From an uncultured Bacteriovoracaceae bacterium (GTDB lineage: Bacteria; Bdellovibrionota; UBA2394), in the NCBI GenBank assembly GCA_964626465.1, contig CAZVFP010000006.1, positions 2,227 through 66,226 of the forward strand: a DNA stretch of 64,000 bases. Reading direction: 5' to 3'. A program made the position numbers and the translations under genes. The notes under the pieces are model-generated. The model had not been told where the DNA came from. It was given only the letters and a program-made list of their open reading frames with translations, and did no database searches. This document shows, one piece after another, positions 1 through 64,000 of the stretch (positions are counted from its first letter, which is position 1; each line of letters begins with the position of its first letter).

Positions 1-634
1 CGAAACCACCAATCGAGAGTTCCGAAATCACGGCTTCAGCTCCACCGACCAACATAATATCTGCGTAACCATGCCGAATATGCCTGAAGCCTTCTCCAAT
101 TCCATGCGCACCGGACGAACACGCCGAAGTTGTTGCGAAGTTAGCGCCTTTCAGTCCAAAGGCAATCGCTGCATGGCCTGCCGCCAAATTTGAAATTAAT
201 CGTGGAATAAAGAAAGGACTTATCCGAGACGGCCCACGCGCAGCTAACAACTTTGCCGTCGCTTCAATTTCGGGAAGTCCACCCAAGCCGACTCCGATAA
301 TTGCACCGGCTCGCTCTTGCCATTCCCCTTTGATTTTTCGTTCGCCTAACATGCCGTCCGAAACAAGCCCGGCCTGAACCATTGCTTCGTGAGACGCGCA
401 AAGTGCAAACTGAATAAAGAGATCCATCGTGCGAATCTCTTTCGCCGGAATGACAGTTTCAGGCCTAAAATCTCTTACTTCGCCGGCGATCTGCGACTTG
501 AATCGGCTGGGATCAAAATGAGTGATGCGACCAATCCCACTTTTGCCTTCAACAATCGCCGCCCAATTGGCCTGTCGCCCAATGCCAACAGCGGATATTG
601 AAGAAACCCCGGTGATGACAACTCGACGCTTCAG
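1..634 (-). CDS. fabF: 3-oxoacyl-ACP synthase II (KAS II), N-terminal ~211 codons; gene runs off the left window edge
   Basis: Not in the ORF track because it is open at the edge. My reverse-strand translation reads LKRRVVITGVSSISAVGIG...FATTSACSSGAHGIGEGFRHIRHGYADIMLVGGAEA, with the KAS active-site ACSSG. It follows acpP as in the canonical fab cluster. No ATG/GTG/TTG sits at the expected start; the first plausible codon after the upstream in-frame stop is CTG at 634, so the start is uncertain. Confidence 0.85.
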   Translation of the reverse strand, partial: MKRRVVITGVSSISAVGIGRQANWAAIVEGKSGIGRITHFDPSRFKSQIAGEVRDFRPETVIPAKEIRTMDLFIQFALCASHEAMVQAGLVSDGMLGERKIKGEWQERAGAIIGVGLGGLPEIEATAKLLAARGPSRISPFFIPRLISNLAAGHAAIAFGLKGANFATTSACSSGAHGIGEGFRHIRHGYADIMLVGGAEAVISELSIGGF

Positions 635-642
635 ATAAGATC

Positions 643-876
643 CTAATTGCTATGAGTTTTGATATAGTTAACAGCGTCCTGGACGGTCTTGATCGCTTCA
701 GCATCTTTATCTGGAATCTCAATTTGAAATTCGTCTTCGAGAGCCATGACGAGCTCAACAATATCTAAAGAATCAGCGCCCAAATCTTCCACAAACTGGC
801 TTTCAACTTTGATTGTCTCTTCCGGAATTTTAAGGCTCTTGCTAATAAGGCCCTTTACTTGTTGTTGCAGTTCCAT
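643..876 (-). CDS. acpP: acyl carrier protein
   Basis: 77 aa with the [19 protein letters not shown] phosphopantetheine-attachment motif (DSL). Sits between fabG and fabF. Confidence 0.95.
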
Positions 877-922
877 AACGACTCCTTCATTTAATCTCGA
901 TATTTTATTTATCCAAAAAAAC

Positions 923-1669
923 TCAACGCATTAAAAGTCCGCCATTGATATCCAAAGTTGATCCAGTGATATATCCAGACTCACCCGACACCAAAAAATG
1001 CACCAATGCGGCAACATCCTCAACACTGCCAAAACGACCTACCGGAATTTTATCCAGATAGGCTTGTTTGAGATCTTCTCCCAAACGATCTGTCATCTCG
1101 GTATTAATGAACCCAGGGCAAACAACATTGCAAGTGATATTACGAGATGCAAATTCTTGAGCAAATGACTTCGAAAATCCAAAAAGTGCCGATTTCGAAG
1201 ACGAATATGCAGCCTGTCCTTTGTTGCCAATCTCTCCAATAATTGAGCTCATCAGAACAACTCGGCCGTATTTTTCCCGCATCATCGAACGCGCCACTTG
1301 CCTCGTAATCTGTGCGGCTGAGAAAAAATTAGTTTTAAAGATTTCTTCGAAATGCTCAGCGGACGCCCGCGGGATTAAGCTTTCTTTCGCAATTCCTGCG
1401 TTGCAGACAAGGATCGAGATCGGCCCTTTTTCCAAGGTGGCCGCCAAAGCGCCTTCAGTAGCGCCGGTATCTCCAAGATCAAATGGCAGCAGAGCTCCAT
1501 CACCACCATTTTGACGGATATCGTTCAATAATGTTTCAGCCGCTTCTTGATTTGAACGATAGTTGATCAAGACAAAGGCGCCAGCACTTGCGAGCCGCTT
1601 TGAGATGGCCGCACCGATGCCTCGGCTCCCTCCCGTGATCAACGCAGTTTGTCCTTTTAACGAAAACAT
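923..1669 (-). CDS. fabG: 3-oxoacyl-ACP reductase (SDR family)
   Basis: 248 aa. TGGSRGIG Rossmann motif, NAG, and the YSSSK catalytic Tyr/Lys. Lies in the fab cluster. Confidence 0.9.
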
Positions 1670-1684
1670 TTCATTCCTCGATGT

Positions 1685-2815
1685 TCATTTCTCACTGTTC
1701 ATTTCTCGATCAAGTGAAGCATCATTGGCCGCCGTCGAAGGCTGATAGTTCACAAACGCGTTTCTTACTTTCTCTGTGACATCTTGTCTTACAAATTTTT
1801 CTGCAATCAGAATGGCATTACAAATTGCCTTTCCATCCGACGAGCCATGCGCCACAAGCCCGAGCCCATTGAGTCCAATCAAGGGAGCGGCTCCATACTC
1901 TCGATAATCCATTTTCGCTCGTAAGGCGCGAAAGGCACCCCCGGCGAGAACAGCGCCTACTTTTGAGACCCAGCTTTTCTGGATTTCATCCCTCAATATG
2001 TTCTTAATGGTTGAAGCCACACCTTCGGTTGTCTTTAAGATTATATTTCCTACAAATCCATCACAGATAATGACGTCGGCTTTGCCATTCATCAAATCAC
2101 GGCCTTCAACAAATCCATGATATGAGACGCCTAGCCGTTCTTTGAGAATGATATGGGTCGCCTTCACAAGCTCATTACCCTTGGAATCCTCTTCTCCAAT
2201 ATTCATCAGACAAACACGTGCGTCCGGCTTTTGATATGCACTCTGATAATAGGCAAGGCCCATGATCGCAAACTGATACAAAATTTCCGGGCTGCAATCC
2301 ACATTGGCGCCTGCATCCATCAATACCGTAATTCCGTGCGATGCCGGAAACTGACACAAAATCGCCGGCCGCTTTACATCCGGCAAACGACCCAACAGTG
2401 CCACACCAAAAGCCATCACCGCGCCCGAATTACCAGCGGAAAGTGCCGCGTCTGCTTTACCTTCCTTCACAAGGTAAAATGTCTTTGCGAGAGATGAATC
2501 TTTCTTTGTTCTAATTGCTGCCGCCGGACTATCACTCATGTCGACTAAGGTGGGACAATCAACAATCTCGAGAGATCCATCATTTAGAAAATTTCGGAAA
2601 AGCTTTTCATTCAATCGATAAGAATGAGAAACATCGGAATCTTGCGATGCCGCTTGGACAGAAGACAACAAGCGATCTTGAGGTCCACATAAAAAGACCT
2701 TCAGCTTTCGACCTTCCGCCTGAGCTCTCTCAACTGCTTTCGTTGCACCCTGAAGATTGGGAACCGCTAGAAAGTCTCCCCCCATCGCATCCAGAGCAAT
2801 CCGCACTTCCTTCAT
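1685..2815 (-). CDS. plsX: phosphate acyltransferase PlsX
   Basis: 376 aa. N-terminus IALDAMGGD is typical of PlsX. Lies downstream of rpmF as in most bacteria. Has a short C-terminal extension relative to typical length. Confidence 0.9.
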   Translation of the reverse strand: MKEVRIALDAMGGDFLAVPNLQGATKAVERAQAEGRKLKVFLCGPQDRLLSSVQAASQDSDVSHSYRLNEKLFRNFLNDGSLEIVDCPTLVDMSDSPAAAIRTKKDSSLAKTFYLVKEGKADAALSAGNSGAVMAFGVALLGRLPDVKRPAILCQFPASHGITVLMDAGANVDCSPEILYQFAIMGLAYYQSAYQKPDARVCLMNIGEEDSKGNELVKATHIILKERLGVSYHGFVEGRDLMNGKADVIICDGFVGNIILKTTEGVASTIKNILRDEIQKSWVSKVGAVLAGGAFRALRAKMDYREYGAAPLIGLNGLGLVAHGSSDGKAICNAILIAEKFVRQDVTEKVRNAFVNYQPSTAANDASLDREMNSEK

Positions 2816-2834
2816 TTGTGGTTATCCAACGATC

Positions 2835-3011
2835 TTAAGCCAATTCGATGACTTCGCGACCTTTGTATTTTCCACAATTCGGGCAAGCACGGTGGGAAGC
2901 AATAATAGTTTTGCAAGTGGCGCACTTCGTGAGACCAGGTGCATGACACTTATAATGAGTGCGTCGAGAACGACTTCGAGCTTTCGACGTCTTTTTCTTT
3001 GGAACTGCCAT
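2835..3011 (-). CDS. rpmF: 50S ribosomal protein L32
   Basis: Below the ORF-track size cutoff. My translation is MAVPKKKTSKARSRSRRTHYKCHAPGLTKCATCKTIIASHRACPNCGKYKGREVIELA (58 aa), with the L32 N-terminus and CxxC...CxxC zinc ribbon. Confidence 0.9.
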   Translation of the reverse strand: MAVPKKKTSKARSRSRRTHYKCHAPGLTKCATCKTIIASHRACPNCGKYKGREVIELA

Positions 3012-3046
3012 ATTGTTGAAACCCTAGTCTCGGAGCCTTTTAACTG

Positions 3047-3745
3047 TCAAAGGCTCTTTGAAATGATTTTTGATCGCAGAGCCTTCGCCAAGGCCGTTTC
3101 GTCGGGATCCCCCAAGACGACCTCCGAAGGCCCTTCCTTACAGGTGCAACCCGCTCGATCGATGGCCCCGCCACAGTGCAAACATAAGCCTCTGCAAGCT
3201 TGCGAGCAGATCGTGCGCATAGGCATCTGAAGGATGAGATTTTCACGGATAATCGGCCTTAAATCCACTGTTTGACCGTCAAAGGCCCCAAAACTATCGT
3301 CCTCATGCTCTCCCTCGGTATCAAGAAGAACTTCAGCCTTCGATTTTGAATGATGTCTCGATTCCTTATGCTCAGACTTCTTTCCATGAATCACTTTGCC
3401 GCCTGGCTTGTCATGGGGAGAAAACTGCTCCTTCGCCATCAAAAAAATGTCTATTTTGCCCTCTAGGGAGGTTTTCATCGGGATCGTGCAGCGATCGCAA
3501 AGGCTCGAAAAGGTCGTTGAGAACCGTCCGCGAAGATCCACTTTTGAGGCCACTCGATGAAGCGATGCATTTACGACGATCGGATCCAAGAACTGCTCTT
3601 CCACTTCCTTGAGAGCATCCGGAGTCAGCTCTCCCGAGCGATACAATTCAACGGCGCTCAAACTCAGAGAAACATTAAGCCCTTCAAAGGGGATATCATT
3701 TACCGAAATGACGCAGGCATGCGATGTAATCTTCTTGTTTTCCAT
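3047..3745 (-). CDS. yceD: YceD/DUF177 family protein (large-subunit ribosomal RNA accumulation protein)
   Basis: 232 aa, directly upstream of rpmF (conserved synteny). C-terminal CSQACRGLCLHCGG...CTC cysteine cluster. Carries a His/Lys/Glu-rich insertion (HGKKSEHKESRHHSKSK). Confidence 0.75.
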   Translation of the reverse strand: MENKKITSHACVISVNDIPFEGLNVSLSLSAVELYRSGELTPDALKEVEEQFLDPIVVNASLHRVASKVDLRGRFSTTFSSLCDRCTIPMKTSLEGKIDIFLMAKEQFSPHDKPGGKVIHGKKSEHKESRHHSKSKAEVLLDTEGEHEDDSFGAFDGQTVDLRPIIRENLILQMPMRTICSQACRGLCLHCGGAIDRAGCTCKEGPSEVVLGDPDETALAKALRSKIISKSL

Positions 3746-3845
3746 GATCTAATGGCCCGCTTATAGCCCTTGTCGGCGATGGATTCAATCAGTGGTTCTG
3801 TTTTGAAGGTGCCCTGATCCTCAAAAGTCGCTAAGGTGCTGAAAC

Positions 3846-4814
3846 ATGCCGATCATTAGTGAAAATGAACGTTGTTTACTTGCGAAATCTCGCATTTGTC
3901 TGCTGGGCTATGGAGCGCAGGGAGAAGCCGAAGCCACGAATTTGCAGCGAAGTGAAATCGCCTTTACACTAGGACTGAGATCGACCGGAAAATCAGCTGA
4001 AAAAGCCCGAGCCAATCGCGTGTCTTATGTCTCTTTTTCTGAGGCCATTGAAAATTCAGACACGATCGTGATGAATCTCGCCGATCACAGCCAACGTGAA
4101 ATTTATTATGAATTTCCGAAGCTGAAACTCTCGAAACGGCTTATCTTTGCTCACGGGTTTAATACACATTTCAAGATGATCCCCGTTGAAGAAAATGGCC
4201 CCCGTCATATTCTTGTTGCGCCAAAGGGAGCTGCCAGCGGATTAAAAGAATTCTACGGCACGAATCAAGCATTGCCTGCTTTGCTCGCCGCGCAACCTAG
4301 CCCAACACCGGAAGAGAAAACTTTTGCCGAGATTTTTGCTAAAGCGATTGGCTGCCATCCGGCAGCTCTGATTTGGGCCGACTTCAAAGATGAAACTGAA
4401 TGTGATTTATTTTCTGAACAGGCATTACTTTGCGGCGGGGTTTCGAGTCTACTCAGAACAAGCTACGAAGTGCTCATTGAAAATGGCTACCATCCAGATG
4501 CTGCATATTTTGAGACGCTCTACGAATTGAAACTCATCGTCGATCTCATCTGGAAAGAGGGCATCTCAGGAATGAGAAATCGCATTAGCCCCACCGCGAG
4601 ATATGGTGATATCACCCGAGGGGATCGTGTCATCGGCCCCGAAGTGAAAGCAAAGATGGTCGAAGTTTTGGAAGAGATACAAAGCGGAAAGTTTGCACGT
4701 GAGTTCCTGGAAGATCGACAGTCTGAAAAATATCTCAGCAAACTTGAAATGCAAAAAAATCATCCGATCGAAAAGGTCGGACAGAAGCTCCGAGACTCAA
4801 TGAAATTGACTTGA
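3846..4814 (+). CDS. ilvC: ketol-acid reductoisomerase (class I)
   Basis: 322 aa. Motifs LLGYGAQGEAEATNL (GxGxQGxxxxxNL), FAHGFN and APKGAASG. Confidence 0.85.
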   Translation: MPIISENERCLLAKSRICLLGYGAQGEAEATNLQRSEIAFTLGLRSTGKSAEKARANRVSYVSFSEAIENSDTIVMNLADHSQREIYYEFPKLKLSKRLIFAHGFNTHFKMIPVEENGPRHILVAPKGAASGLKEFYGTNQALPALLAAQPSPTPEEKTFAEIFAKAIGCHPAALIWADFKDETECDLFSEQALLCGGVSSLLRTSYEVLIENGYHPDAAYFETLYELKLIVDLIWKEGISGMRNRISPTARYGDITRGDRVIGPEVKAKMVEVLEEIQSGKFAREFLEDRQSEKYLSKLEMQKNHPIEKVGQKLRDSMKLT

Positions 4815-5333
4815 AGTCACCTCTTCTGCACTTGGATCGTCTGCACTTCTACCTCGATACAGTGCGATCCCACCCTTCAGAACATACAGATAAGCAAAGC
4901 CTTTGCTCGCCAAAAGTTCGCTGCAGGTCACGCTCTTGATACCATTCTCGCAGACAATAAGAATGGGGGAATCCTTGGACAAGGTATCCATTCGGTGAGC
5001 AATTTGGTCGAAAGGAATATTGATGGATCCAGGAATGGAACTCTTCTGAAAATCATGCATCGATCTAAGGTCCACAATCGCTCCATGTGGTGCTGCCTTT
5101 TTCCAGACATCAAGCTCATCCGGAAAAATGAGATCGTAAAGCAAACCCTTTTCGAGCGATTCCAGCGAAACCGGCAGCCGAAGAGCCAGCTTTCGCCCCA
5201 TGTTTTTCATGATCTGAAAAAGACGACTGTTTTGAGATCGAAGCTCAGATTCAGATTTTTTTAAATCTGAAATCTGTAACTCCAATTGTTTGATTGAAAT
5301 TAAAACTTGTTCTTTCCACGCCGAGTTGAACAT
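4797..5333 (-). CDS. rhodanese-domain protein with N-terminal coiled coil
   Basis: 178 aa. C-terminal rhodanese fold with the active-site loop CENGIKS. Its 3' end overlaps the ilvC 3' end by 18 nt (convergent). Confidence 0.65.
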   Translation of the reverse strand: MFNSAWKEQVLISIKQLELQISDLKKSESELRSQNSRLFQIMKNMGRKLALRLPVSLESLEKGLLYDLIFPDELDVWKKAAPHGAIVDLRSMHDFQKSSIPGSINIPFDQIAHRMDTLSKDSPILIVCENGIKSVTCSELLASKGFAYLYVLKGGIALYRGRSADDPSAEEVTSSQFH

Positions 5334-6466
5334 GTCTTTAGCGTAACGGCCCTCACAGAAAACCGCAACGAAAACAGAAGTATAAGCCCGAAAACCAAAG
5401 TCACGATCGACATCATGCTATCACTCCCTGAAGTCAGATTAATTTCACAGCCTCCACCGCCACCATCGCTGGCCTCAGTCGCCTGCAATCCGAGAGCGGT
5501 GAGATCAACTCTAAAGCTCGCCAAACGACTTGCATTGTTAAATGCAAGTAAGGTCGCAGATCCAGAAAATCCAAGTGAATCAAATTGCGCTACGGCCTCG
5601 CTTGATGAACTGACCGTACGATATCGCGCGACAACATCCGTCTCGCTATTTGAAAGCTTCGACAGAACAAAACTCGTATATTCATTAAAATGATCACCTT
5701 GAATTCTGAATGTCACAACACCCCCGGAGTTGCTCAATAATTCAGCTGACGAAATCGAAGGTGTGCCTAAATCAGAACTGGAGTAGAGGCTCGTGATTGC
5801 GAAAACATCGTCCTCATGAGGATCTCGACGAGATGTTTCACCCGCCGCTGCCGCATAGAACATGGTCGCATCAGCAAGAACAGGGTCTGTCTCAAAAATA
5901 TCTTCTGAAGAATGGTCTAAGCCAAGAAAATGCCCAATTTCGTGAGTCGCTATATTCTGCACATCGATATAGCTACTTTCAGAGGGCGAATCCACAACTG
6001 CCCACCGAAACGATTCGGCATTAAAGAAAATATCTGCTTCAGCAATTTTGCCCGTAGATTGATCAAACGAAAGTAGAGTAACCGCCAAAGCGTTTGAGGG
6101 GGGATGAAACGAAAGACTTCTCCAGCTACTTCTCACCCATCCAATCGAATTCTGCCCATCACCACTGGCTGGGGCAGTTCCCAACGCAAGACCATCATCT
6201 TGCACCGTCAGATCGAGACCTGGAATGGTCGTCCATGCATCGAAGCCCGCACGAATGGGGTCAAAATCGGTCGAGACTGTACCCGAAGCATCGTGACCAC
6301 CAGTAAAGTAACCAGATGTGGTTGAGTGGATTTTATATCTCGCTACACCACTATTCCAATAGGCTGGCTTACCGCCGTTCGAGATGAGGGTAAACGCAGA
6401 CAGATCACTCGAGCAGCTCAGCGCGACAAAAAAAGAAACGATAATTTGAATCCGTATGAGATTCAC
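5300..6466 (-). CDS. secreted matrixin-like zinc metalloprotease (metzincin) with C-terminal Gly5-Cys/TM/Arg tail
   Basis: 388 aa. N-terminal signal peptide (possibly a lipoprotein, VALSC), HEIGHFLGLDHS (HExxHxxGxxH) followed by a Met-turn candidate (ATMFY). C-terminal tail is DGGGGGCEINLTSGSDSMMSIVTLVFGLILLFSLRFSVR. Confidence 0.7.
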   Translation of the reverse strand: MNLIRIQIIVSFFVALSCSSDLSAFTLISNGGKPAYWNSGVARYKIHSTTSGYFTGGHDASGTVSTDFDPIRAGFDAWTTIPGLDLTVQDDGLALGTAPASGDGQNSIGWVRSSWRSLSFHPPSNALAVTLLSFDQSTGKIAEADIFFNAESFRWAVVDSPSESSYIDVQNIATHEIGHFLGLDHSSEDIFETDPVLADATMFYAAAAGETSRRDPHEDDVFAITSLYSSSDLGTPSISSAELLSNSGGVVTFRIQGDHFNEYTSFVLSKLSNSETDVVARYRTVSSSSEAVAQFDSLGFSGSATLLAFNNASRLASFRVDLTALGLQATEASDGGGGGCEINLTSGSDSMMSIVTLVFGLILLFSLRFSVRAVTLKTCSTRRGKNKF

Positions 6467-6484
6467 GAGCTCGCTACCCCCTGA

Positions 6485-7003
6485 TCAATCTAAGGAACGA
6501 AAAACCTCAGCAACAAAAACATCGTAGTCTTTAAAACTGCGGTCATGTGTTAAGTGATATCCCGCACCTTGCGACTCCACGATGGTTGTATCGCCAGCAC
6601 GAATCACGTGTACTCCTCGACTGTCTTCGATAACTTGGAATGCTGACCAACCCAATAATTCAGCTGGGCTCGCAGCACTCGCCGACGACGGATCTTTCGT
6701 GAGGAATAAAATATAATCTCGATCAACTCTGAACGAGGGAACACCCAAAACCATAAATCTCTTCTGCCCACGACTTCCACCTGGAGCTTGAAAATCAATC
6801 CGGCTTCCCTTCGCGCCACTTCCCTTCAAAGCTTCAACGATCTCTGCTGAAACGAGGGTGGTAGGGACCGAGCCAGAATTTAATGATTCGACTGTTTTGA
6901 TTTTCACTCGACCAATCCAGGAAGCCCCCCGAGACAAGTCAGATACATCCACGTCACCGAGGGTGCTTGAAACCAAAATTAACGACGCAACTAGATGGAG
7001 CAC
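6485..7003 (-). CDS. hypothetical secreted protein
   Basis: 172-aa ORF immediately upstream of, and co-oriented with, the metalloprotease. Hydrophobic N-terminus. No motif recognised. Confidence 0.45.
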   Translation of the reverse strand: MLHLVASLILVSSTLGDVDVSDLSRGASWIGRVKIKTVESLNSGSVPTTLVSAEIVEALKGSGAKGSRIDFQAPGGSRGQKRFMVLGVPSFRVDRDYILFLTKDPSSASAASPAELLGWSAFQVIEDSRGVHVIRAGDTTIVESQGAGYHLTHDRSFKDYDVFVAEVFRSLD

Positions 7004-7199
7004 GGCTTCATCCCCTCTAAGGCATTTACTTATCCGATAACTGCCAATATAAAAGTTACACTGCTGAAGTTAACTTCATCTTAACATTTATATGCCTCAC
7101 CGCACAATGCGCTTAAAATGCGTCAAAATAGGCTTTTATTCAGAAAATGCATAGCTCCAAAGACTATGTAAACATTAGTTACTTTTACTTACTTTTTGC

Positions 7200-7916
7200 T
7201 CACTTAATGTGGCGCTCAATACCCGAAAGAATGCCGAAAAGAATCCGAAGATCGCGATCAGAAAGATCGGCTCGGTGGTACATGGACCGTAAATCCGTCA
7301 AATGACTGATAGGATTCTGCGGATTTGTAAACTGCACTAAATCCATCACGCGAAATACTCGTTCAAAGAAAATATCTTCCTGCTCCTTCTTCGGCCGCTC
7401 CTTCGCTTCAGCAGCCGAAACAGATGGTTTAGATCGACGGCCGCGATAAAGCTCCGAGAGTGCGATCGCCACCGCTGAAGTTAAATTGATTGAGGGCATT
7501 TTTTCTGAAGAAGGAATTTCAACCTGAACATGGCAGCGATCTAGCTCCTCAAGTGTCAGTCCCCACTCTTCTCGCCCAAACACCAAACCAATTCGATCTT
7601 GGTCAGAAAATCGATTTGGAATCTCCTGATAAAAATCGAATACGGTCATGCGCGGACGAGGATCATCATAGCGACGCCCAGAAAACGCGACGGAATAACT
7701 CAAATCGCTCTGAGCGTCTTCAAGCGTTTTAAAAATCTTTGCCTTCTCCACAAAATGATAGCCCTGCATACTCATCTGTTTGCATTCCAAACTGTCGAGC
7801 CTGCATCTGGGGTCTACGATTCGAAGCTCGCCCACTTCGAAATTGCCAAGAAGTCTTGCAACACCTCCAACATTCCCAGCACCTTTGGGCGAAACCAGAA
7901 TAACAACACAATTCAT
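7200..7916 (-). CDS. SpoU/TrmJ-like RNA 2'-O-methyltransferase
   Basis: 238 aa. N-terminus VVILVSPKGAGNVGGVARLLGNF and a SPOUT C-terminal knot region (LNLTSAVAIAL). ATGA start/stop overlap with the upstream HAD-like gene. Confidence 0.75.
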   Translation of the reverse strand: MNCVVILVSPKGAGNVGGVARLLGNFEVGELRIVDPRCRLDSLECKQMSMQGYHFVEKAKIFKTLEDAQSDLSYSVAFSGRRYDDPRPRMTVFDFYQEIPNRFSDQDRIGLVFGREEWGLTLEELDRCHVQVEIPSSEKMPSINLTSAVAIALSELYRGRRSKPSVSAAEAKERPKKEQEDIFFERVFRVMDLVQFTNPQNPISHLTDLRSMYHRADLSDRDLRILFGILSGIERHIK

Positions 7917-8713
7917 AAAAAAATCTTTAAAAGATCCTCGAAGTGAAGAACGACAGGAATGTTATGAAGCCGGCGATGCTGGCGAAGCGTTTCTAACGAA
8001 ACCACTTTTTGACCCAAATCATGGTCATTCGACAAGTCCATATTGAGAGCCTTCATCTCTCTCATCTGAGGATCGTAAAGTACGGGCGATAACCCTGCTC
8101 GCTTAGATCCCATCACATCGAACGCATAGCTTCCACCAACAAACCGAACTCTATCGGGCGTCTCATCCATATCCGAAACTGCTAATTCAAAAATCCGCTT
8201 ATCCGGCTTGGAAAGACCAACATCGTATGAAGTAATCACGGAATCAAACAGATCGAGTGCCGCATGGTCGCGCAACAAATCCACCAGCAATCCATTCCAG
8301 TTTGAAACGATTCCGAGACGATAGCCCCGCTGCTTTAAATCGCTGCAGACATCGAGAGTTCCAGTCGCTATGGCCACCGTCATTCGAGTCTGAAACTGAG
8401 CCCTCAGAGTGGCTTCCAGCGGCTGAGCAATATCTGCGGGCAAATTAAATTTATCGACAATGCGACGCACCCAGCTGGATGGCTTCCATTCAAAATTCGA
8501 ATTCTTCTCGATTTCATCATTGAGGTCGCGGATGACCGACTCTAAAACAACGGCCACGTCAAATTCAGACTTCTTGATTCCAACACTTTCTAAACTTTCT
8601 ACGTAAAAGCGCTCAAATGACATTTGATACTGAAGCAATGTCCCACTAGCATTAAAGAGAACAACAGGGAATTCGCTTGACGTGACTTTTAATTTCTCAA
8701 ACACTTCGCCCAT
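7913..8713 (-). CDS. HAD-superfamily-like protein with degenerate catalytic motifs
   Basis: The ORF is open to 8818. I prefer Met36 (8713) because HAD motif I normally lies near the N-terminus. Motif I reads VVLFNASGTL instead of hhhDxDGTL, motif II is GIVSNW, and motif IV reads VGGSYAFD instead of GDxxxD. Confidence 0.55.
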   Translation of the reverse strand: MGEVFEKLKVTSSEFPVVLFNASGTLLQYQMSFERFYVESLESVGIKKSEFDVAVVLESVIRDLNDEIEKNSNFEWKPSSWVRRIVDKFNLPADIAQPLEATLRAQFQTRMTVAIATGTLDVCSDLKQRGYRLGIVSNWNGLLVDLLRDHAALDLFDSVITSYDVGLSKPDKRIFELAVSDMDETPDRVRFVGGSYAFDVMGSKRAGLSPVLYDPQMREMKALNMDLSNDHDLGQKVVSLETLRQHRRLHNIPVVLHFEDLLKIFL

Positions 8714-10154
8714 GCCTTTCAAAAGAATCTTTTGTTGGATTAACTTATCAGGCGCCCTTGTTATAAGCGCCGCTGGATGTTCACTGTTGGATAGAGGAAT
8801 GCCAGAAAAACAGGTCATAAATCAAGTTTCGAAAGCTGAGGTCTCCATGGAAAAATCAATCGAATCGTATAAGCTTCCAAATGGGCTCACTGTCTTTCTT
8901 ATTCAAAAGAAAGCTATCCCCATGGCAACAGTTCTCATCGCCGTAAGAAACGGCTCTTTTGCCGAAAATAAGGAAAATAATGGATTGGCGCATCTCTATG
9001 AACATATGTTCTTTAAGGCCAACGAAAAAGTTCCGTCGCAGCCGGACTTTTTCAAAAAACTCGACGAAATGGGCATCGAGCTCGGGCCAAATATGAACGC
9101 CTATACATCAACCGAGTCCGTCCGATATTTCTTCACGCTTCAGTCTCAATACCTGCAGGATGGCCTGCAATTTATGTCTGATGCCCTCATGACCCCAAAA
9201 TTCTTAGAAGATGAACTCGAAAAAGAGCGCCATGTTGTCATTGGGGAATTCGATCGGTACGAAGCCTCGCCAAACGATGTATTTTTTCAACGCGGGGTCA
9301 TGAGTCGACTCTTTAAACAAGAGTTTGTCAGAAAAAATGTTATCGGCACCAGGGAAGTCATTTTGAAAGCATCACAATCTCAAATGCATGAGATACAGCA
9401 CCGCTATTATATACCTAACAACTCTTCGCTTTTTATTGTGGGCGACTTTGACGAATTGAAAACGCGTGAATGGATTCAAAATAGTTTTTCGAATTGGACT
9501 GCTGGAACAAATCCTTTCGAAAAATATCCAGTGCCCGAGCATCCTTCTCTGACAGCAAGTGAGTCATTTGTCGACGAAGCTCCTGTCAGAACAGTTCAAA
9601 TCGTCAAAGCTTTTCACGGTCCAAAACTAACGATCAACGACCGAGAGCTATTGGCGCTCGATTTGGTGTCGTCGATTCTTGGATTCCAATCATCACCATT
9701 TCAAAAGGAATTAGTAGAGTCTGGCATTTCGTCACATGCGGCTTTTTTTTCCTGGGCACAAAGGTATACATCACCCATCGTTTTCACGCTCGAAACCACG
9801 ACTGAGAATGCACAAAAAGCGACTGACAAACTCAATGACCTCATTAATCGCATTCAGACACCTGGATTCTTTACTGAAGCTGACCTGAAGGTAGCCAAAG
9901 ATTCAATCGAGGTGACATCAGCATACGACAGAGAAAGTGGGCAGCGTTATGCTCTGTCATTGGCCAACGTTTGGACGAGCACTGGATCGATTGACTACTA
10001 CTTGTCATATGTTGATCAAGTGAAACTGATCACGATCGCAGACATTGAAAATGCACTTCGTAAATATCTAACTCAACCCTCAATTTCAGGGGCGCTTGTG
10101 CCGAAGGGGTTTAAAGCTTTGAAGCTTGAAACAAAAACATCTGCGAAAAATTAA
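8712..10154 (+). CDS. M16 family zinc peptidase (active subunit), probable lipoprotein
   Basis: HLYEHMFF is the inverted zincin motif HxxEH. The ORF is open from 8682, but Met11 gives a lipoprotein signal (MPFKRIFCWINLSGALVISAAGC). Alternative starts at 8799 and 8847. Confidence 0.8.
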   Translation: MPFKRIFCWINLSGALVISAAGCSLLDRGMPEKQVINQVSKAEVSMEKSIESYKLPNGLTVFLIQKKAIPMATVLIAVRNGSFAENKENNGLAHLYEHMFFKANEKVPSQPDFFKKLDEMGIELGPNMNAYTSTESVRYFFTLQSQYLQDGLQFMSDALMTPKFLEDELEKERHVVIGEFDRYEASPNDVFFQRGVMSRLFKQEFVRKNVIGTREVILKASQSQMHEIQHRYYIPNNSSLFIVGDFDELKTREWIQNSFSNWTAGTNPFEKYPVPEHPSLTASESFVDEAPVRTVQIVKAFHGPKLTINDRELLALDLVSSILGFQSSPFQKELVESGISSHAAFFSWAQRYTSPIVFTLETTTENAQKATDKLNDLINRIQTPGFFTEADLKVAKDSIEVTSAYDRESGQRYALSLANVWTSTGSIDYYLSYVDQVKLITIADIENALRKYLTQPSISGALVPKGFKALKLETKTSAKN

Positions 10155-10155
10155 G

Positions 10156-11475
10156 ATGAAACCGATCAACGTTTTTTTATTTATTTTTCTTGCGATCAAC
10201 ATCTGTTGCTTTCGCGCCGAAAGGATTTTCTCTATGGATTTAAGTGATGTTCATTCTTTTACAGTGGCTTCGATCCCCGTCGTGCTACGATCGACGAAAT
10301 CTTTTGATCAAATTGTGGCTTTTGAAATTGCCGCGCGCGGCGCAGTAACGATTCCGAAAAAGGCAGGCGCGATGGACCTGCTGCTCGCTGTCGTTTCCGA
10401 CGGAACAAAATCCTATACCAAAGAAGACATCGATCGAATCTTCATCCAAAGTGGTGCGATTCATAGCATGGATGCAAAGAGCGACTACGTCGACGTCTCT
10501 CTTAAAGTTCTCAAGAAATACATTCCGACGATCTTGCCCATTTTTTCAGAAATGATTCGAGTGCCGAATCTTGATCCCAAGGAAATTGACATATCAAGAA
10601 TGCAAATGGTGTCAGCACTCGAAAATGAGCAAGTCGAGCCAGACCAAATTTTGCAGTTTCTCTCTGGAAAAGCATTTTTTGCGGATCACCCATACGCGAT
10701 GCGACCCAGCGGATATCTCGAAACCCTGCCGAAGATCACGCGTGACGATCTCGTGAGCCTTCTTCCAGAAATTTTTAACCGACAAAACCTCGTGATATCC
10801 ATCGTCGGAGACCTCTCGGAATCGGAAGCCAAAGAACTCGTTCAAACCTACTTTGGAAATTTGCCTGAAGGGAAACCCGCTCCCCGAGTAGAAAAAAATA
10901 TTGCAGCGAAACCAAACGCTTTGGCTTACCAAAAGGTCGAAGCCCCAACAAATTATTTTATGGCGCGATTTAAAGCTCCGTCGCTGATGCATCCTGACTA
11001 TCCAGCATTGAATCTGGTTTCGCAAATTCTGGACAATCGACTATTTGAAGAGGTGAGAACAAAACGCGGACTCACCTATTCGGTACACTGTGGATTAGGT
11101 AATTCGGCAATCAACAGTGGGTATCTTTATCTGACCTCAACGAAACTCGAAGAAGCTTTGCCCGTCATATTTGATGAAATAAAAAAAATTAAAACAGAGG
11201 AAATAGATGCAGGGCACTTAGAATTACAGGTGCGAAAATTCACATCATCTTGGTATATGAGCCGAGAACAAAGCAGCTCACAAGCGAGCATATTTTCACT
11301 TTACGAAATTCTAGGCAACGGCTGGAAGGATTCGAATACATTCATTGAACGACTGAAAAAAGTAAAACCAAAGGATCTCAACGAAGTCGCTCAAAAATAT
11401 TTCAAAGACTATACAATGACCCTCGTGGGCCCGAACACATTGGATGAAAAGAAGCTTAGCGCTCTATTGAAATAG
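10156..11475 (+). CDS. M16 family peptidase-like protein (non-catalytic partner, no HxxEH)
   Basis: M16 fold by length and context. Lacks HxxEH. ATG at 10156 sits 1 nt after the upstream stop. Signal peptide MKPINVFLFIFLAINICCF. The paired M16B arrangement is typical. Confidence 0.7.
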   Translation: MKPINVFLFIFLAINICCFRAERIFSMDLSDVHSFTVASIPVVLRSTKSFDQIVAFEIAARGAVTIPKKAGAMDLLLAVVSDGTKSYTKEDIDRIFIQSGAIHSMDAKSDYVDVSLKVLKKYIPTILPIFSEMIRVPNLDPKEIDISRMQMVSALENEQVEPDQILQFLSGKAFFADHPYAMRPSGYLETLPKITRDDLVSLLPEIFNRQNLVISIVGDLSESEAKELVQTYFGNLPEGKPAPRVEKNIAAKPNALAYQKVEAPTNYFMARFKAPSLMHPDYPALNLVSQILDNRLFEEVRTKRGLTYSVHCGLGNSAINSGYLYLTSTKLEEALPVIFDEIKKIKTEEIDAGHLELQVRKFTSSWYMSREQSSSQASIFSLYEILGNGWKDSNTFIERLKKVKPKDLNEVAQKYFKDYTMTLVGPNTLDEKKLSALLK

Positions 11476-11476
11476 A

Positions 11477-11755
11477 CTTATCTAGTACCTCGTCCAATAA
11501 ATCTTTCCGCGTCCTGCGGAGAGGCATTTTTGTTGAGACAAGGCGGAGGGATGGCGCCAGGTTGGACACCTGCGACATCCCGACAACGATGTGTCAGCAA
11601 AAATGCCTTCCGCCCTCTGGGAATTCAGTATTTGCCCTGACTCTTCGTTGCTCGTCATCACATATGTCCAATATGTATCCTCCTCGACGCCTCGATTCAG
11701 GGCAAATACTGAATTCAGGATCGGGAAAGATTTATTGGACGAGGTACTAGATCAG
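11477..11755. repeat. nested inverted-repeat element (MITE-like or structured RNA)
   Basis: Outer arms 11480-11508 and 11724-11752 are 29/29 complementary, or 32 nt with one mismatch over 11477-11755. Inner arms 11621-11640 and 11697-11716 are 20/20 complementary. The tip hairpin is ACATAT/ATATGT. The left arm holds an extra 10-bp stem, GGCATTTTTG/CAAAAATGCC. Confidence 0.6.
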
Positions 11756-12689
11756 AAATATCTGACGAAATGAGAATTTGCTGTGGATGACGTCGCTCGC
11801 CATCATTGCAACCACTACATATTCGATATTGTGGCCCGCGACTCACAAGTGGGGTCTTCAATTGTGCAATTTGAAAAAAGTCATGGGTAGAAACATGCCC
11901 GATTTTGTTTTCAGCATGCAAATCATGGCAACAAGACAAGATATGCCCGTCCCAAGCGATAAAATTGTGTCGAGCAATAATTCCACAAAATGATCCCTGC
12001 TCTATACCGAAACGTCTCGTCAATGAGTGATCTGACAAAAACCCACCGCGATTGTGACATCGGCTAATGCCAGCAATAGGAATAGATCGCTCTGCCCAAA
12101 AACGAATCACGTCCGCCTCAGTAAATTCTGCATTATCCGGAATTGTCGCGTTGATCTGTACCCGTCCGGGCAAAGCACTGTTCGCTTGGAGAATATTTTC
12201 CATGACTCGATCCCAATCGATCTTCATCGTTTTGGAATAAGTCTCTTTACTCACACCGGGAACGCTGACCAGAATCACCGTGATATCTGCAGCCTTCAAC
12301 GATTGAATCATTTTCTCTCTGAGGAGAAGGCCATTCGTCACGATACTCACACGAATTCCAATCTCTTGCCGAATCGCCTTCACCCAATCTGTGCACTTCC
12401 TGTGCATCAGAGACTCGCCCATTCCGCACATGATTACACGAAGAGGAGATTCACTGCCGATTCCCAACCTGGTTCGTGCTTTTTCAGCAGGCAAACCAAC
12501 TTCTCGCCCTTCCAAAAATTTTGAGTAGACCTTGAGATGCGACAAAAAATGAGCGAAATCTTGATCCGACATGAAACTCTCACCTCGCTTCATCTCGTGC
12601 CGCGGACAAAATGCACACACTGTATTGCAACGACCGCTGAGTTCCAGATCAAAGATATAGGGCAGAACGATTGGAGAGTTTAGGCTCAC
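11715..12689 (-). CDS. radical SAM enzyme with C-terminal SPASM/twitch-like Cys cluster
   Basis: 324 aa, GTG start. GRCNTVCAFCP is the CxxxCxxC motif. The C-terminal auxiliary-cluster pattern is SFCG...WDGHILSCCHD...RICSGCNDG. The last ~12 codons lie inside the inverted-repeat element. Confidence 0.8.
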   Translation of the reverse strand: MSLNSPIVLPYIFDLELSGRCNTVCAFCPRHEMKRGESFMSDQDFAHFLSHLKVYSKFLEGREVGLPAEKARTRLGIGSESPLRVIMCGMGESLMHRKCTDWVKAIRQEIGIRVSIVTNGLLLREKMIQSLKAADITVILVSVPGVSKETYSKTMKIDWDRVMENILQANSALPGRVQINATIPDNAEFTEADVIRFWAERSIPIAGISRCHNRGGFLSDHSLTRRFGIEQGSFCGIIARHNFIAWDGHILSCCHDLHAENKIGHVSTHDFFQIAQLKTPLVSRGPQYRICSGCNDGERRHPQQILISSDISDLVPRPINLSRS

Positions 12690-12761
12690 TCAATCCAGTT
12701 TACCGGACGAAAGAAACGAATCACATGGGGGGCAGATTCAGTTCGAAATGCCGCCATGCCC

Positions 12762-12804
12762 AAAAAATAAGAAGGCTGAGAGATCCCCGCTTCTCTCAGC
12801 CTTC
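12762..12804 (-). terminator. intrinsic terminator inside the leader upstream of the radical SAM gene
   Basis: On the minus strand: a 12-bp stem GAAGGCTGAGAG/CTCTCAGCCTTC, a 10-nt loop, then TTATTTTTT. Lies about 280 nt downstream of the guaA stop and 73 nt upstream of the radical SAM GTG. Confidence 0.7.
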
Positions 12805-13085
12805 CTAGTAAATCAGGTTCCCACAGGAACCGTTATAAACTGCCTTTCGGCTTACTCGACTCATCGGACTCAGAGATCCCCCTCCACTGCTGAGCTCGAA
12901 TCGTCCCCTTACTTTTTCCCTTAACCTTCTAACAAACCCTATGATTCAACTCTGAAGAAGTCGTCGCATAACGTCAATGTAAATATTACACGGTTGTCAT
13001 TTTTTTCTTATGTAAGGATTACATCGAATGAAAGGATGCAGGCCGTGTCACCAAATTCGATTTATGGCGATGTCCGCCAGAATGA

Positions 13086-14612
13086 CTATTCCCACTCGAT
13101 GGTAGCTGGTGGCTTCGACGAAATATCATACACTACGCGATTGATTCCCTTCACGCGTGCAATAATTCGACTCGAAATGATCTGAACCAAATCCCATGGC
13201 AGGGCAGCTATATTGGCAGTCATTCCATCTTCGGATTCCACACAGCGAACAACAATTGTATTTTCATAAGTTCGCTGGTCTCCCATGACCCCAACCGATT
13301 GAATCGGAAGGAACACACAAAAACTTTGCCAAAGGCGTTCATACCATCCGAACTCTCGAAGGGCTTGCTGCAGAATATCATCAGCCTCCTTGAGAACGGT
13401 CAGTCTTTCTTCCATCACCTCGCCCATGATCCGAATCGCCAAACCCGGCCCTGGAAAGGGATGTCGCCACACAAATTCATGCGGTAATCCTAAAAATTCA
13501 CCAATACGTCGAACTTCATCTTTGAAAAGGTCGCGAAGCGGTTCAACTAACTCAAAAGGCAGATGCTCCGGCAAACCTCCAACATTATGATGGCTCTTGA
13601 TCACGGAAGACGGGCCTCCATGAAAGCTCTGGCTCTCAATAACGTCTGGATACAGAGTTCCCTGAGCGAGATATCGAATGTCTTTCATTTTCTTGCTCTC
13701 ACGTTCAAAGATTTCAATAAAAACTCTGCCAATGATTTTTCTCTTCTTCTCAGGTTCGATCACACCCTTCAATTCAGAGAGAAACTCAGAACTTGCATCT
13801 ACTGTAGAAATTGGAAAATTAAATTTTTCAGCGAACAATGCGGTCAACTTCTTCAGCTCGTCTTTGCGAAGAAGCCCAGTATCGACACAAAGACAATCAA
13901 CACGGTTCGGAAAAAGTTTATGTAGTAAAACCGCAACGACTGCAGAATCAACGCCGCCACTTAACGCGCACAAAACTCTGCCTTCTTTTAACTGCAATTT
14001 TAACTTGTTGCCGATTGATTCAACAATCGTGTCAGACTTCCAATCAAAACGAAAACGACACGCGACCAAGAATCTTCTCAAAATTTCGAGGCCTCTCTCG
14101 GTATGATGAACCTCGGGATGAAATTGAAGTCCGTAGAGCGCACGGTTACGATGTTCGACCGCAGCAATGACTCCGTTATTTGTTCTCGCTACCTCTTTGA
14201 AGCAATCGGGCAATTGCTCGGCGTGATCTCCATGACTCATTAAAACTTTGCGGGTTTCCGATTTATCGAAAAGACGGCCTTCAGAAACTAGCACGGTCTC
14301 GACACCATATTCTCGAGTCTTGCCGCTGAGGATTTTACCTCCGAATGACTGAACCATCCACTGCATGCCGTAACAGATTCCGAGAACAGGCACATGAACA
14401 TCATCAAGTGAAAATGAAAGATGAGGAGCTCCGACGTCCGAAACACTCGAAGGCCCTCCCGACAAAATCAGTCCCATCGGTTTCTTCGCTGCCAATGTCG
14501 CCAAATCAATGGATGGAGGATAGATTTCTGACAGAACTCCAATCTCTCGCAATTTGCGCGCGATCAGCTGCGTATACTGACTTCCGAAATCAATAATGAG
14601 ACAAAGTTCCAT
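13086..14612 (-). CDS. guaA: GMP synthase (glutamine-hydrolysing)
   Basis: GATase-1 motifs (GICYGMQ, HPE), the ATP-PPase P-loop SGGVDS, and a C-terminal PPATIEWE. The ORF is open to 14684, but MELCLIIDFGSQYTQL at 14612 is the canonical N-terminus. Confidence 0.92.
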   Translation of the reverse strand: MELCLIIDFGSQYTQLIARKLREIGVLSEIYPPSIDLATLAAKKPMGLILSGGPSSVSDVGAPHLSFSLDDVHVPVLGICYGMQWMVQSFGGKILSGKTREYGVETVLVSEGRLFDKSETRKVLMSHGDHAEQLPDCFKEVARTNNGVIAAVEHRNRALYGLQFHPEVHHTERGLEILRRFLVACRFRFDWKSDTIVESIGNKLKLQLKEGRVLCALSGGVDSAVVAVLLHKLFPNRVDCLCVDTGLLRKDELKKLTALFAEKFNFPISTVDASSEFLSELKGVIEPEKKRKIIGRVFIEIFERESKKMKDIRYLAQGTLYPDVIESQSFHGGPSSVIKSHHNVGGLPEHLPFELVEPLRDLFKDEVRRIGEFLGLPHEFVWRHPFPGPGLAIRIMGEVMEERLTVLKEADDILQQALREFGWYERLWQSFCVFLPIQSVGVMGDQRTYENTIVVRCVESEDGMTANIAALPWDLVQIISSRIIARVKGINRVVYDISSKPPATIEWE

Positions 14613-14631
14613 CGGTATAACTCCTAGTGTA

Positions 14632-16113
14632 CTAAGACAATTGGTAGTTCGGAGCTTCCTTCGTGATGAAGACATCGTGCACATGAGATTCCTTCAGACC
14701 ATTTGAAGTAATGCGCGTGAATTTTGCTCGTTTTGTCAGACTCGAAATATCCTTCGCCCCGACATATCCCATTCCTGCACGAAGACCTCCCATCAGTTGG
14801 TAGATCACGCCTGAAACAGAGCCTCGATAGGGCACTCGGCCAACGATTCCCTCAGGCACTAGTTTCGCTAAATCTTCGTTCGGCTTGGTATGATCCTGAA
14901 AATAACGATCGCGAGATCCGGCCTTCATTGCTTCCAGGCTTCCCATGCCACGATGCTCTTTATAGGATCGTCCTTGATACAAAATAGCTTCGCCAGGGCT
15001 TTCATCAGTACCCGCAAGAAGAGAGCCCACCATGACAGCGCTCGCTCCGGCAGCCAACGCTTTCACGATATCGCCTGAATATTTAATTCCACCATCTGAA
15101 ATCAGGGGAATATTTCCAGCAACTGCAGCGCACTCAAGAATTGCAGAGAGTTGTGGAACTCCTACTCCAGAAACAACGCGAGTTGTGCAGATACTGCCTG
15201 GACCAATCCCGATCTTCACTCCATCAGCACCGAGATCAATTAAAGCCTTCGTTGCCTCTGCGGTTGCCACATTTCCAGCAACGACCGGGATCTTCACAGA
15301 TTTCTTCACTCGCTTTAAAGTCTCCATGACTCTTGCTGAATGCCCATGTGCTGTATCCAAAAACAAAATATCCACTCCAGCGTCGACAAGTTTCTCTAAA
15401 CGCTCTTCCCATTCCGGACCCGTGCCCAATGCAGCACCCACCCGTAAACTTCCTCGAGCGTCTTTCGATGCTCCAGGGTACTGAGCTGTCTTTTGGATAT
15501 CCTTAATCGTGATCAGCCCTTTGAGGTCACCATTTTTTCCTACAACCAATAACTTCTCGATGCGATGACGCTGCAAGAGTTCTTTGCATGTTTCAGTATC
15601 CGCGCCCTCAGTGACCGTCACGAGCTCCGTCGTCATCTGACTCGAAACAGGCTGAGTGAGGTCTCTGACGAATCGTAAATCTCTATTGGTCAAAATACCC
15701 ACGCATCTCGCAGTCTCGACGACGGGGAGCCCCGAAATTCGGTGATCCTCCATCAGTGCTTTCGCTCGCTGAAGACTTTCTTTTGGACCAATCGTGATCG
15801 GATTCACAATCATGCCACTCTCAAATTTCTTTACCCGCCGAACTTGAGCAGCCTGCTCAATTGGACTCATGTTACGATGAATCACTCCAAGTCCGCCCTC
15901 CTGAGCGACTCGAATAGCCATATCCGATTCTGTGACAGTATCCATCGCAGCAGAAATCAGCGGAATATTAATTCCAATGTCCTTCGTCACATGCGTTTTC
16001 AATTCGACCTCGTGTGGCAACACATGACTTTCCTGAGGAAGTAGGAGGACATCATCGAACGTAAAAGATTCTGCGATGGGTTTCATCTCGACACTATAGC
16101 CGATGAGCTCCAT
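14632..16113 (-). CDS. guaB: IMP dehydrogenase
   Basis: Motifs TFDDVLLLP, tandem CBS region, catalytic loop GIGPGSICTTR, and GGIKYSGD. The ORF is open to 16410, but that N-terminal extension is not IMPDH-like. Start is at 16113 (MELIG) or 16086 (MKPIAESFTFDDV). Confidence 0.92.
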   Translation of the reverse strand: MELIGYSVEMKPIAESFTFDDVLLLPQESHVLPHEVELKTHVTKDIGINIPLISAAMDTVTESDMAIRVAQEGGLGVIHRNMSPIEQAAQVRRVKKFESGMIVNPITIGPKESLQRAKALMEDHRISGLPVVETARCVGILTNRDLRFVRDLTQPVSSQMTTELVTVTEGADTETCKELLQRHRIEKLLVVGKNGDLKGLITIKDIQKTAQYPGASKDARGSLRVGAALGTGPEWEERLEKLVDAGVDILFLDTAHGHSARVMETLKRVKKSVKIPVVAGNVATAEATKALIDLGADGVKIGIGPGSICTTRVVSGVGVPQLSAILECAAVAGNIPLISDGGIKYSGDIVKALAAGASAVMVGSLLAGTDESPGEAILYQGRSYKEHRGMGSLEAMKAGSRDRYFQDHTKPNEDLAKLVPEGIVGRVPYRGSVSGVIYQLMGGLRAGMGYVGAKDISSLTKRAKFTRITSNGLKESHVHDVFITKEAPNYQLS

Positions 16114-16218
16114 TTTATGGCGCGAAAAATCTGCCAAAATAATCAAGGAGATCAAGCTCTTGTTGCACAGCCTAAGGCAAAGCGATAGTTTATAAACTAA
16201 GAGTGGGACGGGAGGCTC

Positions 16219-17184
16219 ATGAAAATCATGGTGTGGCTTTTTTTGGCCAAAGCCGCAGAATTGAATCTTGAGGTAACAAAAGCACCCGAGGTTCTCGATC
16301 TTGAAAAAGTAAAATCGTGGGTGAATGGATCCGTTTGGTGCCTGCTGGTACTGAATATCGCCTCGCTTCTGTTTTATCTTGGAGCGCTTCTGTATCCCAC
16401 GCTTCAGCAATCACTGGCCCGAACTTCGAACTGGTTGAAAGCGAGACGAGAGAAGCAGATCAGCATCGGACAAACCCACTCCCATGCAGAAATCCCAAAA
16501 ACCCCTGCTGTGGTTAACGGAAACCCTTCAGCAGCGAATATTCAAAGCGCAGAGAATGCAACAAAAGTGACCGAGCCGACCGGGTCAGGGCCAAATATTT
16601 CGGAAGCTCAGCTGAGCACGCCTGCGAATCCCGCGGCGACACCAGCAGCCGAAGCTTCAGCGTCACAAATAACAGAAAGTGAAGTCGCCTCTGTTTTGGA
16701 TATCCCGACAGAAGTAACTCAAACATTCGATATTCCCGCGCCGCCCGAACCGATTGCAGAACCGATTGCAGAACCGATCCCTGAGCCAGCGCCTGCAGCT
16801 TCAGAGACTGAGCCCGCCCCACAGGTCACAGAGAGCGCGCCCGTCGAAAATCCTGCGCCTAACCCAACACCGGCATTTGCATCTGAAGTAACGGAGGTTT
16901 TAGAAATCCCTCAAGAGCCATTGCCAGAACCCGCCAATTTTGATGAAAAAGAGATGAAGATGGGAGAACCAGCCACTGAGCAATTACAAACTGACGCCGC
17001 TGCAACGGCATCGGAGAGCCTTGACGCATCCCCATCGCCAGAACTTCCCTCTCTAGACGCAGCTCTTCTCAGTGACAGCCAGTTAGCCGAATCAACCGCG
17101 ACCGAGGAAATTTCTATTTTTGATCCCGCAGTCATCGATCAGGCTCTGCAAGAAGAGCCCACTCCAGAGGAACCCAAACCGTGA
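16219..17184 (+). CDS. hypothetical membrane-anchored acidic Pro/Glu/Ala-rich protein
   Basis: 321 aa. GGGAGG 3-4 nt upstream of the ATG. One TM helix (SVWCLLVLNIASLLFYLGALLY), then low-complexity acidic sequence with PEPIAEPIAEPIPEPAPA repeats. GTGA overlap with the next gene. Confidence 0.55.
   Translation: MKIMVWLFLAKAAELNLEVTKAPEVLDLEKVKSWVNGSVWCLLVLNIASLLFYLGALLYPTLQQSLARTSNWLKARREKQISIGQTHSHAEIPKTPAVVNGNPSAANIQSAENATKVTEPTGSGPNISEAQLSTPANPAATPAAEASASQITESEVASVLDIPTEVTQTFDIPAPPEPIAEPIAEPIPEPAPAASETEPAPQVTESAPVENPAPNPTPAFASEVTEVLEIPQEPLPEPANFDEKEMKMGEPATEQLQTDAAATASESLDASPSPELPSLDAALLSDSQLAESTATEEISIFDPAVIDQALQEEPTPEEPKP
16747..16782 (+). repeat. 12-nt tandem repeat (x3, third copy diverged) inside a coding region
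   Basis: GAACCGATTGCA GAACCGATTGCA GAACCGATCCCT, encoding EPIA-EPIA-EPIP. Confidence 0.85.
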
Positions 17185-18002
17185 AATCAACCTCTGCTTG
17201 GGTTTTGGTATCTAAAGAAGCTCCATGGGGAGATTGGTGGCCAACTTTTTTGCAAGATTTAAAATGGCCCAAGGATCTGCTCGTAGAAAAATGGGCACTT
17301 GATGAAACGCCGTGGTCAAAAATTTTTGACTCCTTCAATTCGTTTACGCTCTTTGGCCAAAAAAAGGTTCTGGTTCTCAGCGTTCCAGACAAAACGTTAA
17401 AGAATACCGAAGAGTTCTTGAAACACTATGAAGGACTAAAAAAAGGCCCGCATCATGTTGTCTTTGTGTCCGAATCGGAACCCCCCTCAGATCAAATGAT
17501 CCAATGGAAGTACGTTACTGATGAAGATATAAAAACAGACGATAAGGCAGTCTTTCGGTGGATCGATGCTGTTCATGCGAAACAACTATCTCACGCTATC
17601 ACAGCTCTAGATGATGCTCTCAACGCAGGCCAACACCCGCTCGCACTGTTACAAGTCCTCAACCGAGATTTTCGTCTTGGTCGGCTCATCCATCATGGAT
17701 TTAAGTGCCGTATTCAGCAGGGAGAGCTATCGAAGACATTAAAGGTGGCTCCTTTTATGATTCAGAAATGGACCAGGCGCGAAGCCTATTCAAATTCAGT
17801 TTGGGCACATGCTTTCGATTTGCTTTTCCAAGCCGACATGGATCTCAAAAGCGGTCATGACGGAGTCTGGGTACTACGCAAACTGACCTTTGACTTGACT
17901 CAAGTGCAAGCAAACGGATCGAAAATAAAAAACAAAAAAATGAAACCTTCTACTTGGAAGCCCGAGCCACTGCTTTGGACAGTTTCGCCATCTTTCGCGT
18001 AA
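17181..18002 (+). CDS. holA: probable DNA polymerase III delta subunit (short form)
   Basis: 273 aa. LFGQKKVLVL near the N-terminus. The C-terminal pattern (AVFRWIDAV...ALDDALNAGQHPLALLQVLNRDFR...LKVAPFMIQKW...LLFQADMDLKSG) matches the HolA domain III layout. rpsT is adjacent, as in several phyla. Shorter than typical. Confidence 0.5.
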   Translation: MKSTSAWVLVSKEAPWGDWWPTFLQDLKWPKDLLVEKWALDETPWSKIFDSFNSFTLFGQKKVLVLSVPDKTLKNTEEFLKHYEGLKKGPHHVVFVSESEPPSDQMIQWKYVTDEDIKTDDKAVFRWIDAVHAKQLSHAITALDDALNAGQHPLALLQVLNRDFRLGRLIHHGFKCRIQQGELSKTLKVAPFMIQKWTRREAYSNSVWAHAFDLLFQADMDLKSGHDGVWVLRKLTFDLTQVQANGSKIKNKKMKPSTWKPEPLLWTVSPSFA

Positions 18003-18204
18003 CAGTATTTCGGTGAAGAACTCCTCGCGATTTTTGAAGCGCACTAAAGGCTTCACGCAATGCAAGCTCTGCCTTTTTTGGATCTGAAATCGCAGCAAGA
18101 ACCGCACGCTCAGCGCTGTGAACTCTTGATCTGACTGACGCATTTCGCGCTTGTCGTTTTGGTGTCTGACGTGCTCTTTTTTCTGCAGAAACGTGATTTG
18201 CCAT
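17950..18204 (-). CDS. rpsT: 30S ribosomal protein S20
   Basis: 84 aa. MANHVSAEKRARQ... is a typical S20 N-terminus; the protein is basic and helical. Confidence 0.92.
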   Translation of the reverse strand: MANHVSAEKRARQTPKRQARNASVRSRVHSAERAVLAAISDPKKAELALREAFSALQKSRGVLHRNTVTRKMAKLSKAVARASK

Positions 18205-18325
18205 GATTGGGTCTTTTTAGAGGCATTCCATGGCCTATGTCAACACGATGGATATTATTCTTTAGCAGAAAGACCCCGGAAGATTTAGGGTTAAAGGGTC
18301 TTATGGCAAGAGGGATGAACTAAAC

Positions 18326-19945
18326 ATGTCTTCTTCGGAACCTTCTAGCGAACTACGTGAAATGGGGCGAGCCTCCTCGATCCTGGCCCTTTTTACGATA
18401 TTCTCGAGAATCTTCGGACTCGTTCGTAACCAGATTTTGGGGCACTATTTTGGAGCTGGTCATATTTCAGACGCATTTATTGCGGCGTTTACGATTCCAA
18501 ATGCTCTTCGCCGAGTACTTGGCGAAGGGGGCCTCACGCCAAGCATTGTGGCCACGCTCACCCCCTATCTGAAATCAAAAGACGAAGGGCATGCTGACCC
18601 AGAGCTACGCCCGCTGATCAATTCTGCATTTTTTTGGATGACTGCATTGTTGGCTCTAGTGGGCAGTCTGAGCATTTATTTTGCGCCACAGATCGTTCAC
18701 TTTTATGTTCCTGACTTCGCTGAAATTCCTGGAAAAGTCGCCATGACGGCGAACCTCTTTCGTATTCTAATTGCCTTCGTTATCTTGATTACATGGTCAG
18801 CTTTCTTCATGGGACTGCTGAATACGTTTCGATCATTCGCTTTGTCCGCCTTTGCTCCGACGCTCAACAGCTGGGCCGTCATTGCGATTATTCCCGTCGG
18901 CTTTTGGTTGTGGAATCTTGATCAAGAAAATGGAATCTATCTCTACTCAATAGCATTAGTGATCGGCGCTGGGCTCCAGGTGGCCATTCAGATTCCAACC
19001 CTCTTAAAGTGGAATATCTGTCCTGGCTGGCCCCAAAAAATATTTGATTCTCGAATTATCGAAATTTCAAAACTCATGGGCCCCTCACTTTTTATATTGG
19101 GCGTTTACCAATTGAATGTGGTGATCAATCGCGCATTTCTCGCAGGAGCAGAAGGCGAAGTATCTCATCTCTTTTACGCAGATCTTCTCGTCGAACTTCC
19201 ATTTTCTCTTATCGCCTCCAGTGTCGGAGCAGCTTCAGTGACAAGCTTCAGCCGTCTCGCCGCATCTGGCAAATATGATGAACTAGAGGCGACGATCTCA
19301 TTTTCATTGCGCTCTACATTACTGTTTTCAGTTATGTGCTGCAGCCTCATCTTTGCGCTTGCAGAACCCATCGTATCGACGATTTATTTCTCAGGAAATT
19401 TCGCGATACAGGATGTAAAAGCAACCGCTTCGGCGCTGATGGCTTATTCGATTGGATTACCCTTCTTCGGATGCCTCCGCCTCATTCTCAGTTACTATTT
19501 TGCTGAAAAGAAAATCGGAGTTCCACTCATTGCCGCTTCTCTCGCCGTGGGGACCAATACGATTCTTGCATGGAAGCTTGCTGAGTCCCTTGGAAGTACA
19601 GGCTGCGCACTTGCCGCATCTGCGGCTTCGATTGTGAATATCACGTTGCTGATCATTTTCTTAAAAGGATCAAAAATTTCAGGGGCATTAAATACCATTC
19701 TGTCTGGAATTCTCAGAACGCTTGCGACCGCGGCATCCTTGATTGGCCTACTCCTTTTTCTGAAAACTTTACTGCCCTCCACTCTCTGGACGACCTCCGG
19801 GGTTTCGTTTCAAAAAATCAGTGTGCTCGGCCTACTCCTCTTGATTGGATGTGTCGCGTTTTTTTGGCTTTCAGTCGTCTTTAAAGTGCCGCTGGCAACT
19901 GAATCTATAAACAGAGTCCTTAAAACGCTTCGCAATAAACATTAA
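18326..19945 (+). CDS. murJ: lipid II flippase MurJ (MviN)
   Basis: 539 aa, multi-pass. N-terminal FSRIFGLVRNQILGHYFGAGHISDAFIAAFTIPNALRRVLGEGGL is the MurJ signature region. Confidence 0.85.
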   Translation: MSSSEPSSELREMGRASSILALFTIFSRIFGLVRNQILGHYFGAGHISDAFIAAFTIPNALRRVLGEGGLTPSIVATLTPYLKSKDEGHADPELRPLINSAFFWMTALLALVGSLSIYFAPQIVHFYVPDFAEIPGKVAMTANLFRILIAFVILITWSAFFMGLLNTFRSFALSAFAPTLNSWAVIAIIPVGFWLWNLDQENGIYLYSIALVIGAGLQVAIQIPTLLKWNICPGWPQKIFDSRIIEISKLMGPSLFILGVYQLNVVINRAFLAGAEGEVSHLFYADLLVELPFSLIASSVGAASVTSFSRLAASGKYDELEATISFSLRSTLLFSVMCCSLIFALAEPIVSTIYFSGNFAIQDVKATASALMAYSIGLPFFGCLRLILSYYFAEKKIGVPLIAASLAVGTNTILAWKLAESLGSTGCALAASAASIVNITLLIIFLKGSKISGALNTILSGILRTLATAASLIGLLLFLKTLLPSTLWTTSGVSFQKISVLGLLLLIGCVAFFWLSVVFKVPLATESINRVLKTLRNKH

Positions 19946-19965
19946 TTCAGCATAAAATCGAGAAG

Positions 19966-21675
19966 GTGATTTTCACATCGTTCATTTTAGGTGCGCTCTT
20001 AGTGGGCGCCGGCAATTCAGAGTCAGATGAACTCAGCATTTCACCTGACAAAATTAGGGCTGAATACCATGAAAGCTCAGGCGATGAAGCAAAAATCACA
20101 GAGTTTAAAAAAAAATATTTTTTAGTCGATATCGCTGAAGAGCATTGGTCCAAAATCTGGACAGACGAACCACCTTCCAAGTCCTTTTTTACATCGACAC
20201 AAGATGTTCCTCTTTCTTCATATCAGACCTCTTTGGCTTTTGCTCTCTACCCTCTCAACTTTAGGCTCTGGACTGAACTCTTTTCTGACTATGTGAAAAA
20301 TTGTTTCAATCACCCTTACGATGCGCTTCACGAGTTTATTAAATCTCTTCCGTTTGTTCTTTTTCCATTGTTAGCGTCATTTTTTCTGACGCTGTTTATT
20401 TACTTCATCGTCTGGGCTGTTCCCGTCGCGAGAGATATCCCAAAATGGATTGGATCAAATTCTAGATTTGTAAGCCTCAGTTCATTGCTTGTTCTGACAA
20501 TGCTCACGATTTATTCAAGACAGTGGAATGTCACCTGCTTCATATTTTCGCTTCTTTTGATTCCTTACTCGAGGGAGAAATCAGATGGCATTTTTTTCTC
20601 GATGATCTTTGGAGCAATTCTCAGTCTGAATCCGATATCGACAGCGATAGAAAATTCGCTGAGTGGGCTCAGCGCGATTGAAGCCATGGAAAAAGGACGT
20701 ACTCGTCTTGAGTATTCGATTGAAGACTTTCAATCTATGGGACTGTTGGATCAAGCGCTCTGGGAAGATCTCAATTTAGAAACGACATCGGCACGAACAT
20801 TGTCTGCAAAACTCCCTCCGTCCGTTGAAAAAGAAATTATTACGATAAACTTTGATGAAGAATCGTCGACCACACAAAATCTCATCGAGAGATACGAGAG
20901 TCTTCGCGAGAGGATCGGCGATGAACCGAGAGTCCTGTTCAATTTGTCTCAGCTACTTACGAAAAGCCAACAACTAGTAAGTGCCGACAAGCTGCGGGAA
21001 AAAATTCCCGCTGAGACACTCAGGGCGATGACTCGGCAAAGCTCGAAACTAAATCGACTGCTTTTGCCCCCGTCGCCATCTTCCCCAAGCGAACTGGCCA
21101 GAACGAAGGGAAGATCGATGCTCAAGAAAATATTTGAAACTTACGGAATTTATCCTCTTAAGTTTGAGGTTTTTTACAAATATATTTTTCAATTCCTTAT
21201 TCCCTGGTTACTGATTTTATTCGCGTTATTCTGGAGAAAGCGTGCTTCCGGCCTATGCATCCACACGGGTGAAGCCACTCTCGCTTCGGATATCGATTCA
21301 TCCAGCCTTTATCAGGCTGCGTCTCAAAAAGACGAAACCACGAACCACGCCCTGCGCGTGCAGGTTGAAAATTTGGTACGAAAACATCAACATCAACAGA
21401 AAAAATTGATTCAGCGCCTCTGCTGGCTGCATCCAGGAGTGAGCTCCCTCTATTCTAACTCGTCAATAGTTCTTCCTTGGTTGAAAGCATTACTTGTGTA
21501 TGGATTACTTTGGAACGCAATTTCCCCTCTATGGAGAATTCGAATTCTGGAATTCTGCGGATTTTCTCCTGAAAGCACTTGGGCTCACTCGCATTTTTCT
21601 TTAGGTTTCGGCGTTGTTTTTTTTCTCTGTTACGGACTTTTCGTTATTCGTGAGACGAGGAGGGCGTCTGCATGA
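19966..21675 (+). CDS. hypothetical multi-pass membrane protein
   Basis: 569-aa ORF, GTG start 20 nt after murJ. Several TM segments flank a long hydrophilic loop. No motif recognised. ATGA overlap with the next ORF. Confidence 0.5.
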   Translation: MIFTSFILGALLVGAGNSESDELSISPDKIRAEYHESSGDEAKITEFKKKYFLVDIAEEHWSKIWTDEPPSKSFFTSTQDVPLSSYQTSLAFALYPLNFRLWTELFSDYVKNCFNHPYDALHEFIKSLPFVLFPLLASFFLTLFIYFIVWAVPVARDIPKWIGSNSRFVSLSSLLVLTMLTIYSRQWNVTCFIFSLLLIPYSREKSDGIFFSMIFGAILSLNPISTAIENSLSGLSAIEAMEKGRTRLEYSIEDFQSMGLLDQALWEDLNLETTSARTLSAKLPPSVEKEIITINFDEESSTTQNLIERYESLRERIGDEPRVLFNLSQLLTKSQQLVSADKLREKIPAETLRAMTRQSSKLNRLLLPPSPSSPSELARTKGRSMLKKIFETYGIYPLKFEVFYKYIFQFLIPWLLILFALFWRKRASGLCIHTGEATLASDIDSSSLYQAASQKDETTNHALRVQVENLVRKHQHQQKKLIQRLCWLHPGVSSLYSNSSIVLPWLKALLVYGLLWNAISPLWRIRILEFCGFSPESTWAHSHFSLGFGVVFFLCYGLFVIRETRRASA

Positions 21676-22742
21676 ACGAAATTTTTGATTTTTTTGATCG
21701 GATCAATAACACATCCTGGTCCGGGGAAGTAGAGATAAAGTCGGCACAAGGGCATGCGATTGTCACAATTTTTCAGGGCAAGTTTTTGTGGGCCTATAGA
21801 CCAGTCGATCGATCTCTTGAAAGATTCAACCGCCTCGACTGGCTCATCACGCCTAAGACTCCGATGAAAAGCTGGGAAGAACTGGCTCTGACCCTCTTGC
21901 AATTAAATGGTGAACAAGAAAACAGAGTCATTCGCTTACTGAAAATGGAGCGACTCGAAGTTTTTTTTCGTTTATTCTTCTGGAGTAATACAGAAATTAT
22001 TGAACATCCACGAATGATTCAAATGCCCTCGGCCGAATCACTGGGATTCTATTCATTACGTGGGTTTGACAAACTTCTTCAAGAGGCAAAAACTCGTCTC
22101 TCTGACTGGCCACGAATGAAATCGAAAATGGGCTCCAGCAAGAGAGTGTTCGTCTCACTCGTTCCTTCGGATGTGATCAAGAAAAACCTAGAAGCAACAC
22201 CTTCTGACACGGAATCCGATCTCAAGTCTTTCTATACGTTTGAGGAACTTGAAATTTTAGCAATCTGTGATGGAAGAAACTCCGTTCAAGATCTCGTGAG
22301 ACAACTTCCTTACGGTGAGTTTTTCACTATTCGGGCGCTGCTGGACCTCTGGCGCCGCGGTGCCGTTCGTGCAAAAGACGAAGATGGTACGAGTTTTTCG
22401 AGAGTCTTTGAACAGGATCGAGTCACGACGCTCGACATGATGGGGGTTCTCTGGGCGGGCCTGCTCACAGTCGTCATCTTTTGCATTGCAACACTACTTG
22501 AAGGCCCCAGAACACCAACTGCCTGCGACACGGCCGTCATCGCTCAAGCCTTAGAGATCTATAGAAATCAGAGCCAGCATTACCCACTGACGCTGGCTGA
22601 ACTGCCTCCCTATCGCATTGCCCCGACGACTCTTGAAAAATTTAGATATCGGCTCAACAATCCGGTGAACTACAGCCTGGGATGCCGCGGGATAACTGGC
22701 AACAGCAATACTTCCGATAATATTCGTCAGATGATAGAATAG
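21672..22742 (+). CDS. hypothetical protein with one C-terminal TM helix
   Basis: 356 aa, translationally coupled to the preceding ORF. The N-terminus (WSGEVEIKSAQGHAIVTIFQGKFLWAY) is reminiscent of DUF4388-type domains, but this is from memory only. Confidence 0.45.
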   Translation: MNEIFDFFDRINNTSWSGEVEIKSAQGHAIVTIFQGKFLWAYRPVDRSLERFNRLDWLITPKTPMKSWEELALTLLQLNGEQENRVIRLLKMERLEVFFRLFFWSNTEIIEHPRMIQMPSAESLGFYSLRGFDKLLQEAKTRLSDWPRMKSKMGSSKRVFVSLVPSDVIKKNLEATPSDTESDLKSFYTFEELEILAICDGRNSVQDLVRQLPYGEFFTIRALLDLWRRGAVRAKDEDGTSFSRVFEQDRVTTLDMMGVLWAGLLTVVIFCIATLLEGPRTPTACDTAVIAQALEIYRNQSQHYPLTLAELPPYRIAPTTLEKFRYRLNNPVNYSLGCRGITGNSNTSDNIRQMIE

Positions 22743-22745
22743 GGC

Positions 22746-25025
22746 ATGTTTCCTCAGGATGCGTTTGAGTGGATCAAACAGACTTTCAATCACATCAAGC
22801 GATACCTAAAAACAATTGTCATTGTTCTTCTCGTTTCATTTGTCAGCTCGATTATTTGCCGAAATCCTTTTAGCTCAAATTTTCCTCAACTCAAGGAAGG
22901 CGATATCGCCTCTCGAACAATCACAACTCCAGTGAATCTGAAAATAGTTGACGCGGAGCTCACTGAAAAGAAGCGAGATGCCGCCGTCAATCAAGTGCTT
23001 GTCGTCTACGATTTTGATCCAGATGCAAAATCTACACTCCTTGAAAAATTGCGAAAAGCCTCTGCTCTGTTGGCCGGCTCCGGTTCGTTGACGCTTGATC
23101 ATCAGCGAGCGCTATTTGAAGAGACACTGAGCCTAAAACTCACCGACAATCAGTGGCAACTTCTAAAAAATCCTCATTCCCTTTCGGCGCTCAGAAAATT
23201 GATGGGGCAGATCATGAGGGATCTTGGCTCCAGCTGGATCGTGGATGATAGCATTCCTCCTGAACACAATGAAATTACACTGATTGATATTCGTAGCGCT
23301 GAAGAATTTAGAGTTTCGAAAAAAGCGTACGAAAGAAAGATTTCTCTTCTTTCGGATATTCGCGACTTTGTGCGCAGCTCAGATAAGTACACTCTTTCAG
23401 ATATTCCAGGGCTCAGCGAGAAACAAAAGGAAGAGCTTCGCATTCTCGCTACGAATCTTCTTGAAATCGATCTTTCATTCAACCAAAGCGAAACGAAAGC
23501 GAGAAAGGACGAAGCGGTTAAAAAAGTGGATCCCGTGTGGATCGAAATAAGCGCGGGCCAAACGATCATCGCTGAAGGAGAGAAGGCTGAAAGACGACAC
23601 ATTCTCATTCTTGATACACTACGAGAGAAGAATAATAGACTCTTTGATCTCAAGATCGCGTTTCAATTCGGGCTTTTCATTTTCACCCTGATTTTTCTCT
23701 TTTATCTCGTGGGCCGCACAAACTTTCGAAAGTTTAGGCTCTCCATGCGGGATCAGTGGGTTATCGGGGCTTTCTTTTTAGCGTCGCTTGGAATCATCGC
23801 TTTTCTCAGCCATCTGTTTGAAGCGGCCAAACATCAGACAATTTTTGGGCCTTCTCTGGTATTCTTACTCCCCCTTGCCTTTGCCGGAATGACACTGCGT
23901 TTGTTCACGAGCATGGAAATTACGAATTTTATCGTTGTCATATTTTCAATCTGCGTTGGATGGATGCACGACAGCCCATTTATTGCGCTGCTGACTTTAA
24001 CAACATCCCTTGCGGGTGCCAGTCGCATGCGCCATATCTCACAGCGGTTCGACGTCTTTAAGGCTGGCTTGATTGTTGGAGGCGTGAAGGCATTGCTCGT
24101 TATCTTGGGACATGGTTTGCATTTGATGCCATCACCAGAATTTCAGATGGAATGGGCAAACTACGCCACAATGATTTCGTTTTCAGTATTTTCTGGAATT
24201 TTTTCAGCAAGCTTAGTCATTGGAATTCAACCGTTGCTGGAACTCGTTGGCTATACTACTGATTTACGACTGATGGAGCTCTCGAGCACTAACCATCCAT
24301 TGCTGAGAGATCTGATTCTTAAGGCGCCTGGAACATATTTCCATTCATTTACCGTGAGCCAATTGGCCGAAAAGGCCGCGGAGGCGATCCATGCAAATGC
24401 GCTTTTCGCAAGAGTTGCGAGTCTCTATCACGATATTGGAAAAACAAAGAAGCCGCATTATTTCATCGAGAATGTCAAAGGTGACAATAAGCACGACAAG
24501 TTAGCTCCAACGATGAGCGCTCTCATCATTGCGAATCATGTGAAAGATGGAATTGATTTGGGAATCGAAAATCAGTTGCCTCCAAGTATTATTGAAGTGA
24601 TCCCTCAACACCACGGTACGATGTTGATTTCCTACTTCTATGATAAAGCGAAGAAGTTAGCCGACCACAGTGTCGCTGTAGACGATCGAGACTTTCGCTA
24701 TCCCGGCCCAAAACCTCAGACACGAGAGGGCGCGATCATCATGCTTGCCGATGCGGTCGAAGCCACCGCGAAGAGCGCAACAACCAAGACTGCAGATCAA
24801 ATGCGCCAGGTGGTTCATCAAACGATCCAAAGATTTTTTTTGGACGGTCAGCTGGATGAATGTGAACTGACGCTGAAAGACCTTAACTCAATCGCTCAAG
24901 CTTTTTTGCAGGTTCTAATGGGTGTATATCACCAACGAATCGAGTATTCTCACCTGAAGGAAGGCAAAGATCCACTTGAAGAAAGAACGACGTCTCAAAT
25001 CTCCGTCATCAAACCTTTGCGATAA
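22746..25025 (+). CDS. 7TM-receptor HD-domain phosphohydrolase (PgpH/YqfF-like)
   Basis: 759 aa. Extracellular N-domain, 7 TM segments, and a C-terminal HD domain (LYHDIGK, IPQHHGT, ADAVEA). Conserved synteny with ybeY. Confidence 0.8.
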   Translation: MFPQDAFEWIKQTFNHIKRYLKTIVIVLLVSFVSSIICRNPFSSNFPQLKEGDIASRTITTPVNLKIVDAELTEKKRDAAVNQVLVVYDFDPDAKSTLLEKLRKASALLAGSGSLTLDHQRALFEETLSLKLTDNQWQLLKNPHSLSALRKLMGQIMRDLGSSWIVDDSIPPEHNEITLIDIRSAEEFRVSKKAYERKISLLSDIRDFVRSSDKYTLSDIPGLSEKQKEELRILATNLLEIDLSFNQSETKARKDEAVKKVDPVWIEISAGQTIIAEGEKAERRHILILDTLREKNNRLFDLKIAFQFGLFIFTLIFLFYLVGRTNFRKFRLSMRDQWVIGAFFLASLGIIAFLSHLFEAAKHQTIFGPSLVFLLPLAFAGMTLRLFTSMEITNFIVVIFSICVGWMHDSPFIALLTLTTSLAGASRMRHISQRFDVFKAGLIVGGVKALLVILGHGLHLMPSPEFQMEWANYATMISFSVFSGIFSASLVIGIQPLLELVGYTTDLRLMELSSTNHPLLRDLILKAPGTYFHSFTVSQLAEKAAEAIHANALFARVASLYHDIGKTKKPHYFIENVKGDNKHDKLAPTMSALIIANHVKDGIDLGIENQLPPSIIEVIPQHHGTMLISYFYDKAKKLADHSVAVDDRDFRYPGPKPQTREGAIIMLADAVEATAKSATTKTADQMRQVVHQTIQRFFLDGQLDECELTLKDLNSIAQAFLQVLMGVYHQRIEYSHLKEGKDPLEERTTSQISVIKPLR

Positions 25026-25026
25026 A

Positions 25027-25491
25027 TTGATATCACTGACTCGTCCTCGCATATTCCAAACTCTGGGAGACGGAGTGCAGAAAAGCCTTCCGAAGACTTT
25101 GCTTCGCCAAATTTTGGTCGAGTGCTACAGGATTGCGCCAAAAAAAAATCTTAAGCGAGGCTTTGCCCTAGAAATTCGTTGGGTCCGAAGTCGCGAAATA
25201 AAAAAATTAAATCAACAATTTCGGAAAAAAAATAAAGCAACAGACGTATTAAGTTTTCACTCAGATCAGCCCGGGATTCTTGGATCTATCGTAATTGATA
25301 TAGAAACAGCAGAACTCCAGGCCACGCAATTCGACCACTCGCTCAAACGCGAGCTATGCGAACTCTATATTCATGGCGTTTTTCATCTGCTGGGATACGA
25401 TCATATCCATCGGGATGATGCTCGGGTGATGAAACGATACGAGAGAAGGCTTGAAAAGTTTCTCGATCGCCTGGATCATCAAAGAAGATGA
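25027..25491 (+). CDS. ybeY: rRNA maturation endoribonuclease YbeY
   Basis: HGVFHLLGYDH metal-binding motif. The ORF track starts at TTG 24976, inside the upstream gene. TTG at 25027, 2 nt after the upstream stop, gives a typical ~154-aa YbeY. Start is uncertain. Confidence 0.85.
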   Translation: MISLTRPRIFQTLGDGVQKSLPKTLLRQILVECYRIAPKKNLKRGFALEIRWVRSREIKKLNQQFRKKNKATDVLSFHSDQPGILGSIVIDIETAELQATQFDHSLKRELCELYIHGVFHLLGYDHIHRDDARVMKRYERRLEKFLDRLDHQRR

Positions 25492-27053
25492 CTCGAAGAG
25501 TTTTCATTTTTGCCGCGATTTTATTTGGCGCCGTTCTTTCTGCAAGCGCTCATCCATTTCGATGGAAAGAGATCTCGTTTGAAAGCTCCTGGTGGACTTT
25601 TTGCGTTGCTACTTTGGGCCTCGTTCTTGCATTGCCACAGATATTGCGCGGGTCAGGAAAAGCGAGATTTACTCGGGGGCTTATTTTTGGCTTCGTTTTT
25701 TTTTCATGCGTATTCTATTGGGTCGCTTACGCTCTATATACCTTTGGCAATGTGGGAATTTGGATCTCGCTTGTCGGCGTCGGAAGCCTTGCTCTTTATT
25801 GCGGAATTTATTGGGGCCTCTGGGCGTTGATCTGCGGCTCTCACCTGGTGAAGAGCCGCCCGGTTTCTGAAAAAATAATTGCATGGGGAGCCGCCTATGC
25901 TGCGCTTGAGGCGGCTCGGCAGTGGATCATCACTGGCTTTCCTTGGGGCGAGTTGGGTCATGCATTCTCATTCTCTCCATTGATCGCACGCACCGCATCG
26001 GTTTGGGGGATTCACGGACTGTCTTTTTTTTGGATCTGCCTTGTTGCGGCCATTATTCATATCAAACACGAAGAATTCAGATCCGAAGCGCTTCGAATTA
26101 TCGCGGGCATCTTGATCAGCATCCTTTCATGCAGTCTGCTGGTTCAAGTGCAGCACTCCATCGCCTCTGATGTCACAGACGTAAGAGTTGGCACGATTCA
26201 ACCAAATATCGCGCAAGATCTGAAGTGGGATCCAGCGGAAGCTTACAACAATCTAAAAAAGTTGATTGAGCTCAGCACAACGATTGAGTCTGAAGATATC
26301 TCGGTAATCTTGTGGCCTGAAACCGCTTACCCATTCTCCATTTCAAAATCGGAAACCACTGTTCCAATGAATTTTAAGGTCCCGCTGATTTTTGGAGCTG
26401 TCGTGCACGAAGACAAATCAAGCAGAAACGCGGTTGTTCTATCAAACCAAGGACAAATTCTGTCTTATTTTTCGAAGATACACCTCGTTCCCTTTGGGGA
26501 ATATGTTCCACTTGCAAACATCATTCCTTTCGGAAAAGTCGTTCAGAATGTGGCGGATTTCAAACCGGGCGCCGCTTCACAGCAACCCTTCGAATTGCCC
26601 TTTGAGTTAAATTCTCCACTGAAGGTTGGGCCACTGGTTTGTTATGAGGATATTTTCAGTCGATCGAGCGTGAATCTTGCGAGAAAAGGCTCCCAATTGC
26701 TCCTCAATTTCACCAATGACGCTTGGTATGGCCCGTCATCTGCACTCGAACAACACGCAGCAATGGCCCATATGCAAGTTTTTCAGACGGGACTGCCAAT
26801 GATTCGATCGACCAACAATGGAATGACGACGGCACTCAGCTGGGACGAGGCTAAAAGTCTGCCTATGTTTAGCGAGAAGGCGGGCGTTCTCACCGTTGAC
26901 GTGCCATTGACATCGAAACCGAAGCTCACATTTTTTGTTTGGACTTACCCCCTTATGGAATGGATTTGGTTTTTCATTTTTGCTATAGCCGTGTTGTGGA
27001 AAAGCCCAAGATCGAAAAGAAAAATCTTCTTTCAGAAATCGAGTCCCTATTAG
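25488..27053 (+). CDS. lnt: apolipoprotein N-acyltransferase
   Basis: 521 aa. N-terminal multi-TM region plus a CN-hydrolase domain with WPE and VCYEDIF (catalytic Cys). Confidence 0.85.
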   Translation: MTRRVFIFAAILFGAVLSASAHPFRWKEISFESSWWTFCVATLGLVLALPQILRGSGKARFTRGLIFGFVFFSCVFYWVAYALYTFGNVGIWISLVGVGSLALYCGIYWGLWALICGSHLVKSRPVSEKIIAWGAAYAALEAARQWIITGFPWGELGHAFSFSPLIARTASVWGIHGLSFFWICLVAAIIHIKHEEFRSEALRIIAGILISILSCSLLVQVQHSIASDVTDVRVGTIQPNIAQDLKWDPAEAYNNLKKLIELSTTIESEDISVILWPETAYPFSISKSETTVPMNFKVPLIFGAVVHEDKSSRNAVVLSNQGQILSYFSKIHLVPFGEYVPLANIIPFGKVVQNVADFKPGAASQQPFELPFELNSPLKVGPLVCYEDIFSRSSVNLARKGSQLLLNFTNDAWYGPSSALEQHAAMAHMQVFQTGLPMIRSTNNGMTTALSWDEAKSLPMFSEKAGVLTVDVPLTSKPKLTFFVWTYPLMEWIWFFIFAIAVLWKSPRSKRKIFFQKSSPY

Positions 27054-28118
27054 CAAAAACCCGTGATTTACGGGGGCTACTTTGACATTGATCGACTCAA
27101 AGATGAACGCGGAGTTTTAAGCGAAAAGACACTGGATCCTCAGTTCTGGGACAATCCAGACGATGCCAAAAAGACCCAGTCACGAATCGAAACGATCAAT
27201 AAAACCGTCGAACCATTTGACCTGGTATTCAATTCACTGAACGATTTCAAGGAACTCGCAGAAATGGCTTCGGATCAAGACCCGATGATCCAAGAAATTT
27301 TTCAACAAATCGAAGGGCTGAAAATTCAACTGAGAAGCCTTGAATTGAAAAAAATGCTTTCCGGAGAAACTGATCGAAAGCCTGCGATAGTCTCGATCAA
27401 CGCAGGTTCTGGAGGAACAGAAGCCCAGGACTGGGCGCAGATTCTGCAAAGAATGTTGCTTCGGTATGCTCACCGAAAGGGTTATCAAGTTGAGCAGGTA
27501 GATGAACAAGCCGGTGAAGGCGCGGGCATTAAGTCAGCCACTTTCATTTGTCGCGGAGATTTTGCCTATGGCTATCTCAAGTCGGAACGCGGGGTGCATC
27601 GATTGGTCCGAATCTCTCCCTTTGATGCGAACAAGAAAAGGCATACATCTTTTGCGGCAGTCGATGTCGTACCTGAGATTGACGACGAGATTCAAATCGA
27701 TATCAAAGCAGACGATCTCAAAGTGGATACGTATCGATCAGGAGGTGCAGGCGGTCAGCACGTCAACAAAACAGATTCCGCGGTTCGCATCACGCACATA
27801 CCCTCTGGAATCATTGTGGCCTGCCAAACGCAGCGATCACAGCACCAAAATCGGGCCACAGCTATGACAATGCTCAAGAGCCGGCTTTATGAAATGGAAC
27901 AAAAAAAGAGAGAGGCCGCCGTCAGCGCACACCACGCTCAGAAAATGGACAATTCATGGGGCAGTCAAATTCGCTCTTATGTTTTAGCCCCCTATCGTCT
28001 CGTAAAAGACCATCGTACAGAATTTGAATCTTTCCAGCCTGATTCGGTATTAGATGGCGAACTCGATGAATTTATTGAGGCTTATCTGCTTCAGAATGCA
28101 GGAAGCAAGGAAGGCTAG
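26996..28118 (+). CDS. prfB: peptide chain release factor 2, with programmed +1 frameshift
   Basis: Frame-0 leader is ...NLLSEIESLLAKTRDLRGLL-TGA, ending at 27085. Shifting +1 at CTT TGA C continues DIDRLKDE... with SPF-region and SGGAGGQHVNKTDSAVRITHIPSG (GGQ). The leader start is uncertain (GTG 26996, TTG 26966 or ATG 26960), and all options lie inside the lnt 3' end. Confidence 0.88.
27071..27086 (+). other. RF2 autoregulatory +1 frameshift site
   Basis: CGG GGG CTA CTT TGA C: an internal SD-like GGGGG three nt upstream of the slippery CTT followed by an in-frame TGA-C, the same architecture as in E. coli prfB. Confidence 0.88.
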
Positions 28119-29713
28119 TGTTTCGAAATGCGCAATATTTATTCGCTGTTCTTGGATTGATCTCATCGAGCTTGCAACCGACAGAAGCCTCGTGGATTTT
28201 GAAGGGCTGCCGATCGGCAATCGCTCAGATTAGAAAAGCAAACGAAACACCTGCATCCGATGCGCACCAAGAGCAGCAACGAAAAGAATGGACTGAAGCG
28301 TATCGTGTGGCATGGCAGAATAGGAATTTTGGTAGCGGCGCTATAGCCGTGGCTGAATTGGTAAGACTGAACATTGATTCATTGGGGTTGACCGACCACC
28401 AAAAGAAAGAAATTTTACGAGCAGGCAAACTTTTGCGTAGGGATTTGAATCTCGCTCGATCTTCTGAGTCTGTCGCGATATTCGCCAGCGATTTGGCGTG
28501 GATGTATGGACCATTTCTTTTGAGACCTATCTGGTCATCATGGCGTTTGCCACGCAATGTGCAGCTCCCTTTGCACGACGAAGTAGCATCAAAACTCGGA
28601 CTTGCTTCAGATGATTTTTTTAAGAATAGCTACGAATATTTAGCTGATCTCGCCAACAGACGAGCGCGGCACAAGCGAACGATATTTCGAGATTTCATAC
28701 GGTCAACAGCGATGGGAATTCTTCTGACCGCGTTGGGCTATCATCCGATTGATACCGTAAATGAATCCATTAAAGAGCATTTCATCTCTAAAACGACGTC
28801 TCGCGAGTATCTCGCGGTCAGTCTTCTCGATTTGATCAGAACAGCTCACCAAGATGAAATGAATCTTGCGCGAACTCCTGGCAACGAGGGCTTAGTCGTT
28901 CTCCTCGATCGCAATTTGCTGCTGCCGATAGATACAGTGCCAATCGATTCCGTGAGAGATGCGATCCGTGGCATCGCGGAAATCGCACCGCTGGCAAAGC
29001 AATTTGAAAGACTCGAGCAAGAATCGTTTGGAAGCTTTGAAGAATTGAATGAACTCCTAAAAAAATACAAAAACCGCAAACGAAAAGTCGTCATGTTTCA
29101 TGGATTGGCATCGATTACTCCAAACGGTGCCCCATCACTTCTCGATTTTGGGGAAGCAGTTGTGAACAAAGAGCGTCTCAGTGAAAATATCCACCAGTTT
29201 GAACCCGGAATCTTAGAGAATGGTTCATCGCTTATTCTTGCGGTCTGTCAGGCTGGTGATCGAGGTTGCACCGTAAAAAAGCCGATTGAGGAACCATGGA
29301 TTGCTTGGGGACTAAGGCTTGCAGGCGCAAATCATGCGCGAGTTTATGCACCAGTAAATCTCGTAAGCTTTTCCAGCGTACATCCTTGCATTCCGCCCGA
29401 AGTTATGTGGGACTTTCTGCAAGAAAGAAATCCGGCCGTCGGCATATCGACGCATCCAGATATCTCTCCGTTGGTTAGAGCCAGATCATCTCATACACGT
29501 GAGCCCTTTCTAAAGCGCGTATTCCGCCGCGGAACACGAGTGATGGGATCGGCAGATCTCGCTCCGTTGAGGCTTGACAGTTTGATTCCCGACGAAGTCC
29601 GTCAACTGGCCGTTCGGGTACTCGACACTAGAGAGGGCGTCGTCCGTTTTATTCCACTGGATGGACCCGCTCGACCTGACGAGAACGTTTTCGATACAAC
29701 TACCTCTAAATAA
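28118..29713 (+). CDS. hypothetical secreted protein with C-terminal caspase/CHAT-like His-Cys dyad
   Basis: 531 aa, GTG start at the last base of the prfB stop codon. Signal peptide MFRNAQYLFAVLGLISSSLQPTEA. Motifs KVVMFHGLAS (His328-Gly) and SLILAVCQAGD (Cys377), 49 residues apart. Confidence 0.5.
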   Translation: MFRNAQYLFAVLGLISSSLQPTEASWILKGCRSAIAQIRKANETPASDAHQEQQRKEWTEAYRVAWQNRNFGSGAIAVAELVRLNIDSLGLTDHQKKEILRAGKLLRRDLNLARSSESVAIFASDLAWMYGPFLLRPIWSSWRLPRNVQLPLHDEVASKLGLASDDFFKNSYEYLADLANRRARHKRTIFRDFIRSTAMGILLTALGYHPIDTVNESIKEHFISKTTSREYLAVSLLDLIRTAHQDEMNLARTPGNEGLVVLLDRNLLLPIDTVPIDSVRDAIRGIAEIAPLAKQFERLEQESFGSFEELNELLKKYKNRKRKVVMFHGLASITPNGAPSLLDFGEAVVNKERLSENIHQFEPGILENGSSLILAVCQAGDRGCTVKKPIEEPWIAWGLRLAGANHARVYAPVNLVSFSSVHPCIPPEVMWDFLQERNPAVGISTHPDISPLVRARSSHTREPFLKRVFRRGTRVMGSADLAPLRLDSLIPDEVRQLAVRVLDTREGVVRFIPLDGPARPDENVFDTTTSK

Positions 29714-29736
29714 ATTCATGTGTTAAGGCTTCCGGA

Positions 29737-31470
29737 ATGTTTCGCCGACTGCTGTTTCTGATTTTTTTTTGCTATAGCTGCATTTGCTCAATCGAAGCTG
29801 AAACGATTCGGTCGCTTGCACCTGAGTCGCCCACCAATTTTTCGAGCCCCTTAGATCTGGGCATCTTGGGCTCTAGTAGATTGAAAGAATCAGGCCCCGG
29901 ACTCCTCTTTAAAGAAACTGGATCTCTCGGAAAAACAACAACACTGAGTCTTCGGGGATCTCAAGCCCAAGAGGTTTCGGTATTTTTAGAAGGCGTCCCC
30001 TTGAATTCACCCAGCGAAGGAGCCTTTGACTTTGGAGAACTCTCAGGAATGGGAATTTCGCAACCACGAGTCGTTCGCGGCGGATACTCACTTCTATCGT
30101 CCCAGCCAAACGGAAGCGTCAACCTTTCGCTGCCCGATGAAGAGACGAGTGCTGTTCATCTGTCACAGGGATCCTATGGTTTTTTTGGGTTTGGTATTCA
30201 AGCCCCTCATTTTGCGCTGTCTTTAGAACAGGGAAATTTTGAATTCCCCTTCGAGCAAGATGGGCTGTCCCTCCCTCGAACGAATAACTTCAGCCAGCGA
30301 TTGAACTTGAGAGCTTGGCATCGAACGAAATCTAAACAAGTTTGGCTCCAACTCTTGATGGTGGAACAGGGCATCCCCGGAGCGACGTCTCTTCCGACTC
30401 CCCACTCTGAAATGCGAAGCCTGAAACCCCTGGCGGCTTTTCAATTCAAATACAAAAGATTTCAATTTCACAACTGGATGAGTTTCAAACAACAATCGAA
30501 TACGAATCCAGACTATGCATCGGATTCTGAAAATCGTTGGATTTCTGTTGGCCATCGTACCGAAAATATTTTCTCGATCGGAGTGATTCAGATTCCTTGG
30601 AATTTGGAATGGACTCTCGACAAACTGTGGATCGAGCAAAACGAGTCTGGCGTTCAATCATCCCCCATGGTTCCATTTCGAAATACCATCGCCGTCTCTG
30701 CCGGCATTCTCTGGAATCCCATCGAGAAAGTCTTGGTCCATCCCCGACTTCGCATTGAATGGCTTTCTGATCTTCCAGCTGAAAATATTTCGGCCCACCC
30801 GGGTCTTGGGGTGAAATATTCCATCAATGAAAATCTGAGTCTCATTTCTAATATCGCGTGGATATCGAGGGCTCCCAATTTTAATGAGATGTATTTTGAT
30901 ATTCCGCCCTATATTGAAAAGAACACTTCCTTGATGCGACAGAACTCGTTTCAAGGCGATGCGGGACTGAAATGGGAGTCAGACGAAATAACCGCTGAGG
31001 AGGTCATCTTTTTTGATCGAACCAACCAGCTACTTCAAGACGATCCAGACACTCCAATCTATAAAATCTTGAACCGAGGAATCTCATTCAGCCTTGGATT
31101 AGAATCTCGAATTGAATGGCGCCCGAACGAAAAACTTAAAACTCAGATGAGTTATACGCTCACCCGCTCCAAACTAGATGGAAGAACAAGGGATTACCAA
31201 CCCACGCACCATATGGAATGGGCAGCGAGTTATTCGATGACGAAAAATCTCGTGGCTAGAGTGCCTGTCTATTATCGATCTCAGGTTCGGGCCGGCGCAG
31301 CAACTATTGGCCAGCAATTTGATCTTGGAGTTGAAGTCGCTTACGAAGCAAAATGGTTTACCCTAACGGCGTCAGGTCATAATCTGACAAGTTGGAATCG
31401 TTATGAAGCTCGAGACTATCCACTCGGAAACGAGCCGACATATCTGATAAATATGTCGGCACACTTTTAG
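29737..31470 (+). CDS. TonB-dependent receptor-like outer-membrane barrel (small, BtuB-sized)
   Basis: 577 aa. Signal peptide, plug-like TLSLRGSQAQEVSVFLEGVPLNSP, alternating beta-strand pattern, and a C-terminal aromatic residue (...NMSAHF). Confidence 0.7.
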   Translation: MFRRLLFLIFFCYSCICSIEAETIRSLAPESPTNFSSPLDLGILGSSRLKESGPGLLFKETGSLGKTTTLSLRGSQAQEVSVFLEGVPLNSPSEGAFDFGELSGMGISQPRVVRGGYSLLSSQPNGSVNLSLPDEETSAVHLSQGSYGFFGFGIQAPHFALSLEQGNFEFPFEQDGLSLPRTNNFSQRLNLRAWHRTKSKQVWLQLLMVEQGIPGATSLPTPHSEMRSLKPLAAFQFKYKRFQFHNWMSFKQQSNTNPDYASDSENRWISVGHRTENIFSIGVIQIPWNLEWTLDKLWIEQNESGVQSSPMVPFRNTIAVSAGILWNPIEKVLVHPRLRIEWLSDLPAENISAHPGLGVKYSINENLSLISNIAWISRAPNFNEMYFDIPPYIEKNTSLMRQNSFQGDAGLKWESDEITAEEVIFFDRTNQLLQDDPDTPIYKILNRGISFSLGLESRIEWRPNEKLKTQMSYTLTRSKLDGRTRDYQPTHHMEWAASYSMTKNLVARVPVYYRSQVRAGAATIGQQFDLGVEVAYEAKWFTLTASGHNLTSWNRYEARDYPLGNEPTYLINMSAHF

Positions 31471-31471
31471 T

Positions 31472-32086
31472 TTAAAACGAATAACCGAACTGGAAGTTTC
31501 CAGCAGGAAGAACTCCTTGAAAAGAGTCCGTATCAGTAATATCTCGGCCTACAGAACCCCAGAAATATCCAATACCCATGCCCAGATTCACAGTAAATCC
31601 GGAGTCCCAGGTCCAACCCCAGCCAGCCACAAGCTGAGGACCACCCACCATACCCTTGACATCAGAAGAACCTAAAGTTCGGTTCTGCGACACATAAAGA
31701 AATCTTGCACCAGGTTCCAAATAGAAACCTTGATATACCTTGTTAAAGAAAATGGACGACGAAATGGTCGCCCCGCCACCAACAACCTTGGGACTCGCTG
31801 CAAAGTAATAGATGAACTGTGGCTCTACGTTGACCTTAATATTCTGATGAAAAGCATAGGATGCTCCGACATTAAAGCTGCCGAAAAAGAATCCAAACGG
31901 ATTCGTCCAAACATTCCAAGTTTTATAGCTATTGGTGAACATATGCTTGTCACCAACTGGAATCAGTTGATCCGCAGACTTAATGGTTGAATATTTATCG
32001 TCGCTAAACGATTTTTCTTCAGCCGCTAACGGCCGAGAAGTCTGAAGAACGATCAAAGATACAAGAAGCAAAAATATATTTTTCAT
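31472..32086 (-). CDS. small outer-membrane beta-barrel protein
   Basis: 204 aa. Signal peptide, Gly/aromatic-rich alternating strands, C-terminus FQFGYSF. Its stop is 1 nt from the convergent TonB-receptor stop. Confidence 0.6.
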   Translation of the reverse strand: MKNIFLLLVSLIVLQTSRPLAAEEKSFSDDKYSTIKSADQLIPVGDKHMFTNSYKTWNVWTNPFGFFFGSFNVGASYAFHQNIKVNVEPQFIYYFAASPKVVGGGATISSSIFFNKVYQGFYLEPGARFLYVSQNRTLGSSDVKGMVGGPQLVAGWGWTWDSGFTVNLGMGIGYFWGSVGRDITDTDSFQGVLPAGNFQFGYSF

Positions 32087-32315
32087 AATGTTGAGTAACT
32101 TATCTTCATTTTTTTATTTGAGCCATTTTAAAAACGAATTCCCAACGCCCCGTCTCGTAAAACCGTTTACATCTGAAAATATTGATTTGTGTTTGCCGAA
32201 TACACGCGTTTTAAACCACGTCTACCAGTTCTGAAATCCTCGCTTGACCCAGCAAATGGCGGGGGAGTTTGATTAAGAGTCGTCTAAAATCCGTTTTTGG
32301 ATATTCCAGACCATA

Positions 32316-32363
32316 CTACAGCTTATTGTGTCATAATTGATTTATGACCACTATATATTGTGG
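32316..32363 (+). promoter_or_regulatory. tandem NrdR boxes upstream of nrdJ
   Basis: Box 2 (32348-32363, CCACTATATATTGTGG) matches the NrdR consensus acaCwAtATaTwGtgt at 14/16 positions. Box 1 (32316-32331, CTACAGCTTATTGTGT) matches 11/16 with a perfect right half. Start-to-start spacing is 32 bp, as expected for tandem NrdR sites. Confidence 0.6.
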
Positions 32364-32574
32364 ATTAGTCGTTGACGAAGAATCCAAGCTCACGCAAACT
32401 TGAAAGAGGAAGAGGGAGTGGAGGGATTGAAAAATGACAGAAGTTTCGGGGTCTTAACTCGCGCCGCATCACAATAATTTATTTTGTATGGGCCGAGCCT
32501 GATCTCAAGGTTTTAGAGCTCCTTGCGGAGCGTAAACCCTCTAAATTTTAATGAAAGATATGAAGGAGAATAAC

Positions 32575-35500
32575 ATGGAGGGAATTGCTGAGCGTAAACA
32601 AACAGGATCCAAGCATAAGGGCGAAGCGGCCGCTGCTGGATTACGCTTTTCGAGATACTTTTCGAAAGAAGGCAAACATCCGTTTGACGAAATTAAATGG
32701 ACGAAACGAAAGAGCGCGATTTCAAATACCGATGGCAGCATCGTGAGTGGAATGGACTCGGTTGAAGTTCCGGAAGAATGGTCACAGCTCGCCACGGATA
32801 TCGCTGTATCAAAATTTTTTAGAAAAGCTGGTGTCGCTAAGAAAGCTGGAGACATCGACTCAGAAACCTCGGCTAGGCAGTTAGTGACACGCATCGCCAG
32901 CGCTATTCGAAAAGCTGGCGAAAGACTCGAAGGATATTTCAAGACTCCAAAGGATGCAGAAATTTTTGAGGCTGAACTTACTGCCCTCTTGATCACGCAA
33001 CGTGGGGCCTTCAATTCGCCAGTATGGTTCAACTGTGGACTCTTTGAAGCTTACGGAATTACAGGATCAGGTGGAAATTATCACTGGAATCCAAAGACAA
33101 ATCGAATTGAAGCAACGGAAAATGCCTACCAAAGCCCCCAATGCTCGGCGTGTTTTATACAGTCGGTTGACGATGACCTGATGAGCATCTTTGATCTCAT
33201 CAAAAATGAGGCACGACTTTTTAAATATGGCTCAGGGACGGGGACAAATTTTTCAAAACTGAGAGGCAAGCAAGAGAAACTGAGTGGAGGTGGACTCAGC
33301 TCTGGTCTGATCAGCTTTTTGGAAGTTCTTGACCGTGGGGCAGGCGCCACAAAATCAGGTGGCACCACTCGAAGAGCCGCCAAGATGGTATGCCTCGATA
33401 TGGATCATCCAGAAATTGCAGATTTTATTCAATGGAAGGTGAGAGAAGAAAAAAAGGCGAAAGCGCTCATCGCCTCTGGATATCCATCAGACTTTAATGG
33501 CGAAGCCTACAGAACAGTCGCGGGTCAAAACTCCAACAATTCGGTACGAGTCGCAGACGAGTTTATGGAAGCGGTGATCAGCGACGCCAATTTCTCAACT
33601 CGACACCGGACCTCTGGCGAGATCTGTGAAACCTTCAAGGCCCGTGACTTATGGAAAATGGCCGCGGAGGCAGCATGGGAATGTGCGGATCCAGGCCTTC
33701 AATATGATACGACCATTAACAAATGGCATACTTGCAAAACAACAGATCGTATTCATGCTTCGAATCCATGTTCGGAATATATGTTTCTCAATGATTCGGC
33801 CTGCAATCTGGCCTCCCTGAACCTGGTAAAATTCTGGGATGAAAAGAAAGGCTTTGATATTGAGGGTTATCGAAATGCGATTCGAGTGTTTTCAACAGCC
33901 CAGGAAATTTTGGTCGATTATTCAAGCTATCCGACAGCTCGAATTGCTCAGAATTCCCACGACTACAGACCACTCGGACTCGGCTACGCAAATTTGGGTA
34001 CGCTTTTGATGATGAATGGTTTGCCCTATGACTCGACAGAGGCCAATCAAATGGCAGGAGCTTTGACAGCCATTCTTACCGGTCATGGTTATCGAGTCTC
34101 TTCCGAAATCGCGTCACAGAAGGCTCCATTTCCTGGCTACGAAAAGAATAGAGAATCCATGTTGAATGTGATGGAGATGCACCGACAGGCTGCTTATAAA
34201 CTCCATTCAACAGACTCCGAACTGATCCAAGCCGCACAAGAAGATTGGGATATGGCCGTGAGCCTCGGTGAAAAATATGGGTACCGAAACGCACAAATGA
34301 CAGTGTTAGCCCCAACTGGAACCATTGGCTTGCTCATGGATTGCGATACAACCGGTGTTGAACCTGATTTTGCTCTAGTGAAATTCAAAAAGTTGGCCGG
34401 CGGCGGCTCTTTTAAAATTATTAATCAATCGGTGCCAAAGGCGCTTGAAAGCCTCAACTACTCTGAGAATGAAATTAAAGCGATCATCGACTATGTGACG
34501 GGAACTCAAACTTTTGCAGGCAATGCCTATATCAATGAGCAGAAACTCATTGCGAAGGGATTCACAAAAGACACGATTTCTAAAATCGAAGCGCGCCTCG
34601 CGTCGGCCTTTGATTTGAGACATGTGTTTACAGCATCACTTGGTGAGCAGGTACTCAAAGGTTTAGGAATCACGAAAGAAGCTGCAAGCTCTCCACAGTT
34701 TGATTTGTTGAAGGTGATTGGGTTCACCGATGCTGAAATTAACAAAGCTAACGAAATTATTTGCGGCTCGATGACGGTGGAAGGCGCTCCCTATTTGAAA
34801 ACCGAGCATTATCCGATCTTTGATTGTGCAAATCGTTGCGGCAACGGTGAACGATATATTGCGCCGATGGGCCATGTGCGAATGATGGCGGCGACCCAAC
34901 CATTCCTGAGTGGTGCCATTTCAAAAACTGTGAATATGCCAAATCATACGACGGTTGATGAAATAGCAGATGTTTATATGAACGGATGGAAACTGGGACT
35001 TAAAGCTATTGCGATCTACCGTGATGGTTGCAAGGCATCTCAACCTCTCACAACAAAGTCTGAGACAAAGACAGAGACTGCAGAGGTTCAAGTAGCGGCT
35101 CCAGTCGCGGCGCAAACAAGCGTTGCTCTTCAGAGAAAACTTCCGAAGAAACGACAAGGTTTTACCCAAGAAGCTCGAGTCGGCGGACATAAAGTTTATT
35201 TGCGAACTGGCGAATATCCTGATGGCAGCCTAGGAGAGATCTTCATCGACATGCACAAAGAGGGCGCAGCCTTCCGCAGTATGATGAATTGTTTTGCGAT
35301 ATCAGTTTCGATGGGTCTCCAGCACGGAGTTCCGCTAGAGACATTCGTCGAAAAATTCACATTCACTCGCTTTGAGCCTCAAGGATCGGTGGATCATCCA
35401 AATATTAAGTATGCAACATCGGTCATCGACTATGTTTTCAGAGTTCTGGGAATGGAATATTTGGGACGGACCGATTTCGTTCAGGTGAAGCCTGAAGAAA

Positions 35501-35742
35501 TTAAAAGCCTAGCTCAAACAGATATCATCGAAAATATTCCGGCAGCATCTATTGGAGCAGCACCCGCAGCGATCAAAGCAGATAAAGCCGAACAGCAAAA
35601 GCCAGTCGTGGGAATGTCGAATGACTATCTCAAGAATATGATGGGCGATGCGCCATTCTGCGACTCATGTGGTCACACCACTGTGAGAAATGGTTCGTGT
35701 TACAAGTGCTTGAACTGTGGCGCTTCGATGGGATGCTCTTAA
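32575..35742 (+). CDS. nrdJ: adenosylcobalamin-dependent ribonucleotide reductase (class II)
   Basis: Motifs [21 protein letters not shown] and [19 protein letters not shown], plus a C-terminal zinc ribbon [21 protein letters not shown]. The ORF is open from 32551. The ATG at 32575 has GAAGGAG 6 nt upstream. Confidence 0.92.
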
Positions 35743-36869
35743 GATTTTGGAGCAGCCATGCTTTCCGTCTTGAGATCCTGAATTTTTTGAGTCTCCAGTC
35801 GGCCAAGGGCTTCCTTGGCCTTCTGGAATTCAGGATAAATTCGAAGGCTTTGATCAAAACAAGCTTTGGCGCCATCGAAAACTTTTAATTTTTCAAGCGT
35901 CAAACCCGCATAGTAAAAACCCATCGACGAATCGGGGTATCGTTTACAGACTTGGCGAAAGCTTTCTAAAGCATCAGCCCAATTCTTATCTTTATACAAA
36001 GATACCCCGAGGTTCAAAATAACATCGGGATGCACGGGAAACTTTTGAAGAGCTACCAAAAGAGTGTCTTGGGCCTCCCCTGTTTTTCCGGCTTCCGTCA
36101 GAGCACAAGACAGTCCGATATATACCATCACACTCGCCGTCGGATTCAATTCGAGTGATTTTCTGAATGCATCCGCCGCACGTCCCCAACGACCGTCATG
36201 GGCCAGTTCAACTCCAAGCTCATAGTGAGCCCTCCAATTATTGGGCTCGTCGATCGTTTTCTTTTGAGCACATGCAATATAAAGATCGCGTTTGCTAATC
36301 GCCTTCGAAGACTTAAGACCTGGATTGAAATGGTGCACTAATATTCCACTGTCGACTTCTGGGAAATCGCCAGATTGTACTTGCTCATGCAGTGCGCCTG
36401 CATATCGAACAGTTGTGGAATTTGGAAATAATCGAACTTTGACGGATTTGAAATATCCAGATGAACCATTTTCAAATTCCGAAAAATCCCCCTTGCAGGG
36501 AAGAAAGCTTGAATTTGAAAAACCAGAAACATAGTTTCGAGTTTCAAAAATATAGGCACATTTCGGCTCGCTCTGAACCATCAATGAAAGTTTTTCGATT
36601 GATTCAGAAGACAATCGCTCATCAGGGTCCATTTGAAAAATCCATGGCGCAGTAGCATGGCTCAAAGAAAAGTTTCTTGCCTCAGCAAAATCATTATCCC
36701 AAGTAAAATCAAAAATCTTCGCGCCAAAAGATTTGGCGATCTCCTTTGTGTTATCACTTGAACCGGTATCAACGACAATCCATTCATCGACGACGCCTTT
36801 CAGATGTTCCATAAACGAGTGCAGATGTTCTTCTTCATTCTTCACGGTAATACAGCATGATAATCGCAT
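35739..36869 (-). CDS. family-2 glycosyltransferase fused to TPR repeats
   Basis: 376 aa. N-terminal GT-A motifs ([24 protein letters not shown]) and C-terminal TPR-like repeats. Its stop overlaps the nrdJ stop within a shared TTAA. Confidence 0.75.
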
Positions 36870-36939
36870 TCTCTTATTTTACATGACTGCCGATTCTGGG
36901 ACCTCGCCCAAAAGTCCGAGGAATTGCGAAGACTGCGAC

Positions 36940-37338
36940 TCAACGCGTCAGATGTTCTGCAAGTTTCTGCAGAACGACGACGTTAGCATCGAGAACATTT
37001 AGACTATTAAATTCTGAGATAGAAACCCATCGATGCTCATCATGCGCAAGAAGCTTGAGCGCATCAGGACGCAGCAGATCAACGAAGTAAAATTCTAAAT
37101 GAACATTTTTTGTCGGATAGGCCCAAGGCAGACTTAAAAAGTGCTCGAGAACATTGATCTCTGTGTCAAGCTCTTCCAAAAACTCTCGAGTCAGAGCTTG
37201 CGAGGCCGACTCACCAGATTCAACTTTTCCGCCTGGAAATTCCCACAAGCCAGGCGAGTCAGAGTCTATCGCTGCTCTTTTACCCATGAGAATTTTGTTA
37301 TTTCTTACGGCAATGCCCGCTACAACCTTAACCATCAA
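36940..37338 (-). CDS. NUDIX hydrolase (MutT-like)
   Basis: 132 aa. Nudix box GGKVESGESASQALTREFLEELD. Confidence 0.8.
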   Translation of the reverse strand: MMVKVVAGIAVRNNKILMGKRAAIDSDSPGLWEFPGGKVESGESASQALTREFLEELDTEINVLEHFLSLPWAYPTKNVHLEFYFVDLLRPDALKLLAHDEHRWVSISEFNSLNVLDANVVVLQKLAEHLTR

Positions 37339-37592
37339 AAATGGTTAGAGCTCAAAAGGTCAGACGTAAAGACAAAAAAATCACCCTCAGAATTGGTTCT
37401 GATTGATGAACTCCAACCGGGACTTTCAAGAAGTTTCAGAGGCTTCGAGAAATCAAAGAAAATATTCGAAGAATAATTAGTAAAAACATCCTGATATCTT
37501 TCGACCTCAGGACCATCTTTCCACACCGCGACTCTCACCGTTCCAGCACTTGGCGGAACCGCTCTCTGAGTTTCAGGGCTTGTTATCTTCAA
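37335..37592 (-). CDS. hypothetical small protein
   Basis: 85-aa ORF with a TTG start that overlaps the NUDIX start by 4 nt. No motif recognised; may not be real. Confidence 0.3.
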   Translation of the reverse strand: MKITSPETQRAVPPSAGTVRVAVWKDGPEVERYQDVFTNYSSNIFFDFSKPLKLLESPGWSSSIRTNSEGDFFVFTSDLLSSNHF

Positions 37593-37675
37593 AGTTTTCT
37601 CCTTACAACTTAAGTCTACACTACCAAACTAAGTCGTAGAAAGTAAAAGGCAAGCTCAGCAGAAAAAAATTTCCT

Positions 37676-38878
37676 TCAAGTAGTGATTAAGTAAGCAGAA
37701 AGCAATTTCTCAAGCCCTTGACAAACATCAGAAATATCCGTTTCTGTCATGGTCGGAAAAACTGGCAGAGATATCTCGGCTTCGTAAGCCTGTTCAGATC
37801 GGGGGCAGAGACCCTTCTTAAAACCTAATTTCTCATAAAATGGATGAAGATAAACTGGAATATAGTGAACATTCGCTCCAATATTTTCGGCATGCAACGC
37901 CGACAAAAACTCCGTCCGACTGCACGACAAGCGCTTTAGATCCAATCGAACCGGATATAAATGCCACGCCGATTGGGCACCGTCCGTCGTAATGGGCAGC
38001 CTGAGCATCTCTAAGCCTTTCAATTTTTCGGCGTAGATTTTTGCAATCGCCTCGCGATCTCTTACAAATCGTGCAAGTTTCTTCAACTGAGAAAGGCCGA
38101 GCGCACACTGAAGGTCGGTGATATTGTAATTGAAACCCAGAAATTCCTGTCGGTAGTATCCAGGAGTTTCGGTTCTCACAATTCCGTGAGACCGAAAGTG
38201 CCGCAAAAATTCTGCTTCTTTCTTATCGCGGACGAGTACCATGCCGCCTTCACCGGTCGTCATGGATTTCACGGGGTGAAAACTCAACACGTTAATATCG
38301 CAGATTGATCCTACAGGTTTGCCTTTGTATGTTCCTCCGAAACTATGCGCCGCATCTGCGACTAATCGAAAGTTTTTTTTTCGTTGAAGTTCAAACAACT
38401 CATCATATCGGCAAGGATTGCCCGCGAAGTCCACCGCGACCGCAATGTCGAAGTCTTTCATTTTCTTCAACTGCTCCACATCGATATTCATCGTGGATTC
38501 TTCGATGTCACAAAACGAGACAGTCCCATGACAATACAAAACAGAATTCGACGTCGCTGCGAAAGTAATTGGAGACGTGACGACTTTTTTTTCTGGATTT
38601 ACGCCAAGCATGGCCATGACCGCGTGAAGCGCGGCAGTGGCTGAGGAAAATGCGACAGCCTCAGGCATTTCGACCAAGTCTTTCACGGCATTTTCAAATC
38701 CGACGACGGCCGGGCCGCGAGTCAGAAAATCGCTGTCGAGAACTTTTAAAACTTCTTTTTTATCAGAATCATCAACCACTTGCCGCGAATAGGGCAACCA
38801 CGTTTTTCGGATCGGGGTTCCCCCATTTATAGCGAGCCCAGAAAGATTATTTGCTTTTGACATTGTCGCCTTTGCCAT
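37676..38878 (-). CDS. DegT/DnrJ/EryC1/StrS-family PLP-dependent sugar aminotransferase
   Basis: 400 aa. Typical family pattern including SFHPVKSMTTGEGG (PLP lysine) and FLGFNYNITDLQCALG. Confidence 0.85.
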   Translation of the reverse strand: MAKATMSKANNLSGLAINGGTPIRKTWLPYSRQVVDDSDKKEVLKVLDSDFLTRGPAVVGFENAVKDLVEMPEAVAFSSATAALHAVMAMLGVNPEKKVVTSPITFAATSNSVLYCHGTVSFCDIEESTMNIDVEQLKKMKDFDIAVAVDFAGNPCRYDELFELQRKKNFRLVADAAHSFGGTYKGKPVGSICDINVLSFHPVKSMTTGEGGMVLVRDKKEAEFLRHFRSHGIVRTETPGYYRQEFLGFNYNITDLQCALGLSQLKKLARFVRDREAIAKIYAEKLKGLEMLRLPITTDGAQSAWHLYPVRLDLKRLSCSRTEFLSALHAENIGANVHYIPVYLHPFYEKLGFKKGLCPRSEQAYEAEISLPVFPTMTETDISDVCQGLEKLLSAYLITT

Positions 38879-38946
38879 AACTCTAATTTATCTGCCTTAT
38901 GTTCCCATGTACTAGTCTTCATTTTACGACTAATTTGGTCGACACT

Positions 38947-39570
38947 ATGAATTTGACGCAGATTCCGTTCATGATTTTGGCATTGATTCCCGCTTTAACC
39001 TTTCACGAATGGGCGCATGCTATTGTTGCTCGATATTTCGGCGATAATACTGCAGAGCGTCTGGGAAGGCTGACTCTCAACCCGTTGGCGCATCTTGATC
39101 CACTGGGGACTTTGGCGATTTTGTTCGTTGGATTTGGTTGGGCTAAGCCAGTGCCTATTGATCCACGCCAATTTCGTTCATCGTGGGCAGAATTCTTCGT
39201 CGCATCTGCGGGTCCGGCGATGAATATTATTCTGGCGACTGTTTTTGCGATGGTTATCCGAAGCGGCGTTTTGAACGCTATTCCAGCCGAGCATTCTGAA
39301 AATATTTATACGATTTTGCAGATCTCAATCGTCATGAACCTCAGCTTGGCGTTCTTCAATTTGATTCCACTCGGCCCGCTGGATGGACATTCGATTTTGG
39401 CGAGGCTCTTGCCTTTGCGAACGTCGCTTCGATTTTCCGCGTGGAATCTTCAGTACGGTGGAGTCATTTTGTTTGGCGTGATTCTGGCAGACTCACTGCT
39501 GAAGCTCAATATCCTACGCACCGTCATTGGCCTTCCAGTCGCCCTCGTCCGCCTCTTGCTCTTAGGCTAG
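38947..39570 (+). CDS. M50 (site-2 protease) family zinc metalloprotease
   Basis: HEWAHAIVA (HExxH) in TM1 and NLIPLGPLDGHS (NxxPxxxLDG) in a later TM. The ORF is open from 38899; Met at 38947 gives the usual short N-terminus. Confidence 0.75.
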   Translation: MNLTQIPFMILALIPALTFHEWAHAIVARYFGDNTAERLGRLTLNPLAHLDPLGTLAILFVGFGWAKPVPIDPRQFRSSWAEFFVASAGPAMNIILATVFAMVIRSGVLNAIPAEHSENIYTILQISIVMNLSLAFFNLIPLGPLDGHSILARLLPLRTSLRFSAWNLQYGGVILFGVILADSLLKLNILRTVIGLPVALVRLLLLG

Positions 39571-39573
39571 AGA

Positions 39574-39595
39574 GGTACCAGGGGTACCTGGTACC
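39574..39595 (+). repeat. 22-nt hairpin motif GGTACCAGGGGTACCTGGTACC, copy 1
   Basis: 9-bp stem GGTACCAGG/CCTGGTACC with loop GGTA. Lies between the convergent M50 and secreted-protein genes. No U-run follows it on either strand, so it is not a canonical terminator. An identical 22-mer recurs at 40258-40279. Confidence 0.85.
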
Positions 39596-39609
39596 TATAA
39601 AAAACAGAA

Positions 39610-40176
39610 TTATGGCGCCGCGGGAAGGGTAGTATTGGAGAGAGGACCTTTAAACGGCTCCTCAACGGCCATTCGTGTTTTGAGAACGGGAACCCCATTC
39701 ACTTTCGGCAATTTCTCCAACAATTTCGAAATAGCAGGCATCACGACTTCAGCGGTACATTTCTTCAGCTCTGTGCCCTTGACGCTTCCGTAAATTGAGT
39801 ACCCATTTCCGCGGCCCTCCCCACCAGTATTGATGGCAACATACTCCACAATCTTTGCATTTACTTCAGCTTGTTTTTGATTATCTAAGACATAACTAGA
39901 TTTAAAAGCGCTTGGAAAGGGAAGCCCTTCAGGCCTTGTGGGATCACTGACAATAGCTGAAAAACCACATTGGTTGTAGGAGCCTCCAAGAATCACGAGT
40001 CGCTGCAAAACAAGATTTTCAGAAATGTCCGAGATCCGAACTGCAAGTGTGCGATCGACAGTCACTAGACTGGCTCTTTTTTCTTCCTTAATTGTAATCG
40101 CCTGAACAGGCTCGGCAAAAACGGAGCTCTGAGACATCCACATCAAACATACAAAACCAACGCTTATACTTTTCAT
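39610..40176 (-). CDS. hypothetical secreted protein
   Basis: ATG at 40176 is preceded by GGAGGTGG. Signal peptide MKSISVGFVCLMWMSQSSVFA. The ORF-track start (GTG 40191, MGGGG) is really the G-rich RBS region. No motif recognised. Confidence 0.55.
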   Translation of the reverse strand: MKSISVGFVCLMWMSQSSVFAEPVQAITIKEEKRASLVTVDRTLAVRISDISENLVLQRLVILGGSYNQCGFSAIVSDPTRPEGLPFPSAFKSSYVLDNQKQAEVNAKIVEYVAINTGGEGRGNGYSIYGSVKGTELKKCTAEVVMPAISKLLEKLPKVNGVPVLKTRMAVEEPFKGPLSNTTLPAAP

Positions 40177-40245
40177 TCCACCTCCCCCCACACAATGGTA
40201 ACTCGTCGCTATCTCTAGATCTACCCCCCCCCAAATTATCCAATT

Positions 40246-40291
40246 GCAGTATATTTCGGTACCAGGGGTACCTGGTACCGAAATATACTGC
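40246..40291. repeat. 46-nt perfect palindrome containing copy 2 of the 22-nt hairpin motif
   Basis: GCAGTATATTTCGGTACCAGG-GGTA-CCTGGTACCGAAATATACTGC: 21-bp arms with a 4-nt centre. Located in the divergent region between the secreted-protein gene and the sigma-54 promoter. Confidence 0.9.
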
Positions 40292-40424
40292 GGCCTCGAA
40301 ATCTGCGCGAGTCAGAGGAAACGAGGGCGATGCCTGGAGACAAAATGCCGCAGCAGGCGGGAAATCCATGTCTCGCTACCACCACAGAATCCGCCCTAAC
40401 CCATATCCAGAGCCGAAAAAAAGC

Positions 40425-40440
40425 TGGCACAAGAATTGCT
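40425..40440 (+). promoter_or_regulatory. sigma-54 (-24/-12) promoter
   Basis: TGGCAC-AAGAA-TTGCT is an exact match to TGGCAC-N5-TTGCW. Confidence 0.65.
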
Positions 40441-40450
40441 ACTCTTCATA

Positions 40451-40673
40451 TCAAGGGAGAATTCTGAAAACACAAAACTAGAATTTAAAAGTTTGAGGAG
40501 AATCGCCACAACATCGGCAGGCTCTAGACCCCCCAAGGTATAGATCTGCCAACGACTTGATGGATTGCCAGGTATCATACATACGCCAAGCCTTGCCACA
40601 CCACATCAATATCTGGCGGCTCAACAAGTCCGCGCGGGGTCAGAAGTCCTCCTCCTTCTGACCCCATTTTTTT
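40451..40673 (+). ncRNA. candidate sigma-54-dependent small RNA (~220 nt)
   Basis: Bounded by the sigma-54 promoter and the intrinsic terminator. No ORF with a usable RBS lies between them. The next gene is convergent. The 5' end is inferred from the -12 element only. Confidence 0.4.
40636..40673 (+). terminator. intrinsic terminator
   Basis: 11-bp stem GGGGTCAGAAG/CTTCTGACCCC, 8-nt loop TCCTCCTC, then A followed by T7. Confidence 0.8.
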
Positions 40674-40731
40674 AGCCAAAAGACGACATCGCCCGCATAA
40701 TATCTAAACAAGGTCTACGAATACTTCGGAG

Positions 40732-41325
40732 CTAGAGCGATTTTTCAATTCTGAAAATAATTCGATCAATTGAATCCGCAAGAATCTTCTTCGATTCGCT
40801 TCCCAGCTCAGCTTGCAAACTTAGCTTCAAAAGCTGCAATTCACTGACCGCCTGTCGCAAAGCTTCGCCCTCCCCAGAAATCGTCGAAGCCGAAATTTCT
40901 CGCTGCGCCGACACACGAATATCTTGGCGAGGACTCGCCAAGTTCACCGGAGCCGACAAACCTACCGACTCAACGACATTTCCTGGTACCGTTGCATTGC
41001 CCTGCTTGGCCGGCGTCACAGATTGCAGAAATGGTGGCGGAGCCTCAGGAGCTCCCCCATCTCGACCTTCTGCTGAAATAATCTGCTCAATAAATCGGCC
41101 AAGAAACGGCTCCAGCACGACTCGCTCTTCTTGCGGCAAACGAAGCAACGACAGTCGATAGTAGTTATAGCGGGCCCGAAAATAATGGAGATCCGATCGG
41201 GTCAAAAGGGCAGACTGGCTCAGCTTGGTATACTCAGTCTGTATGGACTTCAAAATAGATCGCGACTCAATCCCCAAAAGGCTTGAGCTAAAAGCTTCGC
41301 TATTCAAAGTCTGTTTAGAAACCAC
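40732..41325 (-). CDS. hypothetical protein
   Basis: 197-aa ORF, predicted helical ends with a Pro/Gly/Ala-rich centre. No motif recognised. Confidence 0.45.
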   Translation of the reverse strand: MVSKQTLNSEAFSSSLLGIESRSILKSIQTEYTKLSQSALLTRSDLHYFRARYNYYRLSLLRLPQEERVVLEPFLGRFIEQIISAEGRDGGAPEAPPPFLQSVTPAKQGNATVPGNVVESVGLSAPVNLASPRQDIRVSAQREISASTISGEGEALRQAVSELQLLKLSLQAELGSESKKILADSIDRIIFRIEKSL

Positions 41326-41527
41326 GACCCATCATCCTCAAATCGCCATCCAACAAGTTAAAATTTCCCTCCCGAAACCGACCCCAGTGATGGGGTAAGT
41401 TATGAGGGTAAGGATCAAAAAAAAGACTGTCAACGTTGCTTCTATGTTGGCAAAAAATTTATTGAATTGATTTTGCTTTACAAACCTATCGCCACAAGTT
41501 CCATCCCAGCGCTAAGATGATCTCTCT

Positions 41528-43876
41528 ATGGCAAAACAACGTGGCAAAGGAAAAAAAATTCCCTCAAGCGATCAAAGATTATCAGAACAGGCTCTGATTT
41601 ATCACGAATATTCTTCACTTGATCGTTCAACCCGGCTGCCCGGAAAAATTGAAGTTGTTTCGACAAAACGCTGTCTCACACAACACGATTTATCGCTCGC
41701 CTATTCACCCGGTGTTGCGGCTGCATCCACTGCCATCGCATCCGATGCCGCCAAAGCCAGCGACTATACCATTCGCTCAAATCTTGTCGCCGTCGTGACA
41801 AACGGAACCGCAGTTCTTGGCCTCGGCAATATCGGCCCACTGGCTGCCAAACCTGTGATGGAAGGAAAGGGCGTTCTCTTTAAAAAATTTGCTAACATCA
41901 ACGTCTTCGATATCGAGCTCAATGCCCCGAAACCAGAGGACGTCATCAAGGCTTGCCAAATGCTCGAACCCACAGTTGGCGGAATTAATCTCGAAGACAT
42001 AAAAGCGCCAGATTGTTTTATCGTCGAAGAAGCCCTGCGAAAGACACTCAAAATTCCTGTCTTTCATGACGATCAACACGGCACAGCCATTATTGTCGCG
42101 GCCGCATTTTTGAACGGGCTCGTGCTCACGAAAAAGAAAATCTCGGATGTTCAAATTGTTTTTAGCGGAGCAGGCGCTGCCGCTGTCGCCTGTGCCGAAC
42201 TATTGGTCACTTTTGGCGTGAAGCGAACAAACATCACCCTCTGCGATCAGAATGGAGTTGTTCATTCCGAACGAAAGGATCTCGATGCTTATAAAGCTCG
42301 TTTTGCAATAAAGACGCGACATCGAAAAATCAAAGAAGCCCTCAAAAATGCTGATGTCTTTATTGGCCTCTCCGTGGGCGGCATAATCAGTCCAGAAATG
42401 ATCAAGGGCATGGCGAGAAGTCCGATGATTTTCGCTCTCGCCAATCCAGACCCAGAGATTGGATATTTTGAAGCAAAAACTGCACGTCCAGATGCCATCG
42501 TTGCAACCGGACGCTCTGATTATCCCAATCAAATTAACAATGTCTTAGGATTTCCATCTATTTTTCGGGGATCTCTCGACGTTGAAGCCTCTTGTATCAA
42601 TGAGGAAATGAAAATTGCCGCTGCTCGAGCTCTCGCTTCGCTGGCAAGAGAGGTCGTTCCGGATTCTGTTTCAAAAGTTTACGGAGGTGAGCACTTTAGT
42701 TTTGGACAAGACTACTTAATTCCGAAACCTCTCGATCCAAGAGTGCTTTTGTGGGTGGCGCCCGCGGTGGCAGAGGCGGCAATTAAGTCAAAAGTGGCGA
42801 AGCGATCAATTAATATTGGAGACTATCGAGAACATCTTGCAAATACAATGGATCGTTCCCGTCACATCATGCAGATCGCCAATTCAAAGGCGAAACTTGC
42901 GCTCCAGAAAATTGTTTTTCCAGAAGGTGACAATCCAAAAATTTTGAAAGCTGCAAATATTTTGGTTGAAGAAAAACTGGCGCAACCAATTCTGGTCGGA
43001 AATCAAAAAATAATTGAAGCAAAAATCAAAGAGATGAAGCTCAAGATTCCCGGGCTCACTATCATCGATGCTGAAGACAATCCTCTTGGCAAAGAATTTG
43101 CAAAAGTGATCTACGAAAAGCGACAGAGAAAAGGCTTATTGCTCGTCGAAGCTGAAAAAATGATGACTCGACGAACACAATTTGGCCTCATGCTCGTCGA
43201 AACAGGACGAGCGGCTGGCATGGTCTCTGGACTTACAAAAACATATCCTGAAACCATCAGACCAACTCTGCAGATCATCCAAATGCGTGATGGCTACAAG
43301 GTTGCAGCGGGTCTTTATATTATTCTCGTTAAAGATCGCGTGTTCTTTTTTGCCGACACGACGGTGAATATCGACCCGACAGCCGAACAGCTCGCAGAGA
43401 TCGCATTGCAAACTGCGGAAAAAGCCGAATTCTTCAATATTCAGCCGCGCATTGCGCTCATTAGCTTCTCGAATTTTGGCTCTACACCTCACCCGACGAA
43501 CGACAAATTGCAGGCTGCAGTAAAGTTAATTCACGAACGAAGGCCAGATCTCATTGTTGATGGCGAAATGCAGGCCGATACAGCTGTTTCTGCAGAAAGA
43601 CTTGCTGACTATACCTTTTCGTCACTAAAAAAACCGGCCAACGTTTTGATTTTTCCAAATCTTGCGTCGGGAAATATCAGTTATAAACTTTTGCAACGAT
43701 TGGGCCACGCAGATTTGATCGGCCCGATTCTCCTTGGCCCGCGCAAACCAGTTCATATTCTTCAGCAAGGCGCCTCCGTCGAAGAGATTGTGCGAATGGC
43801 AACCATCGCTGCTGCTGAAGCAAACTCGATTAGCCCGCAGCCCAACAAGGAAACGAAAAAGGGGCGAAAACGTTGA
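41528..43876 (+). CDS. maeB: NADP-dependent malic enzyme (malic enzyme + phosphotransacetylase-like domain)
   Basis: 782 aa. N-terminal malic enzyme (LSLAYSPGVA, VTNGTAVLGLGNIG, FSGAGAAA) and a C-terminal PTA-like domain. Confidence 0.9.
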   Translation: MAKQRGKGKKIPSSDQRLSEQALIYHEYSSLDRSTRLPGKIEVVSTKRCLTQHDLSLAYSPGVAAASTAIASDAAKASDYTIRSNLVAVVTNGTAVLGLGNIGPLAAKPVMEGKGVLFKKFANINVFDIELNAPKPEDVIKACQMLEPTVGGINLEDIKAPDCFIVEEALRKTLKIPVFHDDQHGTAIIVAAAFLNGLVLTKKKISDVQIVFSGAGAAAVACAELLVTFGVKRTNITLCDQNGVVHSERKDLDAYKARFAIKTRHRKIKEALKNADVFIGLSVGGIISPEMIKGMARSPMIFALANPDPEIGYFEAKTARPDAIVATGRSDYPNQINNVLGFPSIFRGSLDVEASCINEEMKIAAARALASLAREVVPDSVSKVYGGEHFSFGQDYLIPKPLDPRVLLWVAPAVAEAAIKSKVAKRSINIGDYREHLANTMDRSRHIMQIANSKAKLALQKIVFPEGDNPKILKAANILVEEKLAQPILVGNQKIIEAKIKEMKLKIPGLTIIDAEDNPLGKEFAKVIYEKRQRKGLLLVEAEKMMTRRTQFGLMLVETGRAAGMVSGLTKTYPETIRPTLQIIQMRDGYKVAAGLYIILVKDRVFFFADTTVNIDPTAEQLAEIALQTAEKAEFFNIQPRIALISFSNFGSTPHPTNDKLQAAVKLIHERRPDLIVDGEMQADTAVSAERLADYTFSSLKKPANVLIFPNLASGNISYKLLQRLGHADLIGPILLGPRKPVHILQQGASVEEIVRMATIAAAEANSISPQPNKETKKGRKR

Positions 43877-45330
43877 CCCCCGATTCGGAGTTTTCATTTC
43901 GGGTTCGCCCCAGTCTGATCAAACGTCTCAAAAACGAGCTTTGGGACCTCGTCGTCATCGGCGGTGGAATTACCGGAGCTGCGGTAGCGCGAAATGCAGC
44001 TCTCCGAGGGCTCAAAGTTGCACTCGTCGAAGCTGAAGATTTTGCGTCTGGCACAAGCTCGGGGTCTTCGAAGCTTCTTCACGGCGGCATACGCTACCTC
44101 GAAAATTTTGAATTTAAGCTGGTATTCGAAGCCATTCAAGAACGAGAAAAACTCATCAAGCTGTATGCGCCTCTTGTAAAAAATATCGATTTTGTTTTTC
44201 CAACTTATTCTGATCGGCATCCCTCGCGACTGTTATTGAATATGGGGCTGACAGTTTACGACTCTTTTTCTGGTTTTAATCAAATTCATAAAAACTTGAA
44301 TTCACAGTCTGTGTCTCAAAGATTTCCATTTTTGAAAAAAGAAAATGTGACTGGAGCTTGTATCTATACAGATAGTTTTGCAGAAGATTTTCGACTCGTG
44401 ATTGAGATCATAAAATCTGCATACCGAAGTGGCGCATGTGCCGTGAGCCAACTGAAGGTTCAAGACTTTGAGCTACTGAAAAATGAGAAACACCTCAATC
44501 TTATAGATCATTATACTGACGAAAAATTCGCAATACGTACAAAAACAATCTTCAACTGCTCAGGACCCTTCTCGGATCGCATTAGAAGAACTCTGGATCT
44601 CCCGCCACGACTGAGATTAACCCAAGGCGTACACTTTCTGGTGCCCCACTCAAAGATTCCCGTTGAACAGGCCTTCGTCTTGTCAGACCCCAAGCACAAT
44701 CGAATTTTATTTGTCATTCCGTGGGGCGCAATGACCTATATCGGCACAACCGATACCGTCGTTGCAGAGCCTGAAGAGGCGCGAGCACGCAAGGAAGATC
44801 TAGACTACGTTCTCGAGCTCTTCCACCAATTCTTTGAAATTAAGCTTGAACGAAAGGATATCGTTCAATCATGGGCGGCCGTTCGTCCGCTCATCGCTCC
44901 GCAATCTGAAGAAAGCACATCGAAAATTTCGAGAGACTTCGTGGTCGAGGAATCTCCAAAAAATATTTTTCATATACTGGGAGGAAAACTCACCAGTCAT
45001 CGAGTCATGGCGCAGGATGCCCTAAACAAATATGAGGCATTTTATTCTCGCCGAGATCCTACAGACGATGAGTTACTTCTCGAAAATAATATCGAGAGGC
45101 CACTTGATGAGGCCTCAAGAATTTTATATTCAATCGACCACGAAATGGCTCTGACACCACTTGACCATATCAGGCGCAGATCTTCGATGTATTACTTAGA
45201 TCCACGGATAGAAGAAGCCATGAAAGCCCTGGAAATTTTTCGTAAGACCATGGCATTAGGTTCGGAGCGCCTCGATGCCTATAAACAACAGATTTTAAGG
45301 AGCTTCGATTGGGACCAAGCCGGCTATTGA
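43873..45330 (+). CDS. glpD: FAD-dependent glycerol-3-phosphate dehydrogenase
   Basis: 485 aa, TTG start overlapping the maeB stop (TTGA). Motif DLVVIGGGITGAAVARNAALRGLKVALVEAEDFASGTSSGSSKLLHGGIRYLE. Confidence 0.85.
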   Translation: MTPDSEFSFRVRPSLIKRLKNELWDLVVIGGGITGAAVARNAALRGLKVALVEAEDFASGTSSGSSKLLHGGIRYLENFEFKLVFEAIQEREKLIKLYAPLVKNIDFVFPTYSDRHPSRLLLNMGLTVYDSFSGFNQIHKNLNSQSVSQRFPFLKKENVTGACIYTDSFAEDFRLVIEIIKSAYRSGACAVSQLKVQDFELLKNEKHLNLIDHYTDEKFAIRTKTIFNCSGPFSDRIRRTLDLPPRLRLTQGVHFLVPHSKIPVEQAFVLSDPKHNRILFVIPWGAMTYIGTTDTVVAEPEEARARKEDLDYVLELFHQFFEIKLERKDIVQSWAAVRPLIAPQSEESTSKISRDFVVEESPKNIFHILGGKLTSHRVMAQDALNKYEAFYSRRDPTDDELLLENNIERPLDEASRILYSIDHEMALTPLDHIRRRSSMYYLDPRIEEAMKALEIFRKTMALGSERLDAYKQQILRSFDWDQAGY

Positions 45331-46157
45331 GTAAGAAAACGAGAGAGCGCATCGCCGTATTTTCAGACGGCACATGCGATACCGCAGAAACTTATGTCCG
45401 CGCCATCCTTTCGCAGTTCAAACGAAGCGGCGGAGATATTTCACGATATCCAAGAATCCGAACAGAAGAACAATTGCTCAAGTCTCTTGATAGCCTCAAG
45501 CCACCATTCCTCATTGCCTATACCTTCGCCACAGAACGATTGCGAAAACTCATGTGGACAGAAACGAAAGCACGACACTTTCTCGGGGTCGATGTCCTTT
45601 ATCCGGCCATCGATATTTTTTCAGAATTTTTTAAGGATGATCCGTCGGAAGCTCAAGGAGTGTTTCACTCAACTCAAGCTGTCGACTATTTTGATCGGAT
45701 CGAGGCGCTCGAATTTACGGTCAAGCACGATGATGGAATGCAGCTCAGCAGCATTCACGAAGCTGACATCATACTGACGGGTGTTTCACGAACTTCAAAA
45801 ACCCCCACTTGCATGTATTTGGCACACAAGGGATACCGCGTCGCAAACGTGCCACTCGTTCCAGGCATTGACACACCTGCAGCATTGCTCAATGCCGCTA
45901 CGCATAACGTTCCGGTCATCTTTCTTACGATCGAAGCTCGTCAACTCGCTAAAATTCGAAAAGCTCGCGTTGAAAAACTAGGACCAGTCGGTCATTCTTC
46001 TGATTCCTATTCCGATATCAAGAAAATTGCAGAAGAACTTGAAGCGGCGCACCGTCTCGCAAAGCGTTATGACTGGCCTGTCATCGACGTGACGAATAAA
46101 GCTGTTGAAGAGACTGCGAGTGAAATTCTTTTACTGGTGGCTCCGAAAGATTCATAA
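45309..46157 (+). CDS. ppsR: PEP synthase / pyruvate phosphate dikinase regulatory protein (DUF299 kinase/pyrophosphorylase)
   Basis: 282 aa. GVSRTSKTPTCMYLAHKGYRVANVPLVPG P-loop region is typical of PSRP/PDRP. Confidence 0.85.
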   Translation: MGPSRLLSKKTRERIAVFSDGTCDTAETYVRAILSQFKRSGGDISRYPRIRTEEQLLKSLDSLKPPFLIAYTFATERLRKLMWTETKARHFLGVDVLYPAIDIFSEFFKDDPSEAQGVFHSTQAVDYFDRIEALEFTVKHDDGMQLSSIHEADIILTGVSRTSKTPTCMYLAHKGYRVANVPLVPGIDTPAALLNAATHNVPVIFLTIEARQLAKIRKARVEKLGPVGHSSDSYSDIKKIAEELEAAHRLAKRYDWPVIDVTNKAVEETASEILLLVAPKDS

Positions 46158-46165
46158 TAGGAGCT

Positions 46166-47092
46166 ATGAAGAAATCTCTCTGGATCGCTTTGGGTGTGCC
46201 ATTTGCACTAGTTCTGATTGTTGCACGTGAATGGCTCATACATGAAGAAATTAGTTCACTGCAAACTTCGACTCTTGATCAAGTGCGTGAACATATTTCA
46301 AACGCTCAAACAGCGAACCGATTGAGAGAACTGCAGACCTCTGCAACAGTATTCGATCGCTACTTAGAACCCGTGCTTCTTTCTTCTGCTCGACTGCTTT
46401 GGGCTCCAAGCCGAACTGCTCTCATCACCGAATGGCGCAGACAAGTCCACACGCAACTCAGCGAAAAAATCACAGCTCGAACATTGGAACTAGAAACACA
46501 ATTGAAAACTTCTCTGAGTGAAGTTCGCTCGAGCTCAACGCCCAGTCTTAAACGTCTCTTCGACATTATTAAAGAATCAGAAAGTCACGATGAGAATATG
46601 AGTTGCTCTCAAACCGTCAAAGAAGAAATCGATGCCATTCAATTGGCATCCTCAGAAAAGGATCAGGAAGCTCTGAAGGCCCTTCGGACTGAAGGCGCTT
46701 CAAAGCTAGCCGAGCTAAAGAAAAACCTTCGATCGAAGGGAGCTCCGCAAATTGCGCAATATCTCACATCAGGCCGTTACTATAATGAAATTGAGAAACC
46801 AGTGCTCAATCTTGTGCTCCAAATCAAACAAGAGGATTTGCGAAAAAATGCATGGGCTGAATTCAGAAGAAAAATCGACGAGACTCTTTCACAGAAAAAA
46901 ATGAGTGTCGCTAGATCACGTGACACAGCACCTCAGGTTGCAGCAAAATCGATCGAAAAAATATCGGATCCACTGACGCAAGCACTGCGTCTCGATCAAT
47001 ATCTGGATAATGAGCAGCTGGAAGCTCCAAGTGACAGCGGCTCGATTACAGATGAAGATCCGAGCAGCCCTTCGGATTCCCAGCTGCCGTAA
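46166..47092 (+). CDS. hypothetical membrane-anchored coiled-coil protein
   Basis: 308 aa. AGGAG just upstream of the ATG. N-terminal TM helix, then long charged helical sequence and an acidic tail. Confidence 0.5.
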   Translation: MKKSLWIALGVPFALVLIVAREWLIHEEISSLQTSTLDQVREHISNAQTANRLRELQTSATVFDRYLEPVLLSSARLLWAPSRTALITEWRRQVHTQLSEKITARTLELETQLKTSLSEVRSSSTPSLKRLFDIIKESESHDENMSCSQTVKEEIDAIQLASSEKDQEALKALRTEGASKLAELKKNLRSKGAPQIAQYLTSGRYYNEIEKPVLNLVLQIKQEDLRKNAWAEFRRKIDETLSQKKMSVARSRDTAPQVAAKSIEKISDPLTQALRLDQYLDNEQLEAPSDSGSITDEDPSSPSDSQLP

Positions 47093-47118
47093 CTCTGGTT
47101 TTATTTAAATAATTTTTT

Positions 47119-48087
47119 TTAAATTTTTAAGCTCGCAGCTTTCTCAATGCGATTCCAAATCGACAGCCACAATTCGCTTTGCGGGGTCGGTTCGCGAAAT
47201 ACAATCATGCAATCAATATCTAACTTCGCCAAAGAACGCATATCAGAATACAAAGTCCGCGCACACAAGACAGGATCCACATTCAAACGCAAATACTCAA
47301 TTCTACCGCGAAAGTTTGGAATAAATTCTGCAATTTTATTTTTCTCAATGTCGGAAAATACATTTTCAGACCTCTCAATCAAAATTAGGGGTCGCTCAGG
47401 CTGGTAATGAAACTCGGTATGTCCTGGAGATACCGAACTATTCGAGAAGCTCACATCGACCTGAGATTTCCAACGCCGCAACGAATCAGAAAGCTCGGAT
47501 TGAGTGATGATTCCTGGTCTCAAGATATTCAAACGCTCATTCCCTGCATCCCATTCGACAACCGTCGACTCAATACCTACCGAGCAAGGGTCCCCCTCCA
47601 AAATAAAAAACTGGCCGTCAGGAAATTCTTCACGCACATGTTGTGCAGAGGTGGGGCTTGTTCTTCCGAATCGATTTGCGCTCGGCGCCGCAATCGGAAT
47701 ATTCACGTCGACCAATAGCTCTCGCGCAGTAGGATGATTCGGCATACGCACGCCAACCGAATCTAGGCCTGAAGTGATGAGAGGGTTGAGACTCACCTGC
47801 TTCGGCAAAATTAATGTCAATGGCCCTGGCCAGAAATCGCTCGCTAAGATATCAGCCCACTCGGGCCAGCCGGCAGACAGTTCAGACACCTGTTGAACTG
47901 AGTGAATATGGCAGATGAGCGGATCAAAAAATGGCCGCTGTTTAACCTGAAAGACACAACGCAGCGCTCGCTCATCCCGCACGCTCGCACCCAGACCAAA
48001 AACCGTCTCCGTTGGAAATGCGACGATCTCTCCATTCCTTAATCGACGAGACGCCTCAGCCACTGCCTTCTGCATGCGCAGGACCAT
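47119..48087 (-). CDS. tsaC: L-threonylcarbamoyladenylate synthase (Sua5/YwlC type, TsaC domain + Sua5 domain)
   Basis: 322 aa. Motifs GEIVAFPTETVFGLGA and SAPSANRFGRTSPT. Confidence 0.85.
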   Translation of the reverse strand: MVLRMQKAVAEASRRLRNGEIVAFPTETVFGLGASVRDERALRCVFQVKQRPFFDPLICHIHSVQQVSELSAGWPEWADILASDFWPGPLTLILPKQVSLNPLITSGLDSVGVRMPNHPTARELLVDVNIPIAAPSANRFGRTSPTSAQHVREEFPDGQFFILEGDPCSVGIESTVVEWDAGNERLNILRPGIITQSELSDSLRRWKSQVDVSFSNSSVSPGHTEFHYQPERPLILIERSENVFSDIEKNKIAEFIPNFRGRIEYLRLNVDPVLCARTLYSDMRSLAKLDIDCMIVFREPTPQSELWLSIWNRIEKAASLKI

Positions 48088-48156
48088 AATTCAAGAACCT
48101 GATTGTGTAAACGAGACAGGTAGAGGTTTGAGAAAGTTCGCTAGACTGACCGAATA

Positions 48157-49221
48157 TTGAAGACTACGGTCCTGCTCATGAACACCATGAACTTGAAATA
48201 TTTCTCACGCTTACTGAGCAGCAACCCCTTCAACAGACGATCATTTGGCGGACTTCTCCGCTACGCCGTTGTGCTGAATATCTATTCGTATTCATCGTTT
48301 ATGTCTCATGATGGCATTGGAAATCAGGTCATTGAACAATTTGAATCGACCGCAAAAATTAAAACCAAAGTCACGACATTTCCCGACAGCTTCCGAATGG
48401 TGAATCAAGTCGAGCTCGATGCACAGCTAAAGCGCCCTCTTCCTGATCTCATCATTGGATTTGACCAAAACACTTGGCCAAGAGTCCAACCATTTGCTGA
48501 TAAATGGGAAAAATGGACGCCCAAAGATTGGGAGAAAATTCCATCGTTTTTAAAAGTCGATTCAGGATTTTTGCCATTCGACTATGGAGAACTAGGCTTC
48601 ATTGCGAGTCGTGAAGGCCTCAAGAAAGCAGGAATCGAAGAACCCCTCAGTTTAAAGGATCTTCTGACTGATCGCTTTAAAAAGAACTTCATCATTGAAG
48701 ATCCTCGCACATCGACGCCAGGACTCTTTTTTCTTACCTGGTCGCATGAAAAATCCCATCCAGATACGAAATCATTCTGGGCAAAGTTAAGCCGGCAATG
48801 GCTCACTCTCACTCCTGGATGGAGCGAGGCCTATTCTTTGTTTCTCGACAAAAAAGCCCCGCTGGTTTGGAGCTACCGAACCAGTCTGGCTTATCATCGA
48901 CATGAAAATCAGGGACACCTTTATAAATTTATTGAACTCAAGGAAGGCGCCCCTATTCAAATCGAAGGTGCAGCAATCACTATCACGTCAGATCAAAAAC
49001 AAAAGCTCGAGGCAGCGCGCCTATTTTTGGAAACTCTCATTTCAGAGAAAATTCAAGAGGCCCTGCCTAAGCGCCAGTGGATGATGCCCGTGAGACAGAA
49101 TATAAAACTTTCGAAGGAATTTGACGGGCTTTCTCCCAAGAATGAGATTATTTCTATCCGACCAACTGCAGCTGCGTTGCAAGAATCTTTGGCCTCGTGG
49201 AAACAAGCAATTCGTCAGTAA
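48157..49221 (+). CDS. ABC transporter periplasmic substrate-binding protein (thiamine/iron(III) ThiB-like family)
   Basis: 354 aa. Family assignment is by overall pattern (DLIIGFD, DYGELGFI, DPRTSTPGLFFL) and the downstream two-domain permease. Start uncertain; substrate not determinable. Confidence 0.55.
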   Translation: MKTTVLLMNTMNLKYFSRLLSSNPFNRRSFGGLLRYAVVLNIYSYSSFMSHDGIGNQVIEQFESTAKIKTKVTTFPDSFRMVNQVELDAQLKRPLPDLIIGFDQNTWPRVQPFADKWEKWTPKDWEKIPSFLKVDSGFLPFDYGELGFIASREGLKKAGIEEPLSLKDLLTDRFKKNFIIEDPRTSTPGLFFLTWSHEKSHPDTKSFWAKLSRQWLTLTPGWSEAYSLFLDKKAPLVWSYRTSLAYHRHENQGHLYKFIELKEGAPIQIEGAAITITSDQKQKLEAARLFLETLISEKIQEALPKRQWMMPVRQNIKLSKEFDGLSPKNEIISIRPTAAALQESLASWKQAIRQ

Positions 49222-50675
49222 AAGTTGTAGAGCGCTGGTTCCAGCAAATCGCCAGATTCATTTTCGTCTGTCTAATTCTGGTGCCGGCGATACAATTTTT
49301 TCTGAAATGGCCTCCTTCTTTTGCGACAATTTTTTCCGAAGAAATCGTCTTAGCTCTTAATTCCACTCTAAAACAAGCCTCGATCAGCGCTCTGCTTTCT
49401 GTATTACTCGGAGCGACTCTAGGAATTCTGTGCGTTCGGTCATGCCGAGTTTCCGTCATCATGAAATCAATTTTAAAGGTATCATTTTGCCTTCCCGGAT
49501 CTCTCGCGGCTCTTACATGGCTCAGTATTCTGCCTGCAAAAGTAGCTTTTTCGTATTTTGGAATCGTACTCGTTCACGTCTGGCTCAACGCTCCTTGGAT
49601 AGCGCTTCGTTGCATCGAAACTTTAGAATGGACGAATCGCTCCACTCAAGACGCCGCAAATGCTTTGGGTGGTCGATTTCTGCGAATTTTTTTTCTGCTC
49701 GATTTTCCACGACTGAACGAAACCCTCTTCATTCAGTTTTTTCAAACCTTTATTTTTTGCTGTTGCAGTTTTTCAGTGATCATGATTCTCGGGAGCGGAA
49801 GCGGCATCCAATCACTTGAAACTTCGATGTTTGAGTCCCTTCGCTACGGCATTTCTAACTGGAGTGACGTTTCAAATCTCGCCATTCTTCAAGGCCTTAT
49901 TTCTATCACCGTCGGGCTTGTTCTCATTCGACGAATTAAATTGCATCACGAAATTACAGATAGAATTCTCTCAAAACCCTACACTCAATCAACGACCGCC
50001 AAGCTCATTCCTTTGTTTTTAATCGGCGTTCTTGGACTACCCTATTGCATCACCATTCTTAAAGGCGCTGCGCATATCGGAATCGTGATGACCCATTTAG
50101 ATTCTTGCATCCGAAGCCTCGTTCTCGCAATTTCATCAGCCACAGTCGCGATTGCTCTTTCGATCATATTTATTCTAGGGAACAATTATCGATTACCATC
50201 TCTGATCAGCCTCGTTTCTGTTTCATTTCTGTCAATTTCGTGGATCGTTATGCTCTCGAAGTGGCTCGACCCCTTTGCAGATCCCATGCTCCTCATACCT
50301 GTGATCCAAGGGATTATTTTTTTTCCGTTCGCATTTTATATTCTCCGGCCCCTGAAACAATCTTCTCAAGTTCAAAGCCTCCTTGCTGCAAGAGCGCTTG
50401 GTGCAGGACTGGTGAGGTCGTTTTTTTGGATCGAAGGCCGCCGCTGGAAAAATGCGATACTGTCGACGTGGTTGATGATTGCGGGACTATCCTTAGGAGA
50501 AATGACCACCGTTTCATTTTTTTCTTTGCAAGATCCCCTTCCACTCATTCTTCAGATCCGGGATCTGAAAGCACATTATGAATTTGACGCAGCTAACGGT
50601 CTGCTAGCAGCACTACTAGTTCTTTCCCTTCTGTTGCTTCTGATCGGCGAATATCTGATAATCGAAAAGAAATAA
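49197..50675 (+). CDS. ABC transporter permease, duplicated (two-domain) type
   Basis: 492 aa with about 12 TM segments in two halves, as in ThiP/FbpB-type permeases. Overlaps the SBP gene. Confidence 0.6.
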   Translation: METSNSSVKVVERWFQQIARFIFVCLILVPAIQFFLKWPPSFATIFSEEIVLALNSTLKQASISALLSVLLGATLGILCVRSCRVSVIMKSILKVSFCLPGSLAALTWLSILPAKVAFSYFGIVLVHVWLNAPWIALRCIETLEWTNRSTQDAANALGGRFLRIFFLLDFPRLNETLFIQFFQTFIFCCCSFSVIMILGSGSGIQSLETSMFESLRYGISNWSDVSNLAILQGLISITVGLVLIRRIKLHHEITDRILSKPYTQSTTAKLIPLFLIGVLGLPYCITILKGAAHIGIVMTHLDSCIRSLVLAISSATVAIALSIIFILGNNYRLPSLISLVSVSFLSISWIVMLSKWLDPFADPMLLIPVIQGIIFFPFAFYILRPLKQSSQVQSLLAARALGAGLVRSFFWIEGRRWKNAILSTWLMIAGLSLGEMTTVSFFSLQDPLPLILQIRDLKAHYEFDAANGLLAALLVLSLLLLLIGEYLIIEKK

Positions 50676-50758
50676 ATATTGGTCAGACCCCGACCTTCGT
50701 CGATTGACCTCATTTCATTTCAAGAGCAAATTGGTGAATATCATAGTGAGGAGACTTT

Positions 50759-51235
50759 ATGAAAATGGATATCGGAATTTCTGAACGAGACCGACAAACT
50801 GTTGCTGAAGGATTGTCTCGTTTTTTGGCTGACACTTACACGCTATATCTCAAAACCCATAATTTTCATTGGAACGTGACGGGCCCCCAATTTTCAACAC
50901 TCCACAATTTATTTATGACTCAATATACTGAACTCTGGACAGCCGTCGATGAAATTGCCGAACGCATTCGATCGCTTGGCTATCCAGCACCGGGATCGTA
51001 TAAAGAATTCTCTTCTTTAACTTCGATCAAAGAAGCTGAAGGCACACCATCATCGCGGATCATGTTGGAACAACTCGTGTCTGGTCACGAAACGGTCGTC
51101 AGGACTGGGCGATCGCTTTTTCCTTCGGCCGAGAAGGCGGGGGATCAGTCAACACTTGATCTTTTGACACAAAGAATTCGGCTGCATGAAAAAACTGCTT
51201 GGATGCTACGTTCGTTGTTGGAGCGCGACACTTAA
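50759..51235 (+). CDS. dps: Dps family DNA-binding ferritin-like protein
   Basis: 158 aa. GAGGAG RBS. Motif [21 protein letters not shown]...DEIAERIR (ferroxidase residues). Confidence 0.9.
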
Positions 51236-51711
51236 TGAGTATTTATGATTTTGAATTGAAAACGATCGACGGCTCTTTAACAAAGTTATCGACATACTCA
51301 GGAAAAGTTCTTCTGATCGTCAATGTCGCAAGCAAATGTGGCTTCACCAAGCAATATTCAGGCCTTGAATCGCTCTATCAAAAATTCAAAGATCGCGGAT
51401 TCGAAGTCCTTGGATTTCCATGCAACCAATTTGGTTCTCAGGAGCCTGGGGACGAAGCTGAAATAAAGCTGTTCTGCGACCTCCAATATGGCGTCACATT
51501 TCCAATGTTTTCAAAGATTGATGTCAACGGAGAGCAAACTCATCCGCTTTATAAATTTTTGAAGAAAGAGGGAAAAGGAATTCTGGGATCTGAATCTATC
51601 AAATGGAATTTTACCAAATTCTTGGTGGATAAGCATGGCGAGGTGGTTCATCGGTTCGCTCCGACTGCAACTCCCGAGAGCCTTGAAGAGGAAATTGAAA
51701 AATGTCTTTAG
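51235..51711 (+). CDS. gpx: glutathione peroxidase (Cys type)
   Basis: Motifs NVASKCGFT, LGFPCNQFGSQEPG and WNFTKFLV. ATG at 51235 overlaps the dps stop (TAATG). The ORF-track start at 51199 is an upstream extension. Confidence 0.9.
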   Translation: MSIYDFELKTIDGSLTKLSTYSGKVLLIVNVASKCGFTKQYSGLESLYQKFKDRGFEVLGFPCNQFGSQEPGDEAEIKLFCDLQYGVTFPMFSKIDVNGEQTHPLYKFLKKEGKGILGSESIKWNFTKFLVDKHGEVVHRFAPTATPESLEEEIEKCL

Positions 51712-52100
51712 ATCAAGCAACCGAGCAACAAGCCCAGACGCTTTTTCGAGATATATGGAGTCCATATTGTAAAGGCGTCTCTCTTCTTGAATGCCCGAGC
51801 TCACAAGCAGAAAATCTTCGCAGCATTATTCGGCAGAAGCTGCAGGCAGGTGAGAAGCCTGAAACAATCATGGCGACTCTTAAGACGGAGTTTGGAAATA
51901 CACTTCGGATGCAGCCGGCGTTTGAAGGACGAGAGTCGTTAGCGTACACGATCCCTTGGATTACATTTTTTTTGACCGTGATGATATTTCTGGTTGTGAC
52001 CCTTTACCGACGCAAGTCCAAAGCAAAACCGGCGCGAGCCACCACGATCTCTCCAGAACCTGAAATACTGAATAAAATTCTTCGCGACCTAAATAGATAG
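51702..52100 (+). CDS. ccmH: CcmH-like cytochrome c maturation protein (variant redox motif)
   Basis: 132 aa. Aligns by eye to the CcmH pattern (..CxxC..S...A..LR..I...L..G....I.......G......P, then TM, then Arg/Lys). The LRCxxC position reads IWSPYC. Confidence 0.5.
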   Translation: MSLDQATEQQAQTLFRDIWSPYCKGVSLLECPSSQAENLRSIIRQKLQAGEKPETIMATLKTEFGNTLRMQPAFEGRESLAYTIPWITFFLTVMIFLVVTLYRRKSKAKPARATTISPEPEILNKILRDLNR

Positions 52101-52130
52101 AAACTAGATCGATAGATTTGACGAATAGAT

Positions 52131-53219
52131 TTATTGAATCAACGCTGAAAGCTCATCCAATACACGACTCATAACATCAGTTAGCAGCCCCGGCAAAGTG
52201 CAACCAGCTGCACGTACGTGGCCACCACCCTGTGGGTTGAGGTGCCTGGCAAATTCAGCGACATTGATCTTTCCTTTGCTTCGAAATGACACCTTCACAT
52301 CATTTTCTCGTTCAACAAAAAGAACCACCACTTCTGCTGAATCAGTAAAATAGAGCTGATTAATCATGCCCTCTTGGTCGCCATCACGCGATTGAATGGA
52401 TTCAAAGTCAGCCAAGGTCCAATAAGACGAAATGAGTTTCGCATTATTTCGGGCCTCCATATGAGCCATCAAAGCTTTGAGCAACAGCTGCGCCTTCCAA
52501 GTTCGATCAAGAATCGCTCGGTCCGAAATTTTTGAAAAATCAATTCCCGTCTCAATGAGCTTGGCCGCAACTAAGTGTGTGCGCGAAGTCGTGAGAGAGT
52601 GTTTAAAAAACCCGGTGTCAAAAACCATGCCAATATAGAGTGCCTCAGCAACAGCTCGAGAAATCTTGATCCGTGCTAAATCGAAAATATGGTAGACAAG
52701 TTCGCAAGAACTTGACGACGTTAAATCCAAAATTCTGGATGAATATTTCAATTCGCTCCCTAATGCATGATGATCAACAAGAACCTTGTGATCAATCGTT
52801 TCAAAAAGCCCCGCAACAGCGCCCGTTCGCTCAATTCCACCATCGCAAACAATTCCCAAATCAAAGGTGATCTTCTCTGCCTTCTGAGTCCACTGTGCCC
52901 AGGAATAGATTTCTTCATGACCGTGCAAAAATTGATATCGCTCAGGAACTTCACTCTGGTTCACAATTCGAATCGAATATCGAGACCCCTTCTTTACCGC
53001 CCGGATGAGAGCCGCCAACGCCAGCTGAGCACCAATCGAATCTCCGTCCGATGTCAAAGTGCTCGAGATCAAAAATGAACGAGATTTTTTGATCAACCTA
53101 AGAAATTTTTGAGTTTCACTCTTGATACGAGGCGAGAGTGGAAAATTTTTTGAAACAAATTGAGGCTTAAGCTTTAACATCTGTCCACAGTCATGGCATA
53201 CTCGGCACTGATGTCTCAA
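52131..53219 (-). CDS. DHH/DHHA1 phosphoesterase (NrnA-like)
   Basis: 362 aa. Motifs DGDSIGAQLA, VLVDHHA and GGGHVRAAG. Alternative start at 53180. Confidence 0.75.
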   Translation of the reverse strand: MRHQCRVCHDCGQMLKLKPQFVSKNFPLSPRIKSETQKFLRLIKKSRSFLISSTLTSDGDSIGAQLALAALIRAVKKGSRYSIRIVNQSEVPERYQFLHGHEEIYSWAQWTQKAEKITFDLGIVCDGGIERTGAVAGLFETIDHKVLVDHHALGSELKYSSRILDLTSSSSCELVYHIFDLARIKISRAVAEALYIGMVFDTGFFKHSLTTSRTHLVAAKLIETGIDFSKISDRAILDRTWKAQLLLKALMAHMEARNNAKLISSYWTLADFESIQSRDGDQEGMINQLYFTDSAEVVVLFVERENDVKVSFRSKGKINVAEFARHLNPQGGGHVRAAGCTLPGLLTDVMSRVLDELSALIQ

Positions 53220-53672
53220 GAAAACTCTTTAGGGGAAACAGGCAAAAATCAGGGAATTCGATGGGGCTGGATTATTTTCGGCCTCATAGCTGTCGCGTTG
53301 GCGGCCACTCTGGTTCTCATGCAGCGAGAAGGTACTTTTCAATACTATATGACTGTTTCAGAGTATCTCGAACAGCAGTCGAAGTACGAGGGATCCAAGA
53401 TCAAATTAGCGGGCAAAGTCAAAGCCGGAAGCATAACGCAGACTGGGTCGCACTACCAATTCACCGTCGAAGATCGTGCCAAAGAGATCTCTGTCTCCTT
53501 TAATGGAATTGTTCCTGACACGTTCAAAGAAGGCGTAGACGTTGTGGTTGAAGGTCGTGGCCAAAGTGGGAATGAGTTTGAAGCTGTTTCGCTGCTTGCC
53601 AAATGTGCTTCAAAATACCAGACCGATGGACTTCCTCCTCTTGAACAAATGCGTTCAAAATCAAGGAATTAA
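53193..53672 (+). CDS. ccmE: cytochrome c maturation haem chaperone CcmE (Cys variant)
   Basis: 159 aa. N-terminal TM anchor, OB-fold pattern (KLAGKV...GIVPDTFKEGVDVVVEG), C-terminal LLAKCASKY where the canonical protein has LAKHDENY. Alternative start at 53211. Confidence 0.8.
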   Translation: MAYSALMSQENSLGETGKNQGIRWGWIIFGLIAVALAATLVLMQREGTFQYYMTVSEYLEQQSKYEGSKIKLAGKVKAGSITQTGSHYQFTVEDRAKEISVSFNGIVPDTFKEGVDVVVEGRGQSGNEFEAVSLLAKCASKYQTDGLPPLEQMRSKSRN

Positions 53673-53712
53673 GGACTTTCTTTAAAATATTTCGGCCGGT
53701 ACCTTTGTACCC

Positions 53713-55692
53713 ATGGGCTGGGCACGCTTTTGGCCATCAACAGGAGAAACTCTGCTTGCATTTGCATTGGGCTTTGCCTGTTTTTCGATTCTCGCAGTCA
53801 TTCTCTCACGAAAAAAGAAATCTGAGATCTGGGTTGAATATGCAGAGAGATCTCTCTACGCGACGACATTCTTGATTACATGTGCGGTTCTCATCCTCTG
53901 GGGTAATTTGATCGTTGGAAATTTTCTCATTCGATACGTTTATGGCTATTCAAATTCATCGATGCCCCTTCTCTATAAATTAACTGCACTTTGGGGCGGG
54001 CAAGAAGGGAGTCTTCTATTCTGGGTCTGGCTGAATTCGATTTTCGCGAGCGTTGCGGTTTTTATTCATCGACGCCAAGATAAAATTCTTATCCCTTATG
54101 TGATCGGCGTATTCGGTGCCATTCTTGCTTTTTTTTCGGCTCTCATCGTCTTTCATGAAAATCCCTTTAGCCTGTTTCCGTCAGCCCCGATGGATGGACG
54201 CGGGCTCAATCCACTCCTTCAAAATCCAAGCATGGCGATTCATCCTCCCAGTCTTTATCTCGGATATGTCGGAATGTCCGTACCATTCGCATTCGGAATC
54301 GCCGCGCTTATCACCGACAACCTTGATTCTCGATGGATACTTGCCACTCGTCGTTGGCTTCTTCTGTCTTGGTTTTTTCTATCGATTGGAAATTTGCTTG
54401 GAGCACAATGGGCCTATGTTGAGCTAGGTTGGGGTGGATTTTGGGCTTGGGATCCTGTTGAGAATGCTGCGATCATGCCCTGGTTTACGGCTTCAGCTTT
54501 TATTCATTCTGTGATGATCCAAGAACGCCGCGGAATGCTCAAATTTTGGAATATCAATCTCATTGTCATTTCATTTTGCTTAACCATACTTGGAACCTAT
54601 CTCACACGGTCCGGAGTTGTTCAGAGCGTACATAGCTTTGCACGATCTGAAATTGGATATTATTTCTTAGGCTTCCTGGTATTGGTTATCATTTTCTCAG
54701 CAACACTGATTTATTTAAGAAGAAAGAGCCTAGAAAGCTCTACGATCTTTGAATCGTTTCTCTCGAAAGAAAGCGCTTTCGTTGTTAACAATATGGTGCT
54801 TGTCGGAGCGGCTTTCATTATTCTTTTCTGCACCTTATTTCCAACGGCAAGTGAATTTCTTACAGGCAGTCGCATTGTCGTCGGCCCTCCATTCTTTAAT
54901 ACAATGCTCGCGCCCATCGCCATTGTTCTGTTGATTCTTACAGGAATCGGACCGTTGATTGGTTGGCGAAAGGCATCGCCTCAAAACATTCATTTCCATT
55001 TCTTGTGGCCGGCTGTTTGTGGACTTGTCGCTACAGGAGGAGCTGCGCTTCTGCGAATCCATGATTGGTACGTTCTTGCCACAGTCTTTGGCACTACATT
55101 CGTGACCATCACCATTATCACAGAATTTACTCGCGGAACTCTGGCTCGAATTCAGCATCATGGCGAAACTTGGGCTGTGGCTCTATTAAGAACGATCGGC
55201 CTAAACAATCGCCGTTACGGTGGATACATTGTTCATCTTGGAATTGTATTCATTTTTCTCGGCATAGCTGGATCGGCCTACAAGGAAGTTCTCGAATTCA
55301 GCATGAAAGCGGGCGAATGGAAATCGCATGGCGAATACTCGATTCAACTGAAGGGATTTAATGAACGAAAAACTGAGAATCAGGAAGAAACATATGCCAT
55401 CGTCGATCTGTATATAGGAGCACAGAAGGTTGCCACCTTGAAACCAGCGCGCTTTTTCTATCTTCAACAACAGCAACCTTCAACTGAGGTCGATATTTAT
55501 TCGCGCTGGCGAGAAGATATCTATCTAACACTCGGGCAAATGAACCCAAAGACAGAAGAAGTCGTGATCCACATGACGCTCAATCCTCTCGTTTCATTCC
55601 TTTGGTTTGGGGGCCTGATTTTAATTATTGGCGCACTGATTTCAATGTTCCCACCTCTCAGCAGATCAAACAGAGGGTCATTAAACACATGA
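53713..55692 (+). CDS. ccmF: cytochrome c haem lyase subunit CcmF
   Basis: 659 aa, multi-pass. WWD motif WGGFWAWDPVEN. Confidence 0.9.
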   Translation: MGWARFWPSTGETLLAFALGFACFSILAVILSRKKKSEIWVEYAERSLYATTFLITCAVLILWGNLIVGNFLIRYVYGYSNSSMPLLYKLTALWGGQEGSLLFWVWLNSIFASVAVFIHRRQDKILIPYVIGVFGAILAFFSALIVFHENPFSLFPSAPMDGRGLNPLLQNPSMAIHPPSLYLGYVGMSVPFAFGIAALITDNLDSRWILATRRWLLLSWFFLSIGNLLGAQWAYVELGWGGFWAWDPVENAAIMPWFTASAFIHSVMIQERRGMLKFWNINLIVISFCLTILGTYLTRSGVVQSVHSFARSEIGYYFLGFLVLVIIFSATLIYLRRKSLESSTIFESFLSKESAFVVNNMVLVGAAFIILFCTLFPTASEFLTGSRIVVGPPFFNTMLAPIAIVLLILTGIGPLIGWRKASPQNIHFHFLWPAVCGLVATGGAALLRIHDWYVLATVFGTTFVTITIITEFTRGTLARIQHHGETWAVALLRTIGLNNRRYGGYIVHLGIVFIFLGIAGSAYKEVLEFSMKAGEWKSHGEYSIQLKGFNERKTENQEETYAIVDLYIGAQKVATLKPARFFYLQQQQPSTEVDIYSRWREDIYLTLGQMNPKTEEVVIHMTLNPLVSFLWFGGLILIIGALISMFPPLSRSNRGSLNT

Positions 55693-56042
55693 GCGTTGCA
55701 GTGGTAGCATGCTCTCTCTTTGTTTTTCTCTCGATGCTTGCCTTTGTTTTTTGGAATCGCCTGGAGCTAACCAACGGATTGTCAACCCATCCGACTCTAG
55801 CGGCGTTAGAGAAATTGATTCAACGCCGAGAAGAGCTTCTGATGAACTTAAGAGATCTTGAAAATGATTTTTTGCTGAAAAAGATCGAAGAAACCGATTA
55901 TCAAGAATTAAGAAATCAATTTTTGCATTCTGCGGGTTCTATATACAAACAGATCGAAGATATTGAAATGAACGATCCAGTTTTGCGCGCTATGAATAGC
56001 GATATTTCAAAGGCGCTAAAGGATTTAAAAAATGTTCATTGA
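55689..56042 (+). CDS. hypothetical membrane-anchored coiled-coil protein within the ccm cluster
   Basis: ATGA overlap with the ccmF stop. 117 aa, one TM helix then charged helices. The ORF-track start at 55602 lies inside ccmF. Confidence 0.45.
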   Translation: MSVAVVACSLFVFLSMLAFVFWNRLELTNGLSTHPTLAALEKLIQRREELLMNLRDLENDFLLKKIEETDYQELRNQFLHSAGSIYKQIEDIEMNDPVLRAMNSDISKALKDLKNVH

Positions 56043-57120
56043 ATATATCGCCGCTTTTTTTCTTTTAGGAGATGCGCTGAATGTTGAAGTCAAGAATCTC
56101 GACAAACCCGTGCCCAACCTAGAAGTAAATCTCCTCGGCTTCCAGGATGGAAAGCCGCTCTACAACGAAAAACGACAAACCAACCGATCAGGAACGGCCA
56201 AGTTTGAATTAGGCAATGCCGAAAATCTGACATTTGTCTTTCGGACGATCTATCAGGATATTCAATATATTTCAGATTTCGTTGATGGAAATCACAAACC
56301 AGAGAAACCCATAAGATTATCAGTGTATGACTCGAAGCCATCGGATCCACGACTAGTCATTCGTGAGCGGAGCCTTTTCTTTAAATGGACCGGTGAATCA
56401 ATATCTGTCGATGACGAAATAATTGTCGAAAACAATTCGCCATTCACAATTGTTGGAAAAGGCCAAAACGATTCTACGAACGCTGCTCCTGAAACTTTAA
56501 AATTCAGCCTGCCGTCCGGCGCGCACGACTTAAGATTTGAGTTAGGCTATACAGAGGAAGAAACTCGTTTTGAAGGAAACGATATCATCGTGTCAACACC
56601 GTTTCTGCCTGGACTCTCCCGCTTTTCGCTCAAGTACAATCTGGAGACAAAAGGAAAAAACGCCCAATTCCTCTCAACGACTTCTGTCCCGCTACAAAAG
56701 GTCACTATTGGATCATCAATTCCAAATTTCTTTCCGGAAAGCCCTTCCTTGAAAGAGGAGCCCTCCAAGTTCTTTGAAAATCATCAGGTCTCACTTTGGT
56801 CCATAACCCCAGAGCAAAATCAAAGTCTGCTGTTTACACTTAACGGGATTCCTCGGGTCTGGCACTGGCCCTATTTTTTGCCGGGGATCACGCTCATTTT
56901 ATTGTCCATTTTCGGAGTCTTGGGGTCCAAGAATACCCGAAAAACAAAGAAACCGCATCGCAAAGAATTGATTGAGGAACTGGCAAAACTCGACATTTTA
57001 CAAGAGAGAAAAGCCATTTCGGCAGCAGAATACCAGGCCCGGCGATTCGACTTATTATCAGAACTTGTCCCATTTTATGTCCACGATCAGAATGGAAAAG
57101 TAAGTGAGCATCATTCTTAA
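56032..57120 (+). CDS. hypothetical protein with C-terminal TM helix, within the ccm cluster
   Basis: 362 aa. Beta-rich N-terminal two thirds, a TM helix (WPYFLPGITLILLSIFGVLG), then a charged helix. Overlaps its neighbours on both sides. Confidence 0.45.
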   Translation: MFIEYIAAFFLLGDALNVEVKNLDKPVPNLEVNLLGFQDGKPLYNEKRQTNRSGTAKFELGNAENLTFVFRTIYQDIQYISDFVDGNHKPEKPIRLSVYDSKPSDPRLVIRERSLFFKWTGESISVDDEIIVENNSPFTIVGKGQNDSTNAAPETLKFSLPSGAHDLRFELGYTEEETRFEGNDIIVSTPFLPGLSRFSLKYNLETKGKNAQFLSTTSVPLQKVTIGSSIPNFFPESPSLKEEPSKFFENHQVSLWSITPEQNQSLLFTLNGIPRVWHWPYFLPGITLILLSIFGVLGSKNTRKTKKPHRKELIEELAKLDILQERKAISAAEYQARRFDLLSELVPFYVHDQNGKVSEHHS

Positions 57121-57667
57121 AGACCTAGTTCTACAACGTGGCGATTTTAAAATCGGTCCCGTCCAATTCGAGTTCAATGCTCCAGGGCTTTACCTCATCA
57201 AGGGAGCAAATGGTGCAGGAAAGACAAGCCTCCTCAAAGCAATTCTAGGACGTCTCCGCCCGCAGCGAGGATCAATCAAAAGATCCGATACTCAGATTGC
57301 CTCCGTGGGAATAGAGCCGACCCTCTATTCCGAATGGACGCCCAATCAAAATTTTATCTTTCAGAGCGAGCTAACGGGTGAGCACGGTAGATCTCAATTC
57401 CAATCCACGATGAAATTTGCGAACTACTTTCAAGTTGGTCATTTAAGTAGCGGGCAGCGCCGCATGGTTGAACTGGATATTGCACTCAGCCTCACCTGCT
57501 CCACCGTCCTTCTGGATGAGCCCGGAAACTCGTTAGATTCACAAAATCTAAAAAATTTGGAGTCGCGCCTCATTGAAGAATCAAAAAGTCGGCTGATTAT
57601 TATGACATCACATCTACATGCCGACTCTGACTTGCCCTTTAGAAATATTTTGGAGCTCTCGTCATGA
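57104..57667 (+). CDS. ccmA: haem exporter ATP-binding protein CcmA (short ABC ATPase)
   Basis: 187 aa, GTG start. Walker A GANGAGKTS, signature LSSGQRRM, Walker B VLLDEP. Precedes ccmB/ccmC. Confidence 0.75.
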   Translation: MSIILKDLVLQRGDFKIGPVQFEFNAPGLYLIKGANGAGKTSLLKAILGRLRPQRGSIKRSDTQIASVGIEPTLYSEWTPNQNFIFQSELTGEHGRSQFQSTMKFANYFQVGHLSSGQRRMVELDIALSLTCSTVLLDEPGNSLDSQNLKNLESRLIEESKSRLIIMTSHLHADSDLPFRNILELSS

Positions 57668-58302
57668 GTATTTTCTGGACTCTGATAAAAAAAGATTGCC
57701 GCCTATCGGTTTGGGTCCTTCTGCCATCGACACTTTTGGGATTCGCCGTTTTGCTCTTGATGGGATTCATGAGCGAATCTCCTACAGCCCAGGCTTCATC
57801 GATCGCGAAACTCTGGGTATCGTTCTTTATTGCGGCATCCTCCGTATTCTATCGTAGCTTTCAAGCAGAGAACTCTAATCGAAATTTCATCCTCTTTACG
57901 CAATTCAGGGTCCCCAGAATTTTTATCTTTATATCGCAGTCCCTCAACCAGGTCCTTCGACTTTTTTTTATAGGCATGACTTACCTCTTCATTCTTCATT
58001 TTCTCTTTTCTTTTCAGGCTACAGACTGGTGGCGTTGGATTCTTGTCTTTCTTGAAGTGTCTTTGTGCCTAGCACCTCTTGGCACGCTTCTAGGTCTTGG
58101 CCTTCAAGCGGAAAGAGAGTTCTTATTTTCACTCATCTTTATCCCACTCATTGCTCCGATCATTCTGGCCGCGCACGCCATGAGCCTCGGCGAACAAGTT
58201 TCGGTTTGGAGCTCTATCACTGGCGCGTTTGGAATTATTTCTTGGTTTATTTCTAGCGTCATTTTTGAGTTTTTCTTCGACGATCTCACGCAAACCACAT
58301 AG
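57664..58302 (+). CDS. ccmB: haem exporter permease CcmB
   Basis: 212 aa, 6 TM segments. ATGA overlap with ccmA. N-terminal LIKKDCRL pattern and its position between ccmA and ccmC. Confidence 0.7.
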   Translation: MSIFWTLIKKDCRLSVWVLLPSTLLGFAVLLLMGFMSESPTAQASSIAKLWVSFFIAASSVFYRSFQAENSNRNFILFTQFRVPRIFIFISQSLNQVLRLFFIGMTYLFILHFLFSFQATDWWRWILVFLEVSLCLAPLGTLLGLGLQAEREFLFSLIFIPLIAPIILAAHAMSLGEQVSVWSSITGAFGIISWFISSVIFEFFFDDLTQTT

Positions 58303-58312
58303 GATAGGCCTT

Positions 58313-58993
58313 ATGAAGTGGCTGTGGGGGCTTTTTGGAATGTCGGCGATTTTAGTTTTTGGTGGCCTATTGAATATTTTTCTTTTACTTCCCACAGAAG
58401 AATCACAGGGTCTTGTACAAAAAATTTTCTTCATCCACGTTCCCTCGGCGTTTGCTTTTTATTCTTGCCTGATTACTGGTTCTGTTTTCGCTGTGCTCTA
58501 TCTGATTGAGAGAAGAGATGACTATGACAGACTTTCGAAATCCTTTGTGCAAACCGCGCTGCTATTTGCACTTTGCGTGATGGCAACTGGCCCCATCTGG
58601 GCAAAACCCATCTGGGGCACCTACTGGACCTGGGATCCTCGCTTAACAACGATGCTTTTGATGACGCTCATCCTGCTCGGTTACTGTGCAACACGCAACC
58701 TCATGGAAAAAAACCCCGAGAAGCAATTAGTCACAAAAGTGGTCTCGGCAATTATCGCGATCATTGCCACTCTCGATATTGTTCCTATTCATTACAGCGT
58801 GAAGTTATGGAGAGGAGTCCATCCAAGCGTCCTAAAAAATGCAGACGGACTACCCTCATCCTTTAGACTGGCTCTTCAATGGATGACGATTGCGTTCATT
58901 ATTTTGTCGGTGGTCATGGCTATTGCATATTCGAAATATTTAAAAAATAAAGAGCAGCTGACTCAGCTAATGAGAAGGAACAATCATGCCTGA
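58313..58993 (+). CDS. ccmC: haem exporter / haem-handling protein CcmC
   Basis: WWD motif WGTYWTWDPRLT. Met at 58313 follows the ccmB stop; the ORF-track start at 58229 lies inside ccmB. Confidence 0.85.
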   Translation: MKWLWGLFGMSAILVFGGLLNIFLLLPTEESQGLVQKIFFIHVPSAFAFYSCLITGSVFAVLYLIERRDDYDRLSKSFVQTALLFALCVMATGPIWAKPIWGTYWTWDPRLTTMLLMTLILLGYCATRNLMEKNPEKQLVTKVVSAIIAIIATLDIVPIHYSVKLWRGVHPSVLKNADGLPSSFRLALQWMTIAFIILSVVMAIAYSKYLKNKEQLTQLMRRNNHA

Positions 58994-59126
58994 TACATAT
59001 TTTGAATTTGTTATTGGATATTTATTTCTTTGGGTGATCCTCTTTTTGGCATTGGGAATTGCATTGAAGAAAATAACTCAACAAGAGAAATGGCTTCAGA
59101 ACCTAGACTCCTCTAAAAAGTCGTGA
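58986..59126 (+). CDS. ccmD: CcmD-like small membrane protein
   Basis: Below the ORF-track cutoff. My translation is MPDTYFEFVIGYLFLWVILFLALGIALKKITQQEKWLQNLDSSKKS (46 aa, single TM). Overlaps the ccmC stop. Position and size fit CcmD. Confidence 0.5.
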   Translation: MPDTYFEFVIGYLFLWVILFLALGIALKKITQQEKWLQNLDSSKKS

Positions 59127-59545
59127 AATTTTTAGCGCTAGGATCGTTCATCACTGCTTCGTTGCTTTCTCTTATAAATATTATAATGGGGATTCAACTG
59201 ACTCAGTCGGCATCCCAAGACTCATCTGTCCATCTCGCGATTGCCTTATCGGTTGCGGTGCTTCATCTGCTGGGCTCTTTGTTCATGATGATTTTTACGA
59301 AGAAGAAATTTGAAGAGCTGGCACTGATCAGTGATTTTTCCAAAGTGTCCACTCTTCAGCGTTCGCGCGAAACGAATATTCGAATTTCTCTCACTGCGGT
59401 TGGCGTATCAATTGTGAGCATCCTTACTGGAACCAGTTCTTCATCGGATGATATCCCTTGGATTCACGCAATCATTGGATGCACACTCTGCGCGGTCTCT
59501 TTTCTCAATTGGATCAAGTGGGTTTATTACTTGCATCAGGATTAA
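59123..59545 (+). CDS. hypothetical 4-TM membrane protein
   Basis: 140 aa. GTGA overlap with the ccmD-like ORF. No motif recognised. Confidence 0.4.
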   Translation: MKFLALGSFITASLLSLINIIMGIQLTQSASQDSSVHLAIALSVAVLHLLGSLFMMIFTKKKFEELALISDFSKVSTLQRSRETNIRISLTAVGVSIVSILTGTSSSSDDIPWIHAIIGCTLCAVSFLNWIKWVYYLHQD

Positions 59546-59819
59546 TCTGAATCGTCGGCGGTATCTTGGTAATCGCAACACCTTCACTGGATTTCAATCG
59601 ACAACTCATTGCCTCAAAAGTTTTGCCCTTTTGTTCGAATGAAACAATGCATCGCTTGCAGGACCCATTCCAACACAGGCGTGCATAGTCGATATTAAAA
59701 TCCAAAAACTGGAAAATTCTCAAAAGTTCCAGTCGATCCGGCACTTTATAGTCTTTGTCCAAGATTTTCATCTCGATGAATTTTTCTATGATGCCAAACA
59801 GTTCTCTATTGTAGTCCAT
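59514..59819 (-). CDS. hypothetical small Cys-containing protein
   Basis: 101 aa with CWNGSCKRC...SC. Upstream of nothing obvious. Overlaps the convergent ORF by 32 nt. Confidence 0.4.
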   Translation of the reverse strand: MDYNRELFGIIEKFIEMKILDKDYKVPDRLELLRIFQFLDFNIDYARLCWNGSCKRCIVSFEQKGKTFEAMSCRLKSSEGVAITKIPPTIQINPDASNKPT

Positions 59820-59842
59820 ACGCGTGTCCTATTTTTTTACAT

Positions 59843-60691
59843 TCAGAGAAACGGCTCCAAAAACACCTGCACCTCATCAAACGGAATTCCCCGTCTGCCA
59901 ATAGAAGGAGAATCACCAAATCGATCAGAGCTCTCCGAATGAAAATCTGATCCTCCAGTCTTCATCATCTTTAACTCCGCCGTTTTTATCTGATAATATT
60001 GCAAATCAGACTCCGTATGACGTGGGTGATAGACTTCTATCGCATCGACTCCAATATCTTTGAAATATTGCAGGTGTTTATCTCGAAAATCATACTGCCC
60101 TGGATGCGCAATTGAAGTTCTACATCCGTGTCGTTTTGCGTAATCAACAGCTTCCTCCAAATCAAATCGCCACTTGGGCACGTCGAAACGTCCACGATCC
60201 TTCAAAAACTTATCGAACGCATCTTCTCGACTGACGGCATATCCTGCCTCGATCAAAGCATCCGCCACATGAGGGCGTCCTAACAAACCAGGATGAGTTC
60301 GAGATAATTTTTCTGCGTCGACGTGAATTCCTGCGGCCTTCAACTTTTCGCAAATTTTGAAGAAACGCAGAACACGTTCCTTCCTAAACCTGTCCAAATA
60401 CTTTCTGAGGTCTGTATCGGTTGAGGATAAACCATAGATCAAAAGATGCAGCTCTCGCTGCTGAAGCGATTGAGGGTCTTTGAATGTGCAAGATAACTCC
60501 GCAGCGCAAAGCGGCTTCCAGTCAGTCAGTCCTGCAGCAAACTCCTCAAAGCCATCGACGCCATCATGGTCAGTGAGCGCGGCAAATTTCAGGCCCTGTT
60601 TCGTCGCGATTTTCAGCTGCGCCCGCAGCCACGCCACAGAATGTCTACCGTCTGAATTGAGGCTATGGAAATGCAAATCGGCGAACGCCAC
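59843..60691 (-). CDS. PHP-domain metal-dependent phosphoesterase (TrpH/YciV-like)
   Basis: 282 aa. Motifs ADLHFHSLNSDGR, LTDHD, AHPG and GGSDFH. Confidence 0.8.
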   Translation of the reverse strand: MAFADLHFHSLNSDGRHSVAWLRAQLKIATKQGLKFAALTDHDGVDGFEEFAAGLTDWKPLCAAELSCTFKDPQSLQQRELHLLIYGLSSTDTDLRKYLDRFRKERVLRFFKICEKLKAAGIHVDAEKLSRTHPGLLGRPHVADALIEAGYAVSREDAFDKFLKDRGRFDVPKWRFDLEEAVDYAKRHGCRTSIAHPGQYDFRDKHLQYFKDIGVDAIEVYHPRHTESDLQYYQIKTAELKMMKTGGSDFHSESSDRFGDSPSIGRRGIPFDEVQVFLEPFL

Positions 60692-60741
60692 CGTCTTAGG
60701 CTAGCGCTTTCGGACGTAACAGGTAAGAATTTTGTAATCTA

Positions 60742-61296
60742 TTAAAGTCGCGGCAGCGTTATGCCAGTTTGACCCTGATATTTGCCCTGTTTGTCGCGAT
60801 AAGAGACGGCACAGTCCTCATCGGATTCATAGAACAATACCTGGCAGATGCCTTCGTTCGAATAAATTTTCGCAGGTAACGGCGTCGTATTCGAAATCTC
60901 AATGGTCACATGACCTTCCCACTCAGGCTCAAAAGGTGTCACATTGCAGATAATGCCGCAACGCGCATAGGTAGACTTGCCCAAGCAAACGGCCAAAACA
61001 CGTCGAGGAATTTTAAAATATTCATAGCTCCGAGCGAGTGCAAAAGAATTGGGTGGAATGACTAATACGGGACCTTTAAACGAAATAAAGTTCGTATCCT
61101 GAAAATTCTTAGGATCAATCACTGTGGAATTGATATTGGTAAAAATCTTATATTCATCCGTCACACGCATATCATAGCCATAGGACGAAACTCCGTAGGA
61201 AATCACCCCGGACCGCACCTGAGATGACTCGAACGGGCTAATCATCCCATGTTCTTTGGCCATCTTTGTAATCCATTTATCGCTCTTAATCGCCAT
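60742..61296 (-). CDS. dcd: dCTP deaminase
   Basis: 184 aa. N-terminus [15 protein letters not shown], and the Glu-containing [14 protein letters not shown] region typical of Dcd. Confidence 0.9.
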
Positions 61297-61387
61297 AATC
61301 AGCGAGACTGGCGAAAGCCAAAATCATGGTCAAGAACTTGTTTGAGACTCTGTGCGGCCTATGAAATTGTCAGAAAAAATGACACTC

Positions 61388-62539
61388 TTAAGATTCTGAA
61401 CCTGGATTAAGGCCACGCTTCTTAATTTTTTCAACCAGCGTGGTTCTATTGACTTGAAGCAGCTGAGCCGCCTGATTCTTATTCCATTTTGTCTGTTCAA
61501 GAGCTCTCATAATCAAATCATTTTCAAACTGCTCAACCAGCGAATCAAATGCAATTCCACCTTCTGGAATCCCATTTGCAATCCACTGTGCCCATGGCAC
61601 GGAGCTCGACTGAACCGGCTTTGGCTTGAGAACTTTCGCAGGGATATCAGAGAGTTGAATATTGCCTTCAACCTTCAGGATACTCATTCGCTGGCAAATA
61701 TTTTCGAGCTCACGAACGTTGCCTGGCCAGTTATAGGCCACTAAGGCGGCCATTGCATCAGCTTCAACGTCTTTAATGTGGTAGCCCTTTTTTCTATTGA
61801 ACTGATTTACAAAATGACGAACCAAGGCGGGAATATCTTCTTTTCTTTCTCGCAGTGGCGGCAAATTCATAGGAATAACATTTAATCGATAATACAGATC
61901 TTCTCTGAAATTTCCCTTCGCTACTTCTTGCTCAAGATCAATATTTGTCGCTGCAATGACACGGCAATCTGACTTCACCGTCTTATTTCCGCCAACCGGC
62001 TCAAACTCTTTTTCTTGCAACGCTCTGAGTATTTTCACCTGCAAGCTAGGCGGCATCGTGCCAATCTCATCCAGAAATAGCGTACCCTGATGTGCCAAAC
62101 TAAAACGACCCACTCGAGACGCATGCGCCCCTGTGTAAGCACCTTTCACGTGACCAAAAAGTTCTGTTTCCAATAATTCAGATGGAATCGCCCCGCAGTT
62201 TACAGCGATAAATGGCTTCTGACGTCGATTCGAACGATTGTGAATCGCACGAGCGACCAATTCTTTGCCCGTGCCGCTCTCGCCAAGCACAAGTATTGTT
62301 GAATCAGTGTCGGCAACCTTTTCAATCAAATCAAAAATCGCCATGACAGGTCGACTCGCCCCAATAAAAGGCGCTTCCACAAGAGTTTCAATCTGTGATT
62401 TTTGAATTGAGACAACTTCGCTTGCATGATCAACAGCGCGATCGAGCGCCGATCGATTCCACGGTTGGGATTGTGACTCTGGCTCTGATTCTTGACGCTT
62501 TAACTGTTCTAATCGATCTTCCTGCGCCATCTTACCCAA
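61388..62539 (-). CDS. sigma-54-dependent transcriptional activator lacking an N-terminal sensory/receiver domain
   Basis: 383 aa. About 57 low-complexity residues, then AAA+ (GESGTGKELVARAIH, GAYTGA loop, LFLDEIG), then a C-terminal Fis-type HTH (AAQLLQVNRTTLVEKIKK). Confidence 0.85.
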   Translation of the reverse strand: MGKMAQEDRLEQLKRQESEPESQSQPWNRSALDRAVDHASEVVSIQKSQIETLVEAPFIGASRPVMAIFDLIEKVADTDSTILVLGESGTGKELVARAIHNRSNRRQKPFIAVNCGAIPSELLETELFGHVKGAYTGAHASRVGRFSLAHQGTLFLDEIGTMPPSLQVKILRALQEKEFEPVGGNKTVKSDCRVIAATNIDLEQEVAKGNFREDLYYRLNVIPMNLPPLRERKEDIPALVRHFVNQFNRKKGYHIKDVEADAMAALVAYNWPGNVRELENICQRMSILKVEGNIQLSDIPAKVLKPKPVQSSSVPWAQWIANGIPEGGIAFDSLVEQFENDLIMRALEQTKWNKNQAAQLLQVNRTTLVEKIKKRGLNPGSES

Positions 62540-62812
62540 ACCTCCCGATACACTGCTGAGAAAAAGTCAAAACCCTGACAGACTCAAAGGTATCAGAACT
62601 TTGACAGTAATAGTAGGGGGCATGAAACTTTTTTGACTGATCTGAAACGGAAGTTGCGTTAGACTGAAGATGACACATCAGATCATGACCGGGGGTACTT
62701 TTATTTGCGAGTTAAATTAAAGACTTAGGAAGGCGTTTTGACACAGTGTGCCTGCAACCATAAAATCGTGCGCTGTTTCAATGTTTTTGCAAGTTTAGGG
62801 GAAGACAAAACG

Positions 62813-63664
62813 ATGACGCAATTGAGACGAGGACTGCCAAGAAAACGATCTCGCGTCTCAGCACGACAGGCTGAGCTTCCTCTCTCGCATAAAAAATCAC
62901 GCAACGACGCCGACAAATCCAAACTTATTTTTCAAATTAAGTCAGAACTCCGGAGGCTCCAGTCGAGAGATCGCGAGTGGAAATTAATGTTTCAGATGTT
63001 ATCGCACGATCTCAAGGAGCCGATCGTCACTCTCGAAGGTTTCACGAAACTTTTGGATGAATCTGAACTTACGAAAGATCAGCAACGCTATGTCAAAGTC
63101 GTTCGAGAAGCCGTGAGTACTCTGCATCGTTTGGTAGGATCGCTTCAGTCTCTCTCGCGCCTGTCCCATGACTCACAAGACTTTAGCGAATTCAGTTTAA
63201 ATGAACTTCTCAGCTCTGTAATCACGAGCCTTTCTCAACAGATTCAAAGAACGAAAGGTTCCATTGATCTCCCCTCTGCAGACACAATCATCACGGGTGA
63301 TCCTATTCGATTATTCCAAATTTTTTTAAACCTCATTGCAAACTCTTTGAAATATCACAAGAAGGCAGAACCTCCCCATATCCAAATTTCTTATAGAAAA
63401 ACAGCCGGCGAGCATCGCATCTCGTTCAGAGATAATGGCGTTGGGATCAGTCCGACGGACCTTGATCGAATTTTTTTGCCATTTACTCGATTGAAAGATA
63501 TTCCTACAGATGGACTGGGAATCGGACTAACGATCGTTAAGCGGATTGCAGAATCATTTAAAGGACGGGTGCTTGTCAAAAGCAAGCAAGGCGTTGGCAC
63601 AACCTTTACGATATGTTTACCGAAAGAATATGGAACAAGAGGCACGGGGGGCTCTGATCTATGA
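62813..63664 (+). CDS. soluble sensor histidine kinase (DHp + HATPase only)
   Basis: H-box FQMLSHDLKEPI, N-box LIANSLKYH, G-boxes DNGVGI and GLGIGL. The ORF is open from 62738; Met at 62813 has GGGGAAG upstream. Confidence 0.75.
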   Translation: MTQLRRGLPRKRSRVSARQAELPLSHKKSRNDADKSKLIFQIKSELRRLQSRDREWKLMFQMLSHDLKEPIVTLEGFTKLLDESELTKDQQRYVKVVREAVSTLHRLVGSLQSLSRLSHDSQDFSEFSLNELLSSVITSLSQQIQRTKGSIDLPSADTIITGDPIRLFQIFLNLIANSLKYHKKAEPPHIQISYRKTAGEHRISFRDNGVGISPTDLDRIFLPFTRLKDIPTDGLGIGLTIVKRIAESFKGRVLVKSKQGVGTTFTICLPKEYGTRGTGGSDL

Positions 63665-64000
63665 AAATTATTATCGTCGACGATAATCCTCATCATTCTG
63701 AACTTGCGGCGCGTCGATTGATGAAAGAGGGCTGGGAAGTTTTTGTGACTGATTCCCCGGAGCCGATCGAGCAGTTTAAGGATTTTGACTTGATCGTATT
63801 GGATTATAGCATGCCGCATCTTTCAGGACTCGACGTGCTGAAAGCAGTTCGGGATAAAGAAATCATCACTCCCGCTGTACTACTCACCGGACACGGAAAC
63901 GAAATCATTGCAAGCGAGGCGATAAAACAGGGTGCCTATGACTATGTGATTAAGGACACGCATCTCCTCTATTTGGAAAGGCTACCGAGCGTCATTCGCG
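63661..64000 (+). CDS. response regulator receiver domain (5' part; runs off the right window edge)
   Basis: My translation is MKIIIVDDNPHHSELAARRLMKEGWEVFVTDSPEPIEQFKDFDLIVLDYSMPHLSGLDVLKAV..., with acidic pocket DD and phospho-acceptor D in LVLDYSMP. ATGA overlap with the kinase stop. Confidence 0.8.
   Translation, partial: MKIIIVDDNPHHSELAARRLMKEGWEVFVTDSPEPIEQFKDFDLIVLDYSMPHLSGLDVLKAVRDKEIITPAVLLTGHGNEIIASEAIKQGAYDYVIKDTHLLYLERLPSVIR

Follow-up and report, generated by a model that had tools for sequence, protein, structure and literature searches.

Several of the known sigma-54-dependent small RNAs (sRNAs) are decoys. CrcZ titrates Hfq/Crc, and GlmY, whose activator sites have the form TGTC-N10-GACA, titrates RapZ; CsrB titrates CsrA. 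The C-rich unpaired motifs of RsaE/RoxS of Firmicutes are anti-Shine-Dalgarno (anti-SD) seeds. The Qrr RNAs are trans-acting, base-pairing sRNAs (bioRxiv 10.1101/2021.07.01.450815; PMC3730234), CrcZ is a decoy sRNA dependent on sigma-54 (PMC5113210), and CJnc230 of Campylobacter jejuni is an sRNA made from an RpoN-dependent promoter in a developmental hierarchy (PMC11187230). The cuckoo/alpha-r14 sRNAs of alpha-proteobacteria have CCUCCUCCC in their hairpin loops, and these loops have been predicted to cover ribosome-binding sites (PMC4615179, PMC10746234). A literature search on Bacteriovorax/Bdellovibrio sRNAs and on sigma-54/RpoN found no described sRNA for the Bacteriovoracaceae. Members of this family are predatory bacteria that are of interest for ecology and for biocontrol.

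Here we analyze a 64-kb stretch of DNA (the window) from an uncultured Bacteriovoracaceae bacterium. A previous sequence-only reading had proposed that an orphan sigma-54 promoter and an intrinsic terminator in this window delimit an sRNA gene of ~220 nt. With high confidence we predict from the sequence that 40425-40673 on the plus strand is a gene for a sigma-54-promoted, structured non-coding RNA, and this RNA is the founder of a previously uncatalogued family.

Comparison with described RNAs

An Rfam search of the whole window at the gathering threshold returned zero matches, and a search of 40150-40760 with E values up to 10 returned miRNA-hairpin noise on a palindrome upstream of the promoter and nothing else. 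The Rfam check proposed in the sequence-only reading therefore matched no family, and its statement that no similarity to Qrr was recognised holds for both sequence and Rfam. Like Qrr1-5 of Vibrio (LuxO/sigma-54), the locus is a stand-alone gene with a sigma-54 promoter, a (here candidate) upstream activator site and an intrinsic terminator. The Qrr RNAs, however, are ~100 nt long, have another conserved sequence and fold and are often multicopy, and the upstream motif of the new RNA is not a LuxO site. Assignment to the Qrr family rests on a match in conserved sequence and structure, for which no Rfam match was obtained.

CrcZ/CrcY (CbrB/sigma-54) and GlmY (GlrR/sigma-54) are likewise non-coding RNAs of a few hundred nucleotides that depend on sigma-54 and a bacterial enhancer-binding protein (bEBP). 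CrcZ sequesters protein via repeated A-rich motifs and GlmY via structural mimicry, and sequence similarity between these RNAs and the new one is absent. The repeated AAnAAnAA motif of CrcZ-type RNAs is missing from 16 of the 18 members of the new family, the window included; the other two (L021 and L034) each contain the motif once, at an unconserved place in the variable 5' part. GGA, of which CsrB/RsmY-type RNAs have many copies, mostly in hairpin loops, occurs 3 times in the RNA of the window against 2.7 expected by base composition and twice in that of L001, a relative, against 2.3. Readings of the RNA as a CsrA sponge or as CrcZ-like were dropped, since neither motif is enriched. The activator site of GlmY bears a loose likeness to GACA-containing motifs found here, and one relative (L010) has TGTC-N11-GACA. 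CJnc230 shares the RpoN-dependent promoter but is unrelated in sequence and phylum; it is associated with flagellar genes, whereas the neighbours here are metabolic or uncharacterised. RsaE/RoxS also use C-rich unpaired motifs as anti-SD seeds; they are nevertheless unrelated RNAs, transcribed from a sigma-A promoter under ResD/Rex control, with no Rfam match to the new RNA.

With the cuckoo/alpha-r14 RNAs (CcsR1-4 = RSs0680, NfeR1, SmelC397) the new RNA shares an ultraconserved anti-SD hairpin loop (CCUCCUCC here, CCUCCUCCC there), stems that vary through compensatory changes, a last hairpin that is also the terminator, and presumed occlusion of ribosome-binding sites (PMC4615179, PMC10746234). 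The cuckoo RNAs have 2-4 adjacent, near-identical hairpin modules, each with CCUCCUCCC in its loop, whereas CCUCCUCC is found in the terminator loop only, and of the other conserved loops in the new RNA one has just a C-run and one is long and CA-rich. The promoter is sigma-70 or RpoH there and sigma-54 here, and the phylum here is Bdellovibrionota.

Promoter and terminator

The promoter TGGCACAAGAATTGCT at 40425-40440 (+) reads TGGCAC-AAGAA-TTGCT, with GG at -24 and GC at -12 in the exact spacing of sigma-54 promoters. As had been read before, it matches the consensus exactly, and it is the sole exact TGGCAC-N5-TTGCW match on both strands of the 64-kb window, for which an arithmetic estimate gives ~0.06 matches by chance. 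With one mismatch allowed, the window contains 4 sigma-54-like matches against 2.0 expected, which is no excess over chance.

The intrinsic terminator at 40636-40673 (+) consists of GGGGTCAGAAG / TCCTCCTC / CTTCTGACCCC followed by A and T7, a G+C-rich hairpin and U-tract at the end of the transcription unit. A terminator scan reproduced the 11-bp stem, 8-nt loop and A+T7 tail described earlier. Of the 11 pairs, 7 are G-C, and the U-tracts of several family members are interrupted. The minus strand lacks a T-run at this position, and terminator-like sites are not enriched in the region. Based on promoter and terminator positions, we predict a primary transcript of ~224 nt (40450-40673, +), with the start placed 11-13 nt downstream of the -12 GC. 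The folding energy of the predicted transcript is -66.7 kcal/mol (z = -3.4 relative to shuffles).

Family members and their conservation

Members were found by scanning genome and metagenome collections with the pattern CTGCCA-N(28-58)-AAGCCTTGCCA-N(42-72)-CCTCCTCC, together with loci reached via the neighbouring protein. The RNA is present in 17 further distinct lineages, thus in at least 18 including the window; the other 17 derive from MAGs and metagenome contigs of Bacteriovoracaceae or "Deltaproteobacteria". Complete MAGs with the RNA include GCA_964601045.1 and GCA_964598565.1. In each of the 18, TGGCA[CT]-N5-TTGC[TA] is retained with variable, unrelated spacers. The -24/-12 elements match the consensus at 9-11 of 11 positions, with T1, G2, G3, C4 and A5 as well as T12, T13, G14 and C15 invariant. 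Equally, a 3' module of ~185 nt, comprising helix P1, helices P2/P3 with the CA-rich loop, and the terminator, is kept in 18 of 18. The promoter-to-terminator RNA gene is conserved while the flanking protein is only 37-66% identical across lineages.

With the window and a single relative (L001) as its basis, a covariance model recovered all 18 members (E = 1e-8 to 1e-62) and none of the chance-hit loci. Scores with the family covariance model range from 92 to 176 bits, with a single copy at each locus. Four matches to the scan pattern, L022 (Desulfobotulus), L024, L025 and L030, lack promoter and terminator and were discarded; L022 and L024 give no match with the covariance models. As far as sampled, the sRNA family appears to be confined to the Bacteriovoracaceae (Bdellovibrionota).

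RNA structure

The variable 5' part (40453-40500, +) contains G-rich SD-like boxes, AAGGGAG at 40453-40459 and UUUGAGGAG at 40492-40500, and a small hairpin at ~40459-40486. Most members have GGAGGGAUAAGGG-like and UUUGAGGAG(G) boxes, and the length of this part varies by ~160 nt. In the covariance-model alignment, helix P1 (GGCAGG...CCUGCC) occupies 40516-40550 (+) and has at its apex the C-run at 40529-40534, which is present where the C6 run had been noted; CUGCCA at 40546-40551 is invariant. For helix 1/2 pairs, 82-90% of cells are paired, and 6 of 13 pairs show a compensatory change.

Supported by covariation, helices P2 (40554-40563 with 40621-40630) and P3 (40565-40575 with 40609-40619) close a large loop within 40554-40630 (+). 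Every one of their 20 pairs is changed on both sides in some member, with 89% and 93% of cells paired. The enclosed CA-rich single-stranded loop, CAUACAUACGCCAAGCCUUGCCACACCACAUCA at 40576-40608 (+), includes AAGCCUUGCCA at 40588-40598, whose columns are invariant in alignments A1 and A2. Absent from the earlier reading, this loop with AAGCCUUGCCA is the most conserved element of the RNA. It is 33-55 nt long across members, with 59-83% C+A and 9-17% G, and its mean unpaired probability ranges from 0.25 to 0.85 (0.75 in the window). Helix P4 (40636-40673, +) is the terminator itself, identified by both the terminator scan and covariation, with its 11-bp stem, loop UCCUCCUC and U7 tail. Its loop sequence CCUCCUCC (40648-40655) is invariant and has an unpaired probability of 0.86-0.88 in 17 of 18 members; in the stem, 10 of 11 pairs covary, with 98% of cells paired. 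The C-rich terminator loop and the C-run, proposed earlier as seeds, are thus among the most conserved unpaired elements.

Over the whole structure 91.1% of cells are paired, compared with 36-47% in a control in which the partners were slid. Compensatory changes occur in 36 of 44 pairs of the covariance-model alignment of the 18 members, which is biased towards the structure because it is fitted to it. The covariation score is 0.589 against 0.07-0.11 in controls and was reached by none of 500 shuffles. The P1/P2/P3/P4 architecture appears in the single-sequence folds of all 18 members, and the covariation of the terminator is also visible on a plain MAFFT alignment. From that alignment RNAalifold recovered the terminator alone because the variable helices are misaligned, which seeding the covariance model from the window and L001 cured.

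Upstream region

A 46-nt perfect palindrome had been described at 40246-40291. We find an inverted repeat whose 21-bp arms flank four nucleotides, GGTA, that are not themselves palindromic. The centre of the repeat is ~156 bp upstream of the -24 element, in agreement with the ~160 bp given before. The proposal that it is a bEBP enhancer did not hold. The repeat occurs in none of the 15 relatives with upstream sequence covering the interval (the comparison left out L001, whose contig ends inside the interval, and L028, with 13 nt upstream only). Furthermore, its 22-nt core GGTACCAGGGGTACCTGGTACC is found again, exactly, at 39574-39595. Therefore two copies bracket a lineage-specific gene of 193 aa, an insertion peculiar to the lineage of the window. 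We rejected the palindrome as an upstream activator site, and conclude from these comparisons that it is no part of the sRNA gene.

When upstream regions are anchored on the promoter, an exact CTGCGACA lies at -92 to -89 in six relatives and a second GCGCGACAT at ~-68 from the -24 element in several. Overall, CTGCGACA(T) is fixed at ~-90, with a second copy at ~-68, in at least six lineages. At 40334-40376 (+), where the family motif is positionally conserved in relatives, the window has degenerate copies resembling CTGCGACA(T): CTGGAGACA at 40334-40342, ATGCCGCAG (reverse complement CTGCGGCAT) at 40345-40353 and CCATGTCTCGC (reverse complement GCGAGACATGG) at 40366-40376. Because these copies are degenerate, the assignment in the window is tentative. 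We tentatively propose the CTGCGACA-type motif at ~-90 and ~-68 as a better enhancer candidate than the palindrome. The sole bEBP encoded in the window is 21 kb from the sRNA gene.

Coding potential and neighbouring genes

GAGGAG is present at 40495-40500, and in the window no ATG, GTG or TTG follows it at a usable distance. The plus-strand ORFs at 40557-40661 (TTG/ATG) and 40565-40675 (TTG) have no Shine-Dalgarno sequence, in line with the previous reading. Among the family members compared, no ORF on either strand is conserved in frame, length or start, and conservation has no 3-nt periodicity (p = 0.41). A small protein on either strand, including the minus-strand 60/67-aa ORF from gene callers, was therefore rejected, and the conserved small protein that had been named as a refutation of the sRNA was not found. 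Gene callers place spurious 60-aa ORFs across the sRNA gene in MAGs.

The gene at 40732-41325 is convergent with the sRNA gene, as reported earlier, with 58 nt between U-tract and stop codon. The next plus-strand gene lies beyond it; the RNA is therefore not a leader, and the claim that the transcript belongs to no mRNA stands. The neighbour encodes a clade-restricted, helical protein of 197 aa with zero matches in Pfam, NCBIfam, PDB-sequence and Foldseek-PDB searches. AlphaFold models this protein as five helices and a disordered linker (mean pLDDT 77). Of the other 17 loci, 13 have a homologue next to the RNA, within a conserved block DegT-M50-RNA-p197-MaeB-DAO; the genes near the sRNA, among them malic enzyme, M50 peptidase and DegT aminotransferase, are metabolic or uncharacterised.

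Discussion

With a -24/-12 element that is invariant in 18 of 18 members, four covarying helices and no ORF conservation, the earlier proposal of an orphan promoter and terminator delimiting an sRNA gene is supported. Aligning the orthologous regions, a check that had been proposed with it, showed a conserved promoter and terminator and the compensatory changes described above. The RNA is non-coding, has its own promoter and terminator, and has conserved unpaired seed sequences (the invariant CCUCCUCC and AAGCCUUGCCA), as trans-acting sRNAs do. Overall, the best explanation, and probably the right one, is a stand-alone structured sRNA of ~224 nt that is sigma-54-induced and acts in trans. RNA polymerase with sigma-54 would start at the TGGCAC-N5-TTGCT promoter, which therefore requires an enhancer-binding ATPase, probably bound to CTGCGACA-type sites ~70-115 bp upstream, and transcription would stop at the intrinsic terminator. 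The resulting RNA would have a variable 5' part with G-rich boxes and the conserved ~185-nt 3' module, in which P1 would show the C-run, P2/P3 would close the CA-rich AAGCCUUGCCA loop and the terminator hairpin would show CCUCCUCC. Once the activating signal is present, the anti-SD loops (CCUCCUCC and the C-run) may base-pair in trans with target mRNAs at their ribosome-binding sites and keep translation from starting. A second, more specific seed, or else a platform for protein binding, could be provided by the CA-rich loop. By analogy with the cuckoo/alpha-r14 sRNAs, we put this anti-SD base-pairing mechanism forward tentatively, at somewhat less than an even chance. Counting against it, the conserved SD-like boxes (UUUGAGGAG, GGAGGGA) could pair with, and mask, the C-rich loops of the RNA itself.

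An invariant 11-mer in a loop of 33-55 nt is no less typical of a site for protein binding than of a seed, and the RNA could instead be a decoy in which the CA-rich loop, possibly with the G-rich boxes, titrates an RNA-binding regulator. This 11-nt block is the strongest conservation in the RNA, and a loop held by two covarying helices suits the display of a protein site. Its complement occurs nowhere else in the sequence searched for targets, the 64 kb of the window and the fetched flanking loci; a full-length RNAduplex scan of start regions in the window gave only implausible long-loop duplexes, which were discarded. The gene for the clade-restricted 197-aa helical protein is almost always adjacent, and decoys are known among sigma-54-dependent sRNAs. 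Even so, we consider this reading rather unlikely: GGA counts are close to the expectation from composition, AAnAAnAA is missing from most members, the conserved loop occurs only once per RNA whereas the binding site of a sponge is usually repeated, and the invariant anti-SD loop is left unexplained. Convergence and adjacency also suit a cis-antisense or convergent-transcription regulator of the 197-aa gene, in which read-through would yield complementary RNA and a shared hairpin would couple the two genes. Since the minus strand has no U-tract at the terminator, transcription of the 197-aa gene may continue into the sRNA gene. Nevertheless, the RNA is fully conserved where genes of 1-2 kb intervene (L010, L021) or where ~700 nt separate it from the 197-aa gene (L033), and antisense action needs neither conserved helices nor invariant loops. 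As the block is conserved in its entirety, simple synteny may account for the adjacency, and we judge the antisense reading highly improbable.

A dual-function RNA, with the conserved UUUGAGGAG(G) box as the true ribosome-binding site of a very short peptide, would account for an ATG at usable spacing after the box in L002 (18 aa), L011 (5 aa) and L013 (61 aa) and a TTG in L001 (19 aa). But the start codon is missing in the window and in L010, L015 and L004, reading frames differ with respect to the conserved core, the peptides range from 5 to 61 aa and are unrelated save where nucleotides are conserved, and there is no codon periodicity, which leaves this reading extremely improbable. That a promoter-like and a terminator-like sequence were paired by chance in a non-functional spacer might be suggested by the lack of enrichment of one-mismatch promoter matches in the window and of terminator-like sites in the region. 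It is refuted by comparison, as 18 lineages retain the promoter, the terminator and the whole stretch in between, with covarying helices and invariant loops, and its probability is practically nil.

The new sRNA is a phylogenetically distant addition to the short list of sigma-54-dependent sRNAs, and it suggests an independent origin of ultraconserved CCUCCUCC-type anti-SD loops outside the alpha-proteobacteria. For annotation of the sRNA gene in MAGs, both the covariance model and the scan pattern are suitable. With its covariation support and regulatory input via sigma-54 and an enhancer-binding protein, the RNA offers a direct route into post-transcriptional control in the Bacteriovoracaceae. 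A bolder reading, which we hold to be decidedly unlikely, combines the SD-like boxes (GGAGGGA, UUUGAGGAGG) and the anti-SD-like loops (CCUCCUCC, C-run) in a sigma-54-controlled global switch. The RNA would be either self-masked, with seeds freed by processing, or a decoy with a CA-rich loop that titrates a clade-specific RNA-binding protein, for which the adjacent family-restricted 197-aa helical protein is a candidate. If true, such a global switch would let a signal sensed by a bEBP alter translation across the genome of obligate predators, for instance between the attack and growth phases.

A conserved RNA gene in the Bacteriovoracaceae

DNA was fetched around eight homologues of the 197-aa protein encoded next to the predicted RNA (RNA, 40450-40673, plus strand; protein gene, 40732-41325, minus strand), the window's own protein included. 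Synteny is kept around these genes (malic enzyme, the 197-aa gene, a spacer and an M50 peptidase). On the strand equivalent to the window's plus strand the spacer has the same arrangement each time, with a sigma-54 promoter first and the shared elements UUUGAGGAG, a hairpin with a C-run, CGACUUGA ... UCAAGUC, the block ACAUACGCCAAGCCUUGCCACAC and a terminator with the loop (U)CCUCCUCC. From the invariant parts we derived the scan pattern CTGCCA-N(28-58)-AAGCCTTGCCA-N(42-72)-CCTCCTCC. Run on 185,579 species, each represented by a single genome, it gave 8 matches, seven of which are from Bacteriovoracaceae or unclassified 'Deltaproteobacteria' MAGs; the remaining one, in Desulfobotulus, is a chance match. 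In JGI metagenomes it matched 11 contigs, 3 of them copies of one chance match. After removal of duplicates there are 18 distinct members, the window counted. The Bacteriovoracaceae belong to Bdellovibrionota, class Bacteriovoracia (NCBI taxonomy), and the window's own sequence was found too in GCA_013565695.1 and several assemblies of sequencing runs. Based on these sequence comparisons, the RNA locus is a conserved gene and not a coincidence.

Structure of the RNA

Folded singly, all 18 sequences have the same architecture: P1, a hairpin G(G)CAG...CUGC(C) with a C-run near its tip; P2, in which GACUUGA pairs with UCAAGUC; P3, a variable helix of 9-14 bp; a big CA-rich loop of 33-55 nt; and P4, the terminator. 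A first covariance model, for which only the window and the relative nearest to it were used, with the window's fold, recovers 18 out of 18 members (E = 1e-8 to 1e-62) and finds nothing at the chance-match loci. In the model alignment, where structure counts are inflated because it is fitted to the covariance model, standard pairs occupy 91.1% of cells as against 36-47% with partners slid by 1-3 columns, the covariation score is 0.589 as against 0.07-0.11 in the slid controls, both-sided changes occur in 36 of 44 pairs, and covarying pairs comprise 20/20 in P2/P3 and 10/11 in P4. None of 500 shuffles attained the observed pairing or covariation values. Terminator covariation is also found on a structure-blind MAFFT alignment, with compensatory changes in 10 out of 10 pairs. 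A second covariance model, built from all 18 members, scores 92-176 bits with exactly one copy per locus and found no paralogue of the RNA in the window. The whole predicted transcript has a folding energy of -66.7 kcal/mol (z = -3.4). The alignment of orthologues suggested in the sequence-only reading bears out its proposal: across the 18 members, the sigma-54 promoter and the terminator are conserved around a structured RNA whose helices carry compensatory changes.

The invariant nucleotides are mainly unpaired. The terminator-loop CCUCCUCC has an unpaired probability of 0.86-0.88 in 17 of the 18 members, and for AAGCCUUGCCA in the big loop the value is 0.25-0.85. In most members a G-rich 5' box (window 40453-40459; consensus ~GGAGGGAUAAGGGUUU) follows a short way behind the predicted start; the region around it varies in length by ~160 nt, and the box is missing from L001, a locus with almost no 5' part.

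The terminator at 40636-40673 is as had been read (GGGGTCAGAAG / TCCTCCTC / CTTCTGACCCC, then A + T7), with an 11-pair stem that has 7 G-C pairs in the terminator scan and a U-tract for the plus strand only. GAGGAG (40495-40500) indeed lacks a start codon, AATCGCCACAACATCGG coming next; the plus-strand ORFs, which start at 40557 and 40565, have no SD; and the gene at 40732-41325 is convergent with the RNA. Across members, ORFs within the RNA differ in start codon, in SD presence, in length (5-93 aa) and in the frame that they take with respect to the conserved core, and a minus-strand ORF of at least 30 aa is lacking from some of them. A conserved small protein, the alternative against which the RNA had been set, was thus not found, and column entropy in the family alignment has no three-base periodicity (p = 0.41). 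Automatic gene callers put a 60-aa protein opposite the RNA in the window (40396-40599, minus strand) and in L006-L008; this ORF is not conserved in other family members. Given the variable ORFs and the missing periodicity, it is almost certainly a false positive to which the structured RNA gene gave rise. A cis-regulatory leader is ruled out, since the next plus-strand gene lies beyond the convergent gene and since unrelated genes inserted beside the RNA at two loci (L010 and L021) leave it unaffected.

Promoter and upstream region

The promoter TGGCAC-AAGAA-TTGCT stands as first read at 40425-40440 (plus strand) and is the single exact match to TGGCAC-N5-TTGCW on both strands of the window. 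All 18 members have a -24/-12 match, at 9-11 of 11 consensus positions, 95-252 nt upstream of the invariant CTGCCA motif (window 40546-40551). Columns T-G-G-C-A and T-T-G-C are invariant while the 5-nt spacer and the flanking bases are free to vary, a pattern that marks selection for recognition by sigma-54. Upstream of the RNA, the plus strand showed no sigma-70-like site. The window encodes one sigma-54 enhancer-binding protein (bEBP; 61388-62539, minus strand; AAA+ plus HTH, with a GAYTGA loop), which indicates that the organism uses sigma-54; rpoN is not encoded within these 64 kb. This 383-aa bEBP, in which GAYTGA is a variant of the GAFTGA loop, has only ~58 residues ahead of the AAA+ domain and therefore neither a receiver nor a sensor domain, much as in PspF. 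It is 21 kb from the RNA, and no evidence links the two.

At L021, a second sigma-54 consensus (TGGCACGCGACTTGCA; ~6070-6090, minus strand) overlaps the U-tract of the RNA terminator and lies ahead of a 669-aa coiled-coil-rich ORF (4028-6037, minus strand), the insertion that separates the RNA from the 197-aa gene there. In that lineage the same bEBP may control this ORF as well, which would make it a second member of the regulon.

The sequence at 40246-40291, described previously as a 46-nt perfect palindrome and proposed as the enhancer site, is actually a 21-bp inverted repeat with a 4-nt non-palindromic centre. Comparison does not support the proposal: none of the 15 relatives with the interval covered has an inverted repeat of at least 10 bp within 260 nt ahead of the promoter (L001, with a contig that stops within the interval, and L028, with only 13 nt upstream, fall outside this check). 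Exact copies of its 22-nt GGTACC-rich core GGTACCAGGGGTACCTGGTACC, at 39574-39595 and 40258-40279, flank a secreted-looking, signal-peptide-bearing 193-aa gene (39610-40191, minus strand) between M50 and the RNA. In the ancestral order, DegT is followed by M50 and the RNA, which share a strand, and these by the 197-aa gene, which is convergent, and by MaeB and DAO; M50 ends ~110-150 nt ahead of the promoter in most relatives, and the 193-aa gene is absent at that position from all relatives with the M50-to-RNA interval covered. Being absent from the relatives checked and having its core copied on the far side of the 193-aa gene, the palindrome goes with the inserted gene or forms part of a repeat element, and is no component of the RNA gene; the two cores and the gene between them resemble a small cassette that was inserted, or else a pair of REP-like repeats.

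With the upstream regions of all members anchored on the promoter, a different element emerges. Six lineages (L010, L015, L017, L019, L021 and L034) have exact CTGCGACA at -92 to -89, counted from the initial T of the -24 element, and in many cases there is a second copy, GCGCGACAT-like, ~22 bp downstream of the first; L010 has the inverted pair GATGTCGCA-N5-TGCGACATC. Variants at or near the -90 position are GATGCGACG (L018), CTGCGGAC (L029), CTGTGGACA (L033) and TTGGGACATCG (L002). Degenerate copies in the window are CTGGAGACA at 40334-40342 and, on the minus strand, CTGCGGCAT at 40345-40353 and GCGAGACATGG at 40366-40376. This motif, ~85-115 bp ahead of the predicted start, is a better candidate bEBP site than the palindrome.

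The neighbouring 197-aa protein

With only 30 homologues among 5.8 billion clusters, the 197-aa protein is clade-restricted to the same degree as the RNA. Its gene adjoins the RNA in the window and at 13 of the 17 other loci, convergently wherever both strands are recorded. Conservation is strong in an N-terminal block of the protein (…SILKSIQTE…RSDLHYFRARYNYYRLSLLRL…), which is joined by a disordered linker to a C-terminal hairpin of two helices; Pfam, NCBIfam, PDB sequences and PDB folds gave no match. It is possibly a partner of the RNA, or merely a syntenic neighbour.

Proposed mode of action and novelty

The RNA would be made only upon activation of a bEBP and would act in trans, its C-rich loops pairing with SD regions so that translation is repressed; the long CA-rich loop may provide extra target specificity or protein binding. 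We hold this reading tentatively, at slightly under an even chance. The anti-SD loop display is like that of RsaE-type sRNAs and of the cuckoo/alpha-r14 sRNAs of alpha-proteobacteria, which have loops with CCUCCUCCC on freely covarying stems and for which SD-region occlusion has been proposed (PMC4615179, PMC10746234). No target of simple seed pairing was found in the limited sequence available. The RNA also has conserved SD-like boxes, AAGGGAG/GGAGGGAUAAGGG and UUUGAGGAG, which could mask its own C-rich loops and so count against simple seed pairing; because both partners are invariant, this pairing is beyond the covariation test. That the RNA is a protein decoy instead we consider unlikely. 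Two observations speak against a decoy of the classical kinds: GGA motifs show no enrichment, and AAnAAnAA is missing from 16 of the 18 members, the window among them.

The transcriptional logic of the RNA resembles that of the sigma-54-dependent sRNAs Qrr, CrcZ and GlmY and of C. jejuni CJnc230 (PMC11187230), but when the defining sequence and structure features of these RNAs, and of cuckoo and RsaE, were tested, the RNA did not have them, and it is from another phylum. A search of Rfam 15, advised in the sequence-only reading, gave no match at gathering thresholds; relaxing the cut-off to E = 10 brought up nothing but noise from miRNA hairpins, which fell on the palindrome. Among the regulatory sRNAs controlled by a bEBP and sigma-54, we rate the RNA as a new family. 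Three things make it of interest: its hosts are bacterial predators, and literature searches found no described sRNA for the Bacteriovoracaceae; the comparative support is of good quality; and conserved elements of SD-like and anti-SD-like type occur together, which is unusual.
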